IMG/VR virus record: IMGVR_UViG_3300045988_165705
Source: a virus
Strand: one strand, 5' to 3'
Length of the DNA: 64,000 bases
A program made the translations under genes and the position numbers. Positions 1 through 64,000 of the stretch are shown in pieces; within the stretch, counting starts at the first letter, position 1, and every line of letters starts with the position of its first letter. Under the pieces are notes generated by a model. The model saw only the letters and a list, made by a program, of their open reading frames with translations. It did no database searches and had not been told where the DNA came from.

Positions 1-25
1 GAAGTGTTCTCTTCCGTCAGATAGC

Positions 26-520
26 TTGACGAAAAAGCAGTGGAAAGAAAGGAATGGAAAAACATTGTCTATCAACTTGAACCAACCTACTTCATGGGAG
101 GTTTTTAAGGAGGTTTCCAAGCCGACGCAGGAGGAATATCTCAATCACCTGCTGGCTGTTTACGGGGCAAATGCGACCAGCTTGGCAGCTATGTTTCATG
201 TGCAGCCGCTTACCATACGCCGGTTTATTCAAGCAAATGGTCTTGCGGTTAAGTTCCCCGTTGGGCATTCCATGAATGCCGAGCAGCGAGAAGCGTGGGG
301 TGGTTTTTTGAAGGGCGAGGTAAAGCCTGCGCCAACTCCTTCTAAGCTGGTGGAACCTCACGCCTTAACGCCTGACAAGAACGAAACCATGTCCATGAAA
401 AAGGTCTCTCTTTCTTTTAGTGGAAAAATCAACGCAAACATGATTGCGAACTCTCTGCTGCAAATTCTCGGAGAGAACGCAGTTGGCGAGGTGGAAATCA
501 CCTGTCATCTCTGCAGTTGA
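26..520 (+). CDS. hypothetical early protein, possible helix-turn-helix
   Basis: 164-aa ORF with a TTG start. The segment ATSLAAMFHVQPLTIRRFIQANGL looks HTH-like. No family recognised. Confidence 0.4.
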   Translation: MTKKQWKERNGKTLSINLNQPTSWEVFKEVSKPTQEEYLNHLLAVYGANATSLAAMFHVQPLTIRRFIQANGLAVKFPVGHSMNAEQREAWGGFLKGEVKPAPTPSKLVEPHALTPDKNETMSMKKVSLSFSGKINANMIANSLLQILGENAVGEVEITCHLCS

Positions 521-541
521 CTGTGTATGGTATAATAGATA

Positions 542-949
542 TTGGAAGGAGTGGTCTTTATGGATAACAATTTGGATTTGCAGTATGCGCTTGATGCCGA
601 CATTGAAACGGCGTTCGACAGTTTCGTCGATGCCATTTATGATGAGGTGATGAATGATGAGATGAAGACAACCATCATCAATCTTCCCAAGCATCAGCAG
701 ATGAAGTTTGTATATTCGGTGCTTAAGCATTTCGCAAAAGGAACGGATGCCGTTCTTTCATATAAGTTGTGTGAGCCGTTCAAGACAATGGGCAGCGTCT
801 CTATCGAGGCAAAGAAGTTGGACTTTGATAATCCGGAATGGTTTGCCAGAGCCGCTGAGTTTGCCAGCAATACAGAGGTCTATCCTCTGACAAAAAACAG
901 GATTCGGCTGACATTTACCTTTCATGGTATCACAACACCAATCGAATAA
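542..949 (+). CDS. hypothetical early protein (acidic)
   Basis: 135-aa ORF co-oriented with and tightly packed against its neighbours. The true start may be the ATG at 560 (MDNNLDL). Confidence 0.4.
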   Translation: MEGVVFMDNNLDLQYALDADIETAFDSFVDAIYDEVMNDEMKTTIINLPKHQQMKFVYSVLKHFAKGTDAVLSYKLCEPFKTMGSVSIEAKKLDFDNPEWFARAAEFASNTEVYPLTKNRIRLTFTFHGITTPIE

Positions 950-963
950 GGGGGGCGGACAAT

Positions 964-1317
964 ATGGAATACAAAGGTTGTTTTGACACGGTGCATGGTT
1001 TGATTGAGGATGCCTCCAAAGAGTTCGGTGCGGCTTTTGTTGTCTCACCGGAAAAATCCGAGCAAGTCAGCAGAGCTTGCGAGAAAGTCGATGCGCTTTT
1101 TGAAGAGATTGATTGCTCCGTCATTGACGCAAGCGTCAATATGGATAACAAAGTGCTGACTATCAGCATCTTCTGCGACGAGGTCATTTTGGAAAACGGT
1201 AGAGAGAATCGTTTCTGTAAGCTTTTGCAGGAAGTCACTTCGTTCTCTATCTCTAAGGCGGCAGAAGATACTCTGCGGCTCGATATGAATATCGCTGGTG
1301 TGTGGCAGGCGGCCTAA
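964..1317 (+). CDS. hypothetical early protein
   Basis: 117-aa ORF with an ATG start just after a GGGGGG/GGAC purine-rich stretch, in operon context. Confidence 0.4.
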   Translation: MEYKGCFDTVHGLIEDASKEFGAAFVVSPEKSEQVSRACEKVDALFEEIDCSVIDASVNMDNKVLTISIFCDEVILENGRENRFCKLLQEVTSFSISKAAEDTLRLDMNIAGVWQAA

Positions 1318-1352
1318 TTCACTATGCAAATTGCTTTCATAGGAGGAATTGA

Positions 1353-1583
1353 GTGGATGATAGAAGACGGGGGCAGCTCAGAGACGCCCTCAATATGTTG
1401 AGCAATGCCGCTTCTGTGGTAGAAAGGGTTTGTGACAAGGAGCAGGACTGTGTTGATAACTACCCTGAAAATCTGCAAAGCACAGAACGGTTTGAAAAGA
1501 TGGAAGACGCATTGGATAGTCTGAATGATGCGCTCGAAAAAATCGACGACGCAAAAAGCCACATTCAGTCTGCTATCCAGTAA
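1353..1583 (+). CDS. hypothetical small helical acidic protein
   Basis: 76-aa ORF that ends just before the bidirectional hairpin at 1591-1612. Confidence 0.35.
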   Translation: MDDRRRGQLRDALNMLSNAASVVERVCDKEQDCVDNYPENLQSTERFEKMEDALDSLNDALEKIDDAKSHIQSAIQ

Positions 1584-1590
1584 AGAAAAA

Positions 1591-1620
1591 AGCAGGGCGT
1601 GATTGCCCTGCTCTTTTACT
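1591..1620. terminator. bidirectional rho-independent terminator
   Basis: Stem AGCAGGGC (1591-1598) pairs with GCCCTGCT (1605-1612) around a 6-nt loop. An A-run lies upstream and CTTTT downstream. It sits between convergent genes 1353-1583 (+) and 1616-2422 (-). Confidence 0.6.
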
Positions 1621-2422
1621 CCTCAAACAAATAGTCCGGCAGTTCCAGTTTGAACCCCATCAGGACTTTTCCGTAGCACTTTACGGAGCTGCCACTATCC
1701 GATGACACAAAGACATTCGTGTTACGAAGTTCTGGGTTCGCGGATACTAACTCAAGATTCCCATTTTCATCTACATAGTACTGCTTGCAGTACATTGCGC
1801 CATCCACACAGAAGATACCGACATCGCCGATAGCCATTTCCGCATCCTTTTTCACATATACCATGTCGCCATCGTGAATATATGGGAACATACTGTTTCC
1901 CTGGATGTTTACGGCGTAATCTGCTTCGTCTGGGACACTGTTGTCCACCAGAATCATCTCAAAGTCAGCGCCGTCAAGCGGGACAGATGTACCGGCTGCG
2001 GATGGTGTAGTATATCGTGGGATATACCGCTCTCTCTCGGTATTTGCAAGCTGGATAACCTTGCTGCGGTTCTTCGGTTTTGCCGCCAGGTCAATACGCT
2101 CTTTCTCCAAAGAGCATACGGTGTTCACGATTTTTTTGCCGTGGGAATCAAGTTCACGATAGTCCTGTAGGAAGCGTTTCTCTGCGGGAGAAAGTATAAA
2201 AGTGTAGTTTTGTTCGCTCCCTTTCGGCTGAATATCAAGAAGCGTATCTATCGATGTGTTCAGAAAACGCCCAAGCGCAATCAAAGCGTCCATGTTCGGC
2301 TTTTTCGTGTTGTGTTCCCACGACCTAACAGCAACGGTAGAGACTCCGACAGCAGAACTCAAATCCTGCTGTGTATATCCACGCTCCAAACGCAGATTTT
2401 TCAGGCGCTGGCCGAAGTCCAT
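1616..2422 (-). CDS. CI/LexA-like phage repressor (XRE HTH + S24 peptidase domain)
   Basis: N-terminal HTH: FGQRLKNLRLERGYTQQDLSSAVGVSTVAVRSWE. C-terminal S24 core: NIQGNSMFPYIHDGDMVYV followed by GIFCVDGAMYCKQYY. Start moved to the ATG at 2422, which lies 9 nt after GGAGG. This is the only minus-strand gene in the left arm. Confidence 0.85.
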   Translation of the reverse strand: MDFGQRLKNLRLERGYTQQDLSSAVGVSTVAVRSWEHNTKKPNMDALIALGRFLNTSIDTLLDIQPKGSEQNYTFILSPAEKRFLQDYRELDSHGKKIVNTVCSLEKERIDLAAKPKNRSKVIQLANTERERYIPRYTTPSAAGTSVPLDGADFEMILVDNSVPDEADYAVNIQGNSMFPYIHDGDMVYVKKDAEMAIGDVGIFCVDGAMYCKQYYVDENGNLELVSANPELRNTNVFVSSDSGSSVKCYGKVLMGFKLELPDYLFEE

Positions 2423-2454
2423 GATGACTATCCTCCGTAATTTGAGATTGGTTG

Positions 2455-2483
2455 TTGACACGACCCATTATTTGTGGTAGCAT
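2455..2483 (+). promoter_or_regulatory. candidate rightward early promoter
   Basis: TTGACA (2455-2460), a 17-nt spacer, then TAGCAT (2478-2483). Confidence 0.35.
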
Positions 2484-2511
2484 TAACACCGTAACTACTG
2501 TTTGCATTGAC

Positions 2512-2540
2512 AGGATAGCATAAACTTATGTTTCTGTCAA
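2512..2540 (-). promoter_or_regulatory. candidate leftward repressor promoter, with inverted TTGACAG/CTGTCAA repeat
   Basis: On the minus strand: TTGACA (2540-2535), a 17-nt spacer, then TATCCT (2517-2512). TTGACAG at 2507-2513 is the inverted repeat of CTGTCAA at 2534-2540. Confidence 0.3.
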
Positions 2541-2712
2541 TAGGAAAAAGAATAGTCCGCCTTTCGACGGACTATCCCATGTTGCATACTGCCGATGAAC
2601 ACAAACTCAAGAAAACAGTATGCGAGCAGCCCATAGATTTACAGGCTGTGGTCATAACGACACCACTCATCATGACCCACTTGTAGTATAACATGGGCTT
2701 CCTCATAAATCA

Positions 2713-3057
2713 ATGGAGGTTTCTGACTACGAGATGAAAAAAAGAGTTTCTGTGAGGGAACTGAAGGAATACTGTTCCCGAAACAAACCGCAACAGGTTC
2801 TCTTCTGCACGGAGAATCAGGAATGGTATCGTGTGGCAGACCCCTGCAAAATCAGATTGTCCTTCCCAATTATGTTGATATGCGAAAATCCCAATCTGAT
2901 TTGCCTAAAGTCCGAGACAAGTACTATGTGCATCGACCGGATAAAATTTGCCGAAATCAATAGCGATGCCAATCCTTTGGGTACTATACTCACGGTAAGC
3001 TGCGGTAACATGAAAGCTGTGGAACCCGAGAAAACCTACACCCTTATTTTCTCATAA
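2713..3057 (+). CDS. hypothetical protein (Cys-rich, no recognised family)
   Basis: 114-aa ORF, the first plus-strand gene after the immunity intergenic region. Confidence 0.35.
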   Translation: MEVSDYEMKKRVSVRELKEYCSRNKPQQVLFCTENQEWYRVADPCKIRLSFPIMLICENPNLICLKSETSTMCIDRIKFAEINSDANPLGTILTVSCGNMKAVEPEKTYTLIFS

Positions 3058-3084
3058 ACTTTTCATGTTGTCTATATAATTAAC

Positions 3085-3113
3085 TTGACTTGAAACCACC
3101 ATTATGCTATACT
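3085..3113 (+). promoter_or_regulatory. near-consensus sigma-70-type promoter with extended -10
   Basis: TTGACT (3085-3090), a 17-nt spacer ending in TGC, then TATACT (3108-3113). It lies 39 nt upstream of the MazF-like start. Confidence 0.6.
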
Positions 3114-3151
3114 CCAACTATCAACATAATTGAATTGAAGGAGTTAGTACC

Positions 3152-3589
3152 TTGGGTTTTCATCATAATGAGCAGCGAGCCCCTCAAATTGGGGAAGTAT
3201 ATCTGATGAACTTTGGAGGAAGCGGCTGCGAACAAAATGGCTGGCGCCCCGGTGTTGTTTTTCAGAACAATGTCGGCAACGCACACAGTCCCAACATCAT
3301 CGCCCTTCCCCTCACCAGTTCCATTAAGAAAGCCGGACAGCCCACCCATGTTGTTATCAAGTCGGCTGACAGTGGCCTTCGTTTGGATAGCATGGTTCTG
3401 TGCGAGAATCCCGAATGTATGTCGAAAGAACGCATCGGTCAGTATATCACCACATTGTCCAACCGCTATATGCGGCAGATAGCAGCAGCAAATCTCCTCG
3501 CTACCTCCGCTATTTCATTTCTGGATACTGAGGTGCTGCTTGCCGTTTGGCATAAGGCAATCCGCTTGAATGCTGCCGTTCCGGCATAA
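3152..3589 (+). CDS. PemK/MazF-family toxin-like endoribonuclease
   Basis: GEVYLMNFGGSGCEQNGWRPGVVFQNN followed by IIALPLTSSIKKAGQPTHVVI fits the MazF/PemK signature. TTG start lies behind GAAGGAG. Confidence 0.75.
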   Translation: MGFHHNEQRAPQIGEVYLMNFGGSGCEQNGWRPGVVFQNNVGNAHSPNIIALPLTSSIKKAGQPTHVVIKSADSGLRLDSMVLCENPECMSKERIGQYITTLSNRYMRQIAAANLLATSAISFLDTEVLLAVWHKAIRLNAAVPA

Positions 3590-3618
3590 CCCTACATACA
3601 ATTAACGGGAGGTTCGCC

Positions 3619-4569
3619 ATGTACAATGAAGGGTTAAAGATAAACTTCATCCGCAACTATACACAAAGCATCAATACCGCGAATGTGGCAACAACGGTAT
3701 TTACCGCGTTTGAGCCGCATGAAGAGGCATGGGGTGCTGATTTGTGTACGAAAAGCACCGAGGAACTACAGCCTGTGATTGATGAAATCGTAGGATTGCG
3801 CTCCAAAAGTCAATGGATGTCGCTGACGATACTGAAAGAGTATGTCAAATGGTGTATTACCATGAATGTGCCGGGTGCCTGTGATGGGATGCTTCGCATC
3901 ACAGCGGTCGGTCTTGACAAGGTCAGAAAGCAGATGGTCACAAGCCCGCTACATCTCCAGCGGTATCTCAACGAGGTCTTTGACCCAGAGGGCGACGAGA
4001 CTATCGATAATCTCTACCGCTGCTACTACTGGATGGCGTTTTCCGGTATCCGGGAAGAAGATACGCTGAGCATCACCGCTTCAGATGTAGACTTCATGGA
4101 TATGTCCATTCGGTACGGCGAGAACTGTGTTCCTCTTTACCGCGAATCCCTTCCTGCATTTCATAATGCGGTGGAGCTTCCTGGTTTTTTGTACAAACAT
4201 CCGAATTACGCAAAGGAAATTCGGCGTGACAGAGTTCCTGGCGATACCATTATGCGTGGGGTTCGGGCTACCACAAAAACCATGTCCATTCGCTCCATGC
4301 TTTCGCACCGCTCTGCCGCCGCACTTCAGGATGGCAAGACAAAGCAGCAGTTAAGCTTCTACAGAGTATGGATGTCCGGGCTTTTCTATCGGATGTACGA
4401 GAGAGAGCGGGCTGGTATTCCAGTGAACTTCTCTGACGCAGCAGTTGATTTCATGTCCGGGCGGACATATGTTGTTAAAGGCAGGGTCAAGCTGGAGCAC
4501 AAACAAAACAAAATTGAAAAAGACTATATGGAAGACTACCAGCGTTGGAAGCTGGCTTTCCTGATGTAA
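3619..4569 (+). CDS. hypothetical protein, weak tyrosine-recombinase-like features
   Basis: 316-aa ORF with an RBS (GGGAGG). YWMAFSGIREEDTLSITASDVDF resembles the recombinase Arg-I box. SHRSAAAL and LSFYRVWMSGLFY only loosely resemble the box II/Tyr region. Confidence 0.3.
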   Translation: MYNEGLKINFIRNYTQSINTANVATTVFTAFEPHEEAWGADLCTKSTEELQPVIDEIVGLRSKSQWMSLTILKEYVKWCITMNVPGACDGMLRITAVGLDKVRKQMVTSPLHLQRYLNEVFDPEGDETIDNLYRCYYWMAFSGIREEDTLSITASDVDFMDMSIRYGENCVPLYRESLPAFHNAVELPGFLYKHPNYAKEIRRDRVPGDTIMRGVRATTKTMSIRSMLSHRSAAALQDGKTKQQLSFYRVWMSGLFYRMYERERAGIPVNFSDAAVDFMSGRTYVVKGRVKLEHKQNKIEKDYMEDYQRWKLAFLM

Positions 4570-4581
4570 GGCGGTGAAAAA

Positions 4582-5103
4582 ATGGGTATCGGAGATTTGT
4601 TTTCAATCTTTGCAGGCGGTGCTTGGCTTGCCACAGAAACAGCCAAAGAGATTGGTGAACGAGCTGTCGGCGAAGAGCGCAGCCGTTTAATCAAGGCATA
4701 TATCGCAGAACATACCGACCCCGAGCTGGAGCAGCGTATGATGGAGGATGTAAAGAATCCCGATATGTACGATGCGGTTTGGGAGCGTATCGAGTCTTTT
4801 AAGCGAGACAATCCTGTTTTCTGCGATGAGGAAGCTAAGAAGTCTCTCATCAAGAAGTACGATGGTACTTATGGTTATACCAGCCGTTTTGGCTGGCAGA
4901 ATGTCGGTGAAGAGAGACTCCCATTCCGCACCGCAAACGGAAGCCTGTATGGGAAAAGCCAGTATCAGGATTTGGAATTGGACGGAAACCGTAATATCGC
5001 AGTCATGCTTTTGATGCAGACATACGGTAAAATGAAGTTGTCCCATGCAAAGGCAACGGCTGAAAAGCTTTATCCCATTCCCAAATCCAATCGAAATTGG
5101 TAA
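4582..5103 (+). CDS. hypothetical protein
   Basis: 173-aa ORF with an ATG start, in operon context. Confidence 0.4.
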   Translation: MGIGDLFSIFAGGAWLATETAKEIGERAVGEERSRLIKAYIAEHTDPELEQRMMEDVKNPDMYDAVWERIESFKRDNPVFCDEEAKKSLIKKYDGTYGYTSRFGWQNVGEERLPFRTANGSLYGKSQYQDLELDGNRNIAVMLLMQTYGKMKLSHAKATAEKLYPIPKSNRNW

Positions 5104-5106
5104 TTA

Positions 5107-5135
5107 GAGAGCCTGCACCAAGCAGGCGTCTCTTT
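5107..5135 (+). terminator. candidate terminator / stem-loop
   Basis: GAGAGCCTGC (5107-5116) pairs with GCAGGCGTCTC (5122-5132), followed by a short TTT run. Confidence 0.4.
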
Positions 5136-5146
5136 ACATATATCAA

Positions 5147-5162
5147 CACAATTAAATAAAAT
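5147..5162 (+). repeat. 16-bp intergenic motif CACAATTAAATAAAAT, copy 1
   Basis: Exact copy of 9005-9020. It ends 24 nt upstream of the HD-protein ATG and contains a TAAAAT -10-like hexamer. Confidence 0.6.
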
Positions 5163-5186
5163 ACAAGATTGAAAGGAGTGGTTCCT

Positions 5187-5765
5187 ATGGGCGAGTTAAA
5201 GGAGAGATTTCTTTCTGTGTACAACAACGCAGTACACAGAGATGGCTCCGATATGCTTCTGCGATGGTTGGAGGATTCCGACTTCTTCGTTGCACCAGCA
5301 TCCACAAAGTTCCACGGCTGCCATGAAGGTGGGCTTCTTCAGCATTCCCTGAATGTGTATGACTGCTTAAAGAGAGGCTTGGTAAACGCCGGATTGCAGA
5401 ACAGCTACCCCGAAGAAACTGTCGCAGTTGTTTCGCTGCTTCACGACATTTGCAAGGTCAACTTCTACAAGAAAGGCTTTCGCAATGTCAAGGATGAGGA
5501 GACCGGCCAGTGGTACAAGAAAGAGGTCTATGAAATCGATGAGAAGTTCCCTTGCGGAGAGCACGCAGACAAGTCTGTCATCCTTATTCAGAACTTCATG
5601 CATCTTGAGCCGGAGGAAATCCTCGCTATCCGCGCTCATATGGGCGGTTGGGACACAGCAGTAAAGGGCGGGAACGCTTTTATCGGCAAAATTTTCGAGC
5701 GGAGTAAGCTTGCTGTTCTGCTGCATCTTGCCGATATGGAAGCTACTTATCTTTGCGGCGAATAA
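5187..5765 (+). CDS. HD-domain phosphohydrolase
   Basis: KFHGCHEGGLLQHSL, VSLLHDICKV, HADKSV and LLHLADMEA match HD-superfamily motifs. The ATG at 5187 lies 8 nt after AAAGGAG. Confidence 0.75.
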   Translation: MGELKERFLSVYNNAVHRDGSDMLLRWLEDSDFFVAPASTKFHGCHEGGLLQHSLNVYDCLKRGLVNAGLQNSYPEETVAVVSLLHDICKVNFYKKGFRNVKDEETGQWYKKEVYEIDEKFPCGEHADKSVILIQNFMHLEPEEILAIRAHMGGWDTAVKGGNAFIGKIFERSKLAVLLHLADMEATYLCGE

Positions 5766-5783
5766 AAGGAAAGAAGGTTATTT

Positions 5784-6485
5784 ATGTCAGAGCAGACAGG
5801 CAACATTTATCAAAAGCTTGCTAAGGTCAGAAAACAAGTCGAGGTCATCCGGAAAAACAAAAGCGGCTACGGCTACAAGTATGTCACCGAAGATGAAATT
5901 CTCGCAAAAATCTCGGTTTTTATGGACAAGTATCACCTGTCACTGGTTCCCAGTATTCAGTCTGGAACTACAAGGGTAGAACCCTATACATATAAGAAAA
6001 CCAAGACGACCGGAAAGGGCGAGTTTTACGAAGAAAATAGCAACGAGATTTTGGTAAGCGCCGATATGACATGGTCTTGGGTCAACAACGACAATCCCGA
6101 AGAGCGCATCGATGTCAGTTGGGCTCTTGTTGGACAGCAGAGCGATGCCTCACAGGCATTTGGTTCCGGATTGACTTACTCAAGTCGGTACTTTCTTCTC
6201 AAGTATTTCAACATCGCAACGCCGGATGACGACCCCGATAATTTCCGCAGCAAGCAGCGTGCTGCTGAGGCGGCTGAGGATAAGATGATTGCGGAAGGTA
6301 TCATCCAGAGTTTTGACGAGACAGTCAAGCACTTCCTTGAGTCCAATAAAGATAAGGCGGAGGATGTGAAAAAGTTTGTGTCCAAGTACGCAAAGGGCGG
6401 CAACTATTTTGCCATCACCGAGTCAGCTCTTGCCGGTAAATTGCTGGCAGATTTCAAAGAGACATTCAGTATTAAGGAGGAGTAA
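5784..6485 (+). CDS. ERF-family single-strand annealing protein (recombinase)
   Basis: The N-terminus (NIYQKLAKVRKQVEVIRKNKSGYGYKYVTEDEILAKI) fits the ERF pattern. It lies immediately upstream of an SSB and a nuclease. Confidence 0.55.
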   Translation: MSEQTGNIYQKLAKVRKQVEVIRKNKSGYGYKYVTEDEILAKISVFMDKYHLSLVPSIQSGTTRVEPYTYKKTKTTGKGEFYEENSNEILVSADMTWSWVNNDNPEERIDVSWALVGQQSDASQAFGSGLTYSSRYFLLKYFNIATPDDDPDNFRSKQRAAEAAEDKMIAEGIIQSFDETVKHFLESNKDKAEDVKKFVSKYAKGGNYFAITESALAGKLLADFKETFSIKEE

Positions 6486-6488
6486 CAC

Positions 6489-6860
6489 ATGGGTTTTCGC
6501 ACAGGTGCTTATGCAAAAGTCTGGGAAGTAACGCCGATGAGCGACACCAGCACGAAGGTTCGTATGTCCATCAGTCGAAAGAACAAACAGTCCGGCGAGT
6601 ATGAACAGGATTTTTCCGGTTTCGTCCTTGCCATCGGAACGGCGGCAGCAAAGAAAGCTGCCGGTTTGAAAGAGGGCAACCGCATCAAACTCGGCGATGT
6701 AGATGTGACGACCAAGTACGACAAAGAGAAAAAGGTTACATATACCAACTTCAAAATGTTCTCCTTCGAGCTTGACGGAGAGGAACCTTGTGACAGCAGT
6801 ACAGAGCCGCAGCCCACAGTTGATGAGGGTGAAATCGACGACAACCGCCTGCCTTTCTAA
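6489..6860 (+). CDS. ssb: single-stranded DNA-binding protein
   Basis: OB-fold-sized 123-aa protein ending in an acidic tail with the SSB-type tip DDNRLPF. Confidence 0.65.
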   Translation: MGFRTGAYAKVWEVTPMSDTSTKVRMSISRKNKQSGEYEQDFSGFVLAIGTAAAKKAAGLKEGNRIKLGDVDVTTKYDKEKKVTYTNFKMFSFELDGEEPCDSSTEPQPTVDEGEIDDNRLPF

Positions 6861-6872
6861 AGGTGGCGGCCT

Positions 6873-7658
6873 ATGGGAGAAATCAATTACGCACCGCTCA
6901 TTGACGATATGGTCTGGAGCTACTCCCGTATCAAAGCTTTCGTAGATTGTCCGTATCGATTTTATCTGAAGTACATCCGGCATATCCACGGCAAAGAAAT
7001 GTTTTTCGCAAGCTATGGCACATTCATGCACAAGCTGATTGAAACCTATTTCAAGGAAGGAAAATCTCCGCGTCAGTTGACAGACATTTACCTGCGGGAT
7101 TTCAAGAAGGAGGTTGTCGGTAGGGCGCCCAATAAGACGGTCTTCGGAAACTACTTCACTGGTGGTCTTCAATATTTGCGGAACATCCACCCGTTTCCGT
7201 ATCGACCTGTAGCCATTGAAAAGAAGGTGGATTTCAAGGTGAATGGAATCCCCTTCATTGGCTACATTGATTTTCTTGGAGAGTTGGATGGTTCCCTCTA
7301 TGTGGTGGATAACAAATCCAGAGTTTTGAATCCTCGAAGTAAGCGGGAGAAACCGACCAAAACGGACGAGGAGCTGGATGCTTACCTTAAGCAGTTATAC
7401 CTCTATTCGGCTGCGGTCGAGGAGGAATACGGCGTTCGACCCCGCAAGCTTTGCTTCAACTGTTTCCGCACCGATACCTTCATCGAAGAACCGTTCTCGG
7501 ATAAGGACTACGAAGGCGCAAAACAGTGGCTTGCAGAAATGATTTCCGAGATACGGCAAGAGTCAGATTTCAAACCGTCATGTGAGTTTTTCAAGTGTAC
7601 CCACCTCTGTGAAATGCAGAATGAGTGCGAGTACTATCAGTTGATGAAGAAGAGGTGA
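6873..7658 (+). CDS. PD-(D/E)XK exonuclease, Cas4/RecB-like with Cys cluster
   Basis: An N-terminal Cys (VDCPYRFYLKY), the GYIDFLGELDGSLYVVDNKS core, QLYLYSAAV, and a C-terminal cluster CEFFKCTHLCEMQNEC. Confidence 0.75.
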   Translation: MGEINYAPLIDDMVWSYSRIKAFVDCPYRFYLKYIRHIHGKEMFFASYGTFMHKLIETYFKEGKSPRQLTDIYLRDFKKEVVGRAPNKTVFGNYFTGGLQYLRNIHPFPYRPVAIEKKVDFKVNGIPFIGYIDFLGELDGSLYVVDNKSRVLNPRSKREKPTKTDEELDAYLKQLYLYSAAVEEEYGVRPRKLCFNCFRTDTFIEEPFSDKDYEGAKQWLAEMISEIRQESDFKPSCEFFKCTHLCEMQNECEYYQLMKKR

Positions 7659-7664
7659 TGAGAA

Positions 7665-8996
7665 ATGCTGGCAAATGAAGATATGGCGCGGGTCGAAAGT
7701 GAAGCGGGTATTATCGCCACGCTGATTCACCATCCTGATTTTTCATATTACTCTGAGCAGCTACTGCCAAACCATTTCACAAACGAAGAGAACCGCTATA
7801 TCTATCAGGCAATTTGTTCTCTTGCAAGAGATGGCATTGAACGCATTGACCCGTACAATATTATTCAGGCGTTGACCGCTAAAGAAGCTACCCGGCGTTT
7901 TGCGGATGAGCTGAGCATCGACCAGCTATATACGCTCATGGAAAACAGTGAAAACATCAGCCGAAATACGGTCGAGGAGTATAAGCTTCTCGTAAATAAT
8001 GTGATGGACGCAGCGTTTCGCAGAGATACATACCAGCAATTAAAGGAATGCCAAAAGCTGTGTACGCAGCCCTCCGCTGAGAACATCGAACAGAAAATCT
8101 ATAAGATGCTCGACGATGTGATGATGGAGTTTTCTACAACCAATGATGTTCCCGCCTATAAAGATGTGGTCGATAAATGCTGGGAGGAAATCAAAGGTCG
8201 TCAGGGAGCCGGTTACGCAGGAATTCCCTTCAAGTTTCCCGCATTGAATGATTACGCCACCATTGAGCGTGGAGAACTGTTCATCTTCGGTGCTGAACAG
8301 AAGCAAGGCAAAAGTATGATGCTGCTGAACTGTGCAGTCGATTTGCTCAAGCAGGATTACGCTGTACTGTATTTGGACAGCGAGTTGAACACACGGCTTT
8401 TTACCTCTCGTATTCTCGCTCACCTGTCGGGCATCGAGTATAAGCGCCTCACCTCCGGTAACTACAGCGAGGAAGAGGAACAGCGGATTCTGGCAGCAAA
8501 AGAGTGGCTCAAAACCCGTAAGTTCACCCATATTTATATCCCTATGTTCGACCAGCAGAGCATTTATACCGCTGTCAACAAGGTCAAGCACACTCAGGGT
8601 CTGGATGTTCTTATCGTGGACTACTTCAAAGGCAAAGGCGAGGGCGACGCCTTCGATAGCTATCAGGAACTTGGCCGTTTCGTGGATATGGTAAAGAATC
8701 AAATCTGCGGAGAGATGAATATTGCCGGTATCGGTGCGGCACAGGCGACTATCACAGGCAAACTTGCCGACAGCGCAAAGATTGCACGAAACGCTTCGAC
8801 TATTGCCATGATTTCCGACAAAACTCCGGAGGAAATCGAAGCAGACGGCGCAGAATGCGGCAATAAAAAGCTGCGTGTCACGGTCAACCGTAACGGTATG
8901 CAGATGACACAGGATGAATACATAGACTTGTTGTTTGACGGCAATCACATTCTTTATGAACAGGCCAAGCAGCATATTCCACAGACACCATTTTAA
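7665..8996 (+). CDS. dnaB: replicative DNA helicase, DnaB-like
   Basis: 443 aa with a DnaB-type N-terminal domain. Walker A is GAEQKQGKS, within a RecA-like C-terminal domain. Confidence 0.85.
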   Translation: MLANEDMARVESEAGIIATLIHHPDFSYYSEQLLPNHFTNEENRYIYQAICSLARDGIERIDPYNIIQALTAKEATRRFADELSIDQLYTLMENSENISRNTVEEYKLLVNNVMDAAFRRDTYQQLKECQKLCTQPSAENIEQKIYKMLDDVMMEFSTTNDVPAYKDVVDKCWEEIKGRQGAGYAGIPFKFPALNDYATIERGELFIFGAEQKQGKSMMLLNCAVDLLKQDYAVLYLDSELNTRLFTSRILAHLSGIEYKRLTSGNYSEEEEQRILAAKEWLKTRKFTHIYIPMFDQQSIYTAVNKVKHTQGLDVLIVDYFKGKGEGDAFDSYQELGRFVDMVKNQICGEMNIAGIGAAQATITGKLADSAKIARNASTIAMISDKTPEEIEADGAECGNKKLRVTVNRNGMQMTQDEYIDLLFDGNHILYEQAKQHIPQTPF

Positions 8997-9004
8997 TCCG
9001 TCAT

Positions 9005-9020
9005 CACAATTAAATAAAAT
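9005..9020 (+). repeat. 16-bp intergenic motif CACAATTAAATAAAAT, copy 2
   Basis: Exact copy of 5147-5162. It ends 18 nt upstream of the primase TTG start. Confidence 0.6.
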
Positions 9021-9038
9021 GCGAAAGGAGGAGACGGT

Positions 9039-10019
9039 TTGGAGCTGTCTGAACTGATAGAGTCGGTCGATATTCTGGATTACATTTCCCAATACACGGA
9101 TTTCACGGAGAAAAACGGAGAATACTGGGCACTGTCGCCTCTTAAAGATGAGAACACGCCGTCTTTCTCCGTTCGCAAAGAAACAAATTCGTTTTTTGAT
9201 TTCTCCTCCGGTATCGGCGGCAATGTGCTGACATTTATTCGGTACTATGATAAGTGCAGTATGGCAGAAGCTGTAGAAAAGCTGAAAAAATACAGCGGAT
9301 TTAACGGCAAAGTAAGTTCAAGGAAGCGTCTTGCAGCTACAGAGGTGGCAAAACGGTTTGCGCCACCCCATAACACAGCAAGAAAGGCCAAAGGGACAGT
9401 GCTGCCAGATGATTACATGGAACGGTATGAGAAACGAGACGATAAGCTGGCTGTTTGGGAACATGAAGGCATTTCCCGTGCGTCCATAGACAAGTTCTCG
9501 GTGTACTATGACAGTTTTTCCGACCGGCTTGTCTATCCAATACGAAATCCAGATGGAAGAATCGTCAATATCGGTGGGCGAACCCTCGACCCGCACTGGA
9601 AAGAGAAGGGTTTGCGTAAATACACCTATTTCATGTCGTGGGGTGAGTTGAAAACCATCTATGGTCTTGCAGAAAACAGAGATGCTATCCTCCAGAAAGG
9701 GGAAATCATCTTGTTTGAGGGCTGCAAATCCGTTCTACTTGCCGATACTTACGGAATTCATAATACCGGGGCGATTTTGACCTCGCATCTGAATCCAAAT
9801 CAGATGAAATTGCTGGCAGCACTTGGCTGTCGTGTAGTTTTTGCCCTTGATAAGGATGTCTGCATCCGAGATGACCACAATATCAAGCGGTTAAAGCAGT
9901 TTGTCAATGTGCAATATCTTTGGGATAAGGATAATTTACTTGGTGAAAAGGACAGTCCTGTCGATAGAGGCCAAGAAACTTGGAAAAAGCTCTACGAAGG
10001 GAGGCTGTCGTGGCGATGA
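9039..10019 (+). CDS. dnaG: DnaG-like DNA primase (Toprim) with cysteine-less zinc-finger-like N-terminus
   Basis: ALSPLKDENTPSFSV followed by FFDFSSGIGGNVLTF aligns to the CHC2 finger pattern, but all four ligand positions are substituted. Toprim signatures are present: IILFEGCKSVLLA and VFALDKD. Confidence 0.8.
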   Translation: MELSELIESVDILDYISQYTDFTEKNGEYWALSPLKDENTPSFSVRKETNSFFDFSSGIGGNVLTFIRYYDKCSMAEAVEKLKKYSGFNGKVSSRKRLAATEVAKRFAPPHNTARKAKGTVLPDDYMERYEKRDDKLAVWEHEGISRASIDKFSVYYDSFSDRLVYPIRNPDGRIVNIGGRTLDPHWKEKGLRKYTYFMSWGELKTIYGLAENRDAILQKGEIILFEGCKSVLLADTYGIHNTGAILTSHLNPNQMKLLAALGCRVVFALDKDVCIRDDHNIKRLKQFVNVQYLWDKDNLLGEKDSPVDRGQETWKKLYEGRLSWR

Positions 10020-13000
10020 GTGGGCAATACACCGTCTATCATCTACATAGTGACCTGTCAAATGGCGTTACCAATATTGATTCGGTCACAAAATACGGAG
10101 AGTACATTGTAAAAGCCAAAGAATGCGGCATGAGTGCGATGGGCTTCTCCGAACACGGTTCTGTTTTTGAGTGGTGGCACAAGAAAAGTGCGATTGAAGC
10201 AGCTGGGATGAAGTATATCCATGCCGTTGAGTGCTATCTCACCACAACGCTTACAGAAAAAATCAGAGACAACTATCACTGCGTTCTTCTCGCTAAAAAC
10301 TACAATGGTTTTTTGGAGTTGAACAGTCTTGTGTCTAACAGTTTTTGTAGGAAAGACAACCATTTCTACTATGTTCCCCGCATTACTTTTGACGAGTTGT
10401 TCCATACATCGGATAACATCCTTGTCACTACCGCTTGTGTCGGTGGTGTGCTTGGGAAAGGCGATGAGCAGGTACAGCGGGTTTACCTTGATTTTTTGAC
10501 TCGCAACCGGCATCGCTGTTTTCTGGAAGTAGGACATCACATGGATGAAAAACAGATTTCCTATAACAAAAAGCTGCTTGCGTTAAGTCAGAAACTCACC
10601 ATTCCGCTGATAGCTGGAACAGATACTCATGTTTTGAATGAAGAGCACGAGAAAGGTCGCAGTATCTTACAGGCGTCCAAAAACATTTTCTTCGACGGCG
10701 AAGAGCGTTGGGACTTGAAGTTCAAAACTTATGATGAACTGGTCGCAGCCTATCGAGCACAAGGTTCGTTACCGGAAGCCGAGTATATGCAGGCCATTGA
10801 AAACACAAACCTGCTGGCAAATATGGTGGAACCTTTTGAGTTGGATAGAGGAACCAAGTATCCTCATATTTACGCAGAGCCGGAAAAGACTTTCCGAGAA
10901 AAAGTCCAGTCTGCTATGGAGACGCACCCCTATGCACTGAAGAACCATAGCAAAGAGGAGCTGGAGCGCGTTGTTGAAGAGGAGTTTGATGTCTACAAGG
11001 CGACAAAGTCTATTGACTTTATGCTCCTGCAAACATATCTGCGGGAATGGGAAAAGGGAAACGGCATCCAATGCGGTTACGGGAGAGGCTCCGTGTCCGG
11101 CAGTATGATTGCCTATCTGCTTGGCATTACGCAAATGGACAGTCTGCGGTTTGGGTTGAACTTCTTCCGCTTTATGAACCCCTCCCGTGTAACCAACGCA
11201 GATATTGATACGGACTACTCCGGTAAAGATAGAGATACGGTCAAGCGGTTCTTGCTTCGCGACAAGATGAACCTGCCAAGCATCCGTTCCGCAGAAATCA
11301 TTACCTTTAACACCATTGCGTTGAAGGGAGCTGTTCGAGATGTGTGCCGAGCCCTCTACAAAGACCGTCAGGACATCAACTATATTCAGGTTTCCAACCA
11401 CATCTGCAAAGAAGTCGAGACGCATGAAGAGGCAGTTCGCAAAAAGTATCCGGAGGTTTTCCGATATGTGGATATTGTCAACGGCACTATCGTTTCCATC
11501 GGAACCCACCCAAGCGGTGTGCTTATCAGCGACCTGCCCATTGAGCAGACCGTAGGCCTCTGCAGCGTATCTACATCTGAGTATCCGGTCTCCATGATTA
11601 ACATGAAAGAGCTGGACGACTTGATGTATGTCAAGCTGGATATCCTGGGGCTTGATAATATTGGTGTCATCAATGAGACTTGTAAAACTCTCGGCATTGA
11701 GCGGCTTACCCCCGACAACACAGATATGGAAGATATGAGCGTATGGAAAAGCATCCGTGATGATACAACGCTTATCTTCCAATGGGAGTCGGACAGCGCA
11801 CAGCACTACCTCCGGCAGTTTATGTCAGACAGCACACTGGAAACGGCTCGCTCCAAAATTCCGAACTTCTCCATGTTGAAATGGATGTCCTTTGGCAATG
11901 GGCTTCTCCGCCCTGCCTGCGCCAGTTTTCGTGACAGCGTTGCGAAGGGCGAGTTTTACGATAACGGTTTTGATGCACTGAATGAGTTTCTTTCCCCCGA
12001 AGCTGGACGCATCGCCATGCAGGAGACTATCATGCAGTTTCTCGTCAAGTTCTGCGGCTATTCTGCTGCAGAGTCTGATAATGTGCGCCGTGCTATCGCA
12101 AAGAAAAAGGGCACTGAGACATTGCTCCCTGAAATTGAAGAACGATTCGTTGCCTATTGTTCGGAACAATACAGCATGACTTCGGAACAATGCGAGAAAA
12201 TCATCAAGCCCTTCCTGCAAATCATCCTGGATGCTTCCGCCTATGGCTTCTCGTGGAACCATTCTGATGCCTATTCATCCATTGGGTATATATGCGGGTA
12301 TTTGCGTTACTACTACCCATTGGAGTTCCTTACGGCTGCGCTCAATATCTTTGGCGACAACATGGATAAGACTGCCGCCATTACCAACTACGCAACCAGT
12401 GTCGGTATTCGTGTCACACTACCAAAATGGGGATTGTCCAGAGGCGAGTATTTCTTCGACCGAGAAAAAAGAATCATCGCAAAGGGGCTTACCTCCATCA
12501 AGTATATGAGTGCCAACCTTGCCGATGAACTCTATGACCTTGCCAGAAACAAATACTCTTACTTCATGGACTTACTCAAGGATTTGGACGAAAAGACCAG
12601 TATCAACTCCAGACAGCTTGATATCCTCATCAAGCTTGATTTCTTCTCTGACTTTGGTAATCAGCGTGAACTTCTCCGCATGACAAGTCTGTTTTCCGAG
12701 ATGTTTAAGAAAGGGCAAGCCAAGCAGATACGGAAAAGCGATGTGGATGGAACGCCGTTGGAGGAAATCGTAAAGCGATATGCGGTGGGCGTGACCAAGT
12801 CGGGCGGCATCGCAAAGAGCTATACGCTTCTTGATATCGCATCTATCTTGCGAGAGGCGGAAACCGTCATCAAAGCCGCAGGAATGGATGATTTGAGCGA
12901 CCTTATCAAGGTGCGCAACTTCTATGATGTTATGGGCTACATCGGCTATGTGTCCGGCAACGAGGCCGACCGGCGCAAACTCTACATCACGGATATCAAG

Positions 13001-13204
13001 CCGCTGTACCGTAAGCGTGACAACAAGCAGTTCGGGTATAGCTTGTTCACAAAATCTATCGGCAGCGGCAAGGAGAGCCGGTTCACTGTTTTCAACAGAG
13101 TCTTTGATAAAGAGCCTGTCAAAGAGGGCGACATCATCTACTGCAAAGGCTATGAGAGAGACGGCGAGTATTACACGCTGACAGCGTATCAGCAGGTTTT
13201 TTGA
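10016..13204 (+). CDS. dnaE: DNA polymerase III alpha subunit (DnaE-type, PHP domain)
   Basis: PHP motif YHLHSDLSNG followed by GFSEHG. Catalytic region GRGSVSGSMIAYLLGITQMD followed by NADIDTDY. The ATG at 10016 overlaps the primase stop (ATGA). Confidence 0.9.
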   Translation: MSGQYTVYHLHSDLSNGVTNIDSVTKYGEYIVKAKECGMSAMGFSEHGSVFEWWHKKSAIEAAGMKYIHAVECYLTTTLTEKIRDNYHCVLLAKNYNGFLELNSLVSNSFCRKDNHFYYVPRITFDELFHTSDNILVTTACVGGVLGKGDEQVQRVYLDFLTRNRHRCFLEVGHHMDEKQISYNKKLLALSQKLTIPLIAGTDTHVLNEEHEKGRSILQASKNIFFDGEERWDLKFKTYDELVAAYRAQGSLPEAEYMQAIENTNLLANMVEPFELDRGTKYPHIYAEPEKTFREKVQSAMETHPYALKNHSKEELERVVEEEFDVYKATKSIDFMLLQTYLREWEKGNGIQCGYGRGSVSGSMIAYLLGITQMDSLRFGLNFFRFMNPSRVTNADIDTDYSGKDRDTVKRFLLRDKMNLPSIRSAEIITFNTIALKGAVRDVCRALYKDRQDINYIQVSNHICKEVETHEEAVRKKYPEVFRYVDIVNGTIVSIGTHPSGVLISDLPIEQTVGLCSVSTSEYPVSMINMKELDDLMYVKLDILGLDNIGVINETCKTLGIERLTPDNTDMEDMSVWKSIRDDTTLIFQWESDSAQHYLRQFMSDSTLETARSKIPNFSMLKWMSFGNGLLRPACASFRDSVAKGEFYDNGFDALNEFLSPEAGRIAMQETIMQFLVKFCGYSAAESDNVRRAIAKKKGTETLLPEIEERFVAYCSEQYSMTSEQCEKIIKPFLQIILDASAYGFSWNHSDAYSSIGYICGYLRYYYPLEFLTAALNIFGDNMDKTAAITNYATSVGIRVTLPKWGLSRGEYFFDREKRIIAKGLTSIKYMSANLADELYDLARNKYSYFMDLLKDLDEKTSINSRQLDILIKLDFFSDFGNQRELLRMTSLFSEMFKKGQAKQIRKSDVDGTPLEEIVKRYAVGVTKSGGIAKSYTLLDIASILREAETVIKAAGMDDLSDLIKVRNFYDVMGYIGYVSGNEADRRKLYITDIKPLYRKRDNKQFGYSLFTKSIGSGKESRFTVFNRVFDKEPVKEGDIIYCKGYERDGEYYTLTAYQQVF

Positions 13205-13217
13205 TTACATATAAAAC

Positions 13218-13445
13218 ATGGATTTTATAAGCATGGAGGTGCAAATTTTGCAGGACAAACAGGTCTGCAATCTCTGCGGCAAAGAGCTTGATTTCTTTGA
13301 CCGGCAGGAGAACTTCACAATACATACAAGAATCGGTTATGGCAGTGTCCATGACGGCGACAAGGTTCATCTCCAGTTCTGCTGTGACTGCTTCGACAAG
13401 GTCGTTGCCATGTGTACCGTGTCACCCATTGAGGAGGTAAGCTGA
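13218..13445 (+). CDS. small zinc-ribbon-like protein
   Basis: 75 aa with CNLCGKE and CCDC cysteine pairs. Confidence 0.35.
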   Translation: MDFISMEVQILQDKQVCNLCGKELDFFDRQENFTIHTRIGYGSVHDGDKVHLQFCCDCFDKVVAMCTVSPIEEVS

Positions 13446-13447
13446 GA

Positions 13448-14227
13448 ATGGATAGAGCAGAATTTCAGAGATACATTGATAATGCCCTGCAAGAGGCAGA
13501 GCGTGTGAGGACTTATTGTACGCAAGACGAAATCGTCCTCATTATGACAGCGGATTTTTATCGAGAGCTTCTTGCTACCGCAGACATTCACGCCAACAGA
13601 GACGGCGACCACTACGGCTTCCTTTATGGCTATCGTATTGCGCTTATCAACGAGCCGACTGAACGCACGATGGTCTCGCCTGCGGTTCTTGGGATGACCT
13701 ATCATCCAGACATGGCACTTGACGACATCATTGTTGTCAATGAAGAGAACCGAGTGTTCCGGCTTGCCAGTCGTGACCCTGTTCAGTTCACAGATACAGG
13801 CATGACCGTCCGCTTTGATGCACATATCCGCACTACCAGACTGGACGCAGTAGCTATCGACGCCGGAAATATTGCGGCTGAGACCATGCGTGTCGCCACT
13901 GCGCAAGCCGCTACTGCAACTGCTACCGTAAACCCCTATACGGTCTACTATAATCCGTTTGAAACAACTACTACCACGACAACCGCAACCGGGGGAAACT
14001 GGCAGCAATATTGGACGAATCCGGTTGCATGGGATTACAACCCTACGGTTACTTTCCATATAGATGCAGCAGAGGTCAACCACAGCGTATTCGATATGCT
14101 CACGGGTGGTGGCAAAAGAAAGAAGAGGCGTGCCAAAGAAGATGCGGAACTGTCTGCCGGAGACACCAGGGCAATGGATGAATTTCTTGATGGATTCGCC
14201 ATCAAGCAGAACCTGCAGCAGGCGTAA
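13448..14227 (+). CDS. hypothetical protein (Thr/Ala-rich linker, basic C-terminal patch)
   Basis: 259-aa ORF abutting the upstream stop, in operon context. Confidence 0.4.
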   Translation: MDRAEFQRYIDNALQEAERVRTYCTQDEIVLIMTADFYRELLATADIHANRDGDHYGFLYGYRIALINEPTERTMVSPAVLGMTYHPDMALDDIIVVNEENRVFRLASRDPVQFTDTGMTVRFDAHIRTTRLDAVAIDAGNIAAETMRVATAQAATATATVNPYTVYYNPFETTTTTTTATGGNWQQYWTNPVAWDYNPTVTFHIDAAEVNHSVFDMLTGGGKRKKRRAKEDAELSAGDTRAMDEFLDGFAIKQNLQQA

Positions 14228-14240
14228 AAGGAGGGTACCA

Positions 14241-14915
14241 ATGGGTAAGGTAATTGTGCAGGAGTTCACCTGTAAAGAGCCAATCACCATGATTGGAACG
14301 GAGGCCGGTGTCTGCTGGGGCGCCGATATTTCCGACCAGAAGAAAAACTATCGTCGAGGCATTGACTGCCTTGAGAGTGAACACGGAAGAACTTTCGAGT
14401 TCCCCGATGCCTATATGATTCTTGATGGCTACTCCGCACGAGTTATTCGTGAGTGGTACACCCACATTGGCGGTTCACCTACAAGATTGCAGGCAAGTAC
14501 GAGATATATCGACTACGAACATGGCTTTGATTATGTCGTACCGCCCAGCATTGAAAAGGACGAAGCGGCGTCAGCCGGGTACAAGAAAGTCATGACGATT
14601 CTCCAAAATGCGCTTACCGCGCTGGATGCGTTCGGTATTCCCCGTGAGGATACGGCACTGCTGTTGCCGTTGGGAATGACCACCCGTATCGTGTGTAAAC
14701 ACAACGCCAGAAACCTCATGGATATGTCCCATCAGCGGATGTGCTCTCGTGCTTATCATGAGTATCGAAAGCTTTTTGACGATGTGTGTAATGCTCTTCG
14801 TGCGTATTCGGAAGAGTGGGCGTATCTGGTTGACCACTACTTCATGCCAAAGTGTGAGTATATGGGCTTCTGCAAAGAGAAAAAGTCCTGCGGTAAGATG
14901 CCGCACAAAGAGTGA
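14241..14915 (+). CDS. thyX: ThyX-like flavin-dependent thymidylate synthase homologue (non-canonical signature)
   Basis: SEHGRTFEFPDAYMILDGYSARVIREWY, QASTRY and GIPREDTALLLPLGMTTRIVCKHNARNLMD align well to ThyX. The RHR triad is replaced by THI plus a 2-residue longer loop. The ATG at 14241 lies behind AAGGAGGG. Confidence 0.7.
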   Translation: MGKVIVQEFTCKEPITMIGTEAGVCWGADISDQKKNYRRGIDCLESEHGRTFEFPDAYMILDGYSARVIREWYTHIGGSPTRLQASTRYIDYEHGFDYVVPPSIEKDEAASAGYKKVMTILQNALTALDAFGIPREDTALLLPLGMTTRIVCKHNARNLMDMSHQRMCSRAYHEYRKLFDDVCNALRAYSEEWAYLVDHYFMPKCEYMGFCKEKKSCGKMPHKE

Positions 14916-14919
14916 TGCT

Positions 14920-15330
14920 ATGAAAAGCAAAATACGAAACCCTAAAAAGATGCGCCAGCTTATCGACTTCAAAGGTCTGGAGCTTGATGGTGGCATCTAC
15001 CCAACTGACATCGATGGGTTGATTGAGCTGCGTAATCGTGAATACATAATCCTTGAAGTTAAGCACCGTGGCGCCGCTGTCCCTTATGGACAAAGGCTTG
15101 CCATTGAAAGAATGGTGGATGACTTCACAACTGTTGGGAAGAGTGCGGTTGCTATCATATGTGAGCACCAAGTTGATGACCCGGACAAGCCGGTTGTCGC
15201 AGCATACTGCAAAGTAAGGGAAATCTATTATGGCAAGGAACATATGTGGAGGCCGCCGGAGGACTCCATCAATGTACGGCAGGCTATCGATTGTTTCTGC
15301 CAGTGCACAACAAAGAAAAAAGGAGGCTAA
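14920..15330 (+). CDS. hypothetical protein, possible PD-(D/E)XK fold
   Basis: DIDGLIELRNREYIILEVKH fits a D...E-x-K nuclease-like motif. The RBS is weak. Confidence 0.4.
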   Translation: MKSKIRNPKKMRQLIDFKGLELDGGIYPTDIDGLIELRNREYIILEVKHRGAAVPYGQRLAIERMVDDFTTVGKSAVAIICEHQVDDPDKPVVAAYCKVREIYYGKEHMWRPPEDSINVRQAIDCFCQCTTKKKGG

Positions 15331-15334
15331 TGCC

Positions 15335-15892
15335 GTGGAAATTATCGCTATCTCAGGCAAGGCGCAGCACGGGAAGGATACAACAGCCGGGTTTCTGAAA
15401 TCTGCATTGGAGGCAGACGGCTATAAGGTACAGGTCGCTCATTATGCAGACCTGCTCAAATACATATGCAAGCAGTTTTTTGGATGGAACGGCCAGAAGG
15501 ATGATGCCGGACGCCACATTCTACAGTATGTTGGAACAGATGTTATCCGCACGCAGAAGCCTGATTTCTGGGTCGATTTCATTATCTCAATGGCAGAACT
15601 CTTCCCTGATGCATGGGATTATCTGCTCATCCCCGACTGCCGATTCCCCAACGAGATTGACCGCATTAAGAGCGCCGGACTTGATATGGTTCATTTGCGT
15701 ATCGTGAGAAAGAACTTCACAAGTCCGCTGTCCAAAGAGCAGCAGGCACATCCGTCAGAAACCGCACTTGACAGCACAACGCCGGACTACTGGATTATCA
15801 ACGATGGCACACTGAAAGACCTGCAAGAGCGTGTCATTGCATGGCTCACAGATTACACAGGCTTTCACCAGACAACATTCGATGAGCTGTAA
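15335..15892 (+). CDS. phage-type deoxynucleoside monophosphate kinase (P-loop)
   Basis: P-loop ISGKAQHGKDT and LQYVGTDVIRTQKPDFWV, typical of phage dNMP kinases. GTG start lies 8 nt after AGGAGG. Confidence 0.6.
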   Translation: MEIIAISGKAQHGKDTTAGFLKSALEADGYKVQVAHYADLLKYICKQFFGWNGQKDDAGRHILQYVGTDVIRTQKPDFWVDFIISMAELFPDAWDYLLIPDCRFPNEIDRIKSAGLDMVHLRIVRKNFTSPLSKEQQAHPSETALDSTTPDYWIINDGTLKDLQERVIAWLTDYTGFHQTTFDEL

Positions 15893-15903
15893 GGGGGTGT
15901 GAT

Positions 15904-16614
15904 ATGCGTCATCTGACAATTCTTGTTGATATGGATGATACTATCGAGAACCTCGCTGAAGCTTGGGTCGCCTACCTGAACGCACGGCATCAAACCAGTA
16001 CCAACCTTTCGGATATTACCGATTGGGATATTTCAAAGGCATTTCCTACCCTTACAAAAGAGCAAGTATATGCCCCTTTGTTTGAGGATGCCTTTTGGAG
16101 CTGGGTTAAACCAATGGAAGGCGCGTCAGAGGCGCTGCAAAAACTAATTGCAGATGGACATACTGTGCTGATTGTGACCACATCAAACTACCAGACCCTG
16201 GCGGCCAAAATGGAGCAGGTGTTGTTCCACTACTTCCCATTCCTGACATGGAACGATGTCATCATCACAGCCCATAAACAGCTTATCAAGGGAGATGTGC
16301 TGGTAGATGACGGTATTCACAATCTGGAGGGCGGAGATTACTTCAAAATCCTCATGACAGCCCCACACAACCGCAATTATGACGCAGATAAAAACGGAAT
16401 GTACCGTGTCAGCTCGTGGAGTGAGACTTATTCCGCTATTCAAGCACTCGCCTGTGCAGATTCCATATCAAAATGGCAGGATGACCCCGCTGCTTTCGCC
16501 GAAGAAGTCCTGCATATCCAGCTAAAGCCGTATCAGCGGCTTGCCTTAATGCTTAAAGGAGGTCGAAACCGCATTGAAAATCATTCTCTATTCAACCGGT
16601 TGTCCCAAGTGTAA
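15904..16614 (+). CDS. 5'(3')-deoxyribonucleotidase, HAD superfamily (NT5C-like) with C-terminal extension
   Basis: DxDxT motif VDMDDT, followed by LIVTTS and VLVDD. Confidence 0.7.
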   Translation: MRHLTILVDMDDTIENLAEAWVAYLNARHQTSTNLSDITDWDISKAFPTLTKEQVYAPLFEDAFWSWVKPMEGASEALQKLIADGHTVLIVTTSNYQTLAAKMEQVLFHYFPFLTWNDVIITAHKQLIKGDVLVDDGIHNLEGGDYFKILMTAPHNRNYDADKNGMYRVSSWSETYSAIQALACADSISKWQDDPAAFAEEVLHIQLKPYQRLALMLKGGRNRIENHSLFNRLSQV

Positions 16615-16774
16615 GGTGCTCAAGCATAAATTAGAAGAAAAGGGTATTGCGTACACAGAAAACGGCTCTGTGGACGAAATGCTGTCACTCGGAATCGTAC
16701 AAGTTCCTGTTCTTAGTGTGAATGGAGAACTTCTTGACTTCCAAACAGCAAACCAATGGGTTAATCAATACTAA
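16574..16774 (+). CDS. nrdH: NrdH/glutaredoxin-like small redoxin
   Basis: 66 aa with a CPKC active-site motif after beta-strand IILYS. TTG start downstream of AAGGAGG. It lies immediately upstream of nrdD. Confidence 0.7.
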   Translation: MKIILYSTGCPKCKVLKHKLEEKGIAYTENGSVDEMLSLGIVQVPVLSVNGELLDFQTANQWVNQY

Positions 16775-16794
16775 AAGAAGGAGGACAAGAGTAC

Positions 16795-18711
16795 ATGAAC
16801 ATTCCACTCAAAATGAACCGGGACTTTGAAAAAGCGATGGCAGCTCTCAATGAGCGATATGGTGAGGATTTTGAGTTTCTCAATGGTTTCCATGAAACCC
16901 AGTTGAACTTCTCAGATTTCATCGATGGTTTTATTGATAAAAATGTGGCCGATGTGACCATTGATGCCAACGCCAACGCCTCGAATAAGGATATCCGCAG
17001 TCTCTTGAATGAAAAAGGGAAATCCCACGACAAGCTGTTCGCTTTCAACAAGATTTTCTATGAGATGAAGAAGAGGTACAATCTCCGCACGGCAAAAGAA
17101 TGGCTGGAAACAGAGTATAACGGCGGTTTTTATCTGCACGATGCCTCAACTTCCACCTATTTGCCGTATTGCTATGCCTATGACCTGTCCAGATTGGCGA
17201 CAGAAGGGCTTTTCTTCTTGAAAAACTATAACAATCAGGCGCCAAAACACCTCACCACCTTCATGGATGATGTAATCGAGTATATCAGCTACATGAGCAA
17301 TCGCAGTTCCGGCGCTGTGGGCATCCCCAATGTCCTGATTTGGACATATTACTTCTGGAAAAAAGACTGCGAAAGCGGTCACATCATCAAAGACCCAGAG
17401 TATTACATTAAACAGTGCTTCCAGAAGTTTATCTACCGCCTCAATCAGCCGTTCATGCGCATCGACCAGACTGCCTTTGTCAATGTATCCATCTTTGACC
17501 GTAATTATATCGAGGCTCTGTTTGGCGGCGTACAGTATCCGGACGGCAGCTATGTCATTGATTGTGTGGAAGAGCTGATTGAGCACCAGAAACTCTTCAT
17601 GGAGGTCGTTTCACAAATCCGAAGCGAGAATATGTTCACCTTCCCGGTACTGACTTATAGTCTTCTGTACCGTGACGGAAAGTTTGTGGACGAGAACTTT
17701 GCCAGATGGTGCAGCGACCACAATACCACATGGAACGACAGTAACTTCTTCATCAGCGGTGATGTGAATACGCTTTCCAACTGCTGCCGTCTGCTGTCAG
17801 ATACCTCAAAGCTTAATGCGTTCATCAACTCCATCGGCGGCACGGCACTTTCTATCGGTTCTGTCAAGGTCAATACCATCAACCTGATGCGGATTGCGCT
17901 GGAAACGGAATGCGATGAGAAAAAGTATCTGGCTCTTCTTAAAAAGCGTGCGCTTCTGTGCTGTAAAACTCTTGATACCGTGCGGCATATTATTCACCGG
18001 AACATCGAAAAGGGTTTACTGCCCAACTATCAGGATGGTGCAGTAGAGATGGACAAGCAGTACTGCACGATGGGCATCCTCGGCCTGTATGAGGTAATCG
18101 AAGCTTTCGGTTATACCAAGACAGACGAATTCGGTTATATCAGCTATACCGATGATGGCGTCACTTTCGCAAGCAAAATCTTTGAGGTGCTCAACGAAGT
18201 TAAGGACAACTTCACCGAGGAGTACTCATTCAATATCGAAAGCGTTCCTGCAGAGCGTGCCGCTGTTATCCTGTGTCAGAAAGACAATGTCCTGTACGAC
18301 CACAACGATAAATTCATTTACTCCAATCAGTGGATTCCTCTGTCGGCCAAATGCACCATACAGGAAAAACTGCGGCTGTGCTCCATTCTGGATGAGAAGT
18401 GTTCCGGCGGTAGTATCGCCCACATCAATCTGGAGTCGAATTTCCCCAATACGGATATGGCATGGGAGATGCTCAACAAGATTGCACAGTCAGGCGTTAT
18501 CTACTTTGCATTTAACACCCGCATCAACGAATGCAAGCATCATCACGGTTTCGTAGGCACAGACCATTGTCCGGTGTGCGGTGAACCTGTATTCGATACA
18601 TATCAGCGCATCGTTGGCTATCTTGTCCCGTCACGCGCTTATTCCAAAGACCGTTTCCGCGAGTTCAACACAAGACAGTGGTACACCTACGCGGAGGCAA
18701 TGAGCGAATGA
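16795..18711 (+). CDS. nrdD: anaerobic (class III) ribonucleoside-triphosphate reductase
   Basis: 638 aa. C-terminal zinc site (CPVCGEP) and glycyl-radical motif (RIVGYLVPS). Confidence 0.9.
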   Translation: MNIPLKMNRDFEKAMAALNERYGEDFEFLNGFHETQLNFSDFIDGFIDKNVADVTIDANANASNKDIRSLLNEKGKSHDKLFAFNKIFYEMKKRYNLRTAKEWLETEYNGGFYLHDASTSTYLPYCYAYDLSRLATEGLFFLKNYNNQAPKHLTTFMDDVIEYISYMSNRSSGAVGIPNVLIWTYYFWKKDCESGHIIKDPEYYIKQCFQKFIYRLNQPFMRIDQTAFVNVSIFDRNYIEALFGGVQYPDGSYVIDCVEELIEHQKLFMEVVSQIRSENMFTFPVLTYSLLYRDGKFVDENFARWCSDHNTTWNDSNFFISGDVNTLSNCCRLLSDTSKLNAFINSIGGTALSIGSVKVNTINLMRIALETECDEKKYLALLKKRALLCCKTLDTVRHIIHRNIEKGLLPNYQDGAVEMDKQYCTMGILGLYEVIEAFGYTKTDEFGYISYTDDGVTFASKIFEVLNEVKDNFTEEYSFNIESVPAERAAVILCQKDNVLYDHNDKFIYSNQWIPLSAKCTIQEKLRLCSILDEKCSGGSIAHINLESNFPNTDMAWEMLNKIAQSGVIYFAFNTRINECKHHHGFVGTDHCPVCGEPVFDTYQRIVGYLVPSRAYSKDRFREFNTRQWYTYAEAMSE

Positions 18712-19238
18712 GGGTAAAGACGGTAGTTGATGAGGACTTCACCAATTATAAGAAACCGGCCATGTTCATTGGCACGATTTCCTGTGGGGGCAAGTGCTGT
18801 ATCGAAGCTGGTATTCCTCTCTCTGTTTGTCAAAATGATGGGTGGCGCTCTTGCACCCCCATTACGATTGACGATGATGAGCTCTGCCATCGGTATTTGA
18901 CAAATCCCCTCACCAAAGCGGTTGTCTTCGGTGGGCTTGAACCGATGGAACAGTTTGAGGAACTTCTCACATTCCTGGATTTGTTTCGTGACACCTATGA
19001 CTGCGAAGATGATGTCGTCATCTATACCGGTTATTATCCCGAAGAAATCCCAGACCAGCTTCATACCCTTTCTCTTTACGAAAATGTCTTCGTAAAGTTC
19101 GGACGCTATATCCCGAACAAGCCACACCGTTTTGACCCTGTGCTTGGCGTAGAGCTTGCCTCGGACAATCAGTATGCGGCCAATGTATTCTGGCCGTTCT
19201 GGAGGAACAACAAATATGCAAATCAACATCAATCCTGA
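18708..19238 (+). CDS. nrdG: NrdG-like RNR activating protein with atypical Cys spacing
   Basis: ATGA overlap with nrdD. VVFGGLEPM followed by VVIYTGYYPEEI matches NrdG. The cluster region (SCGGKCCIEAGIPLSVCQN) is C-x3-C-C-x10-C, so the flanking Cys are 11 residues apart instead of CX3CX2C. Confidence 0.55.
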   Translation: MRVKTVVDEDFTNYKKPAMFIGTISCGGKCCIEAGIPLSVCQNDGWRSCTPITIDDDELCHRYLTNPLTKAVVFGGLEPMEQFEELLTFLDLFRDTYDCEDDVVIYTGYYPEEIPDQLHTLSLYENVFVKFGRYIPNKPHRFDPVLGVELASDNQYAANVFWPFWRNNKYANQHQS

Positions 19239-19488
19239 CAAAGACTTCGTCGCTCATATGCGCAAGGCACTTAAAGACAACAATGGGTTTTGTCCGTGCG
19301 CTATTGTGAGAAGCGAAGATACCAAGTGTATGTGCAAAGAGTTCCGTGAGATGGAGGAAGGAACCTGTCATTGCGGACTGTACATCAAGATTAAGGATAA
19401 GCCCGCCGCTGAAAATGTAGACCGCTGCATTTGCTGTGGTGCAGTAATTCCAGAGGGAAGAATGGTTTGTCCAAACTGTGGTGAATAA
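19216..19488 (+). CDS. ferredoxin:thioredoxin(disulfide) reductase catalytic-subunit-like protein with C-terminal zinc ribbon
   Basis: The CPC / CMC / CHC triad (GFCPCAIVRSEDTKCMCKEFREMEEGTCHCGLY) matches the FTR catalytic-subunit pattern. The tail carries CICCG and CPNCG. The ATG lies 9 nt after GGAGGA. Confidence 0.65.
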   Translation: MQININPDKDFVAHMRKALKDNNGFCPCAIVRSEDTKCMCKEFREMEEGTCHCGLYIKIKDKPAAENVDRCICCGAVIPEGRMVCPNCGE

Positions 19489-19502
19489 CTGGGAGGTACT
19501 CA

Positions 19503-20705
19503 TTGGAGTCAAAAGTATTTGGCCTTATTGCAAAAGAACAGCACCGACAGGATACGACTATCGAACTGATAGCCAGCGAGAACTTCGTAAGTGAAAACAT
19601 CATGCGAGCAGTCGGTTCCTGCCTGACCAACAAGTATTCAGAGGGATACCCCGCTACGCATCGCTCAGGAAGCCGTGGCAGATACTATGGCGGATGCCAG
19701 TATGTAGACGAGCTGGAGGAATATTGCTGCGAAATGTGGCAGAAGGTGTTCCAGACTAACTATCATGTCAATGTGCAGCCGCACAGCGGCACGAATGCAA
19801 ATATTGCGGCATATTTGTCCGTACTGAAACCCGGAGATACTATTCTTTCTATGAGCCTTGATAACGGCGGGCATTTGTCCCACGGCTCTCCGGTGAATAT
19901 CAGTGGTAAGATTTTCAATTTCATCCACTATGGAGCAAACAAATCCGGGTGGATTGATACAAACGATTTCATCGACAAGCTTTATAAGTTCAATCCAAAG
20001 CTTGTAGTCATTGGGGCTTCGGCATATAGCCGTACCCTGTACTTTGACACCTTCAGAAATGTTATCGACTGCTATAGAGGGCAGACAGGAAACGAGTGCT
20101 ATATGCTGGTGGATATGGCACATATCGCAGGACTTGTAGCAGCTGGCGACCATCCGTCCCCATTCGGGCTTGCTGACATCATTACTACCACGACACACAA
20201 AACTCTGCGAGGCACAAGGGGCGGTTTGATTTTCTGCAAACCGGAGCTTGCCAAGCGCATCGACAGCGCAGTCTTCCCCTGCTGTCAGGGCGGGGCGCTG
20301 CAGCATATCATCGCCGGTAAAGCGGTAACAGCTGAGGAGGCTTGCACAGACAAGTTCAAGAACTACATCCACGCCGTTGTGCGTAACTGTAAGGCGATGT
20401 GCGATGCATTTATTTCGATGGGCTACAAGGTCGTTACAGGTGGTACAGACAATCATCTGTTCCTGCTTGACCTGACGGAAACAGGGTTGACCGGCAAAGC
20501 GGTACAGGACGAATTGGACAAGCATGGCATTACCCTTAATAAGAACTGTGTTCCCAATGAAACTCGTTCTCCGCAGCAGACTTCCGGCGTTCGTATCGGA
20601 ACGGCAGCTATGACGACTAAGGGCTATACCGCCGAAGACTTCGTCAGCGTCGCTCACATCATTGACAACATTATCAAATCCATGCAGGAGGAACTACATG
20701 ACTAA
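19503..20705 (+). CDS. glyA: serine hydroxymethyltransferase
   Basis: ELIASENF, SEGYP and the PLP-lysine motif TTTTHKTLRGTRGG. 400 aa. Confidence 0.93.
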   Translation: MESKVFGLIAKEQHRQDTTIELIASENFVSENIMRAVGSCLTNKYSEGYPATHRSGSRGRYYGGCQYVDELEEYCCEMWQKVFQTNYHVNVQPHSGTNANIAAYLSVLKPGDTILSMSLDNGGHLSHGSPVNISGKIFNFIHYGANKSGWIDTNDFIDKLYKFNPKLVVIGASAYSRTLYFDTFRNVIDCYRGQTGNECYMLVDMAHIAGLVAAGDHPSPFGLADIITTTTHKTLRGTRGGLIFCKPELAKRIDSAVFPCCQGGALQHIIAGKAVTAEEACTDKFKNYIHAVVRNCKAMCDAFISMGYKVVTGGTDNHLFLLDLTETGLTGKAVQDELDKHGITLNKNCVPNETRSPQQTSGVRIGTAAMTTKGYTAEDFVSVAHIIDNIIKSMQEELHD

Positions 20706-21006
20706 GAAAATCATTACTACATATACCGAGTACGATGAAGACGGCAAAATCAAAAGCCAGAGCGTCACAGAAACCCCTTACCCCGAAGACGACTGCGACC
20801 TTGATTGCGAATGCTGCGACGGTGCAGAGGCGGATGAAGACGATGATGATGCCGTATATCAGCTGACACCCAAAGGCATTGCGTGTCTGGCACTGCTTCG
20901 CACCGGTCTTGTTGAGTCTATTGAAGACCCTCGAATTGATGGGTTCTGGGAGCTTTTCCAGGCAGACATGGACGCACTTGGTTACACGCAGGAGGTTGAA
21001 GAATGA
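20698..21006 (+). CDS. hypothetical acidic Cys-containing protein
   Basis: 102 aa. The ATG lies 7 nt after AGGAGG and overlaps the glyA stop. Confidence 0.4.
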   Translation: MTKKIITTYTEYDEDGKIKSQSVTETPYPEDDCDLDCECCDGAEADEDDDDAVYQLTPKGIACLALLRTGLVESIEDPRIDGFWELFQADMDALGYTQEVEE

Positions 21007-21539
21007 ACAGAGTCGGTGAGTTTGAAAAAGTCAGCTTCGAGCAGTACTACGAAGCTATCAAAGATGAATTTTATAAAGGGCAGGAAATGACTCCTGCTCT
21101 GCAAGAAAACATCAAGAAGTCATGGGAAGCTCTCCAGCTTCCGTCCAGAGCCACATCCGGCTCTGCCGGTTATGACTTCAAGGCGCCGTTCTCCTTCTCA
21201 CTGGACGCCGGTGATACCATCAAAATCCCCACCGGCATTCGGGTTAAGGTCGATGAGGGCTGGTGGCTTGGCTGTCTGCCTCGCAGCAGCCTTGGCTTCA
21301 AGTACCGCCTGCAACTGGACAACACGATGGGCGTGATTGACAGCGACTATTACTACTCAGATAACGAGGGGCACATCTTCGCTAAAATCACGAACGACAA
21401 TCATACAGGCAAAACACTTACCGTAGAGGCCGGTAGCGGCTTCCTACAGGCGATTTTCATCCCTTATGGGGTAACATACTCCGACGATGCAACAGGCGTC
21501 AGAAACGGCGGTATGGGCTCTACAGACAGCAAATCATAA
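21003..21539 (+). CDS. dut: trimeric dUTPase (about 50-aa N-terminal extension)
   Basis: Motifs AGYD, PRSS, GVIDSDY, QAIF and a C-terminal RNGGMGSTD. Confidence 0.85.
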   Translation: MNRVGEFEKVSFEQYYEAIKDEFYKGQEMTPALQENIKKSWEALQLPSRATSGSAGYDFKAPFSFSLDAGDTIKIPTGIRVKVDEGWWLGCLPRSSLGFKYRLQLDNTMGVIDSDYYYSDNEGHIFAKITNDNHTGKTLTVEAGSGFLQAIFIPYGVTYSDDATGVRNGGMGSTDSKS

Positions 21540-21636
21540 TGAAACCCTGCATTGCAGTGTAATGATTTCGTTCAATAGTTTTCGGTAGAGACAGCGTCTC
21601 ACGACCGAAGAAATATACATAGAAAGGGAAAAGACT

Positions 21637-22410
21637 ATGAAACGAATTTTCTCACTGCTTCTGGTTGTTGTACTTGTATTTGGTACAACTTCCGTTTATG
21701 CCCTCTCTTGGACTTCCACCTCAGAACCATGCAAGACATACACAATCAACATCGTAAAATACGAGTTGATTCCCGGCGATGTCGGCAATAGCTTCCGGGT
21801 AAACCCGAATACTACTGCACGCAAAGGTGAATACGCCTACTACAGTATTGAGGTGTACAATGCCGACAATCAAAAGGTAGACCCCGGCAAACTTATTGTG
21901 ACCGATATGGCCGCACCAACAAACCTGGACAACGGCTTGTATGCAGCTCTTGTTACCGGAAGCCGTCCGATGCTCACATATAGCATCGAAGAAAAAACAT
22001 CACTTCAGGAGCTACATTATAACAATATGCCAATTACCATCAGTGGTGATACCGTTACAATCGGTAAATTGGTGTTTACACGGTCAGTGTCCGGAGTAGT
22101 AACAGATGTGCATTTTGATGGCAACATTTTGGAACTGACAAAAGAGTTGACTGCGCTCAATATGACACCGGAAGATGTCTACAATGGTAAGGTTTGCATG
22201 AGCAACGATGTGTTAATTCAGAACTTTGGGATGATATGCAAGCAAACCGCAACATCCAAATGGTATAACGACGCAGATGCTATCAAAAACATTACCATCC
22301 CGAAGACAGGAGATGCACCGTTAAATGCTTTGTTTGTTGCATTGGTAACATTGGTGACAACAAGCGTGGCGATATGCTTCAGCTGTCGCTTCAAACAGAA
22401 AAAGGATTAA
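21637..22410 (+). CDS. secreted, sortase-anchored surface protein (moron)
   Basis: Signal peptide MKRIFSLLLVVVLVFGTTSVYA. C-terminal sorting signal IPKTGD, followed by a hydrophobic span and an RFKQKKD tail. Confidence 0.65.
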   Translation: MKRIFSLLLVVVLVFGTTSVYALSWTSTSEPCKTYTINIVKYELIPGDVGNSFRVNPNTTARKGEYAYYSIEVYNADNQKVDPGKLIVTDMAAPTNLDNGLYAALVTGSRPMLTYSIEEKTSLQELHYNNMPITISGDTVTIGKLVFTRSVSGVVTDVHFDGNILELTKELTALNMTPEDVYNGKVCMSNDVLIQNFGMICKQTATSKWYNDADAIKNITIPKTGDAPLNALFVALVTLVTTSVAICFSCRFKQKKD

Positions 22411-22435
22411 GACCCTGAGTACTTCATGTAGAGAT

Positions 22436-22471
22436 GGGGCTGGTGATAATAAGCCAGCCCCATTATTTTTT
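22436..22471 (+). terminator. rho-independent terminator
   Basis: GGGGCTGG (22436-22443) pairs with CCAGCCCC (22454-22461), followed by ATTATTTTTT. Confidence 0.7.
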
Positions 22472-22486
22472 ACGCCAACAAGGAGG

Positions 22487-22669
22487 TTGGTTATCATAGC
22501 TGCAAAAAAATATACCGAAGAAAAAGTCAACGCCGTATATGACGGCGATATTTATACCATCATCAACCTCACGCCAGTTATACATAAAGACGACCGACAG
22601 GAACAGAAAAATGAAATTGAAAAAACCCTGTACACCGTCTTTAGCAAATACACACCGAAAAAGAAATAA
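22487..22669 (+). CDS. doubtful small ORF upstream of the integrase
   Basis: 60-aa ORF. The predicted TTG start abuts AGGAGG with no spacer, and there is no in-frame ATG. The real start is unclear. Confidence 0.25.
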   Translation: MVIIAAKKYTEEKVNAVYDGDIYTIINLTPVIHKDDRQEQKNEIEKTLYTVFSKYTPKKK

Positions 22670-22683
22670 GACGGAGGATACCG

Positions 22684-24198
22684 ATGGAAGATTTTATTTA
22701 CGCAAGACAGTCTGTTGATAAAGAAGACAGCATCTCTATTGAAAGCCAAATCGAGTTGTGCCTGCGGGAGGTAGGGAATAATCCGCACAGAGTATTTCGA
22801 GATAAAGGGTACAGCGGTAAAAATACAGAGCGTCCTGACTTTCAAGATATGATGGCCGCCGTTCGTGCTGGCGGCGCAAGGCGAATTATTGTGTACCGCC
22901 TTGACCGAATCAGCCGTTCCGTTCTTGACTTTGCAAATGTTATCAGTGAGCTGCAGAAGTACGGCGTTGAGTTCGTGTCTATTACAGAACGATTTGACAC
23001 CTCAACACCTATTGGCAAAGCAATGCTGATGATAGTCATGGTATTCGCCCAGCTTGAGCGCGAAACGATTCAACAGCGTGTCATGGATGCATACCGCTCA
23101 CGCAGTAGAAAAGGCTTCTACATGGGCGGCAGAGTCCCTTATGGGTTTGAACTGGAAAACACCGTTATGGAGGGCATCAAAACCTGTATGTATAAACCCA
23201 TTCCAGAGCAGATACAGGTCGTGCAGCTTATCTTTTTTCTGTATGCTATGCCGCAGGTTTCCTTTGCCGATGTGGTGCGCTACCTCAGCCAGAATGGAAT
23301 TAAAAATCCTAACGGTAAAAACTTCAGCCGTATGCGCATCCGAGATATTATTACAAATCCTGTGTACGCTAAAGCAGACGCTTCGATTTATGAATTCTTC
23401 CACGGGCAAGGAACCGAAATCATCAACGACATCTCTCAGTTCATTGGAACAAATGGAGCTTATCTGTACACAGGGAACAAAGCGGCCAAACGCAAGAGCA
23501 TTTCTCTTGACGGTCATGTCCTCGTTCTTGCTCCGCACGCAGGATGCATCGATGCTGATACATGGATTCGGTGCAGGCGCAAGTGCCTGAATGTGCGCCA
23601 GATAGCTAAGCCTGTGAAAGCAAAGAACACATGGCTTGCCGGTAAAATCAAGTGCATTGATTGTGGGCACGCCCTCTCCCTGAAATCCTATCCCCGTAAA
23701 CGCAGTGCAGACGCAAGGTACTACATCTGCAACAGCAAGTATGTTTCCGCATCCTGCGACGGCGTAGGCGCAATACAGGCCAGCGGAATCGAGGACATTG
23801 TCTTTGATGAAATGTCCCGCAAACTTAAAGAGTTCAACAAGCTTTCTTACAAGGAAAAGCACGGAGACCCCATTGAGCTTACCAAGCTGAAAATCCGTGC
23901 AGAAGAAATCGAAAAAGAAATCGCCACGCTTATAGACAAAATCGTATCTGCAAGCACAGCGACAATGGAATATATCAATGAGCGCATTGATGCACTCGAC
24001 GAAGAAAAGAAAACGGTAAAAGAAAAAATCGCTCAAATGTCAGCCGAAATGTATGACAGACAAAACATCGGCGTCATCAGCGATTACATGAGCAAATGGA
24101 ACGATATATCTATCGACGATAAATTAACCGTGGTAGATACCCTGATTGAATCTATTCATGTTGGACACGGCAAAATTAAAATTGCATGGAAAATCTGA
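22684..24198 (+). CDS. large serine recombinase (phage integrase)
   Basis: Resolvase catalytic N-terminus (IYARQSVDKEDSISIESQ), a recombinase domain, a zinc ribbon (CIDCGHAL followed by YYICNSK and C), and a C-terminal coiled coil. Confidence 0.93.
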   Translation: MEDFIYARQSVDKEDSISIESQIELCLREVGNNPHRVFRDKGYSGKNTERPDFQDMMAAVRAGGARRIIVYRLDRISRSVLDFANVISELQKYGVEFVSITERFDTSTPIGKAMLMIVMVFAQLERETIQQRVMDAYRSRSRKGFYMGGRVPYGFELENTVMEGIKTCMYKPIPEQIQVVQLIFFLYAMPQVSFADVVRYLSQNGIKNPNGKNFSRMRIRDIITNPVYAKADASIYEFFHGQGTEIINDISQFIGTNGAYLYTGNKAAKRKSISLDGHVLVLAPHAGCIDADTWIRCRRKCLNVRQIAKPVKAKNTWLAGKIKCIDCGHALSLKSYPRKRSADARYYICNSKYVSASCDGVGAIQASGIEDIVFDEMSRKLKEFNKLSYKEKHGDPIELTKLKIRAEEIEKEIATLIDKIVSASTATMEYINERIDALDEEKKTVKEKIAQMSAEMYDRQNIGVISDYMSKWNDISIDDKLTVVDTLIESIHVGHGKIKIAWKI

Positions 24199-24301
24199 TG
24201 TGGTAGTCTGATTGTTTTGCTTTAGCTATACAATCAACATACAACATCTTTTAAGCCTCGTGAAACTACTCAATCCGAGGCGCATACATAGAAATGTTCG
24301 T

Positions 24302-24340
24302 TTATAAGACCGCTGTTTAGATTAAACAACGCTGTTATAA
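24302..24340. other. candidate attP core (39-bp dyad-symmetric element)
   Basis: Imperfect palindrome CGCTGTTTA-GAT-TAAACAACG (24311-24331, 8 of 9 arm positions). It is flanked symmetrically by TTATAA at 24302-24307 and 24335-24340. It lies in the 330-bp non-coding gap next to the serine integrase. Confidence 0.3.
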
Positions 24341-24425
24341 GTGAACATTCAAAAGCTGAATTTATAATGGACAGTTAAACAACCTAAAAGCAAACGCACA
24401 CTTTGACCTCACAAATAAATAGCGC

Positions 24426-24478
24426 AAAAAAAATAGGGCAGGAACGGAGTAATTTCCGAACCTGCCCTAATTTATTTT
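24426..24478. terminator. bidirectional terminator between the convergent arms
   Basis: TAGGGCAGG (24434-24442) pairs with CCTGCCCTA (24461-24469). An A8 run lies upstream and ATTTATTTT downstream. Confidence 0.6.
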
Positions 24479-24530
24479 CGCACATTTCCTCAACTGAGAA
24501 TATTCACACCCACAAAATATCCTCGGATAA

Positions 24531-24920
24531 TTATTTGCCAAACATGACGATTGCACCGATGATACCACTCACAAGCAAAGTGCAGATACAGGTGATAACT
24601 GCAACTTTGATAGAGTTCACATTGCTGGCAATCTGTTTGTACGGTTTGTTCTCAGCCTCATTGACCTTTTCCGACAACTTACGCTCGGTTTCCTGCCAAG
24701 CTTTCGCCTGTGCATCGACTTTACTGTTTGTGTCGTCCACCTTCGTTTCAATGTTGCTGACACGCTGTGCAATAAGCTCAACAGAAGTAGCAATCTTGTA
24801 GATGGCTTTCTGCTCGCTTTGGATTTCCTTCAGCTCATTTTCCAGATTATCAATTCTATGCGTATTGGACTTACATCTCTGTTCCGTCTCAATGAGCATA
24901 ACAGTCTCCTGGTCAGTCAT
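24531..24920 (-). CDS. xhlA: XhlA-like membrane protein (lysis cassette)
   Basis: Coiled-coil N-terminus plus a single C-terminal TM (VAVITCICTLLVSGIIGAIVMF), as in PBSX XhlA. Adjacent to the holin and endolysin. Confidence 0.5.
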   Translation of the reverse strand: MTDQETVMLIETEQRCKSNTHRIDNLENELKEIQSEQKAIYKIATSVELIAQRVSNIETKVDDTNSKVDAQAKAWQETERKLSEKVNEAENKPYKQIASNVNSIKVAVITCICTLLVSGIIGAIVMFGK

Positions 24921-24941
24921 ATGAGCACCTCCTGAATAAAG

Positions 24942-25301
24942 TTACTTCCCCTCTTCCTTCTTGGCAGTAACCTTATTTGCGGGTGTGGCAGGGTTAATTA
25001 CCTTGCTCATGTCGCACAGACTATCAATCATGTCGGCAATTGCGTCATAATCAATGTCGTAGTTAATGCCATCTGCGCTCGCCTTGAGCATCGCCAGAAC
25101 CCACTCTTTTCGTTCTGCACCGTCTTTGAACTTAGTCTCGGCAGTCTCCATCAGCTTCATAACCTTCTCCAGAACGACGCCCCAGTTCTTCTCCTTGACA
25201 GCCTGCTTGATGTATTTCACAAGCTGAATAACGAGAGGAATGGCGGCGGCCAGACCGGAAGCGATTGCTGCGATGTACTTCAGAATCTCCAACCAATCCA
25301 T
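24942..25301 (-). CDS. holin (LL-H-like architecture)
   Basis: 119 aa with an N-terminal TM (YIAAIASGLAAAIPLVIQLV) and a charged C-terminus. It lies immediately downstream of the endolysin. Confidence 0.55.
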   Translation of the reverse strand: MDWLEILKYIAAIASGLAAAIPLVIQLVKYIKQAVKEKNWGVVLEKVMKLMETAETKFKDGAERKEWVLAMLKASADGINYDIDYDAIADMIDSLCDMSKVINPATPANKVTAKKEEGK

Positions 25302-25334
25302 AATCGTACCTCCATTTCTTTTTCTGGCAGAGTG

Positions 25335-27551
25335 TTATACTCTGCTTGTATAATCAAGAGAAATCCATCCAGCGCCGCTTTTAAGCTTTCCCCAGGATTT
25401 GGCGCCAGTTCCGGCTTTCTCTTCGACGATGGTATAAACCCCACCGCCCTTAATCTGACCAGCCACGGCGTATCCCGTACCGGCTTCCTTGCGAATGTTC
25501 AGTACATCCGCCGTAACACGCACACGATACGGAACCGCAGAAGGTTTCTGTTCGGGCACAACCGGAGTCTTGCCTGCGTATTTGTCATAGAACTTCTGTC
25601 CGTATGCCGCACGCTTATTCTGGACTCCCGCACTCTGGTTCGCAGGACGCTCAAATTTCATCAGCACGGAATTGGATGCGGCAAGAATGGTCTTGGCGGA
25701 TTTCAAATCGGCAAAAACGCCCTTATAGCTCTCGCTCAATTCCTTGTACAGGAATTCAAGCTGCATACCCAAATCTCCAACAGACTTCTTCTTGCTCTGC
25801 GCAAAAGCAAGTAGTGCTTTCTTTCTTGTGTGATATGTCCACTGTGCCAAGCCGTAACCTGCGCTATCAGTCCCAAACTTTTTGTATGTGCCATTGTCAA
25901 CAGCAGCGGTATAGGATGCATCTGTATATCCAAGCCGCTTCTCATAGGCATTCTGTAGGTTGTCAGGGCGTAATCCAGACTCGGCATAGAGGTTGCCCAT
26001 CATACCTGCAACACCGTATTCGTTCCCAATCTTGCCAAGCAAGAAGTTCCAAATGATTTCCTCGTTTGTATTACCAGAAGGAGCGGACGGAGTAGACGGT
26101 ATTGTCGGCGTGGTCGGTTTTACGTTTGCCAGCGCAAGGTCAGAGACCTTGAACGGACTCATAATAGAGTTTTTACCGTCCTCACTTTTGTTGATAACAA
26201 CACGATTTCCACTTACAGAATGCACAATCCAGTTCTTTGCCCGAACCCAACCAGGAACTGACTGACCGGAGTAATACTGTGTTCCGATAATCTTGACAAC
26301 ATCTCCCGCCTTAAATGCGCTGGTTGTCGGCGTGGTCGGGTTTGTCGGCTGTGTAGGTGCAACGCTACCAGAGGTTTTCATTAGCGTAGCGACATCGGCA
26401 CGAGCCGTCGCCATAGACTTACCAAACTTCGGGAACCAGTGGTTGACATCACCGTGGTTAGAGCCAAGCCCAAGCGCATGACTGTCTGCATGGCATAAAA
26501 TTGTAGGAACGGATACACCATTCATATTCACTGTTCCGTTTGGGTCAATATTGAACATTTTGCAAAGGTATGCCGTAATTTCACAGGCCTCCTTGTAGAC
26601 CTTGTTGAAATATGTAGCATCGTTCAAACCGTCTTCACAAATCTCAAATTGAATCCAACCATTGTTACAGGAACCCTTGTTGCCAGAGCCGCAGCCCCAC
26701 GGGCGATAATTCCACGGCATAGTCTGTACTGTAGTGACAGTCCCGTCCGCCAATTTACCAATCCAGCAATTCAGGCCAGCCTGACGGTTGATATGGTTCC
26801 AGTCGTTTCGGTTCCCATTTTTGCCGAGAAGTGCCAAAAGCTCTGCTCTGTTTGCAGCATTATCATCCGGCTGGACATAGCGCCGCAAATTCGGATTGTT
26901 CGCACCGGTGCTGTGCCAAAGAACACCTTTAACGGTCATGGTGCTTGTCCCTTTGTAGCAAGTACTCTGGGTCATCATGCATTCCAACGGTCTATTCGTT
27001 GAACTGTATTTCATTTTTCCTCCACTTGTCGAGGGAACGGTAGTGACCGGTTTCTCATCTGAAACAGCCGGATTATAAATAAAGCCAAGGAACTTGTACG
27101 CAGCTCCTTGACCCCAGTTACCGTTTCCCTTTGTTCTTGTCTTGTTCCAAAACGGATTGGAACTGCCCCATCCGCTTTCGGATGTATAGACCTCCGTATC
27201 ACTTACGACCTTCTCAACAATAGCAACATGACCCGCCCCATCAGAGCCGTTCAGTGTAGCGCCTTTCTGCCAGACCATGCAGGCGCCAAGTTTCGGTGTC
27301 TGTCCTGTTTTAAGAGAGGTTCCCTTATACTGAATGAAGTTCTCTGCATTCACGGGTCTTAGGTACTTGCAGTATCCATACCCGCCAATTTCGTTAAATC
27401 GTCCGTAAGCATACCCTACACAGTTAGAAAGGACATCGCAGTCCTTATCTGTGGGGCTGCCTTTAATGGCGTCGGAGTAGCCGCCATTTGCTTTGGTTAT
27501 GTAATACTTATTACCAGCTTCCGGTTTGCTGGTTCGCATCTTAAACGCCAC
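25335..27551 (-). CDS. multi-domain endolysin: CHAP + amidase_2 + SH3 + lysozyme-like + SH3
   Basis: CHAP: SNCVGYAYGR followed by GHVAIVEKV. Amidase_2: GVLWHSTGANNP, WIQFEICED, ILCHADSHALGLGSNHGDVNHWF. SH3-like: FKAGDVVKIIGTQYYSG. Tail-lysozyme-like: GVAGMMGNLYAESGL followed by GYGLAQWT. A terminal SH3 is also present: YRVRVTADVLNIRKEAG. Confidence 0.88.
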   Translation of the reverse strand: MAFKMRTSKPEAGNKYYITKANGGYSDAIKGSPTDKDCDVLSNCVGYAYGRFNEIGGYGYCKYLRPVNAENFIQYKGTSLKTGQTPKLGACMVWQKGATLNGSDGAGHVAIVEKVVSDTEVYTSESGWGSSNPFWNKTRTKGNGNWGQGAAYKFLGFIYNPAVSDEKPVTTVPSTSGGKMKYSSTNRPLECMMTQSTCYKGTSTMTVKGVLWHSTGANNPNLRRYVQPDDNAANRAELLALLGKNGNRNDWNHINRQAGLNCWIGKLADGTVTTVQTMPWNYRPWGCGSGNKGSCNNGWIQFEICEDGLNDATYFNKVYKEACEITAYLCKMFNIDPNGTVNMNGVSVPTILCHADSHALGLGSNHGDVNHWFPKFGKSMATARADVATLMKTSGSVAPTQPTNPTTPTTSAFKAGDVVKIIGTQYYSGQSVPGWVRAKNWIVHSVSGNRVVINKSEDGKNSIMSPFKVSDLALANVKPTTPTIPSTPSAPSGNTNEEIIWNFLLGKIGNEYGVAGMMGNLYAESGLRPDNLQNAYEKRLGYTDASYTAAVDNGTYKKFGTDSAGYGLAQWTYHTRKKALLAFAQSKKKSVGDLGMQLEFLYKELSESYKGVFADLKSAKTILAASNSVLMKFERPANQSAGVQNKRAAYGQKFYDKYAGKTPVVPEQKPSAVPYRVRVTADVLNIRKEAGTGYAVAGQIKGGGVYTIVEEKAGTGAKSWGKLKSGAGWISLDYTSRV

Positions 27552-27572
27552 GATACATCACTCCTTTGTCCG

Positions 27573-28052
27573 TTATCCAACGGAGCCATTGTCGGCACCG
27601 TAATCATATACATTGACGGTTGCACCGTTTGTAAACGGCACTGGCTCGGTGCTATCAGCGCCAGCGGAAAGAATCTCATTCAACGACCCGTTATTCTCTT
27701 CGCCAGATATGCCAGCGTAGCGTTCTCTACGCAGCTTCACATTTTCGCTCTGCTTCTTCGCACAATACGCTTTTAGGCAATAAATCGCATAGATGAGAAC
27801 CTGTGCGGCAATGTCGGTGATAAGGACACCGAGATAGGTTAAATCATGAAGTACCCACATAGCCGCCATCGCATAAATCATTACGGCGTTAAATAACACG
27901 AAGAGGTAAATAGCAAGCAGCTTGCTTGTTTCGATGCGCTTGGTGTCATATTTCCGTTTTTCTTCGCGGAGTGATTGCTTGTACTGCTTTTGAACATTTT
28001 CCCTGCGAATCTCAGCCATCTTAAGCTGATACTCTCTTTTGGACATTCTCAT
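27573..28052 (-). CDS. membrane protein (2-3 TM), possible second holin/lysis regulator
   Basis: Hydrophobic spans LLAIYLFVLFNAVMIYAMAAMWVL and GVLITDIAAQVLIYAIYCL. Start set to the ATG at 28052 behind AAGGTGGTGA. Confidence 0.4.
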   Translation of the reverse strand: MRMSKREYQLKMAEIRRENVQKQYKQSLREEKRKYDTKRIETSKLLAIYLFVLFNAVMIYAMAAMWVLHDLTYLGVLITDIAAQVLIYAIYCLKAYCAKKQSENVKLRRERYAGISGEENNGSLNEILSAGADSTEPVPFTNGATVNVYDYGADNGSVG

Positions 28053-28147
28053 GTTAATCACCACCTTCTGTATAAAAGCCAAGTTTTATATGCCGTAAAT
28101 GCATTGTGGGAGCCTGCCGATGTGGCATGGCTCCCACTTTTTATTTC

Positions 28148-28291
28148 TTACACATTTCCACCGCTCAGGATTTCTTCTGCTTCCTCAGCTGTAATCCATT
28201 TGCCAACGGCATTCATCACCATCTGCCGGTTCCAAAGTCCACGGTCATAATAGCCTTTGACTTTTTCAAATCTTGCACTATGCTCATTCAT
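28148..28291 (-). CDS. xkdX: XkdX-family small phage protein
   Basis: FEKVKGYYDRGLWNRQMVMNAVGKWITAEEAEEI fits the XkdX pattern. The ATG at 28291 lies behind GAGGAGGAAGG. Confidence 0.7.
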   Translation of the reverse strand: MNEHSARFEKVKGYYDRGLWNRQMVMNAVGKWITAEEAEEILSGGNV

Positions 28292-28697
28292 TGACGCCTT
28301 CCTCCTCTTCCGCAGCAACATAGGTCGGGTCATCCACCGTATCATCGTAGACAGCTTCACCCTCAATGTCGCCTACGCTCATAGTCTGCGCTTCGGCTTG
28401 CTCTTCCATAGGCAGGTCATAGCCGGTCATCATGGAAAGGTAGTCCACATTTGCTGCATTCTGCGCGGCGACCTTATCCTGCTGCATCATATACTCACCG
28501 CTGGGAATCTCCTTGAAATCGACTTCGCCGTTCTCACTAATGGAGTTTCCAGCGAGATTATAGACGATACCGTTGATAGCAACGCCCTGTGCGCTCTCAT
28601 AGTCACACAGACCATAAGCGCCGTTCTCTTGCAAGCAGACCCAGTTCGGCTGCTCAACAAGCGCGAGCAAACTGCCGTTCTTCAGAAACTTTACCAT
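28284..28697 (-). CDS. hypothetical tail-associated protein (XkdW position)
   Basis: 137 aa. The ATG at 28697 lies 9 nt after AAGGAGG. The start lies 44 nt inside the 3' end of the RT gene. Confidence 0.45.
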   Translation of the reverse strand: MVKFLKNGSLLALVEQPNWVCLQENGAYGLCDYESAQGVAINGIVYNLAGNSISENGEVDFKEIPSGEYMMQQDKVAAQNAANVDYLSMMTGYDLPMEEQAEAQTMSVGDIEGEAVYDDTVDDPTYVAAEEEEGVNE

Positions 28698-29838
28698 GTC
28701 CTGAATCCTCCTTGTTCTTGAATAAACTGTTGTAGAAAGCATCCATCTTCCGCAAAACAAGCGTACTGTTTCCACGAATCATATGTCCGCGCCAGCTCTG
28801 ATAGGCGGTTTCTACATCTGTGATAGTGAACCTTCCTTCATCTATCCACCTTCGGAATATTCTGAGTTTCTTCCGCATCTTGACCGGTGACTTTCGGTTC
28901 ATCTTACGAATGACCGCACCGGTTTCATTCAGGAAGAACTTCGTTTTCAAGAATTTGACTCCCTTGCGCAGCGGCGCTATCTTTGTCTTCTTCTCGTTCA
29001 AAACAAATCCGTATTCCTTGCACTTCTTTCTGATTTCTTCCATGCAGTATTTCAGATATTCTCTGTCCTCATGTATCAGATAGAAGTCATCCATATACCT
29101 TCCGTAGTATTTGATGTGTAGTTGTTCTTTTATGAAGTGGTCAAGCGGGCTGGCAACCATCAGAGCATCAATCTGTGACACCTGACTGCCAAGTCCAAAA
29201 CCAACATCTCCGAAGTCTTCCATAAACTGACATGCTATACGGCGCACATCACCGTCGTGTATCCTGCGCTCCGCTTCCCTGTAGATAATAGCGTGCGGCG
29301 CACTGTTGAAGAAATCGGAAAAATCGCCTGTGAGAACACCGCCAGATTCTACACCTTCGATGCCAAACTTTCGATAGAATCTGTGCAAGTGCCTGTCCAG
29401 TCTGTCCATAGCAAAGTCAACGCCTTTGCCTTTCAAACTTGCGGCGTTGTCAAAAACAAATGAGTGAGAAAACACAGGGACGAGTATATTGTCGCAAAGA
29501 CATCTCTGTACTACGCGCTCGGAGATATGAACGCTCCGAATGTGCCGTAGTTTTCCGCGCTCAATTAGGTCAAAGTCATGGAAGCCACGACTCCTGAATT
29601 CCCGTCGTAGCAATGCATCATGCGTGCTGGCGGTATTCGTGGTGATGCGGCTCATATAACTTTGTGTGCTGTTCTTCCACATAACACCCTTGCAGCAGTT
29701 CTTACCTGCCTGATAAAGATGCTCATAGGAAAATACATCTTCATAGCGGCCAAAGCTTTCGCTGTAGGCAATCCTTTTCGCCTGACGAGCCGCCACTCTG
29801 CGCTGATATCTGATTTCATGTCTTTCCTTACTGTTCAT
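28654..29838 (-). CDS. DGR reverse transcriptase
   Basis: RT motifs include YGRYMDDFYLI (YxDD) and the DGR-typical [ILV]GxxxSQ motif (LGSQVSQ). It lies immediately downstream of the TR and avd. Confidence 0.9.
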   Translation of the reverse strand: MNSKERHEIRYQRRVAARQAKRIAYSESFGRYEDVFSYEHLYQAGKNCCKGVMWKNSTQSYMSRITTNTASTHDALLRREFRSRGFHDFDLIERGKLRHIRSVHISERVVQRCLCDNILVPVFSHSFVFDNAASLKGKGVDFAMDRLDRHLHRFYRKFGIEGVESGGVLTGDFSDFFNSAPHAIIYREAERRIHDGDVRRIACQFMEDFGDVGFGLGSQVSQIDALMVASPLDHFIKEQLHIKYYGRYMDDFYLIHEDREYLKYCMEEIRKKCKEYGFVLNEKKTKIAPLRKGVKFLKTKFFLNETGAVIRKMNRKSPVKMRKKLRIFRRWIDEGRFTITDVETAYQSWRGHMIRGNSTLVLRKMDAFYNSLFKNKEDSGHGKVSEERQFARAC

Positions 29839-30087
29839 ACCTCATCCCTTATATACAAGAAAATTGGGTGTGCCGTACAGTCTTATTGTAGGCGGGAATT
29901 CTAACTGCGTAGTCCGCACCATGAAACCGACTATTCCCGTATTCATCGGCCATGCAAGAAGCGTCATCCGGTGCATATCATCGACACACTGTTTCGAGCA
30001 TATTTGACTATGCTACAGGAACAAGCCTCCCTTCTGCAGAAGTACAAATTTCGCCACGAGGGTTACTTTGACTGACTTATAGACCTA

Positions 30088-30221
30088 CAGAAGCCGAAAG
30101 CGACGCCATAACTGTTGCTGGCGTTGTAACGGCTGGCGTTGCCGTTGCTGTAGACATAACAGAAAAAATTGCTGTCGCCAGAATTAGGAGAACGCTCCCA
30201 CCAGTTGTTAGCGGAGCCACC
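30088..30221 (-). repeat. DGR template repeat (TR)
   Basis: 134 bp aligning without gaps to 30934-31067 (offset 846). It carries 27 coding-strand adenines and 8 AAY Asn codons in the VR reading frame. Confidence 0.9.
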
Positions 30222-30277
30222 ACAGCAGCCCGAAAGCCCACAGAACACAACAAGACGAGACTTGACCTTAGAGTAAC

Positions 30278-30745
30278 TTAATCTGCCGGAATACTGTTAT
30301 CTTCGTATTCCTTGAATTTTTCCTTAAACCGTTTCCGGTCTGCTTTCTTGACGCCCGTAATAAGGTCGCGCTCCTTCTGGATGAGCCGACCCCATTCAAG
30401 CATGGCGTTAGGCAACCACTTAAACTCCGTCTTGAAATTCGGATTGTCCGAAACGATGTCATACATCAACTGAAGCTTATCATCTAAGCTGTTGAGCAAG
30501 CCGAAAGTGTAAGTAAGCTCATCACGCTTTAGCTGCGCTTCATGCAGATTGGTCGGCATCATTGATTCTGCCACACGTACATGGGTATCAATGTCTTCCA
30601 CAAGGTTTGCAATTTTCTGAACGACAATATAGGTATATCGTTTTGGAAACTTCACGCAATTCTTGATGGTAAACACCTGCAACTGCCGTGCGTTCTCGAC
30701 ATACTGGATTGCGCTCGTACTGCGCTTTGATTTATATACGGACAT
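30278..30745 (-). CDS. avd: accessory variability determinant (Avd, four-helix-bundle type)
   Basis: FTIKNCVKFPKRYTYIVVQKIANLVEDIDTHVRVAES fits the Avd/S23-IVS family pattern. It is positioned between the target and the TR. Confidence 0.75.
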   Translation of the reverse strand: MSVYKSKRSTSAIQYVENARQLQVFTIKNCVKFPKRYTYIVVQKIANLVEDIDTHVRVAESMMPTNLHEAQLKRDELTYTFGLLNSLDDKLQLMYDIVSDNPNFKTEFKWLPNAMLEWGRLIQKERDLITGVKKADRKRFKEKFKEYEDNSIPAD

Positions 30746-30834
30746 TCCTTCCTCCTTTTCTTCCGTTTACTTATGCGAATGGGATTCCCACACCTCTAAC
30801 CGCAAGGGGTGTACCCCGATACAATGCGGCATAC

Positions 30835-30873
30835 GGGCAGCCGTCTCCCCTGACCGGGGAGAGCGGGCTGCCC
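30835..30873 (-). promoter_or_regulatory. GC-rich hairpin downstream of VR (candidate DGR target-recognition structure or terminator)
   Basis: GGGCAGCC/GGCTGCCC outer stem and TCTCCCC/GGGGAGA inner stem, about 15 bp in total, with a 5-nt loop. It begins about 60 nt 3' of the VR end. Confidence 0.5.
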
Positions 30874-30926
30874 TTGTTTGCGCACTGGGCATTCTGCGTC
30901 AAAGCGAATGCGGCGGGGTGGAGGGG

Positions 30927-32936
30927 TTAGACGCAGAAGCCGAAAGCGACGCCACAACTGAAGCTGGCGAAGCAACGGCTGGCGGAGCCGGAGCTGTAGA
31001 CACAACAGAAAAAACCGCTGTCGCCAGAATAAGGAGAACGCTCCCACCAGTCGTTAGCGGAGCCACCTTTGTTCTTTACCTTCGAGTTGCCCGCCTTGTA
31101 ATAGGCGTACTGCGTTCCTTCGCCGGAGACGGAGTAGGTGGTGGAACCGAAGATTTCGATTTCTGCCAGCAGGAAGCAGTTGTCGGAGACTGTTTCTGTA
31201 CCGCTTGAAGAACCGCCGCCAGTGCCGGAAACTTTATTGACAGGCTTGATGGCCGTCTGCCATGCTGCAGGCATATATCCCTTCATGGTTGCCATCGTCG
31301 AGGTACGCATAGCACTGCTCTTCCAGCCGCCGCTGTTGGTGTTACTACTGTTCATCTGATAAGTCGTCGCAAACAGGTCATGCATCTGGAATGTGATACC
31401 CGCTTTTCCGGTCTTGGTAGCAGAGCCATACGCGGTAGATGTTGTCAGTGCATCATGGTTAAAGCCAATCACATCAAAGGCATAATTCGTACCATTCAAA
31501 GAAAGCGTCACCTGGTCGCCAACACTGACCTTGCGATGAACGCTGCCGAAATCAATGTACACCGTGGATGTCGCATTTGTGATGCTACTGTTGTTGGAGA
31601 TTGCCTCAGCAAACAGCGTTACATCCGATGCTGCTACGCCAGAAAGACCGGATGTATAATTCACGCCAGAAGTAGCCGCAGTGGAAGCCGTAGGTTTGAA
31701 GGATGCAGTCACAGCGCAGGTCTTGCTGGCAGGTGCGGTATGGTTTGTGCCAGCCGCAACACTGATGGTAATGGTCGCATTGCCAGTCGTGTCATTCACG
31801 CTGGAAACTGTAACAGTCGTGCCGGAAACGGTCACCTTTGCCACACCCGTATTGTTGGAACTCGCACTGACAACACCGTTACCAGCCCGCGTAACGGTAA
31901 TCGTTTTTGACCTATTGGAGGCATTCAGCGTAATGGAGGTAGGGCTAATGCTTAAAGAGCCAGCAGCCTTGCCGATTGACCACACAACTGTTTTTGCCGT
32001 GGTGCTCCCATCTGACCAACGATAATCCGCAGTCGGAGTAAATGTGGCATTGTAATTACCAGCGTTCGTTCCTGATGTGGCGCCTCCGATGGTAGTCTTG
32101 GTAGCACTGTAGTTGCTCCAAGTGGGAGACTGGCTGTTTCCGTTATAAGTCAGCGTGCCGCTTTGTGAAGGAACCGTAGCAATGGTAATACGATTCGCCT
32201 TACCCGTGGTTCGCTGAGAGGTGGATGTGTTGATACCGCCGTCCGTAGTCTCGGGATAGAAACTGATGTAGTATGTCGTTCCGTTTGTCAACCCTGTAAT
32301 GGACAAAGGCGTGGAAGCGTACTGGTTGCGGGTGGTGACCTTCAGTGTATATGCTGCGTCTTCATCATCCTTGCTCGTTGCATAACTGCCAGCCTTTACC
32401 ACGATGGTAGTACTCGCCCAGGTAGCCAGTGTAACGCCATCGGATGTGATAGTTGCTGCGGGGTCAGTCCACTTAACGGTCATCTTCCCATTACCGGCCT
32501 CTTGGGATGCTGTCATACCGGTTACATTCCAGCTTGAAATACCTGTGACTTGAACAGTGGGAGTTGCATTAAATACATTCTCTTCGCTGTCCGTGTAAGC
32601 ACCGGCTGTAGTGTAGGGGAAAAACTTATAGTAATAGGTCACGCCGTTGGAAAGACCGCTGTCGCAAAAATACGAAGTCTTGTAGGCATCTCGTGTTTTG
32701 CTGTCCAGCACGACCGTGCCGTCCCGGCGGCTCTTGGGGGCAGAGCCAGCCTTACGAACAAGCTGAGTGCCGCCCCATGCTGCAAGTGCAGCGCCTGACA
32801 CCACAATGTCAGAGGGGTCAGTCCACTTTACATATGTCTTGCCGGAAGCAACAAGCACATTGATATCGGAAACTGCACCAAGCGTCAAGCCACCGCCGGA
32901 GCCAGTTCCGCCCGGGAAGTTGGAAATAATAGGCAT
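30927..32936 (-). CDS. DGR target: tail-fibre/receptor-binding protein with C-terminal variable region
   Basis: 669 aa with two FN3-like repeats (VKWTDP followed by GVTYYYKFFPYT, then GTTYYISFYPET) and a Big_2-like segment. The C-terminus (NDWWERSPYSGDSGFFCCVYSSGSASRCFASFSCGVAFGFCV) is encoded by the VR. Confidence 0.85.
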   Translation of the reverse strand: MPIISNFPGGTGSGGGLTLGAVSDINVLVASGKTYVKWTDPSDIVVSGAALAAWGGTQLVRKAGSAPKSRRDGTVVLDSKTRDAYKTSYFCDSGLSNGVTYYYKFFPYTTAGAYTDSEENVFNATPTVQVTGISSWNVTGMTASQEAGNGKMTVKWTDPAATITSDGVTLATWASTTIVVKAGSYATSKDDEDAAYTLKVTTRNQYASTPLSITGLTNGTTYYISFYPETTDGGINTSTSQRTTGKANRITIATVPSQSGTLTYNGNSQSPTWSNYSATKTTIGGATSGTNAGNYNATFTPTADYRWSDGSTTAKTVVWSIGKAAGSLSISPTSITLNASNRSKTITVTRAGNGVVSASSNNTGVAKVTVSGTTVTVSSVNDTTGNATITISVAAGTNHTAPASKTCAVTASFKPTASTAATSGVNYTSGLSGVAASDVTLFAEAISNNSSITNATSTVYIDFGSVHRKVSVGDQVTLSLNGTNYAFDVIGFNHDALTTSTAYGSATKTGKAGITFQMHDLFATTYQMNSSNTNSGGWKSSAMRTSTMATMKGYMPAAWQTAIKPVNKVSGTGGGSSSGTETVSDNCFLLAEIEIFGSTTYSVSGEGTQYAYYKAGNSKVKNKGGSANDWWERSPYSGDSGFFCCVYSSGSASRCFASFSCGVAFGFCV
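30934..31067 (-). repeat. DGR variable repeat (VR)
   Basis: Encodes the last 45 codons of the target gene. It has 15 mismatches to the TR, all at TR adenines on the coding strand. The 3'-terminal 21 nt are identical to the TR. Confidence 0.9.
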
Positions 32937-32951
32937 ATAAATTGACCTCCT

Positions 32952-33353
32952 TTAGCCCAATAAGATAATGAGAACGGGAATATCACACGACGGCGTTTCC
33001 CCGTCAGAAGCAATCGTCAAAAAGCCGTCACCCTGGTTGCTGATATAAAGCCCAGCCGCACGGACGGTTTCAATCTGCAGCCCGGTAAGATTCTGCGCCG
33101 TACCGATTACGCCGTTTTGCTCGGGCGTCAATCCATCAATGGTAATGGTCTGGGTAGACACCGCACCATCCGTGTTCCACTGATTTGCAAGAAGCGTTGC
33201 CGTAATCGCACGGCTGAGAGCCGCCTTCTCGGCAAGGGCATTATCGATTTTTACCATGTTGGAATTATCGCTGCCATTCATCTTCTGCCGCCAGTCAAGG
33301 AAGCGGGTCGTACTGTCGTCTTCGAGATAGAGGTTATAGTTTGTTGTGTTCAT
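32952..33353 (-). CDS. small fibre-associated protein, paralogue A
   Basis: 133 aa. It shares GLTPEQNGVIG and the C-terminal CDIPVLIILLG with the neighbouring gene. Confidence 0.5.
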   Translation of the reverse strand: MNTTNYNLYLEDDSTTRFLDWRQKMNGSDNSNMVKIDNALAEKAALSRAITATLLANQWNTDGAVSTQTITIDGLTPEQNGVIGTAQNLTGLQIETVRAAGLYISNQGDGFLTIASDGETPSCDIPVLIILLG

Positions 33354-33368
33354 AAAAGCCTCCTCTCA

Positions 33369-33833
33369 TCAAGACAGCAGAATCACAGTAACGGGAATGT
33401 CACATTCTGGCACTGTTCCTTTTGCCGCAACCGTAATGGAGCCCGCGCTTTGCGCACAGACATACAGGCAGGCATCCGCAGCAGCGGTGAACTGCTCGTC
33501 AGTAATGCTCTGCGAAATACCAATCACACCATTCTGCTCTGTGCCAAGACCAGCAACGGCCAGTGTCTGCTGTTTGTTTGACCAATTGCTTGCTGTCAAT
33601 GTCGTATTGATAAATACGCTTGCGTCACACTTCCCTGCAAGCGCATTGTAGATGTCTTCATCATCAAACGGGAGTTGTGAGTAGGTCTTTGTCCCATCGC
33701 CAATCTTCCTGCGAACGCTACCGCTGGCCGTATCAACAATGATGATTTCCCCATCCAGAATGACAGGGTTGCTGTTCGTCCAGTTTGCGCTCGTATCTCG
33801 TTTGAGTCTGATTCGTGTGTTAAATTCAGCCAT
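33369..33833 (-). CDS. small fibre-associated protein, paralogue B, with Mtd_N/hyaluronidase-N-like N-terminus
   Basis: FNTRIRLKRDTSANWTNSNPVILDGEIIIVDT followed by KIGDGTKTYSQLPF. The C-terminus CDIPVTVILLS is paralogous to 32952-33353. Confidence 0.55.
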   Translation of the reverse strand: MAEFNTRIRLKRDTSANWTNSNPVILDGEIIIVDTASGSVRRKIGDGTKTYSQLPFDDEDIYNALAGKCDASVFINTTLTASNWSNKQQTLAVAGLGTEQNGVIGISQSITDEQFTAAADACLYVCAQSAGSITVAAKGTVPECDIPVTVILLS

Positions 33834-33907
33834 ATAGGTAGCCTCCTTTTAAGCAAAATCCCCGCCGTGCATGACACACGACGGGGTTGCTCTTATTTTA
33901 TCGGGTC

Positions 33908-35374
33908 TCAGATGTTCAAAGTGGCGCTGCCGCAGTTGAAGATGATATAACCGGAGGCCTGCTTCAACTCGGTAATGTCATGCTCATGGTTGCCAGCGGC
34001 CTTGCTGTCCCAGTCAGAAACCTTTGCAGCAGTGATGCCATCGAGAACGGTTTTATTGGCGTGTTCGTGCTGCTTCTCAACAGCACCATCCCACGCATCG
34101 ACCTTCGCCTGAGAGATACCGTCGAGGATGGTCTTGTTGGAATGCTCATGCTGCTTCTCGACAGCGCCATCCCACTTGGCCTTGTCGCCGGTGGCAATCT
34201 TGTCCAGTTCGGTCTTATTCGTATGGGTGTGCGCCTTGCCAATGGCGGTCTGCACATCAGCGTGAAGCTGAGACAGAGTCACGGAGCCTTCTGTCAGAGT
34301 AGCGGTCACCTTATGGTCAGCGCTGACATCAATCACAATCTGGTCGCCCACTTTGGAACCAGAAGTGACATACTCAATCAGGCTGTCAACATTGATGTAG
34401 ATGTCATCCTCGGTCGCATTGGCAAGAACCAGATGCAGGTAGGTGCCAGCCTCGCCCCATGCGCCAGCCGCATCCTTGGTCTCCACAGTGCCGGACTTCA
34501 CGACCATATCCTTCGGAATGTCGATGTTTACATCCAGACTGGTTGCAGTCTGCTTGATGTTGTAACGCTTTGCGACGCCTTCGGGTGTGGAAGCAGTCAC
34601 AGTCACGGTGTAGTCGGTCTGCGCAGGAATAGCACCGACCTTCTCATCCACATAGCCCACAACGGTAGTGGCAGTCGCACCGGCGGGCAGAGAACCAACC
34701 AGTTCTTCCAGTGCATCCACATCTGCCTGAGCGTCCGTACCGGCCTTCTTGGCCGCAGCAATGGCATCGTCCTTACCGTCGGCATAGGTCTTGGCAGACT
34801 GCAGCGCCGTACTCGCCGTACCGGCAGCATCGAAAGCGCCCTCATCCTTATAAGCAGCGGTGCCCAGACCATGCACCTTCACATCGGCACCGTTGAACTT
34901 AACAGTACCGTTAGCGCCACCCTCAACCAGCGTGTAAACAGTCTCATCGGGGATGGTGATAGTGCTCGCCAGAGACCATGTAGCGCTGCCCTTTGCCTGA
35001 GAATACAGGTGGAATTTGCGGGCATTGTCCGCATCGACCTCCAGCTTGTACTGGGTGTCAGTGTCCTGAATCTCGCCGGAGATGTAGTCAGACAAGCCGG
35101 TAATCTCATTGGCGGAATAAGTCGGCTTATTCTCAGCCTTTGCCCAGTCGTACACATCGGCAGCCAGACCGGCGGCGAACTGCAGCTGGCTGAACTTAGA
35201 GGAACCGTCACCAGCCTTAAACAGGATGGCAGGCTCCTTTGCCACAGCGCCGGTAGCAGCAGGTACGACGACAACCGCAAGCTCACCTGCCAGCAACACA
35301 GGGTCTTTTTCGACCCAGTTGGCATAGGTATCATACTTCAGGGAAATACGAGTATTGAAAGTAGTTGTAGCCAT
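33908..35374 (-). CDS. tail fibre protein with C-terminal HxH repeats
   Basis: N-terminus FNTRISLKYDTYANWVEKDPVLLAGE. Three 27-aa repeats plus a partial fourth containing HTH/HEH (QHEHSNKTILDGISQAKVDAWDGAVEK). Start set to the ATG at 35374. Confidence 0.7.
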   Translation of the reverse strand: MATTTFNTRISLKYDTYANWVEKDPVLLAGELAVVVVPAATGAVAKEPAILFKAGDGSSKFSQLQFAAGLAADVYDWAKAENKPTYSANEITGLSDYISGEIQDTDTQYKLEVDADNARKFHLYSQAKGSATWSLASTITIPDETVYTLVEGGANGTVKFNGADVKVHGLGTAAYKDEGAFDAAGTASTALQSAKTYADGKDDAIAAAKKAGTDAQADVDALEELVGSLPAGATATTVVGYVDEKVGAIPAQTDYTVTVTASTPEGVAKRYNIKQTATSLDVNIDIPKDMVVKSGTVETKDAAGAWGEAGTYLHLVLANATEDDIYINVDSLIEYVTSGSKVGDQIVIDVSADHKVTATLTEGSVTLSQLHADVQTAIGKAHTHTNKTELDKIATGDKAKWDGAVEKQHEHSNKTILDGISQAKVDAWDGAVEKQHEHANKTVLDGITAAKVSDWDSKAAGNHEHDITELKQASGYIIFNCGSATLNI

Positions 35375-35451
35375 ATATATCATTCACCCTTCTTTATTGT
35401 TTTAGAGATAGGGCGGGAGCGTATAACTCCCGCCCTTAACGATGTGCTTGA

Positions 35452-36747
35452 TTACACAGAAGCGTTGCCGCCGTCGAGAATCAGTGTATCGCCCTCGGAC
35501 TGCACCAGCTTACTCATGTTCAAGCTGTTGACCTCCATGCTGCCATCTTCCGCAACAGCGACCTTATTCTCCTCAGCGGAGCTGGTAACAACGCCTGCAG
35601 TCGCACCTGCGACCGGGATGTTGACAGCCTTTTCAGAAATGTCCAGAGCAGCACCGTTCAGCTTGACGATTTCAATCAGGTTCTGGTTTGCACCAGCCTC
35701 CACACCGTCGAGCTTGGCCTTCGCTTCATCGGTGAAGTCATTGGTGCTCAGCCCCTTGCCCTCGACCTTATCGACCTTGCCCGCCAGCGCATCCGGCAGA
35801 CCGGTGACCTTGCTCTGCGCAATGGCTTCGAGAGTAAGCTTGCCCTCCTGAGAAACGGCGAACTCGTCAGAAACACTCTTGACGAAATTCGCTTCTGCGT
35901 CATCAGGGAGAGCAACCAGCTTCTCTTTCAGCGCAGTCGTGAAGTCCTCAGTGGAAAGACCCTTGCTATCCACCTTGTCAACCTTGTTGGCAATGGCAGT
36001 GGCAATCGCCTCGTTCATCTGCTCGGTGGTGGAGTAGTCATCAAGATTGACGCTCACATCGTCCAGACGAACGACTTCATTTTCCACTTTGGCATAGATG
36101 TCATAGAAGCCGGTGTCAGCGTTCATCACAAGATAGAGAACATTATCCTGCGCTTCAGCCGCTGTGGGAACAGCACTGACTTTCTTGAAACTGGCGTGGC
36201 CGGTAGCGGCGATGGCCGTCTGGATTGCCTCTGCGATTGCGGTGGCGGTCATAGCGTCCGTGATGCCGTAACCTTCCAGCGTGGTGGCCTTGTCGGCCTT
36301 ACCGGTCTGAAGATTCTGAATGTCCTGCGTATGGCCTGCAACCGTGTCAGCCAACCCGGAAACGGTGCTGGTGTCAGGCGTGTACCATTCCAGCGCAGTG
36401 CCTGCCGCATTGATGCGGGGCTGCTGACCGGCTGTAGCAGAGTTGAAACCCTTCAGCGTGACCTTGCCATCAACAATTTCGATGGACTTGTCATCGCCCA
36501 GCACAACGGTACCGACAGCTTTCAGCGTCTTATCCGGTTGGATGATATACAGGTCTGCGGCGGAATCTGTCACAACGCAGACATTCTCACCATAAAAATA
36601 AACGCCGTCCGAACTGCCGACTTCAACAGCGGCAGCGGCGGCAGCCTGAGCAGCACTCAGGGTAGAGAAGTAATACCGTGCGTCCAGAGGGAACGCAGTC
36701 TGCGGATTAAATGAAACCGCAAAATTCAGTTTACCGAAATCAGCCAT
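35452..36747 (-). CDS. tail fibre protein with KGLSxxDFT repeats
   Basis: VDKVDSKGLSTEDFTTALKEKL and VDKVEGKGLSTNDFTDEAKAKL are phage fibre repeat motifs. Confidence 0.65.
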   Translation of the reverse strand: MADFGKLNFAVSFNPQTAFPLDARYYFSTLSAAQAAAAAAVEVGSSDGVYFYGENVCVVTDSAADLYIIQPDKTLKAVGTVVLGDDKSIEIVDGKVTLKGFNSATAGQQPRINAAGTALEWYTPDTSTVSGLADTVAGHTQDIQNLQTGKADKATTLEGYGITDAMTATAIAEAIQTAIAATGHASFKKVSAVPTAAEAQDNVLYLVMNADTGFYDIYAKVENEVVRLDDVSVNLDDYSTTEQMNEAIATAIANKVDKVDSKGLSTEDFTTALKEKLVALPDDAEANFVKSVSDEFAVSQEGKLTLEAIAQSKVTGLPDALAGKVDKVEGKGLSTNDFTDEAKAKLDGVEAGANQNLIEIVKLNGAALDISEKAVNIPVAGATAGVVTSSAEENKVAVAEDGSMEVNSLNMSKLVQSEGDTLILDGGNASV

Positions 36748-36764
36748 TATGCGTCACCTCCATG

Positions 36765-37997
36765 TTAAATTGTGACCTTGTAGGTGTTGGCGGTATCATT
36801 GGCGTTTGCCATATCCATCACATACACCTTGTAGTCAATCGCCTGATAGCCATTCGCACCCTCGACAGAGACAACGCTCTTGGTGAAAGCGGTCTTGACT
36901 TCGGCATTCATGCCGTTCACATCCTGCACAGAGCTGACATCACGCAGCGTGGCGGGATAAGCAAACACAACGCGGATTGCACCGACAGGAATCGCAAGGT
37001 TGAAGCTGTTGCCAGCCGCCAGAGCCTTACCGCTCTTGCCGCTCAGACCACGAACCAGCGCGGAGTTCACCTCACCGTCCTTCGCCTCCAGCGTACCGTA
37101 GAAGCTATTGCGATAACCGGTGATTTTGCCCGTTGCCTTGCTCTTGTTACCGGCGGCAATCTTACCGGCTGCATACGCATTACCGAGGTTCGTCACAGGA
37201 ACAGCGCCCTCACCGTGAGTCGCCGTAGCGGTAATCGCATAGCTGGTAGCATCGCCAACCGTCAGCTCATCGAAGGAACCGGATGCAGTATCCTTGGTGG
37301 CAGTGCCATCCGTTACGCTCCATGCGGTAGCAGTGATGCCGGTCTCGGGGCCGTATGTATAGCTGCCTGCACTCAGAGAAGCGGTATATGCGGGAGTTAC
37401 TTTGGAACCGACCTCATACGCAGCAATCTGCTTGCAGGTAATCGTCACAGCAGGCTGGGTAGCGGTAGGGTTCTTTTCCTTCGCCAGAATAGAAGCCAGC
37501 ACATCCTTGACATTCTTACCGGAGGCGGCAATCGTACCAGAGCCGGAGCTGGGTACGGTCAGAACACCGATAGCTGCGGTGTAGGTCAGGTCGTCGGCGA
37601 AGTACACATTTTCTGCGCTATAGTTGCCGTCCATAGCAGCCCACACGCTGCCATCATAGACATAGGCAGTATAGGAATACTTACCACCGGCAATCAGTGC
37701 CTTGACGACAAAGATATCGTCCTTCTGCGCCTCGGCGCCAGCGGCTGTCAACACACGACTGATAACATCGGTATCACTCTCGCCGTCGCCCTTTACGCCC
37801 TCATAATGTGCGGCCTGTCCGCCGCTGATTTCCTTCAGATTCTCATAGCTGGTGACGCCGTCGCCAATCTTGAGCGTGCCCAGTTCCAGGTCGAAACAGG
37901 GCTCGCCTGCGGCAGGCACAACATCTTTGTTGGTCAGCCAATTCGCCGTGGTGTCACGCCGAACCTGAATCTTGGTCTTCATTGTTTTGTTAGGCAT
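36765..37997 (-). CDS. tail fibre/baseplate protein with Mtd_N-like N-terminus
   Basis: KIQVRRDTTANWLTNKDVVPAAGEPCFDLELGTLKIGDGVTSYENL. The ATG lies 6 nt after AAGGAGG. Confidence 0.6.
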   Translation of the reverse strand: MPNKTMKTKIQVRRDTTANWLTNKDVVPAAGEPCFDLELGTLKIGDGVTSYENLKEISGGQAAHYEGVKGDGESDTDVISRVLTAAGAEAQKDDIFVVKALIAGGKYSYTAYVYDGSVWAAMDGNYSAENVYFADDLTYTAAIGVLTVPSSGSGTIAASGKNVKDVLASILAKEKNPTATQPAVTITCKQIAAYEVGSKVTPAYTASLSAGSYTYGPETGITATAWSVTDGTATKDTASGSFDELTVGDATSYAITATATHGEGAVPVTNLGNAYAAGKIAAGNKSKATGKITGYRNSFYGTLEAKDGEVNSALVRGLSGKSGKALAAGNSFNLAIPVGAIRVVFAYPATLRDVSSVQDVNGMNAEVKTAFTKSVVSVEGANGYQAIDYKVYVMDMANANDTANTYKVTI

Positions 37998-38032
37998 AAC
38001 TATCCTCCTTCAAATTATTTTGCAGAATGGTC

Positions 38033-38395
38033 TTATTCAGTACCCTGTGCCGTTCCGCCGTCGATGATTTTGATTTCCTCAATGCTTCCGCTGTCGGAAT
38101 CCACAGGGGTCAAAGCGCCGTCGCTCGTAACGATATAGGGAACCCAGTCAGAGCCGTTATGCACAGAAATGATATGTCCCACGCAGTCGTAAGTCTTTAC
38201 CCATGCCTGCGCCTCGCTAATGGTCTCGAACTGTTTACGCTCTGAGATGCGTTTCATCTTTCCGGCAGCGTCATAGAAATACAGTTCAGATTCCTCTGCG
38301 TCATTTGTGATAATCAAACTATCCTTTGGTATCACACCCGCAGCAATCGCATCAGTAATCTTTGACCGCTTGCCGTATGCAACTCTCACACCCAT
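38033..38395 (-). CDS. hypothetical tail-module protein
   Basis: 120-aa ORF in the tightly packed minus-strand operon. Confidence 0.4.
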   Translation of the reverse strand: MGVRVAYGKRSKITDAIAAGVIPKDSLIITNDAEESELYFYDAAGKMKRISERKQFETISEAQAWVKTYDCVGHIISVHNGSDWVPYIVTSDGALTPVDSDSGSIEEIKIIDGGTAQGTE

Positions 38396-38411
38396 CTCAT
38401 CTCACCTCCCA

Positions 38412-39071
38412 TTAGCCAAAATAAATGACCGCATCTGCATCTGCCGACGGGTCGCTGTCTTCCTCTCCGAAATGAATTGTCTCATCATCATTGACCATCT
38501 CGCTCATATCGATGGGGTCGCCGACCGGCTTGCCGTTAGAAGACATCTGCAAGACCTTCTTTTCGGAATCGTAAACAAGGTTGTCGCCCTTTTTCTCCAT
38601 TTCCACACGGATGGTCTCCACGCCGCTTTCTGTCGTTTCCGTCTGTTTCTGCAAGGCGTAGATAGCAGAAAGCTGATGGTCGCAGATATAGTCGTCCATG
38701 TTTTTGGAATCTTCCACATACAGCAGGCATTCACCGCTCTTGGCAATTGTCGGGTTAGAAGGAGTTCCGGAAAAAATCTGCAGCCATGTGCATACCTCGC
38801 CCGGATACTTGCTCAATCGGCAGGACACAGGAAAGACATACTGGTAATAGGTTTCTTTGTACTTTTCCTCCGTTCGTTCCAACCGAACAATATCAGCCAC
38901 ACCGTCCGCACGAATGTAGCTCAAATACGGAGTGGCAGTCAGCATATCCACTTCACCAACCTGCAGTGGAATCAGATAGGTGATTTTCTGATTCAGATTG
39001 TCACCCCGGTAAATCGGCTCATTCACTGTCATAACGAGATTCATACTCTCGTCCAGTTTGATATAAATCAC
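38412..39071 (-). CDS. hypothetical baseplate/tail protein
   Basis: 219-aa ORF, in operon context. Confidence 0.4.
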   Translation of the reverse strand: MIYIKLDESMNLVMTVNEPIYRGDNLNQKITYLIPLQVGEVDMLTATPYLSYIRADGVADIVRLERTEEKYKETYYQYVFPVSCRLSKYPGEVCTWLQIFSGTPSNPTIAKSGECLLYVEDSKNMDDYICDHQLSAIYALQKQTETTESGVETIRVEMEKKGDNLVYDSEKKVLQMSSNGKPVGDPIDMSEMVNDDETIHFGEEDSDPSADADAVIYFG

Positions 39072-39088
39072 TCATATCACCTCCATTG

Positions 39089-40015
39089 CTATAGAATGAC
39101 AAAGTCAACTTCGTCCAGCGTCATGTCGTCATACTCTGAAAGCTCGTCTGCATCCATTTCGGCAAGCAACCTATGACGCTTCAAAATAGTGCTTGCATTC
39201 ACGGTAAGGTAAACCGTACTTCCTTCTGTGCCAACAAACTGCCTAATGGACTCTGTAACATCCGCCAGAATACGAAGGTTGTTTTCTGCGATTTCGTATT
39301 TCTGCATATGCTCACCGGACACTTTTGCACCAAAGGCCATACCGCCATACGCTCGGCCAAAGGAGAAGTGCAGCTCTGTACCAAGAACAAGGGCGGCGAT
39401 TTCCATGGCCGTACTGGCTGCGCTCGTTATACGGTAGCAAAGGTTTACCATTTTTGCTCCCAGTACCATCGGCGCATCCACCTTGAGGTAATCAACTGCC
39501 TGCGTTCCAGATACAGCCGCATCCAGTATGACACGGTCTCTTGGGGACATCAGTCCCCATTTCAAAGTGTCACGAACACCGCCGTCAAACGCAATGGTGG
39601 TCTGTCCATAGCCAAGAGACTTGGCAATATTCGCAAGAAGCGGAGCCGCATTCAAAACCATGCGGCTTTCCGCCTCTGCGAACATCGTTTCCAAAGCAGG
39701 AATATCTTCAACGGCCAGTTCCACAACACTGGATTCCGGGTTCATAGTGTAGAGCGTTTGAAACGCTGCGCTGGCATCGATTGTCGTGCCCCAGTTCAGT
39801 CTCTCATAGCAGGTCTTAATCATCTTGTCGATGTGTGAGACCAACTCAGAGCCAAGCTGCATTGCTACAAACTTTTGTAAGGTATAGCTTTCAAGGCAGC
39901 TTTCCAGAATAATACGGTTGGTAGCCGTGAGACCGTCACGATATGGAAGGGAGTAGACGATAAGGTCACATTCTGTGATGCGCCTTTTCAGATAAATATC
40001 AAACTCCTTTGCCAT
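39089..40015 (-). CDS. hypothetical baseplate/tail protein
   Basis: 308-aa ORF, in operon context. Confidence 0.4.
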   Translation of the reverse strand: MAKEFDIYLKRRITECDLIVYSLPYRDGLTATNRIILESCLESYTLQKFVAMQLGSELVSHIDKMIKTCYERLNWGTTIDASAAFQTLYTMNPESSVVELAVEDIPALETMFAEAESRMVLNAAPLLANIAKSLGYGQTTIAFDGGVRDTLKWGLMSPRDRVILDAAVSGTQAVDYLKVDAPMVLGAKMVNLCYRITSAASTAMEIAALVLGTELHFSFGRAYGGMAFGAKVSGEHMQKYEIAENNLRILADVTESIRQFVGTEGSTVYLTVNASTILKRHRLLAEMDADELSEYDDMTLDEVDFVIL

Positions 40016-40032
40016 ATTGCATCAGCTCCTTG

Positions 40033-40440
40033 TTACGCAGGATTCTGGGCAGACAGGCTCAAATATCCTTCCTTAATGGTCATGATAGTCGCTGCCTCAA
40101 CGCTTCTGGGCGTAGACAACACGCCGTACATCAGAAGGTTGCCGCTGCCGACAGTGTCGGAATCGTAGATTACGAAATGAGTAATAGTGCCCCAGCCTGC
40201 AGTACTCTCGTTGAAGTTGATTGCCTGCTTGTTGGTCACAACACCAGATGCAGGTTCGCTCAGAGTAGTCAGCTGCACTCTGGCATAACCGGCAGAGGTA
40301 GAAGGCTCATTCACATTTGTGCCGTTGACATTAGGCGCAGAAGTGCTCAGGCCAATGTAGTAGTTACCGGGAATCTCAGGGGTCGTTTTGGTTCCGAAAA
40401 GATTGCCCGCTGCCAGGTTTAAGAAGTAAGTTGTATTCAT
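40033..40440 (-). CDS. hypothetical tail protein
   Basis: 135-aa ORF, in operon context. Confidence 0.4.
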   Translation of the reverse strand: MNTTYFLNLAAGNLFGTKTTPEIPGNYYIGLSTSAPNVNGTNVNEPSTSAGYARVQLTTLSEPASGVVTNKQAINFNESTAGWGTITHFVIYDSDTVGSGNLLMYGVLSTPRSVEAATIMTIKEGYLSLSAQNPA

Positions 40441-40478
40441 AACTGGTTATCCTCCTGTTTTCTGATTAAGAACAAAGA

Positions 40479-40862
40479 TTATTTTCGTGCAAAGTCCTTG
40501 TTGATATTGTTATGAATGTAGATAACGCCCTGCTGGGGAATATCCACATTGTTGTCAATATCCTTAATCGTGATTTGGTACACAAACTTTCCAAACAAAT
40601 CAACGGTGTCATCCGGTTCAAGTGATACGAACAGGATATTGTAAAAGGTCTCCGCCTCGTCCATACGGACGGTCATAGTCTTTGAGACCACGGGCGCACC
40701 GTTCTTGTTCACAAAGTTGACAATAGAAAAGTTTGCCGTACAGCCCGTCAATCCAAACGGCTTCGGATTGGTCTTACCATAATACACATGAAACACCAAG
40801 TCCTCAGAAGAGCCGCCGACAAAGTCAAGCTCCGGCAAACTGTAAACATTGTTAATCATCAT
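40479..40862 (-). CDS. hypothetical tail protein
   Basis: 127-aa ORF whose start overlaps the stop of the Dit-like gene. Confidence 0.4.
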   Translation of the reverse strand: MMINNVYSLPELDFVGGSSEDLVFHVYYGKTNPKPFGLTGCTANFSIVNFVNKNGAPVVSKTMTVRMDEAETFYNILFVSLEPDDTVDLFGKFVYQITIKDIDNNVDIPQQGVIYIHNNINKDFARK

Positions 40863-41665
40863 TACCCTCCAATGTTCACAGGGAACTCACAAATGAATTT
40901 CACCTCGGCATTTCCGGTTATCTTCAACAGGTTATCGCCCTTGACGAGCCGCATGAACTTCATGTTGAAGTATGGATACAGGTTCAAATCCAAGCTGTTT
41001 GTGATGACCTGATTTTTGTTGTCTACATATATGGTCAAAGAGCGGCCTCCCGGCAGCCCTTTGAATTGAAATGTTCGGTTGTTGTCCGAGAGATTCTGGA
41101 TGGAGATGTTGTCTCCACCATACATGGTTATCTCCAGCTTCGGCCTATAGAAGCCGTTGTAGCTGCTCCGGTTAAACAGGCGAACCTGTGACTGACCGCT
41201 GACCGCATAGGTGTACTCGTCCGGTAGAGTATAGGCGAACGGAGAATCGCAGCTTACCTTGCATGAAAAAGCCCACGGCAAATCGCCGTAGGTTATCAGC
41301 TTCAGTTCTGAAATTGTACACTTATACCGAAACGGTTCCATATCATCCTGCACAATCACAAGCCATTTTCTTGTACTGTGCCCAGTGAGCCATGCGGCAA
41401 TCACCTCGACTTCAAACCTGTCCAGATTTGCGTTTGCATCAAGAGACTCCATGTTCGCCCCGAAAACCAGCGTATATTCCAACGACTGATTCTGCACTAA
41501 CCCATAGGTAAGCGCATCGTATCTTCCCGGAATCCTATCCTCAACGACTTCTCCGTTCTGGAAATTCACATCGTCCTGTCCGCTTGAACCGAAGTGGTAA
41601 ACCATGAGTCCGAACTCGGAGCAGGGAATATCATCAAAAATGAACTCGGTTCCCCAAAACGCCAT
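40862..41665 (-). CDS. distal tail protein (Dit, siphovirus tail family)
   Basis: FIFDDIPCSEFGLMV, EDRIPGRYDAL, AAWL and CDSPFAY follow the Sipho_tail/Dit pattern. Confidence 0.65.
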   Translation of the reverse strand: MAFWGTEFIFDDIPCSEFGLMVYHFGSSGQDDVNFQNGEVVEDRIPGRYDALTYGLVQNQSLEYTLVFGANMESLDANANLDRFEVEVIAAWLTGHSTRKWLVIVQDDMEPFRYKCTISELKLITYGDLPWAFSCKVSCDSPFAYTLPDEYTYAVSGQSQVRLFNRSSYNGFYRPKLEITMYGGDNISIQNLSDNNRTFQFKGLPGGRSLTIYVDNKNQVITNSLDLNLYPYFNMKFMRLVKGDNLLKITGNAEVKFICEFPVNIGG

Positions 41666-41682
41666 AGTCCACCTCCTTGCGA

Positions 41683-42048
41683 TTATGTAAAGTCAACAAA
41701 GCCCTCCAAATTGAAAATGTCCGCAGGCGAAAGCGTTTGCTCACCCAGGTCTTTTTCGTCCAGCTTAACAACCTCGATTGCAATGTCCACTTCCATATTG
41801 CACAGCTCATTCAGCTTTGCTTTGAATGCGGTGCAGTCGCTGGGAGTCAGGAATGTGATATTCCCGTCCTCCTTCAGCGTTCCGTGGAACTCGTCCAGAT
41901 ACTTGCGCTCCTCCGTGAGCGCAAACTGATAGGCACTGTCAGCTGCCTGAACCAGCTTATATACCGCATACGCCTTTTTAACAGGCAGCTTGAAGTTGTT
42001 CAGTTTCATCAGAGACTCATAGGCTCTGTTAATCTTTTCTTGAATCAT
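41683..42048 (-). CDS. hypothetical small helical protein
   Basis: 121 aa counted from the ATG at 42048. Confidence 0.35.
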   Translation of the reverse strand: MIQEKINRAYESLMKLNNFKLPVKKAYAVYKLVQAADSAYQFALTEERKYLDEFHGTLKEDGNITFLTPSDCTAFKAKLNELCNMEVDIAIEVVKLDEKDLGEQTLSPADIFNLEGFVDFT

Positions 42049-42079
42049 ACTCTTTTCCTTTCTTACACACTGAGACAAA

Positions 42080-42304
42080 TCAGCCAAGTTTGGCAAGATA
42101 TTCTTCAGCATCCTCAATATAAACGCCTTTTGCCAACCCCTGTTTAATGATGTCTCTGTCAGTACGGTCTAACTTTTGCTTCAATATGTCTGGCGTAAAA
42201 CAAGGCATACCCACCTCTCCGCCAGACTCGATATAACGCATATGGGAATCCCACAGTAGCTGTGTGCTACTGCGCACTTCCTTAATTAAATCGGCTGCTT
42301 TCAT
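42080..42304 (-). CDS. hypothetical small protein
   Basis: 74 aa counted from the ATG at 42304, which lies behind AAGGAGA. Confidence 0.35.
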   Translation of the reverse strand: MKAADLIKEVRSSTQLLWDSHMRYIESGGEVGMPCFTPDILKQKLDRTDRDIIKQGLAKGVYIEDAEEYLAKLG

Positions 42305-42315
42305 AATCGCTCTCC

Positions 42316-45300
42316 TTAATTGTTTGAATATCCAACAACAATGCCTTTGACAACATACAATAACCACTGGTCAATCGTATTGTTCATGTACGGAATTGAG
42401 TCAGAGATACCAGTATATGTAGCCCAGCCTCGTGTGCGGCAATACCCATAAATGGACATATCTCTTACATAGCCCAATGACACTTGTCCGGAAGAATTGA
42501 CACTAAAACTCCCGATGCTGATGGAACATCCAGATAAGGCGCCGCCTCTGATTCTATTTGCGGAAAGCGTGCCCGTTGTAATCTTATCTGCAGACAGGTT
42601 CGGAATACGCACTGGGTCAAAAGTACCGGAAGTAATCTTGCTGCAATTAAGCTCCGGGATTCTCTGCGTGTTAAACTGACCAGAGGTAATTTGGCTCGCA
42701 GGCAGTCCCGATATTTGGCTTGCCGTCAGCTTGCCAACAGTAATGCTATCTGCCCGAAGGTTGGTAACAGTAACATTGGTACAATTCAGCGTGCCAGAAG
42801 TGATATTGCTTGCGCTCAGATTCGTCACCTTGATGACATTACCGTTGATAGTGCCCGATGTAATATTACTGGCGTTCAGATTCTTGATGGTCACATCGGT
42901 CGCATCAATCGTACCGCCGCTGATTCTATCGGCTGACATAGTGCCTGCCGTAATCTTGCTGGCATTGATACTGACAATATTTGCATTACTGACCTGCAGC
43001 GTTCCATTGGAGATTTCACAGCCTCCAATAATACCACTGGTTGCCTCAACCTTGCCAGAAATGCTTACATTGTTTGCAAGCAGGTAGCCGTTCTTATTGG
43101 CGCGGATATAGTTGCTTGCCGTTCCAAGAGAAATGCCGTCCGTTCCAATATAGATGCCGGAAGTGGTACTGGAGAACGAAGGCTTCCCGTTGTAAATTGC
43201 ATCGCTGATAATAGTCCAACCCTGTGACGGCTGGCCGATGTAGCCACTCAGCGCAGTGACTTCGCCACTAAAAGAACCGGCTGTAGCGTAGATGGTGCCT
43301 TTTAGTGTCAGGTTGCCGTTAGTATCCGCGTAGAAAAGCTTCTTATCGTCGTCTACGACACCCTTATTGTTGATAAGCGGATACTTACCAATCATCAGAC
43401 CATGCATCGGGTCTAAGAGAATATGCGAGTTGCTCTTCTCGTTGGTGATGCTGAAGTTGCTGTTGTGCAACACACACCCCTCGGCATCTACCTTAAACAC
43501 TGATACGCCGCCATCCTGCTTTGCGCTCTCGATAACAAGGTTGCTGCCAGCGAGCAAAGTACCAACAATATTGGGAGCAACGATGCCCCAGCAATCACCG
43601 AGGTTCTCATCGTAGAAGTTACCAATAGCCAGCTCTGCCGTTGACCAGTTGTTGCTGGTCATCAGAATGCTGTTGTTGTTCAGCCACACCTGCTTCGGTT
43701 CATACTCTGTATGAGCTTCGTCGCTCCACTTGCGCAGCCGAATGCCAGAATCGCCCCACGAGATAGCCTGCTCCTTAGAAGACATGATGGCATTCTTGGA
43801 CACATCCAGTGCCGTCTGCATAAAGTCTTTGACCTTTGTAGAGGCGCCGCTGTCCATAAACGCAGAGTAGTTGTACTTGTTCAGGTCTACACTCTTGCCC
43901 ATTGAGACGCTTTGCTCCAACAAATCAGCCAACAGGAAAGAACTATCACCAGAGGTGTAGGTGTCGCTAAACTCCAGCGTCAGGTCGTTAGGCGAATCAA
44001 AGCTTACTTTTACGCCCACGCAAATAGGTGCCAGCGTTTCATCCTCACTGATGCCGACATAGAGCTTTTCGCCGTGGCGCAGCTTATTCTTGAACTTCAC
44101 GAAATCGTCAAGGCACAAGAAGTTTGCGCTTGTCACGCCAAATGTGTAGGAGGGCTGCGATACCTTTGTTAGAATCTCGTTGCCGTATTCAAACAAGTCC
44201 CATGCGACAGCACGCTTCTCATACTCGCTGGTGTTCAGCGTGAAGTATAGATACCCTTCGCTGACCGTGATGTCCAGCTTCGTACCGACCAACAGGTCAG
44301 GGATTTCAGTGTCTGCCGCCATGTCATGTGCAACGGAAGACACTGTTCCCGTCAAAGAGATACACCCCTTTGGGAAAGACCGGTCGCCCGTTACTCCTGC
44401 ACCGAGGTATGCCGTCATCACAAAACTGTTGTTTGGCGCTTTTTCAAATGCCGCACTGATAACCTCTGCGTCAATAAAGTCGGCTTTGATTCTGCCGCCC
44501 TTGACATCATAGATTTCCTTATTGCGTGTATTGGTTACATAAGTAATGTTGGCGTTGCTAACACCAATCAACTTGTCGGCAATATGGTTGCCTGTGTCCT
44601 CGTCGGTATAGGAACCAGTTGTTTGTGCGACAAAGCTGCTCTCTGATACGGCATCATCCTTCAAGTATCGGTCAAGCTGCAAATACTCTTCCTGCGTGAA
44701 GTAGGATTTGAAATTGGCCGCTTTGTTTATCGTGACCAGTTCACTGTATATGGATGCGGCCTGCGCTTCGATGCTTTTGATTTCCTCGTTCTTGGCGTTA
44801 ATTTCAGCTTGCTTTGCGGCAATTCTGGTGTTTACATCATCCAATTTGCTTTGTGGAACAAGGTCGCGTGCAATACCCTGGATGATGATTGCCTGTTCAT
44901 TTTCCAAAATCGTCCGTTCGCTTTCCAACTCAACCAACGCCGTCTGTTCTGTGGTTTTACGCATAATTTGCAAAACATATTCCACAGACAGATTGTAGTA
45001 AGGGAGCTGATAGTTTGCGTAGCTTTCTTTCCACGCATAGTATTTATCAATCAATGCCTGATTAAAGTTGTCGGCATTCATGAAGTAATCCAGATTGATA
45101 ATTTGATTGGTTCCGCTGGGGTTCACATCACGAATGTTTACGCCGTCGGCACCGTTGACATCCAACCGGGTGACGATGCTCTCCGTATTCTCTTCGACCG
45201 TAATCTCTTTTGCAAGATTGGCGTTAGAGATGTAAATTGGATTGGTCGGAACCGCAGAAGAAGCATCCTTAACATTGATTCTGCGATGATAGGTATCAAA

Positions 45301-45846
45301 GTCAAAAATGCAGTTATATGAAGTCTGTATCGTACCCTTGATAAAGTTATAAAGGTTTTCGTCAGAAACTTCAAAGGTACGATATTTTCCAACAAGATTG
45401 TTGTCAATACTCCCGACACTCCACGATGGCATCAGCTCAAGGATAATACCGAGCAGAGTACTGTCCGGTGTAACAGGGTTCCAAAAATTATAGGTGGCGT
45501 TTGCCAGTGAAAGCTTTTTGAAAGTAAATTCGTACTCAAGGGAATACCCCTTGCACGCCTTTATCTTCTTCACGCCATCGCCGGTCTCTTTGGGATTCAC
45601 AAGGATAAACTGGCCGATATTCTGCAGTTCAACAATGCGCATACCAATGACCGCATCATAGTACGGGGTTGGTTCGCCATCCACCTGTGCCGGAAGATTA
45701 AACTCAATCACAGAGGCTTCATCATATTTAATATCAGCAGTGATATTCATGGCATAGCCCAGCACGCCAATCGGTACATCGGTCGTATTTTTAAGAATCA
45801 GCATTGGCGGTTCCCGCAGGTCTATCTTTGAGAAATCAACTACCAT
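42316..45846 (-). CDS. Tal-like tail tip / minor structural protein with C-terminal ITSGT repeats
   Basis: 1176 aa. The N-terminus resembles phage minor structural (anti-receptor) N-terminal regions, followed by a coiled-coil middle. The C-terminal repeats include NLNASNITSGTINGN, NLSASNITSGTLNCT and SADKITTGTLSAN. Confidence 0.6.
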   Translation of the reverse strand: MVVDFSKIDLREPPMLILKNTTDVPIGVLGYAMNITADIKYDEASVIEFNLPAQVDGEPTPYYDAVIGMRIVELQNIGQFILVNPKETGDGVKKIKACKGYSLEYEFTFKKLSLANATYNFWNPVTPDSTLLGIILELMPSWSVGSIDNNLVGKYRTFEVSDENLYNFIKGTIQTSYNCIFDFDTYHRRINVKDASSAVPTNPIYISNANLAKEITVEENTESIVTRLDVNGADGVNIRDVNPSGTNQIINLDYFMNADNFNQALIDKYYAWKESYANYQLPYYNLSVEYVLQIMRKTTEQTALVELESERTILENEQAIIIQGIARDLVPQSKLDDVNTRIAAKQAEINAKNEEIKSIEAQAASIYSELVTINKAANFKSYFTQEEYLQLDRYLKDDAVSESSFVAQTTGSYTDEDTGNHIADKLIGVSNANITYVTNTRNKEIYDVKGGRIKADFIDAEVISAAFEKAPNNSFVMTAYLGAGVTGDRSFPKGCISLTGTVSSVAHDMAADTEIPDLLVGTKLDITVSEGYLYFTLNTSEYEKRAVAWDLFEYGNEILTKVSQPSYTFGVTSANFLCLDDFVKFKNKLRHGEKLYVGISEDETLAPICVGVKVSFDSPNDLTLEFSDTYTSGDSSFLLADLLEQSVSMGKSVDLNKYNYSAFMDSGASTKVKDFMQTALDVSKNAIMSSKEQAISWGDSGIRLRKWSDEAHTEYEPKQVWLNNNSILMTSNNWSTAELAIGNFYDENLGDCWGIVAPNIVGTLLAGSNLVIESAKQDGGVSVFKVDAEGCVLHNSNFSITNEKSNSHILLDPMHGLMIGKYPLINNKGVVDDDKKLFYADTNGNLTLKGTIYATAGSFSGEVTALSGYIGQPSQGWTIISDAIYNGKPSFSSTTSGIYIGTDGISLGTASNYIRANKNGYLLANNVSISGKVEATSGIIGGCEISNGTLQVSNANIVSINASKITAGTMSADRISGGTIDATDVTIKNLNASNITSGTINGNVIKVTNLSASNITSGTLNCTNVTVTNLRADSITVGKLTASQISGLPASQITSGQFNTQRIPELNCSKITSGTFDPVRIPNLSADKITTGTLSANRIRGGALSGCSISIGSFSVNSSGQVSLGYVRDMSIYGYCRTRGWATYTGISDSIPYMNNTIDQWLLYVVKGIVVGYSNN

Positions 45847-45874
45847 ACTTTGAGAAAACCTCCTTTCTGAAATA

Positions 45875-45902
45875 GGGGAGATACAGTTGCCCGTATCTCC
45901 CC
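45875..45902 (-). terminator. stem-loop between tape measure and Tal genes (attenuator/terminator candidate)
   Basis: A 10-bp stem, GGGGAGATAC pairing with GTATCTCCCC, with an 8-nt loop. The U-tract is weak. Confidence 0.4.
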
Positions 45903-45912
45903 GTTGGGTTAC

Positions 45913-48900
45913 TTATGGTTTCAGCCTTGAGCCTCGCGTACTGTTGATGCCGCGCCGCTCAAATGCGCTGTAAAGTTTGTCAATTGCCACATCGGCAATC
46001 CGTTCGCCATAGGCTTTTGCGTCCGTGTCGGCCATTTCACCACTATGGGTAATGTTGACCTCGAAGTGCGGTTCAAACACGAGACTCTGTGCGGCACTGC
46101 CGATAATGTCTTGCGTCAATCCACTCATGGTGTCTCTGATGCTTGATGACGGAGCCGAGATTGTCGGTAGCGTACCGATAACCACGCCAAGGCGCTTTGA
46201 CAGTTCCGCCTGGAAATCGATGATACGATACAGGCTCTTCTGCTTAGCATCATTCAGCACGACTTCGCCTTTTTGCAAAATAGCAAGAGCTTCATCCTTG
46301 CTGAGGTTTGCTTCATCAACAACGCCGCCATCATGGTATTTGGGGACATTGCTTACCACGGTGCCAACGCCGCTTACGCCGCTCACTGCATCGCTGTATT
46401 GTCTTACAGCTTCCGCAGCCCGTATCCATGCAGAAGAAATCTCCGCATCGATAGATGCGCCAACAGATACGCTCTGCCCAAGAAGTGTCTGGTAAAATGC
46501 CGTCCAGAGTTCTTCGGAAGAATTGACGGTACTTCTGAGCAGCTCTAATTCCGCCTCTTTATCAGACTCGTAGTCTTCGCCCATCTTGTCCAAGGCATTG
46601 GTCTGAGCCTCGACAGAGTGGTCTCTCTGTGTGTCTGCAAGGTCTTTCTGCTTTTCCTCCAGCTCCTGCATTAGCGTATTCCGCTCTGCCTGTGCGCTTC
46701 TGCTGTCATCCAGAGCAAGCTGGTCGATTCTGGCCTGCAGGTCTGCTATCTCTTTGACCTTGTCGGCAATATCAGCTTCATAGTCGAACTCGTCCTTAGC
46801 GGACTCAATCATCTCTTTTCTCAGGTCTATAATCTTTTGATAGGCATCTATCTGTTTCTTATAGACCTCCTCGATGTAGTCGATGATATTGTTCTTCGTC
46901 TCCTGAACCTGATAACCCAAATCCTCGATGGAGCCCGCAGCATCGATGTTGTCATCGTTGAGCTGTTCCGTCACATCTATCAGGTCTTCCGTTTCCTTAC
47001 GGAGGGCATTTGTCGCTTCCTGCAGCGTATCGTACTCTCCGGCAGACGATGCCGTAAGCTCATTCAGATGTTCAAGGTTCTTAATGTACAGCTCATTTGT
47101 TTCGCTGTTATACTCAACCTCAAACCCAAGCGCCCGAAGAGCACCGACATTGGATGCGATGGTGCTCTTTTTCAGCCCCATCAAATCTTTTTCGGCGGCC
47201 ATCTCTTCTTTATAGGCATCAATCAAATCGCTGGACAGCTTAATTTTCTCAGCCGGGTCTTCTGCATACTTCAGCTTTTTCGCCAGAGAGTTTGCCCGTT
47301 CCTGTGCGGCCTGTAGCCGCTTCTCAGCTTCGTAATAGGCATCGATGTCAGCGATATATTCTTCGACTGTTTTAATCTTGTCTTTGGTATCACTGTCACC
47401 ATCAGAGCTGCCTCCACTGCTGCTGTCGCTTCTGCTACCATAAGAACTACCAGCAGAACCATAAATACTCGTCAGGTCAAGCCCGCGCAACGCCTCAAGG
47501 TTTTTGTAGGCGTTGACCGTCCGCTGCTTGAAATCCTCCAATGCAGCAATACGCTGTGCAGACGCCTGCTCCTGCTTTGAAATCCAGTCGTCCAGTGTAT
47601 CTGTGCCGACATAGGTATTTGCACCGTCGAAAGTGACGGTGACATCTCCGGCATCAATCGAAGTGCCGCCTACCGCACCGGATACTGCTGACTGGAAATA
47701 GTGAGAGATGCCCTGCCAGTTACCAGTCGTAGCGTCCTTAACAGCCTGACTCAGTGCGCCCCAGACGCTGGAAGCAATATTGCGAATCTTGCTAAACAGG
47801 CTGGTACCGTAGTTGTTGGTCGCTTCAAGCGACTTGGAGAAGCCCTGCGTATGTGCGCTCTTAATGGTATTGGCATACGGTTCCCAGATGTTCTCCGTTG
47901 CCTGCTGGCCATATTCAACCTCTGCGCCCAACTTCTTGTTCAGTGCTTCTTCGTTTACGGTCAGTTCGCCATTCTTCTCGGCCACATAGTTTCTGCCCTG
48001 CAGGTCATTCAGCTCATTCATCTTTTGAAGGAGAGCTTCCTCCTGCTGAACCTGACCATTGACGCTCAGGTTCTTTATGTCGGCAATTATGTTAGCCTTT
48101 TCGGTTTCCAGAGCGAGCTGGTCATTGATGACCTGCTCGGTTGCTTTCAGCTCAGCAATCTTGGTATCCAGCTGCGCATCATACTCTGCCTCGTTCATCT
48201 CAAGAACGCTGTTCAGCAACTGTCTCTGACCATCGATAGACCCGTCAACAAACAGGTCTGCCTGCTCCAGAAGCTTGGGGTACTGCAAAGCAAGGTTGGC
48301 AAGCTGCTGCTTTGTCATGGCAGTACCGGAGTTCAGTCTGTCCATCGCAGAGATAATGCTGTCAAGGCCATCCTTCGCACTATCCAAACCAGATATCATG
48401 TCGGAGAAATCGAGGGTGTTCACCATATCGGCGTTGGCATATTTCAGCCATTCGATTTTCTCCTGCAATTCCTCGAAGGTCATGGAGCCTTCTTCGGAGA
48501 TAATGTTATAAGCGATTTCCAGCTCCTGTGCAGACATTTCGCCTAACAGCGCATCATACTTGCCGCCAACGCCGCCAATAGCTTCTTTGACAGCGGCAAG
48601 CTGCCGCTCGACGGTATCTGTTTCCAATGAGAGCTTGAGGTATTTGATGGTGTCATCATCAAACCCAGCTGCTTCAAGGTCGCTGATAATCGCATTGACA
48701 GTTTCCTGGAATTCATCGACATTGATGTCACCGGCATCGAACAGCCCCTTCAGGTCGAACAAACCGGACATTGCATTCTGTACTTCCGGTGTCAGCTTGT
48801 CGATGAAGTCGTTTATCTGAACCTTAATATCGGTAATAGCATCTTCATCGGGGACAATCTTTCCCCAGAAGTTTTTCTTTGTGACATCATCAACACCAAA

Positions 48901-51900
48901 GCGGTCGATGAAATTGGAAACAATATTTTGTGCCTCTGTGCTTAAATCGTCATAAGCGGCATTGTTCTGCGCAACAAGCTTCAGCTGGTCAGCAACATCC
49001 TGATTAGCCTTTTCAAGCCCATCTCGTGCTTCGCCATAACGAACGGCAGCGTTCTTTGTCTTTTCAACAGCAGCTTCAAAATCAGAGAGAGACTCGAAGC
49101 CCACTTCCGTATAGTCGATAGAGGCCGCAATCTTTCCGATATTGTGAGAGACCTGGTCTGCATAGTCATCCCAGAAATCACCCCACTGGTAATAGCCGTA
49201 CTCGTTTGTGTACTTCTCCAGCTCCTTGCCAATATCGGTTACGCCCAGAGCCTTCATAATCTGCTCAGACAAATACCGGCTCTTATTGTCTCCGGAGTTT
49301 CCAACGAACTCGGGCGTCACATCTCTGTCATTGACACGGAACATCCGCCACATATTGTTGGACAAATCCGTATCTGTGGTCAGAATGTCGCCGTTTTTCA
49401 GCTTGTCATAAGATGCTGCATACCCCTTGATAACCTCAGAAAGCTTTTCTGTGGTTGTCATCTGCCGGAGTTCGCTCTTATACTGCTGCTCCTGCAGTTC
49501 AATGGCACGCTCAATCAGTTCGTTCTTGTCCGCAAGATAACCATTTTCAATGCTATACCCCTCTGACAAAGCAGGAGAGATATCCACAATCGTCTGAACG
49601 ATTTGCTTGTATCGGTCATACTCATCGGCAGTCAACGAAATATTTTCGCCGTAACGGGAAACACCAACTGACAGTGTCTCAAACTCTTCCTTCAGCGACT
49701 GCAGTTTGTCGATGTTATCAGAGTTTGTCTGGCGGAACTCATTGAACGCATTGGTCAGTTCGTTCGCTTTTTCAATCGCTTCATCGCTGGCGTTAATCAG
49801 ATGTGTAATACCTGTGATGATTCCCTGAATCACCAATCCAATTCCCAACGAGATGAGCATATTGATGGCTGTGTTAAGCGCAGTGACGCCAATCGCCGCT
49901 GCTTTTGAACTTGCTCCAAACGCCTTCGTCTCCACACCAGCCTGTTTGCAGTATGCCTTGTAGCCAGACATGGAGGCTTTGCCGCCGTTCAGCGACTTCA
50001 GATACCCCGACAGAGCATCGTCAGTGCCATCAAGATTCTTGATAAACGCTTCTTGTACCTGTATGGAAGAACCCAAAGCCTTATTGTATTCGGCTATACT
50101 TTTAACGGAAGCAGTCCAGTCTGCAGCGCCGCCAGAAAGCCCCACCTTTCCATCGACAACATCAAAGATTCCAAGGTTCTTCCCTTTGGCACCGCTATAC
50201 GCAGTTACAGCTGCGGTGATTGTGGAAATCAAAGCAGGGAATGAGCCCAGCTTATCGATGATTGCGGTCAGCGTTTCAAGAATGGCTGTGCCGCCATCTA
50301 CAACGCCTTTAACAAGCCCGGAGCTTACAAAGGAGGCGGAGAGCTTTTCAAAGGCTGCCTGGAACTGAGCAATTTTGCCATTGATAGAGTCGAGATACTT
50401 CTCGTTTTCATTGAGGGCAGAACCGGCAGAGTCCACAGCTACTTTAAGAACAGCTTCTGCATCTGCGAAGTTGTTCAGCAGCGAAGCCACCACATTGCTG
50501 TTTCGCTTGCCGCCAATCATCTCCATGATGTTGGCTTTGGTAATATCAGTAAGGTCTCCCCAAACCTCGGAGAGTTCCTTCAAAATCTGATAGGTGCTTT
50601 TGAAAGTATCTTCATCCAGCTGGATATCGACTCGTCCGCTGGTCAGCGCAAGGATTTCTTTTCTCAGCTTGGAGACACTTTCCGCCATACCTTCTGTGCT
50701 TTCACCGGCTTCTTCCGCCTCAGTCTTTGCAGCACGAAGATACATGGAAACGGTCTTCATTGTTGTACCGACCTTTTCAGGGTCTTGCACAACATTGTTT
50801 GCCGCCGTTACAAGAGCAATACTCTCATCCAGACTGTTACCGGCAGCTGCAAGAGCAGAGGCAGAACGCACCAATGCGTCACCAACGCCCTTTGAGGAAA
50901 TAGCAAACCGGTTGCCAACCTCGTTGAATTTATCAACAATGGTCATCACATTGGCGGCTTCGATACCGAACGCTTTCATAGTGGAGATGACGCTTTCCGA
51001 TGCCTCGGAAATATCATTGATGCCATCGCCAACATTCTTGTAGACCAGCGCAGCATCTGCTAACTCTGCCGCTTCGCTAATGGAGTAGCCCAGTCTCGCA
51101 AAATCCGCTGTTGCTGTAATCGTATCGGTCAGCGTTGCGCCGAGACTCTTGGCACGCACAGCCGCCTCGTTGAAGAACTGAGCATAGGTCGCTCTGGTCT
51201 CATCGGTGACTTTCTTCAACTCGGTCATGGCCGCATCCAGCGCCCGTACATTGGTCACCATCTGCTTGAAGTTGTTGACCATGACCATCAGGCTTCTCGT
51301 CACCAGCATCCATCCGCCGAACTTCTTATAAGCGGATGAGATGATTCCGACGAGTGTATTGCCCTTCTTGCCGGACTCCGTAATAGAGGTATCCAGTGCG
51401 GCAAAGTCAGACAGCAGCTTTCGCAAGTCTGTCTTGCTCATGCTCGTCATACCATCGGCAGCATTCTTACTGTCGTTCCACACGCCAAGCAACTGCTCCC
51501 GCATTAGCGTGAGCTGTTCCAGCTCCGTGCCGTCAATGCGAGGATTCTTATCAATGTAAGTGCTAACTTTCTTATAGGCGCTGATGACCTCGTTAATGGT
51601 CGCCATCTTCTCTTTGTTGGCGGCCTCTGCACTCCTTGCCGCAGCAGCCTCTGCCGCCGCAGCTTCTTCCGCAGCCTGACGCTCGGCGTAAATCCGGTTG
51701 ATGTTCTCCAAGATGGCTGCGCCTTCTGCCTCCAGGCTCAGCCTGTACTCATCGCTTGTAGCCTCTTTAGAAGCACGAACCGTTTCTACGCTCATCGCCC
51801 ACAGGCGATACTGTTCCACCAACGATGCTACACGCTGGCTATCGCCCTCAGACACACCGCTGTCAACCAGACCGTTCAAACTTCTCTGTACAACAGTTTT

Positions 51901-52335
51901 CTGGTGTCCAAGCGCTTCCATCTGCACTTTGAACGCTGCAACCTTACGGGCGGCCTCGTCTGCTGCGTCGCCTGCGTCCTTCAGTTTTGACTTGACTTCG
52001 CCGATGTTTTCGGCGGTAAGGGTGACGCTTGTCCCCTTATCAAGGTTGATTGTGTTAATGACGGCGCTTAACTGTTTCCTGAAATCAGTAATGGCACCGG
52101 CACCGATTTTAATCTTCGACAAATTGACATAGAATTTGCCGCTGTTGCTAATGGCATCCAGTTCCTTACGCAGCTGCTCACCAAATGTTTTGGTGTCAAC
52201 TGTCACGGTAGCCTTGATGTTCTTCATGATTTCAGCAAGCTCTTTGCGAATCAGAGCTTCACTGTCACCGTCTGCACCACCGCGAGCCACGCCGATTAGT
52301 AACCGTACATCTGCATCCATTGCCATCGTCATCAC
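45913..52335 (-). CDS. tail tape measure protein
   Basis: 2140 aa, highly alpha-helical. The TP901-type TMP core is present (VYKNVGDGINDISEASESVISTMKAFG followed by VGTTMKTVSMYLR). Confidence 0.9.
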   Translation of the reverse strand: MMTMAMDADVRLLIGVARGGADGDSEALIRKELAEIMKNIKATVTVDTKTFGEQLRKELDAISNSGKFYVNLSKIKIGAGAITDFRKQLSAVINTINLDKGTSVTLTAENIGEVKSKLKDAGDAADEAARKVAAFKVQMEALGHQKTVVQRSLNGLVDSGVSEGDSQRVASLVEQYRLWAMSVETVRASKEATSDEYRLSLEAEGAAILENINRIYAERQAAEEAAAAEAAAARSAEAANKEKMATINEVISAYKKVSTYIDKNPRIDGTELEQLTLMREQLLGVWNDSKNAADGMTSMSKTDLRKLLSDFAALDTSITESGKKGNTLVGIISSAYKKFGGWMLVTRSLMVMVNNFKQMVTNVRALDAAMTELKKVTDETRATYAQFFNEAAVRAKSLGATLTDTITATADFARLGYSISEAAELADAALVYKNVGDGINDISEASESVISTMKAFGIEAANVMTIVDKFNEVGNRFAISSKGVGDALVRSASALAAAGNSLDESIALVTAANNVVQDPEKVGTTMKTVSMYLRAAKTEAEEAGESTEGMAESVSKLRKEILALTSGRVDIQLDEDTFKSTYQILKELSEVWGDLTDITKANIMEMIGGKRNSNVVASLLNNFADAEAVLKVAVDSAGSALNENEKYLDSINGKIAQFQAAFEKLSASFVSSGLVKGVVDGGTAILETLTAIIDKLGSFPALISTITAAVTAYSGAKGKNLGIFDVVDGKVGLSGGAADWTASVKSIAEYNKALGSSIQVQEAFIKNLDGTDDALSGYLKSLNGGKASMSGYKAYCKQAGVETKAFGASSKAAAIGVTALNTAINMLISLGIGLVIQGIITGITHLINASDEAIEKANELTNAFNEFRQTNSDNIDKLQSLKEEFETLSVGVSRYGENISLTADEYDRYKQIVQTIVDISPALSEGYSIENGYLADKNELIERAIELQEQQYKSELRQMTTTEKLSEVIKGYAASYDKLKNGDILTTDTDLSNNMWRMFRVNDRDVTPEFVGNSGDNKSRYLSEQIMKALGVTDIGKELEKYTNEYGYYQWGDFWDDYADQVSHNIGKIAASIDYTEVGFESLSDFEAAVEKTKNAAVRYGEARDGLEKANQDVADQLKLVAQNNAAYDDLSTEAQNIVSNFIDRFGVDDVTKKNFWGKIVPDEDAITDIKVQINDFIDKLTPEVQNAMSGLFDLKGLFDAGDINVDEFQETVNAIISDLEAAGFDDDTIKYLKLSLETDTVERQLAAVKEAIGGVGGKYDALLGEMSAQELEIAYNIISEEGSMTFEELQEKIEWLKYANADMVNTLDFSDMISGLDSAKDGLDSIISAMDRLNSGTAMTKQQLANLALQYPKLLEQADLFVDGSIDGQRQLLNSVLEMNEAEYDAQLDTKIAELKATEQVINDQLALETEKANIIADIKNLSVNGQVQQEEALLQKMNELNDLQGRNYVAEKNGELTVNEEALNKKLGAEVEYGQQATENIWEPYANTIKSAHTQGFSKSLEATNNYGTSLFSKIRNIASSVWGALSQAVKDATTGNWQGISHYFQSAVSGAVGGTSIDAGDVTVTFDGANTYVGTDTLDDWISKQEQASAQRIAALEDFKQRTVNAYKNLEALRGLDLTSIYGSAGSSYGSRSDSSSGGSSDGDSDTKDKIKTVEEYIADIDAYYEAEKRLQAAQERANSLAKKLKYAEDPAEKIKLSSDLIDAYKEEMAAEKDLMGLKKSTIASNVGALRALGFEVEYNSETNELYIKNLEHLNELTASSAGEYDTLQEATNALRKETEDLIDVTEQLNDDNIDAAGSIEDLGYQVQETKNNIIDYIEEVYKKQIDAYQKIIDLRKEMIESAKDEFDYEADIADKVKEIADLQARIDQLALDDSRSAQAERNTLMQELEEKQKDLADTQRDHSVEAQTNALDKMGEDYESDKEAELELLRSTVNSSEELWTAFYQTLLGQSVSVGASIDAEISSAWIRAAEAVRQYSDAVSGVSGVGTVVSNVPKYHDGGVVDEANLSKDEALAILQKGEVVLNDAKQKSLYRIIDFQAELSKRLGVVIGTLPTISAPSSSIRDTMSGLTQDIIGSAAQSLVFEPHFEVNITHSGEMADTDAKAYGERIADVAIDKLYSAFERRGINSTRGSRLKP

Positions 52336-52383
52336 CGTCCTTTACGAAGAAAAGGCTTGGCACAAAGCCAAGCCTTTCATAAT

Positions 52384-52977
52384 TTATTGTTCATATATCT
52401 CTGCGGCAACCGCAGTTACATTGTAGTCGGAACCATAGTTCCCGTTAAAGTCACTGATTGCCTGCTGGATAAACTTCAGAGCCTCACGCTCTTTTTTGCT
52501 GCGCACCCATGCAAAGTCTTCATTATGCAGCGCACGACCAATAGCCTCTCCGGATGGCGAGTGACCATTCCACCAACCATATACATAGTTGGATGCGTGG
52601 TATCCGTTGTTAAACAAAGCCACAATGTTGTCGATTCCGCCATAACTCGTAGCATCGTTCTCAAGAGAATCACGATGCAGGTCGCCGCCAAAATATAACG
52701 GAACCTCAAAGCCGTCTCCAATACGAATGATGCTTCCGCTGTCCATCTCGTCAATGTGCTTCATCACAGATTCAGGCAGGTCATAGCTTTTAGCCGTCAT
52801 CTGAAGAACCTGTATGAACTTTGCGGCAGCTTCCCAGCCACGCTTTTCCGGAACGATAGAATCTCCGGCGGCAGTCTTTTCTACACCGTCTCTGGTGTAT
52901 TCCGCCATCTTCTCCTGCAAACGGGCTTGCCCCTGCGGAGACTTAATCCATGCATTCAGCTTGCTTGACAAGCTCAT
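52384..52977 (-). CDS. hypothetical protein (tail-chaperone position)
   Basis: 197-aa ORF immediately upstream of the tape measure gene. Confidence 0.4.
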   Translation of the reverse strand: MSLSSKLNAWIKSPQGQARLQEKMAEYTRDGVEKTAAGDSIVPEKRGWEAAAKFIQVLQMTAKSYDLPESVMKHIDEMDSGSIIRIGDGFEVPLYFGGDLHRDSLENDATSYGGIDNIVALFNNGYHASNYVYGWWNGHSPSGEAIGRALHNEDFAWVRSKKEREALKFIQQAISDFNGNYGSDYNVTAVAAEIYEQ

Positions 52978-53561
52978 TCCTTATAATCCTCTCTTTGTTC
53001 AAGAAAGGCCTGTACAAGCTTCTGCTCATCCACACCGCCCTTATCAATAGCGCCAATCAGCTTCGCAACATCGCTGCCGTTTACACCGGCGAACATCTCT
53101 GAAGTCTTTTTGGAAACATCCTCAAAGGACGCCGCAAGCTGCTGCATCTGCTTCTCAATCGCCATGATATTGGTGTTGCAGATGTAGTCGATTTTCTCAT
53201 CAATCGCCCGAAGGATTTCATCAAACTGAGCAGAACTGATATGCTGGCTCACCATCGCTACGGCATCCGTGTTGTAAATAAGCGAATATTGATGCTCCAG
53301 GTTTTCAGGGAGCGTGAAGTTTGCATATCGGGTCAAGAGGTTGCTTTTAATCAGCAGGTCTTTGACCTCCGGCATATATCCCTCGTCATGAAAACAACTG
53401 GACACAACATTGTCCACAAATGCCAGCATCTGTGCAATCGAAATCGTGTGCTTGATAACGACCTCGTTACCAAACCAGTGTTCTGTTGTATCGGGAACTG
53501 TCTGTTCCTTCAGTACTTTATCAAAAGATGCAATCGAAATCTTCTTCTCTTTATTAGCCAT
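52974..53561 (-). CDS. putative tail assembly chaperone
   Basis: 195 aa counted from the ATG at 53561 (9 nt after AAGGAGG). The call rests on position between the major tail protein and the tape measure. Confidence 0.4.
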   Translation of the reverse strand: MANKEKKISIASFDKVLKEQTVPDTTEHWFGNEVVIKHTISIAQMLAFVDNVVSSCFHDEGYMPEVKDLLIKSNLLTRYANFTLPENLEHQYSLIYNTDAVAMVSQHISSAQFDEILRAIDEKIDYICNTNIMAIEKQMQQLAASFEDVSKKTSEMFAGVNGSDVAKLIGAIDKGGVDEQKLVQAFLEQREDYKE

Positions 53562-54009
53562 TGTCAGTGTCCTCCTTTTTGTTCTTGCTGCGCTTTTGCT
53601 CCTTGCGCAAAGTCTGTACGGTTTCATAGTCCAGCCAGCCGCCCCATTTTTTCACATAGGTAATCCAACGGTAGCGCACATCAGGATATGTGTGCCAAAA
53701 CAGCTTCCGTTTGATTTTGGCAACACTGTCTGGACAGCCTTTGGTATCAATCACCTCTGTATGCCCGTCGGCATACTCTATGTAGAAATCTGCCACATAG
53801 GTAATTGGCAGCACCGTCTTTCCATCGTGTGTGAACTTTGGTTGCAGTTCATATTTTTTCTGTAGTTCAAATCGAACTACCTCGCCGCTTTCCACTCCGG
53901 GACAAAGCACATCACGAAAGTATTTCATCTCAAGCTGACTGTCGAACACAATTCCTGCGAATGTTCGTTTGTCCTTATCTTTGTCAACATTGAATTTTGT
54001 TCTCGCCAT
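53554..54009 (-). CDS. DUF1064-type PD-(D/E)XK nuclease
   Basis: FAGIVFDSQLEMKYFRDVL, ELQPKFTHDGKTVLPITYVADFYIEY and VIDTKGCPDSVAKIKRKLF match the DUF1064 pattern closely. Confidence 0.75.
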   Translation of the reverse strand: MARTKFNVDKDKDKRTFAGIVFDSQLEMKYFRDVLCPGVESGEVVRFELQKKYELQPKFTHDGKTVLPITYVADFYIEYADGHTEVIDTKGCPDSVAKIKRKLFWHTYPDVRYRWITYVKKWGGWLDYETVQTLRKEQKRSKNKKEDTDNG

Positions 54010-54023
54010 ATCTCTCCTAATAG

Positions 54024-54054
54024 AAAAAGGGAGGGCGGATTGCTCCACCCTCCC
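54024..54054 (-). terminator. rho-independent terminator inside the tail operon
   Basis: On the minus strand, GGGAGGG pairs with CCCTCCC (7-bp stem) and is followed by TTTTT (the plus-strand A-run at 54024-54028). Confidence 0.55.
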
Positions 54055-54060
54055 GGTTGC

Positions 54061-54339
54061 TTATTCCTCTTCCACAGGTTTCTCGCCGATAGGCTCAGCA
54101 TCAACGACCACCTGTTCAACGACAGGTTCTGCGCACTTCTTGCGCTTGGTCTTCTTCTGCGGATTAACAATCCCACGAGATTCGTTAATCTTTTGCAGAT
54201 AGATTGCACCGCACTCAGGCGAGCAAGCTACTTCCTGCCAGCGAAAGACACCTGCGGCTCGATTGGCACTACGGCAGGCTTCATATTCCTTACCGCACAC
54301 CCGGCATTTCTTGACCGCAGAAGCCATCTGTGTCACCAA
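54061..54339 (-). CDS. small zinc-ribbon protein with Lys-rich acidic tail
   Basis: CRVCGKEYEAC followed by CSPECG. Confidence 0.45.
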   Translation of the reverse strand: MVTQMASAVKKCRVCGKEYEACRSANRAAGVFRWQEVACSPECGAIYLQKINESRGIVNPQKKTKRKKCAEPVVEQVVVDAEPIGEKPVEEE

Positions 54340-54344
54340 CTTTC

Positions 54345-55139
54345 TTAGGCAACATCCTCAGCGTTCGCACCGAAGATGGTATAAGTCCACAGAGCACCGC
54401 TGGTGCCGCAGGCGCCGGACAGAGACTCTGCCTCAAACGCATGAACAGTCTGGTTATCGCCCATCTCGAAGCTGAACTCGCCGTTGAAGTCAGCCTTGGG
54501 GATATAAAACTGGATACGGAACACATTGGCACACTTATCCTCAGCGAAAGCGTCAATGTACAGAGCACACTTGCCAGAGTAGTGGTCGCTCAGGTTCTCC
54601 AGAACATCGGCCTGAATCTGACGCATATAGAACACGACAATTTCAGTGCCATCGGCAATCTCACCCTCGTTAAAGGCAAGCGCCTTGCTGGTAGGATTGT
54701 AAGTGAACACACCCTCAGCGACTTCGGTGCCCTGAGTCAGCGTCTTGCCAAGAGTGCCGTCAGCATTCTTAACATAAACAGACTCAATCTCGTTGCCGGT
54801 CGTACCAACAGCCTTGTACTGTGTGGCAGCTGCGTTGCTGGCGACAGTGAGATAATCCGTCCACTTCACAGTGGTCTTCTTATTTTCAAACTCGCTACCG
54901 ACCTGCAGCTCAAGCAGGCCACCGGACACAAGACCGTTGGTGCCGCTGACGGTAACAGCCTTGTTCTTTTTCAGAGAGTTCAACTTGCGCCCCTGCTTAC
55001 CGGTAATGTCGGTCTTCTCCTGAGTCTGTGCAATGGTCGCATTCTGCAGCTCATCCAGAGTGAACTTGTAGGCGCCTGTCACGATATCAAAAGCATTGAT
55101 GGTCTCAAGGCTGGTGATAGTGATATCATTGATATTCAT
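54345..55139 (-). CDS. major tail protein
   Basis: 264 aa, beta-rich. Its position upstream of the chaperone genes and tape measure, together with the terminator a short distance downstream, is typical of a highly expressed tail tube gene. Confidence 0.6.
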   Translation of the reverse strand: MNINDITITSLETINAFDIVTGAYKFTLDELQNATIAQTQEKTDITGKQGRKLNSLKKNKAVTVSGTNGLVSGGLLELQVGSEFENKKTTVKWTDYLTVASNAAATQYKAVGTTGNEIESVYVKNADGTLGKTLTQGTEVAEGVFTYNPTSKALAFNEGEIADGTEIVVFYMRQIQADVLENLSDHYSGKCALYIDAFAEDKCANVFRIQFYIPKADFNGEFSFEMGDNQTVHAFEAESLSGACGTSGALWTYTIFGANAEDVA

Positions 55140-55152
55140 ATAGACATTCCTC

Positions 55153-55869
55153 CTATTTATGGGTTAGCCAATTCCAATCGTCTTGGCTTAGGTCTTTTGC
55201 GCTGACTGTGCCAGCATAGATGCCGTGCATCTTGTTGTCATAGTCGATTTTCTTGATAATCTGTCGCACGCTTTCATTGAACTGATAGATTGAGAGTTCT
55301 CGTGTCCCCTCAAATCCATAGTGATACTGTTCCGTATTGACGAGCGCAACAATCAGCTCTTCAAGTTGAGAAGCGTTTTCTCGGTTGCGCTGTCTGCGCA
55401 TTTTTTTGCGTGCGCGTTCAATCATGTATTCTTTGGCTTCACCGTTAGCTGGTTTACGATTGTCCTTCTCAAGATGGTGAATTTTCCTGAGCGCACCAGC
55501 AATCTGTGCGTGAATAGCCCGGTCGATAACTACCCCTGAGCCTTCATCGACCAACACAATGTTTCCGTTCTGCTCGTTTACGGCAGTCTGGAATCGCTTC
55601 AAATCAAGGTCTGCAAAAACAAGAGAGGTATCTTGTTCTTTCAGGGTGCCGACCAAAAGAAGGAAAAGGTCATATTCATCAATGGTGGTAAAGTCGATTC
55701 CGATATCATCAAGCTGAACCATCATATCAATCGGCATAGCCGTCAGCATCGCTACAATGCTGTAGTATCCGTCTTCACATTCCAGGATTTCTCCAACCGT
55801 TGGAATCTTGATGTGAATAGCATCATTGATGTCGTACTCACGCCGATAAAGCATATTTCTTGTACGCAT
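55153..55869 (-). CDS. hypothetical head-tail module protein
   Basis: 238-aa ORF, in operon context. Confidence 0.4.
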   Translation of the reverse strand: MRTRNMLYRREYDINDAIHIKIPTVGEILECEDGYYSIVAMLTAMPIDMMVQLDDIGIDFTTIDEYDLFLLLVGTLKEQDTSLVFADLDLKRFQTAVNEQNGNIVLVDEGSGVVIDRAIHAQIAGALRKIHHLEKDNRKPANGEAKEYMIERARKKMRRQRNRENASQLEELIVALVNTEQYHYGFEGTRELSIYQFNESVRQIIKKIDYDNKMHGIYAGTVSAKDLSQDDWNWLTHK

Positions 55870-56379
55870 TTATCCGGTCTTCCTGTTGGATGGAACGGGC
55901 TTGCCTGTGGGCGATACCCGATTGAAATCCTTTGCCTGGAATGTCATAACCTTTCCCTGATAATCCGTCACCGGAGCGAACCTTTTTACTGCGTATAAAT
56001 CCATCTCGCCAAGCCCGTAGTATCTGCTTCCGTTTACCGCTTTGGCGATTTCAGAACACAGCCTGTCCACTCTGACGCCGCCCTTTGGCAGCTTCATCTT
56101 GCTTTTATGGGTAAAGACCCAAACATACAGGACAGGAATTAAAAAGGTTTTGTTCAGCGACTTTTGTACATCCACATCACAGCAGATAAAGGTCTGACCA
56201 TGCTCAATGGTGTCCGGTACATATTCAAAGGGGAATACCTGTGAACATACAAACCTCTCCGGTTGGTCGCTGTCTTTGTAGTTGTCGTCCAGAAGACGAA
56301 TGATTTCTGCGTTTGTCAGCAGGTCATCCATCAGCTGGTTCTTATAGTCGTAAAACTCTTCAAGTTGCATCAGAACCAC
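55870..56379 (-). CDS. hypothetical head-tail module protein
   Basis: 169-aa ORF, in operon context. Confidence 0.4.
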   Translation of the reverse strand: MVLMQLEEFYDYKNQLMDDLLTNAEIIRLLDDNYKDSDQPERFVCSQVFPFEYVPDTIEHGQTFICCDVDVQKSLNKTFLIPVLYVWVFTHKSKMKLPKGGVRVDRLCSEIAKAVNGSRYYGLGEMDLYAVKRFAPVTDYQGKVMTFQAKDFNRVSPTGKPVPSNRKTG

Positions 56380-57149
56380 ACCTTCTTTCCGCCGGTGGTG
56401 TCACCGCCCGGTGTTTCTCCGCCGTCTTTGCCGGGTTCATCAGGCGTACTGTCCTGCCCGTCTCTCGGGAAGTACTTGTAATAGTTGGCAATGTGCAGTT
56501 CAAAGTTATCGGTGTCCTCGGTATTGCATTCGGTCAGAACATAATTTAAGACACCGCTCCCATTGAAGCTCCCGCCGAGCTTAAACGGCTTTGTCAGACG
56601 ATAGGCAAGAATGTCATGAGTGTCGTAGTCATCAATCAAGAACCGACTTTCGCGGTTCAACTGAATGGAGTACTCATCCTTCGCAATCGTCAAGGATACT
56701 CTGGAATCACCGCGAACGACAATGTATTCGTTGTCTCCGTATTCACCGGTCAGATATTTTGTTCCATCGGTGATGATACACCATCGTTCAACAATCGTTC
56801 CATCCGCCGCTACCCAACGCAACAGATAATTGCACTGCTGCATAGTGCCTTTGGCGTACAGTCCGTTGTTAGCATCCTTTTCTGTGATAAGCCAATAGTT
56901 GTCCATCCAATGCACAAGGCCGCCGTGCGGCAAATCCTCTCCCGGCATTGTACACAGCGTTTTCATATTCAGATTGTCCGAATTGATAACTGCTAACTCT
57001 CGTGGCTGCCCATTGATAGTCAGCTTGTGGTAGGACAGACTCGAAGGAAGCTTTGCGTTCAAAAAGGCACACTCTCTACGCTTTACGGCATCCCTTTTGT
57101 TTGTGCCGTTCGCTGCCATTCTGGCCTGATAAGTACTCCAGGGATTCAT
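56370..57149 (-). CDS. hypothetical head-tail module protein
   Basis: 259 aa counted from the ATG at 57149, which overlaps the upstream stop (TAATG). Confidence 0.4.
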   Translation of the reverse strand: MNPWSTYQARMAANGTNKRDAVKRRECAFLNAKLPSSLSYHKLTINGQPRELAVINSDNLNMKTLCTMPGEDLPHGGLVHWMDNYWLITEKDANNGLYAKGTMQQCNYLLRWVAADGTIVERWCIITDGTKYLTGEYGDNEYIVVRGDSRVSLTIAKDEYSIQLNRESRFLIDDYDTHDILAYRLTKPFKLGGSFNGSGVLNYVLTECNTEDTDNFELHIANYYKYFPRDGQDSTPDEPGKDGGETPGGDTTGGKKVWF

Positions 57150-57493
57150 TACGACACCTCCTGCTGTATGGCGTACCTCGCTTTCAGCTTGTTGCAAATC
57201 GAAATGGCGCGAAACACCTCTCGCTTTACAACGCTTACTTCGCATTCGGGCGTATCAATCAGGTATTGCAAAATTGCAATCAATGACAGAAGAAGCGGGT
57301 CGTCGTGAATTGCTTCGATAAGCTCCTTACACCCAAGCAGTTCCGCCTGGAGACTTCTCATATAAACTTCCAATGAACTTTCTCCGCTTTCCTTAATAGG
57401 AAGAATCTTAAAGAAAAGATTTACGAGGGTGCGGAAATAGTTGTTCAGCATCGTGGCGTCCATCGGCACGCCTACCGTGGTCTGAATCATCAT
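57149..57493 (-). CDS. hypothetical head-tail module protein
   Basis: 114-aa ORF with ATGA-type coupling to the upstream gene. Confidence 0.4.
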   Translation of the reverse strand: MMIQTTVGVPMDATMLNNYFRTLVNLFFKILPIKESGESSLEVYMRSLQAELLGCKELIEAIHDDPLLLSLIAILQYLIDTPECEVSVVKREVFRAISICNKLKARYAIQQEVS

Positions 57494-57939
57494 ATATGCA
57501 AGTCCGTCAAATCCCCGTGGTTGTACGAATACTCCCTCATCATATTCGTAAAATCCTTTTGAGCTGCTTTGTATGCGTTTCCAATCCGCATCAGCAGTTC
57601 GGCGGGGGAATAGGTGGTAAAGTCTCTTGTGTTCAAAACGCTTTCAAGACTTTCCTGCCTGTATGTAAAAGGTTTCATCCACTGTACCAGCATACCTTCG
57701 GAAATAATATCCGCCAGCTCATCCAAATCCCCATCGGCAATGTCGATATCAAACTCACGGATGACATCATCGCCGGTAGTCGAAAGGTCGTACTTGCAGA
57801 TTTTTCTGAAAGCTGCGATGGCTCGCTTCATGTAACCGTCAATCAATGAGTTGCGCTCAAATACACGCATATTGACGAAATCGAATTCTGATACTTTAGA
57901 GAGGAACGCACCCGTGAACACATCATAAGAAACACTCAT
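57490..57939 (-). CDS. putative head-tail connector/adaptor
   Basis: 149 aa. The call rests on its position as the second gene downstream of the capsid gene. Confidence 0.4.
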   Translation of the reverse strand: MSVSYDVFTGAFLSKVSEFDFVNMRVFERNSLIDGYMKRAIAAFRKICKYDLSTTGDDVIREFDIDIADGDLDELADIISEGMLVQWMKPFTYRQESLESVLNTRDFTTYSPAELLMRIGNAYKAAQKDFTNMMREYSYNHGDLTDLHI

Positions 57940-57955
57940 CCGCCGTCACGCTCCT

Positions 57956-58519
57956 TTATCGTTCCACCAGCTCAACACCAAGACATTTCTCCAATGTGTT
58001 AATCACCCGGTTTGAATCGATTTCCTCCTCTGCGATAAGCTGCTTGGCACGATACGCCACAGACTTCCGCTGCCCCTCCGAGAGCTTGGAAATAATATCC
58101 TCAATCTCGCCAACGGGCTTCTTGAACAACTGGTCGAAATCCTGAATGTTCAAGGAGTTTTTGTAATACTGTCTCATGCCGAGATAGTCGATAACCCAGT
58201 CTTCATCAAACATGAACCAGTTGTTGATGAAATATTTCTTGTTGGAGTTCCTTGCGTTTTTCAGTTCGCTCAACTCCATATCCTGCTCTGCTCCAAAAGA
58301 CTCCCAGCTCCAGCGCTCGCCGGTGCGCTTGCTCTTATAGACAAGTCGCCCCTGGAAGCCATTGCGAACAGTGATAATCTGATTGGGGTCAATCTCCTTC
58401 GGCACCACAGGCTTTTTTGTGGTTTCAGAGACTTCCGCAGCAGGCCGCTCTGCGGCGGTGCTTGTGCCCTCTGCCGGACTGCGGCGTGTTCTGGGCTTGC
58501 TTACTGTTTCGTTAGACAT
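57956..58519 (-). CDS. hypothetical protein with basic disordered N-terminus
   Basis: 187-aa ORF downstream of the capsid gene. Confidence 0.4.
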   Translation of the reverse strand: MSNETVSKPRTRRSPAEGTSTAAERPAAEVSETTKKPVVPKEIDPNQIITVRNGFQGRLVYKSKRTGERWSWESFGAEQDMELSELKNARNSNKKYFINNWFMFDEDWVIDYLGMRQYYKNSLNIQDFDQLFKKPVGEIEDIISKLSEGQRKSVAYRAKQLIAEEEIDSNRVINTLEKCLGVELVER

Positions 58520-58542
58520 AATATCTCCCTTTCATACATAAT

Positions 58543-58569
58543 GCGGGGCTCACAAGGAGCCCCGCTTTT
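58543..58569. terminator. stem-loop downstream of the capsid gene
   Basis: GCGGGGCTC pairs with GAGCCCCGC (9-bp stem). The T-run lies on the plus-strand side only, so function on the minus-strand transcript is uncertain. Confidence 0.4.
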
Positions 58570-58585
58570 GTCTGCTGTTTGTCCG

Positions 58586-59599
58586 TTAGGCGATTTCGTA
58601 ACGACCAATACCGGCGTTGCCGCCAGCAAGGACGATACCCATGCCGTACTTCTCGCCATACAGGTACTCCTGAGTCAGGTCACCGTTGGCGGTAGGCTCA
58701 CCCATGATAACAATGGGGTCGCCTTCGTACACGCACTTGATGGGCTTGTCGTCACCGGCGATAATGGTCAGCATATCGTCTGCCAGCACGAAGTCGGTAG
58801 AGCCGACCTTATGACGCTGGGGTGCCACCACGACAGGAGTGCCGTAGAACTTACCGGCATAGCCCATGTTGTACAGGTCTTCCTTAGCCTTGTCACCCAT
58901 AGGAGTGACATCCAGGTTGCGGATGGCCTTCTTGGTGCCGATAATGGTAGCAGCCTTGCCGCCGGCAGCAGCCTCGACATGAGCAATCAGGTCGAGCAGC
59001 TCGTCCTCATCGTAAGCACCGGCAGCGGGGAAATAGGTCACGCCGCCAAAGTCCTGCGCAGATGCATTGCTCCACAGAGCATACACATCGTTGAGCAGCT
59101 TCTGACGGAAGGACTCAGCCACCTTGTTGATAAAGTGGTTAAAGTCAACACGACCGGAAAGCACACGGTTGAGTTCTTCGTAAATCTTCACAACCTTCAG
59201 TGAAGTGGGAATAGACACTTCGCTGAAGCCGCCAAGACGCTGACGACGGATGCCCTGAGTGCCGTCCGCTGCCTCGGATACGATGAACAGGGTGCTGTCC
59301 TCCACCTCAAAGAGGTTCTTATCGCCCTCGGCAACATTGCGGAAGTCAACCAGTGCGTTAAAATACTCATCGCCCTGCAGACCTTCCACGACGGTGCGAC
59401 TGAGGACTTCCTCAATCAGGGTGAACAGACCGCTGCACTTGCCGTCACGGATGTTCTTGTAATTCAAAGTTGTGCTGCCGCCATTGGCCTCAATCAGAGC
59501 CTTCTGCAAAAGCTCCATAGACTGACCAACGGAATACTGCTCAACATTGCCGTGATAAGCATCGACGGCAATCTTGATGATATCTTTCATTTCAGCCAT
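58586..59599 (-). CDS. major capsid protein candidate
   Basis: 337 aa. The call rests on position after the scaffold-like gene and before the connector genes, and on the strong stem-loop downstream. Confidence 0.55.
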   Translation of the reverse strand: MAEMKDIIKIAVDAYHGNVEQYSVGQSMELLQKALIEANGGSTTLNYKNIRDGKCSGLFTLIEEVLSRTVVEGLQGDEYFNALVDFRNVAEGDKNLFEVEDSTLFIVSEAADGTQGIRRQRLGGFSEVSIPTSLKVVKIYEELNRVLSGRVDFNHFINKVAESFRQKLLNDVYALWSNASAQDFGGVTYFPAAGAYDEDELLDLIAHVEAAAGGKAATIIGTKKAIRNLDVTPMGDKAKEDLYNMGYAGKFYGTPVVVAPQRHKVGSTDFVLADDMLTIIAGDDKPIKCVYEGDPIVIMGEPTANGDLTQEYLYGEKYGMGIVLAGGNAGIGRYEIA

Positions 59600-59620
59600 A
59601 GTTATTCTCCTCCCTTCAAA

Positions 59621-60127
59621 TTAACCACCAACGGTCTCGGTCTTACCAAGCTTGATGACATAGTAGGTGTAACGACCGGCGACCTCGATATCTGCGCAGA
59701 CACCAAGCCCGGTAGCAGCAGCATCAATCTTGCCACCAGTACCAATGCCGACCTTGGCGCCCTTGGTGGGAACAGTACCGCCCACAAAACCCTCTTTGGT
59801 CACGGAGAAAATGTTGCGGCTGCGGGGGATATAACCACGCACTGCTTTACCGGCCTCGTTGATATACTCATCGAGGTTCTTCTTGCGCTCATCGTACATA
59901 ACCTCAACGCCAGCAACGATAGCGCACTCATTCAGGTCATCGCTTGCGGTAGCAGCGATAGCCTTCATCACCTCGCGCTCACCGTCTTCATAGCCCCGAA
60001 GCTTGACGATGACGCCGTTTTCAACCTCGGCGGGCTGACCGTCCGCACCATAAAAGCGCAGAGAAACAAGGTCAGCAGGCTGTTTGGTACCGCTCATCAA
60101 ATCGGTACGGATAACTGTATAAGCCAT
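59621..60127 (-). CDS. head auxiliary/decoration protein candidate
   Basis: 168-aa ORF immediately upstream of the capsid gene. Confidence 0.35.
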   Translation of the reverse strand: MAYTVIRTDLMSGTKQPADLVSLRFYGADGQPAEVENGVIVKLRGYEDGEREVMKAIAATASDDLNECAIVAGVEVMYDERKKNLDEYINEAGKAVRGYIPRSRNIFSVTKEGFVGGTVPTKGAKVGIGTGGKIDAAATGLGVCADIEVAGRYTYYVIKLGKTETVGG

Positions 60128-60151
60128 AATCGACTCCTCCTTGTTATTTAT

Positions 60152-61693
60152 TTAATTGTGCTGATTGGGCTTGGAAAAGCCATACTCAGCAAACGCACCG
60201 CCATAAGGCTCCTGCGTCGGTTCTGTTCGCTGGATGGGCAGTTTGGGGGCTTTGGGTTCATAAGAGAACTTTGCGGTCACGCCGCTTCTGCCACGGATTG
60301 CGTAGCATTTTTCCTCCAAAACATCTGCCGTGTAGTCCATGCAGTGCTCACGCAGATTTTCAAATGCCTCGACGCCGACCAAGTCTTCAAACTGAGCGAA
60401 GACTTCATCCCGCTCGCCCTTGGCAATGGCGTTCTCGGTGTCTGTCTTAAACTGGCGCAAAGTGCCAAGCTCGTTCTCCATAGACGAAATCGTGTCGGAG
60501 GCGGTCTGGTACTTCTCCGCCCACTGAGCATCATTTGCGGTGTACTTCTCAGTAACCTTTGCAAACATACCGCTGATGGGGTCAGCCTGCCCGCCCTCGT
60601 CAAACGGGACAAGTGCAAGCTTCATGCGTTTCTTACCGGCAAAATCAATGACCACATGGTCGCCATCCATTGAGTAAGGAAAACCGTAAAGATTCCAGTC
60701 CGTGACATCGGTTGCGTACACTTCAGACGCATCCCGGTCATAGTCCCAGAACCAATAATGAGAATCCATGCCCCAGCAGGTCTCAACCTTTTCTGCCTCC
60801 AGAGCGCCAAACAGCTCCTGACGGAACTGGCTCTCCAGGGCGAAGTTTTCAGCACCTTTCTCGGGTTCTGCTGCGGGAGCAGCGGTGGCGGGTTTCAACT
60901 CTTCAAACTTAGCCCGAAGCTCTTCCACAGAAAACTCCTCAATGTTGAAGTCAAGCATATCGGCAGTCAGGCCGAATTCTGCCATCAGTGCAACTTTCTG
61001 TTCCAATACCTCTTCTCCTCCTTCCGAATAATTTTGTGGGTGTATGCCAACCTCTTGCGAGGGTTGTGCTGTAGTAAACGAATCCTTGAATTCTCGCATC
61101 ATCATTGCAAGCTGCTGTTTGAAATCATCACATGAGAACATCTCCAGCGATGCTGATTCATAGCACGGCTTTGCCGTACCCAAGAGGCAGAAGGCAGTAA
61201 ACTCAAATCGGTCGATAACATATACGCCATCGACCATTCCGCCCTCTTTCACGGTAATCTCCATGGACTCATCCGTGATGCCGTCGTCTTTGATTTTGCG
61301 GTATGCTTCCTGCCGTTTCCAGATAAGCGCATCCACGCAGAGGTATTCGTGCAGGCCGGAGTCATCTTCAATTTCCTCCCACCAATACTTTGCGCTTTCA
61401 GGAATCACACCTACCGGCTGCGTGATATTCACAATCCGCATTCCATTATCGTCAGAGACAAGCTCCATATCATGTGACCCGATGGTATCTGATTCCCTGT
61501 CGTAGTTGCACACAATAGGACAGTTATAGATACTCGGCATACATCGTTCAAAGGTTTCCTTGCTGATGAAGCTGTTATTGCGGTTTTTCCCGGTGTACGC
61601 TACACGGAGAACGCCGCTGTCAAAAGACGAATTGCGTTCAACAAGATTGCGTATCCCGGAAGAGAACACGATACTCATGTTTCTCTCGCCCAT
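60152..61693 (-). CDS. prohead protease/scaffold-like protein (XkdF-position)
   Basis: 513 aa counted from the ATG at 61693 behind AAGGTGGTGA. The N-terminal globular part contains IGSHDMELV. The C-terminal half is helical and acidic, as in scaffolds. Confidence 0.4.
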   Translation of the reverse strand: MGERNMSIVFSSGIRNLVERNSSFDSGVLRVAYTGKNRNNSFISKETFERCMPSIYNCPIVCNYDRESDTIGSHDMELVSDDNGMRIVNITQPVGVIPESAKYWWEEIEDDSGLHEYLCVDALIWKRQEAYRKIKDDGITDESMEITVKEGGMVDGVYVIDRFEFTAFCLLGTAKPCYESASLEMFSCDDFKQQLAMMMREFKDSFTTAQPSQEVGIHPQNYSEGGEEVLEQKVALMAEFGLTADMLDFNIEEFSVEELRAKFEELKPATAAPAAEPEKGAENFALESQFRQELFGALEAEKVETCWGMDSHYWFWDYDRDASEVYATDVTDWNLYGFPYSMDGDHVVIDFAGKKRMKLALVPFDEGGQADPISGMFAKVTEKYTANDAQWAEKYQTASDTISSMENELGTLRQFKTDTENAIAKGERDEVFAQFEDLVGVEAFENLREHCMDYTADVLEEKCYAIRGRSGVTAKFSYEPKAPKLPIQRTEPTQEPYGGAFAEYGFSKPNQHN

Positions 61694-61747
61694 ATCACAG
61701 TTCACCACCTTTGGCTAAAATAAATCCACGCTTTATGCAAGCGTGGG

Positions 61748-61924
61748 TCAGAATGTCAGTGTGTCTGACAGTACATATCGAATATCCTCGTCTTCAAAAT
61801 TCAGATTGCCTGTATTCAAAAACACAAAGATATGTTTCTCGTTATTTTGCCCCATCATTTCACATCCTCTGGACAGCAACTGGTCACGAGTTTTTTCGTC
61901 AAACACATAAATGAAATTCTCCAT
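61748..61924 (-). CDS. hypothetical small protein
   Basis: 58 aa. The ATG at 61924 lies 7 nt after GGAGGT. Confidence 0.35.
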   Translation of the reverse strand: MENFIYVFDEKTRDQLLSRGCEMMGQNNEKHIFVFLNTGNLNFEDEDIRYVLSDTLTF

Positions 61925-61938
61925 ATACATACCTCCGA

Positions 61939-63426
61939 TTATCCCCAGTCGTCAGAGTCTTCTCTGGACTGTTCCCCGGAGTCGGTCAGGCCTCCTGCAT
62001 CCTTCTGCGGAGCGCCTCCCTCATCGGTTGCCGCAGTGCTTGCAGAAGAACTCTGCGTAGAAGAACTCTGCAGCGGCTTAAACCGTTCGGCAAGACCGAG
62101 CACATCATTTTCAAGAAAACTCATGCAATCAACTTCGCTCTGAGACAACCCCTGCGATGCTGCATACATAGAAATAAAGGGAAGTCCATACTGGCACGCT
62201 TTGAGATACATATCTCCCAGTTCTTTCCTGTTAAAAGGACTGCAATCAAGGAATGTGATTTTGAAATTCTTTCCGTACCCCTGATACTGAATGAAGCGGT
62301 TGACCATATCCTCAATGCTTTTTACAATGCCAAAGGTAACCGCTTGGTCTGCCTTGATAGAAAGCAGCAACGCATTTGCGGATGCTTTATCATTGTTGAA
62401 CAGGAGCGAAGATACACCCGCCGCTGTAAAGAGATTCTGTTCAGCGTCAGAGATGGTATTCGTGTCACCGGTATTGGACTTCTCAAAGCTTATCTTGTTG
62501 ATAGGCATAGGGGAGAGAACACTGCCGATTTCCTCCGGCAGTACGGAATCCAGATTGCGCCAAAACTCTTTGGCCTTGTCCAAATCCATCTGCCATTCGC
62601 CATCCTCGTTGATACCAAGTGTCATAACAAGCATTGCATAGTTCTCAAGAGTAGTCTTGGTGAGCTTTAGCTGCTTATAATCTTCGAGGTCGTACACCTC
62701 CCGCAGAATGCCTGCGAACGGAGGAATAGCGTAGTCCAGAATATCATTGTTGCACTTGATAGCGAATGAGGTCGGGGAGTCCAGCTCCTGCCACTTCCGC
62801 TGTCTGTTCTTCTGATAGACCTTGTACTTGGTCTGGAACTCTGTCGGATAAAACTCCAGATACTGCGAGTGACCATCAAAATAGGAAAAATCGAATGTCA
62901 CATTCAGTACATTCCCCTCAATAGTCGAGATGGCGCAGTAATCAGCCGGAAGCTGCTGGATGGTAATGCTGTCGCTTGTGACCCACAGCGTTCCGTAGAA
63001 AGTGTCCTCGCGCAGACACACCGTCAATATCTTAGGAAACTGTGACCGCACATTCATTGCAGACATGGTATTCAAAACCTTTCTGTAGTTGCGGTTGACT
63101 GATTTCATATTGACGGTCTTAGGGTCAATGTGGTAAGGAGAGACAACATATGCAAAGTCGGAAAGGCCAGTGAAATACTGGATGAGCCTGCGGAAATGGG
63201 AACTCGCCCCATAGATATAAGTAACTGCCTTGCGAAGCTGCTTCTCATACCGGTACGGGTCGGTCAGATATGTAGAAATGTCGTCTTTCTTATATAGAGA
63301 AAATGTAGGCGCATTGGTATTATTGTTCAAATCCCTTGTAATCAGATGATTAAGCAGGGCGAACTTTCTGGAGATACCAATCATGCCCTCCATATTGGTA
63401 GACTTGCCGTTTTCAGAATTGCTCAC
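61939..63426 (-). CDS. portal protein
   Basis: 495 aa, immediately downstream of the terminase, with an acidic C-terminal tail. Confidence 0.6.
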   Translation of the reverse strand: MSNSENGKSTNMEGMIGISRKFALLNHLITRDLNNNTNAPTFSLYKKDDISTYLTDPYRYEKQLRKAVTYIYGASSHFRRLIQYFTGLSDFAYVVSPYHIDPKTVNMKSVNRNYRKVLNTMSAMNVRSQFPKILTVCLREDTFYGTLWVTSDSITIQQLPADYCAISTIEGNVLNVTFDFSYFDGHSQYLEFYPTEFQTKYKVYQKNRQRKWQELDSPTSFAIKCNNDILDYAIPPFAGILREVYDLEDYKQLKLTKTTLENYAMLVMTLGINEDGEWQMDLDKAKEFWRNLDSVLPEEIGSVLSPMPINKISFEKSNTGDTNTISDAEQNLFTAAGVSSLLFNNDKASANALLLSIKADQAVTFGIVKSIEDMVNRFIQYQGYGKNFKITFLDCSPFNRKELGDMYLKACQYGLPFISMYAASQGLSQSEVDCMSFLENDVLGLAERFKPLQSSSTQSSSASTAATDEGGAPQKDAGGLTDSGEQSREDSDDWG

Positions 63427-63444
63427 TCAGGTATCACCACCTTT

Positions 63445-64000
63445 CTATTTTATTTTTGGCGGCTTAAACATGAAGAAATCACTGGAGTTAAATTCTGCCG
63501 CCTTTGTGCGGATAAGCTTACTCTCAAGCTGTGCCGCCACATAGTAGTTATAGCTAAGGCTGGAATAGCGGTCTTTCCGCATACCTGCCCGTTCAAAAAT
63601 CTTTACCCGTCCACCGGACTCGTCATGCTGTAGTTTGACCAGTTCGTCAACCAACAAGGTCGTGTGGATATACGGCATCTGCAGCCTGACCTTTTCAGCG
63701 GGTGAAAGGCTGGCGTATCCTCTGATTTCAGACAGGATGTTTTCCGCCTCATACTCCGTAACGAGAAGGCGTATCTTGCCGCTTCGGAAACCCTCACGCA
63801 GCAGGACGGCACATTCGGAGTTCAGCGCAGGATTGCCCTTGATTGCCCAGATGACTTTATCTGCGCCCTTTACCGTGCATCTGTCTGCCATCTCCTGATT
63901 GTTACAACAGGACAGAGCAGGATAGATTTCACCGCTTTCCGGGTCAACCATATCTCGAACCAAAGCATCATACACGCCGAGTCCAAGCCCGGTGCAGTCC
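63445..64000 (-). CDS. terminase large subunit, C-terminal part (runs off the window)
   Basis: The frame stays open to position 64000 (DCTGLGLGVYDAL). The nuclease-domain end is MRKDRYSSLSYNYY. Confidence 0.7.
   Translation of the reverse strand, partial: DCTGLGLGVYDALVRDMVDPESGEIYPALSCCNNQEMADRCTVKGADKVIWAIKGNPALNSECAVLLREGFRSGKIRLLVTEYEAENILSEIRGYASLSPAEKVRLQMPYIHTTLLVDELVKLQHDESGGRVKIFERAGMRKDRYSSLSYNYYVAAQLESKLIRTKAAEFNSSDFFMFKPPKIK

Follow-up and report, generated by a model that had tools for sequence, protein, structure and literature searches.

Does the minus-strand locus between the tail-fibre and lysis genes of the viral genome IMGVR_UViG_3300045988_165705 hold a complete diversity-generating retroelement (DGR), and in what state is its template? 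A first-pass annotation of the window (the whole 64,000-nt stretch analysed) had placed such an element within the tail-fibre module, a reading now supported by the variable repeats of natural copies, the structural relatives of the reverse transcriptase (RT) and an Rfam match in the spacer. We regard the region as very probably a complete Bordetella-phage-type DGR, composed of target with variable repeat (VR), avd, template repeat (TR), spacer RNA and RT, in which the window TR is a derived form and the VR was later rewritten from it. The element is of an ordinary kind; its unusual part is the adenine-depleted template of the window copy. Its carrier, a large siphovirus-like phage or prophage of human-gut Clostridia, is uncultured, and megablast against 50,697 phage records returned almost no DNA similarity for it.

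On the minus strand, the DUF6273 target is followed by a GC-rich hairpin, an Avd candidate, the TR, an RT-2 spacer RNA and the RT, with tail-fibre genes on one side and lysis genes on the other:

32952–35383, minus strand: upstream tail-fibre-like genes encoding 133, 154 (with Mtd_N) and 491 aa, assigned by Pfam Mtd_N and PHROG tail-fibre families
30927–32936, minus strand: DGR target gene, 669 aa, with two N-terminal tandem repeats of ~85 aa and a C-terminal DUF6273 domain carrying the VR
30934–31067, minus strand: VR, encoding the last 44–45 codons of the target; 15 of 15 mismatches at TR adenines
30278–30745, minus strand: Avd candidate, 155 aa, pI 9.06, between target and TR
30088–30221, minus strand: TR, a derived form with 27 adenines against the lineage's 38, as judged from the ungapped VR alignment and outgroup polarity
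29848–30080, minus strand: spacer RNA RT-2 (RF03077), 131.3 bits (gathering score 40), model positions 1–222 of 222
28654–29838, minus strand: DGR RT, 394 aa, RVT_1, phrog_1423 at E = 1.5e-80
25335–28291, minus strand: downstream lysis cassette bounding the DGR, from gene calls (XkdX-like, membrane holin-like and 738-aa endolysin)

Further tail-fibre-like, Dit, minor tail and tape-measure genes lie farther upstream, beyond the 32952–35383 block. The coordinates and strand of the target, Avd-candidate and RT reading frames agree with those first proposed.

This anatomy is observed directly, as are the adenine-only differences between the repeats. TR and VR align over 134 nt without a gap, as had been claimed; their homology ends abruptly on either side, and no second VR occurs within the 64-kb window. 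A recount returned the same 15 mismatches, all at coding-strand adenines of the TR, of which 27 are present (hypergeometric chance 6.4e-13). The list of altered Asn codons also stands, seven of the eight AAY codons being altered in the VR so as to encode D, Y, G, S, S, F and F. For Tyr, the change to Cys holds at three of four codons, but their description as three TAT and one TAC does not: the TR has two TAT and two TAC codons, and those changed are two TAT and one TAC. No stop codon can be reached by A-to-N changes from either version of the TR, that of the window or that of the lineage.

DGR RTs are defined by [LIV]GxxxSQ in motif 4 and a YxDD catalytic motif. In this RT the two read LGSQVSQ (residue 216) and YMDD (residue 248), both of which had been read from the sequence at the outset. 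Its best solved relative is 8UB7_A, the RT of a Bordetella DGR RNP (E = 6e-19), in an alignment spanning [I/L]GSxxSQ and YMDD. Its identity to Brt, the RT of BPP-1, is 26% (E = 2e-23), with R98 aligned to Brt R74, and the nearest named RT is that of Roseburia phage Shimadzu (43%). Models of group II, retron and DRT RTs all score far under their cut-offs.

The prototype DGR of BPP-1 (mtd-avd-TR-brt) resembles the window element in collinear order and strand logic from tail fibre through lysis genes, in a TR that is also 134 nt long, in adenine-only TR/VR differences, in the GC-rich repeat end and in an inverted repeat after the VR, besides the RT motifs. The two differ in several respects: the target domain here is DUF6273 and not Mtd (hhalign probability <1%), the Avd proteins share no sequence similarity, the spacer RNA is RT-2 (RF03077) here and Phage_DGR (RF03022) there, 60 nt separate hairpin and VR here but in BPP-1 they are adjacent, and the host is a gut Firmicute rather than Bordetella. 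The RT-2 match is full-length at 131 bits, directly upstream of the RT gene, in the position equivalent to the BPP-1 'Sp'/Phage_DGR RNA; as a control, the TR-brt gap of BPP-1 yields RF03022. Eight covarying pairs are present in our own alignment of the spacer RNA.

The protein encoded between target and TR is a candidate Avd, to judge from its predicted fold, charge and position. An AF2 model (pLDDT 84) has four long helices, and resembles most closely the folds of 2GSC (TM 0.82), of 2RLD and, in the DGR RNP 8UB7, of the Avd chains, at weak Foldseek E-values (0.08–0.7) that are usual for helical bundles. At the sequence level it matches nothing in Pfam, NCBIfam or PDB, nor BPP-1 Avd by hhalign.

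The target protein matches phrog_37900 and contains DUF6273 at residues 524–663 (Pfam E = 1.5e-14, 54.6 bits, cut-off 23.5). The copies of its internal repeat share 44% identity (E = 4e-20). The FN3/Big_2 label first given to the N-terminal part was not upheld, as Pfam gives DUF6273 alone even at E ≤ 1, and a search of solved structures with this part gave no significant match. For the fold of the target domain, neither a PDB profile search nor hhalign against Mtd (probability <1%) found a match, and an AF2 model has a pLDDT of 41, too low to judge the fold. DUF6273 is described as C-type-lectin-like in the literature (PMC11792537, PMC10743442), by analogy with which the domain here would adopt a C-type-lectin fold.

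Similar targets occur in other gut phages. In the Faecalibacterium (pro)phages Taranis, Roos, Pioen, Lelie and CP11 (PMC11792537), likewise from human-gut Clostridia, the target is a DUF6273 protein, and the VR occupies the C-terminal end of the domain; their RTs are ~37% identical to the window RT, and the C-terminus of the target is 36–39% identical to the DGR targets of Taranis, Roos and Pioen. They belong to another phage lineage, however, and the window DGR has a single target. The tentaclins of gut phages nd4 and nd12 (PMC10743442) also combine a DGR-diversified DUF6273/C-type-lectin-like domain with beta-sandwich repeats, and the nd12 RT is 39.5% identical. Here, in contrast, domain and VR occupy the extreme C-terminus; a tentaclin requires an N-terminal DUF6273 followed by Ig-like domains, and with the reversed topology we rejected membership in that group.

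The gene closes the tail-fibre block directly before the lysis genes, as mtd does in BPP-1, and this position suggests that its product forms the receptor-binding tip. The same DGR could instead diversify an accessory adhesin resembling tentaclins or Hoc, which would bind mucus, glycans or non-host surfaces and would not be the host-receptor-binding fibre. [quoted passage not shown] Given the shared position with mtd, we hold this possible but rather unlikely.

Diversification of this DGR is active in nature. The first-pass annotation had proposed looking for VR polymorphism at TR adenines, and independent gut-metagenome copies provide it: 20 human-gut metagenome copies with identical RT or Avd, together with the window, give 19 non-redundant VRs, among which 37 of the 38 TR-adenine positions vary, compared with 3 of the 96 other positions. 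This adenine-restricted hypervariation is a direct observation; 38–66% of adenines are substituted per VR, and in sister lineages, too, hypervariation is confined to TR-adenine positions.

Against this background, the window TR stands apart. It differs from 18 standard copies at 11 positions, every one an A-to-N change, with 11 of the lineage's 38 adenines lost and 27 remaining:

30093–30176, minus strand: 11 derived A-to-N TR sites, at plus-strand coordinates 30176, 30167, 30166, 30158, 30152, 30133, 30131, 30130, 30128, 30110 and 30093

The last of these, repeat position 129, is the lost IMH* discriminator, the base otherwise separating TR from VR at the 3′ end, and is now the VR-type C. In outgroups with 77–83% RT identity all 11 sites are still A, and position 129 is A in their TRs but C in their VRs; the window TR is therefore, on sequence comparison, a derived form of the lineage template. 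The template had at first been taken as pristine, which is not the case: its four Tyr codons and several others are earlier A-to-N products fixed in the TR.

The eroded TR comes from one sample (ERZ27229723), in which contig L001 is identical to the window, and public scans gave no further copies. An artefact of assembly, with TR and VR reads joined into a chimera, or ordinary point mutation might be invoked for a single MEGAHIT-style contig, the more so as TR and VR are repeats and the assemblies of relatives break or collapse at the VR (L024, L037–L043). Such a chimera would, however, need at least seven switches between TR-type and VR-type sequence, some of them between neighbouring bases, and the longest identical TR/VR run in the window is 21 nt. 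As for ordinary mutation, the chance of 11 random substitutions all striking A is about 1e-6, and the adjacent 1,434 nt of spacer and RT are unchanged, being identical between the window and ten copies. We consider both origins very improbable.

The window VR contains all 10 derived bases, with a chance of ~1.5e-6 had it been templated by the standard TR, and relative to the eroded TR it is changed at 15 of the 27 remaining adenines (56%), a normal rate. Most likely, a diversified VR was copied back non-reciprocally into the TR and a new round of diversification followed. In the step that changed the TR, only 10 of 37 adenines (27%) were altered, a smaller share than in every normal VR (whole repeat, P = 0.001; positions 46–128, P = 0.03), and the simple version in which a whole VR was copied into the TR consequently fits imperfectly.

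The loss of 11 of 38 adenines and of the sole TR/VR difference inside the 3′ repeat end could be expected of a decaying relic, which ceased to work once its template had been overwritten and whose 15 TR/VR differences are historical; the eroded TR is confined to a single sample, so that the population evidence for activity concerns the standard template. Yet copies with clearly varying VRs share the RT, spacer RNA and Avd at 100% identity, and the VR, while sharing the derived bases, departs from the TR at remaining adenines only and at the normal rate. Adjacent discordant sites (64/65, 94/95 and 112/113) are moreover hard to obtain from one patchy repair but easy from a later homing round. 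A relic is thus improbable, and we favour back-copy followed by renewed diversification.

Two elements near the 3′ end of the VR may bear on homing:

30930–30954, minus strand: IMH-like VR 3′ end, GGCGTCGC then TTTCGGCTTCTG, continuing into the VR-specific flank
30835–30873, minus strand: GC-rich inverted repeat with 16–18 bp arms and a 5-nt loop, 60 nt past the VR, identified by folding

Throughout the lineage the repeat ends in GGCGTCGC, then A129 in the TR or C129 in the VR, and then divergent flanks; position 129 (30939 in the VR) is C in every sampled VR. The lineage as a whole thereby has an IMH and a non-identical IMH*. In the window, the final 21 nt of TR and VR are identical and have 62% GC compared with 48% for the window, in agreement with the GC-rich, IMH-like end first described; TR/VR discrimination is left to the downstream flank. 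Identical TR and VR 3′ ends occur in some DGRs (Wu et al., PMC5758913).

The inverted repeat is kept in lineages with 77–83% RT identity, with compensatory changes at 3–4 pairs. It lacks a T-tract, and the call for a terminator-like element was negative. A GC-rich inverted repeat downstream of the IMH is an optional DGR component, found in 34% of DGRs. The one here may enhance homing as a hairpin or cruciform, or may form a hairpin at the 3′ end of the mRNA; at 60 nt from the VR it may be just the latter, as BPP-1 needs its hairpin within about 24 nt (PMC3240598).

By analogy with BPP-1, cDNA synthesis, priming and homing would proceed as follows. A transcript covering avd, TR and spacer, possibly extending into RT, would be produced, and the folded RT-2 spacer would recruit the RT-Avd complex and prime cDNA near the TR 3′ end. 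The RT would misincorporate opposite template adenines, and the mutagenised cDNA would take the place of the VR sequence that precedes the GC-rich, IMH-like end. As many as ~20 codons would thereby be recoded in the C-terminal DUF6273 domain of this tail-associated protein. In the window, VR-to-TR back-copy would have introduced the 11 A-to-N changes, including the VR-type C129, after which the VR would have been rewritten from the eroded TR and would have come to differ anew at 15 of the 27 adenines still present.

With the eroded TR, the reachable peptide repertoire falls from ~10^21.8 to ~10^16.0. The spacer has a bearing on the RNA family: the RT-10 motif is located in the TR-RT gap of BPP-1, and Weinberg et al. 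(2017) proposed a DGR role for RT-10 only, the other RT motifs being merely speculation (PMC5737381). RT-2 lies between the TR and RT of the window and likewise in four outgroup lineages. This placement, flanked by a verified TR and the associated RT across the five related lineages, gives RT-2 a concrete DGR context.

The element in the window shows the testable features that define a diversity-generating retroelement (DGR). All three of its genes were found as open reading frames at the positions and on the strand that the first-pass annotation had assigned to them, and a conserved hairpin lies between two of them:

30927–32936, minus strand: target gene, ORF of 669 aa
30278–30745, minus strand: gene of the Avd candidate, ORF of 155 aa
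28654–29838, minus strand: reverse transcriptase (RT) gene, ORF of 394 aa
30835–30873: GC-rich hairpin 60 nt past the variable repeat, conserved with compensatory changes in lineages with 77–83% RT identity

The template repeat (TR, 30088–30221) and the variable repeat (VR, 30934–31067) form a single direct repeat of 89% identity, recovered by both a repeat finder and MAFFT as the ungapped 134-nt alignment proposed earlier; the similarity stops sharply at both repeat borders. A script count returned the same 15 mismatches, all opposite coding-strand adenines of the TR (27 in total; P = 6.4e-13). The reading of the codons held in that 7 of 8 AAY and 3 of 4 TAY codons differ in frame, but the mention of three TAT codons was wrong, the TR containing two TAT and two TAC. 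Neither a full-length scan nor one with 40-nt tiles that allowed for changes at A positions revealed a further VR or target in the window.

The cassette belongs to architecture B (avd–TR–RT with the target upstream), the commonest among DGRs (PMC5758913), and is collinear with that of BPP-1, including its 134-nt TR. The hairpin has no T-tract, and the BPP-1 element lies closer to the VR than the hairpin does here (PMC3240598). The target protein is not a tentaclin, since its domain order is reversed.

Upstream on the same strand are genes for the tape measure, minor tail and Dit proteins and several tail-fibre-like proteins (one with an Mtd_N domain), and downstream of the DGR are XkdX-like, holin-like and endolysin genes. 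The other arm encodes DnaB, Pol III alpha, NrdD and a serine recombinase; the gene content of both arms therefore identifies the entire window as phage or prophage. At the DNA level, megablast against 50,697 phage records yielded nothing beyond a 198-nt match at 78%. Two small paralogous fibre-like genes adjoin the target upstream (32952–33353 and 33369–33833, minus strand; 133 and 154 aa); their products have a common CDIPV..ILL C-terminus, and the 154-aa one carries the Mtd_N domain. The endolysin (25335–27551, minus strand) is unusually large, 738 aa with CHAP, Amidase_2, Phage_lysozyme2 and SH3_3 domains, and some sister copies have instead a 692-aa endolysin with SPOR/CW_7 wall-binding domains. 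Past the lysis module, the DNA varies among near-identical copies (22684–24920 in the window; approximately 11500–13185 in metagenome loci L002–L010): a serine recombinase is found in the window and in loci L004, L013 and L020, and unrelated bacterial genes (sigma-70, ankyrin, relaxase, HGD-D, HSP70/UvrD, SDH) in other copies. This suggests that some copies are excised and others integrated, or that several sites are used for integration.

The FN3/Big_2 repeats ascribed to the target in the first-pass annotation were not recovered: Pfam gave no match to them at E ≤ 1, and solved structures returned only non-significant Fab light chains (E~0.04). The sole Pfam domain is DUF6273 (residues 524–663), and the N-terminal part contains a tandem repeat, 44% identical. 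The C-terminal 210 aa share 36–39% identity with the DGR targets of Faecalibacterium phages Taranis, Roos and Pioen, in which the VR likewise lies at the C-terminus of DUF6273 (PMC11792537); the target family is an already-known DGR substrate in gut phages. A diverse profile built from an exhaustive protein search matched no solved structure and showed no similarity to Mtd; the target is not an Mtd homologue. An AF2 model of the domain, computed from a shallow alignment, was unusable (pLDDT 41). Clustered at 90% identity, the matches to the same 210 aa form 4,918 clusters, mostly about 80% identical to the query, a number of "distinct" proteins inflated because of VR hypervariation; at 50% identity the family still comprises 5,577 clusters. 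Some giant proteins contain up to 12 copies of this C-terminal domain.

The RT matches RVT_1 and phrog_1423 (E=1.5e-80). Its closest solved relative is the RT of a DGR ribonucleoprotein (8UB7 chain A, E=6e-19), in an alignment spanning both LGSQVSQ (IGSLTSQ in Brt) and YMDD; identity to BPP-1 Brt is 26%. Scores against group II intron, retron and defence-RT models were far under the cut-offs. The nearest named RT is that of Roseburia phage Shimadzu (43%), and a partial, 99% identical RT is present in the "Clostridium sp. CAG:413" MAG. The RT gene shares 44 nt at its 3′ end with the start of the next called gene (28654–28697), the latter encoding an acidic protein of 137 aa with no family match.

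The 155-aa protein had no sequence match in Pfam, NCBIfam, PADLOC or PDB (phmmer and profile searches), nor in hhalign against BPP-1 Avd. Its AlphaFold model is a bundle of four long helices (pLDDT 84), with 2GSC (TM 0.82), 2RLD and the Avd chains of 8UB7 as top fold matches, all with weak E-values; its pI is 9.06. Known avd genes show very little conservation and encode basic proteins (Wu et al., PMC5758913). We accept the protein as the Avd candidate because of its predicted four-helix fold, basic pI and position.

Rfam RF03077, "RT-2 RNA", matches the 249-nt TR–RT gap over its full length (131 bits; gathering score, 40), and four related lineages have RT-2 in the same place. The positive control, the TR–brt gap of BPP-1, matches RF03022, "Phage_DGR". 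In BPP-1, the folded spacer recruits RT–Avd, and a spacer adenine primes cDNA synthesis in IMH* (summarized in PMC12875486). RT-10 alone had been linked to a DGR, with speculation about the remaining RT motifs (Weinberg et al., PMC5737381); RT-2, whose connection with DGRs was speculation in that work, gains a concrete DGR context here. In a lineage with 80% RT identity (L026:6370–7751, also L027 and L028), an additional RT gene (386 aa), with its own full-length RT-2 RNA ahead of it, lies downstream of the XkdX/holin genes.

Many human-gut metagenome contigs encode RT and Avd candidate proteins identical to those of the window, and 20 such loci were retrieved; one of them, L001, the source contig of the window, equals it over 13,185 nt. 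Compared with its own TR, each locus has VR differences at adenines, barring four exceptions: a boundary base, a singleton, a copied TR polymorphism and an in-frame 3-nt deletion. Among 19 non-redundant VRs, variable sites comprise 37 of 38 TR-adenine positions versus 3 of 96 others, with 38–66% of adenines substituted per VR, and sister lineages display the same adenine-restricted pattern. Confinement of polymorphism to TR adenines, proposed earlier as a population test, is thus seen across natural copies, using assemblies instead of reads, and shows that the element diversifies in nature. Dozens of metagenomic copies with identical RT and Avd and different VRs constitute a very clean natural data set of adenine-restricted diversification in the wild.

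The deletion is in L004 (4771–4911), opposite an AAC codon of the TR, giving a target of 669 rather than 670 aa; the remaining differences of this VR are all at TR adenines. Such a deletion is a known by-product of DGR homing. Many sister-lineage contigs (L037–L043) start or stop within a few bases of the VR, as expected from assembly fragmentation caused by many VR variants per sample.

The TR of the window is itself altered. A standard TR with 38–39 adenines is carried by 18 of the 19 other copies compared, the 19th being L001. The window TR differs from the standard one at 11 positions (46, 55, 56, 64, 70, 89, 91, 92, 94, 112 and 129), each an A in the standard TR (chance for 11 substitutions, 1e-6). 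Ten standard-TR copies match the window at every base of the adjoining 1,434 nt (spacer and RT), which excludes ordinary divergence. Outgroups (77–83% RT identity) keep A at all 11 sites, so the window state is derived; the converse, an ancestral window TR and a derived 38-A template, was rejected for the opposite polarity. Elsewhere the TR does not vary within a lineage; in a sister lineage, for instance, 11 of 11 copies share the same one. At position 129, all other copies and lineages have A in the TR and C in the VR; this IMH*/IMH difference is fixed and never passes from one repeat to the other. In the window TR the base is the VR-type C. At the remaining 10 derived sites, the window VR carries the same base as the window TR (chance ~1.5e-6 if templated by the standard TR), and of the 27 adenines left, 15 differ between the two repeats, these being their only differences. 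The four "Tyr" codons of the first-pass annotation are former Asn codons. Reachable peptides fall from ~10^21.8 with the standard TR to ~10^16.0, and stop codons are reachable from neither version.

We consider it about an even bet that information here flowed in reverse: a diversified VR, or a copy of it, was written into the TR, fixing 10 former Asn-codon adenines and erasing the IMH* discriminator, and the eroded TR still served as donor. Diversified VR sequence would first have been copied into the TR, and a normal round of homing from the eroded TR would have followed. This two-step account is the simplest history, and C129 argues more for DNA gene conversion than for cDNA mis-homing. The first step would have changed only 27% of adenines, fewer than in any ordinary VR (whole repeat, P=0.001; positions 46–128, P=0.03). 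The opposite fates of the neighbouring sites 64/65, 94/95 and 112/113 make it unlikely that the present VR was the source of a single patchy (heteroduplex) repair. The eroded TR was seen in one sample only, ENA ERZ27229723, on contig k119_72646; neither its exact sequence nor an A-degenerate pattern matched elsewhere in IMG/VR and JGI metagenomes, and 0 of 94 VR peptides from homologous targets are reachable from it. That the window TR is an assembly chimera of the two repeats is very improbable: such a chimera would need at least seven switches, some at neighbouring bases, whereas the longest run common to TR and VR is 21 nt.

Two further loci bear altered repeats. In L023 (3616–3749 and 2823–2956), T replaces A at TR position 16 and the VR has T too, a second example, here at a single site, of the VR inheriting a base that had replaced a TR adenine. 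A sister-lineage copy (L024:1726–4000; Logan SRR5625878) has no avd gene and a single VR/TR chimera, VR-like at its 5′ and TR-like at its 3′ side, 227 nt before the RT; this is either VR–TR recombination deleting avd or assembly collapse of the repeat.

As a DGR, the element is one more gut-phage case of a well-known system diversifying the known domain DUF6273; only the eroded template and the DGR context of RT-2 would be new to specialists. No description of natural TR erosion was found in the literature searched, which is not proof of absence. The window offers a natural example, of a rare kind, of adenine mutagenesis in the template itself, which is supposed to be protected; 11 sites are affected, one of them the sole within-repeat base separating donor from recipient, and the case bears on the upkeep of directionality (IMH versus IMH*) and on the evolution and decay of DGR templates. 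Should such reverse copying prove real and recurrent, strict invariance would not hold for TRs: a DGR could "assimilate" a variant that had succeeded, so that later searches narrow around it (~10^22 to 10^16 peptides), and the same process would be a route of DGR decay.
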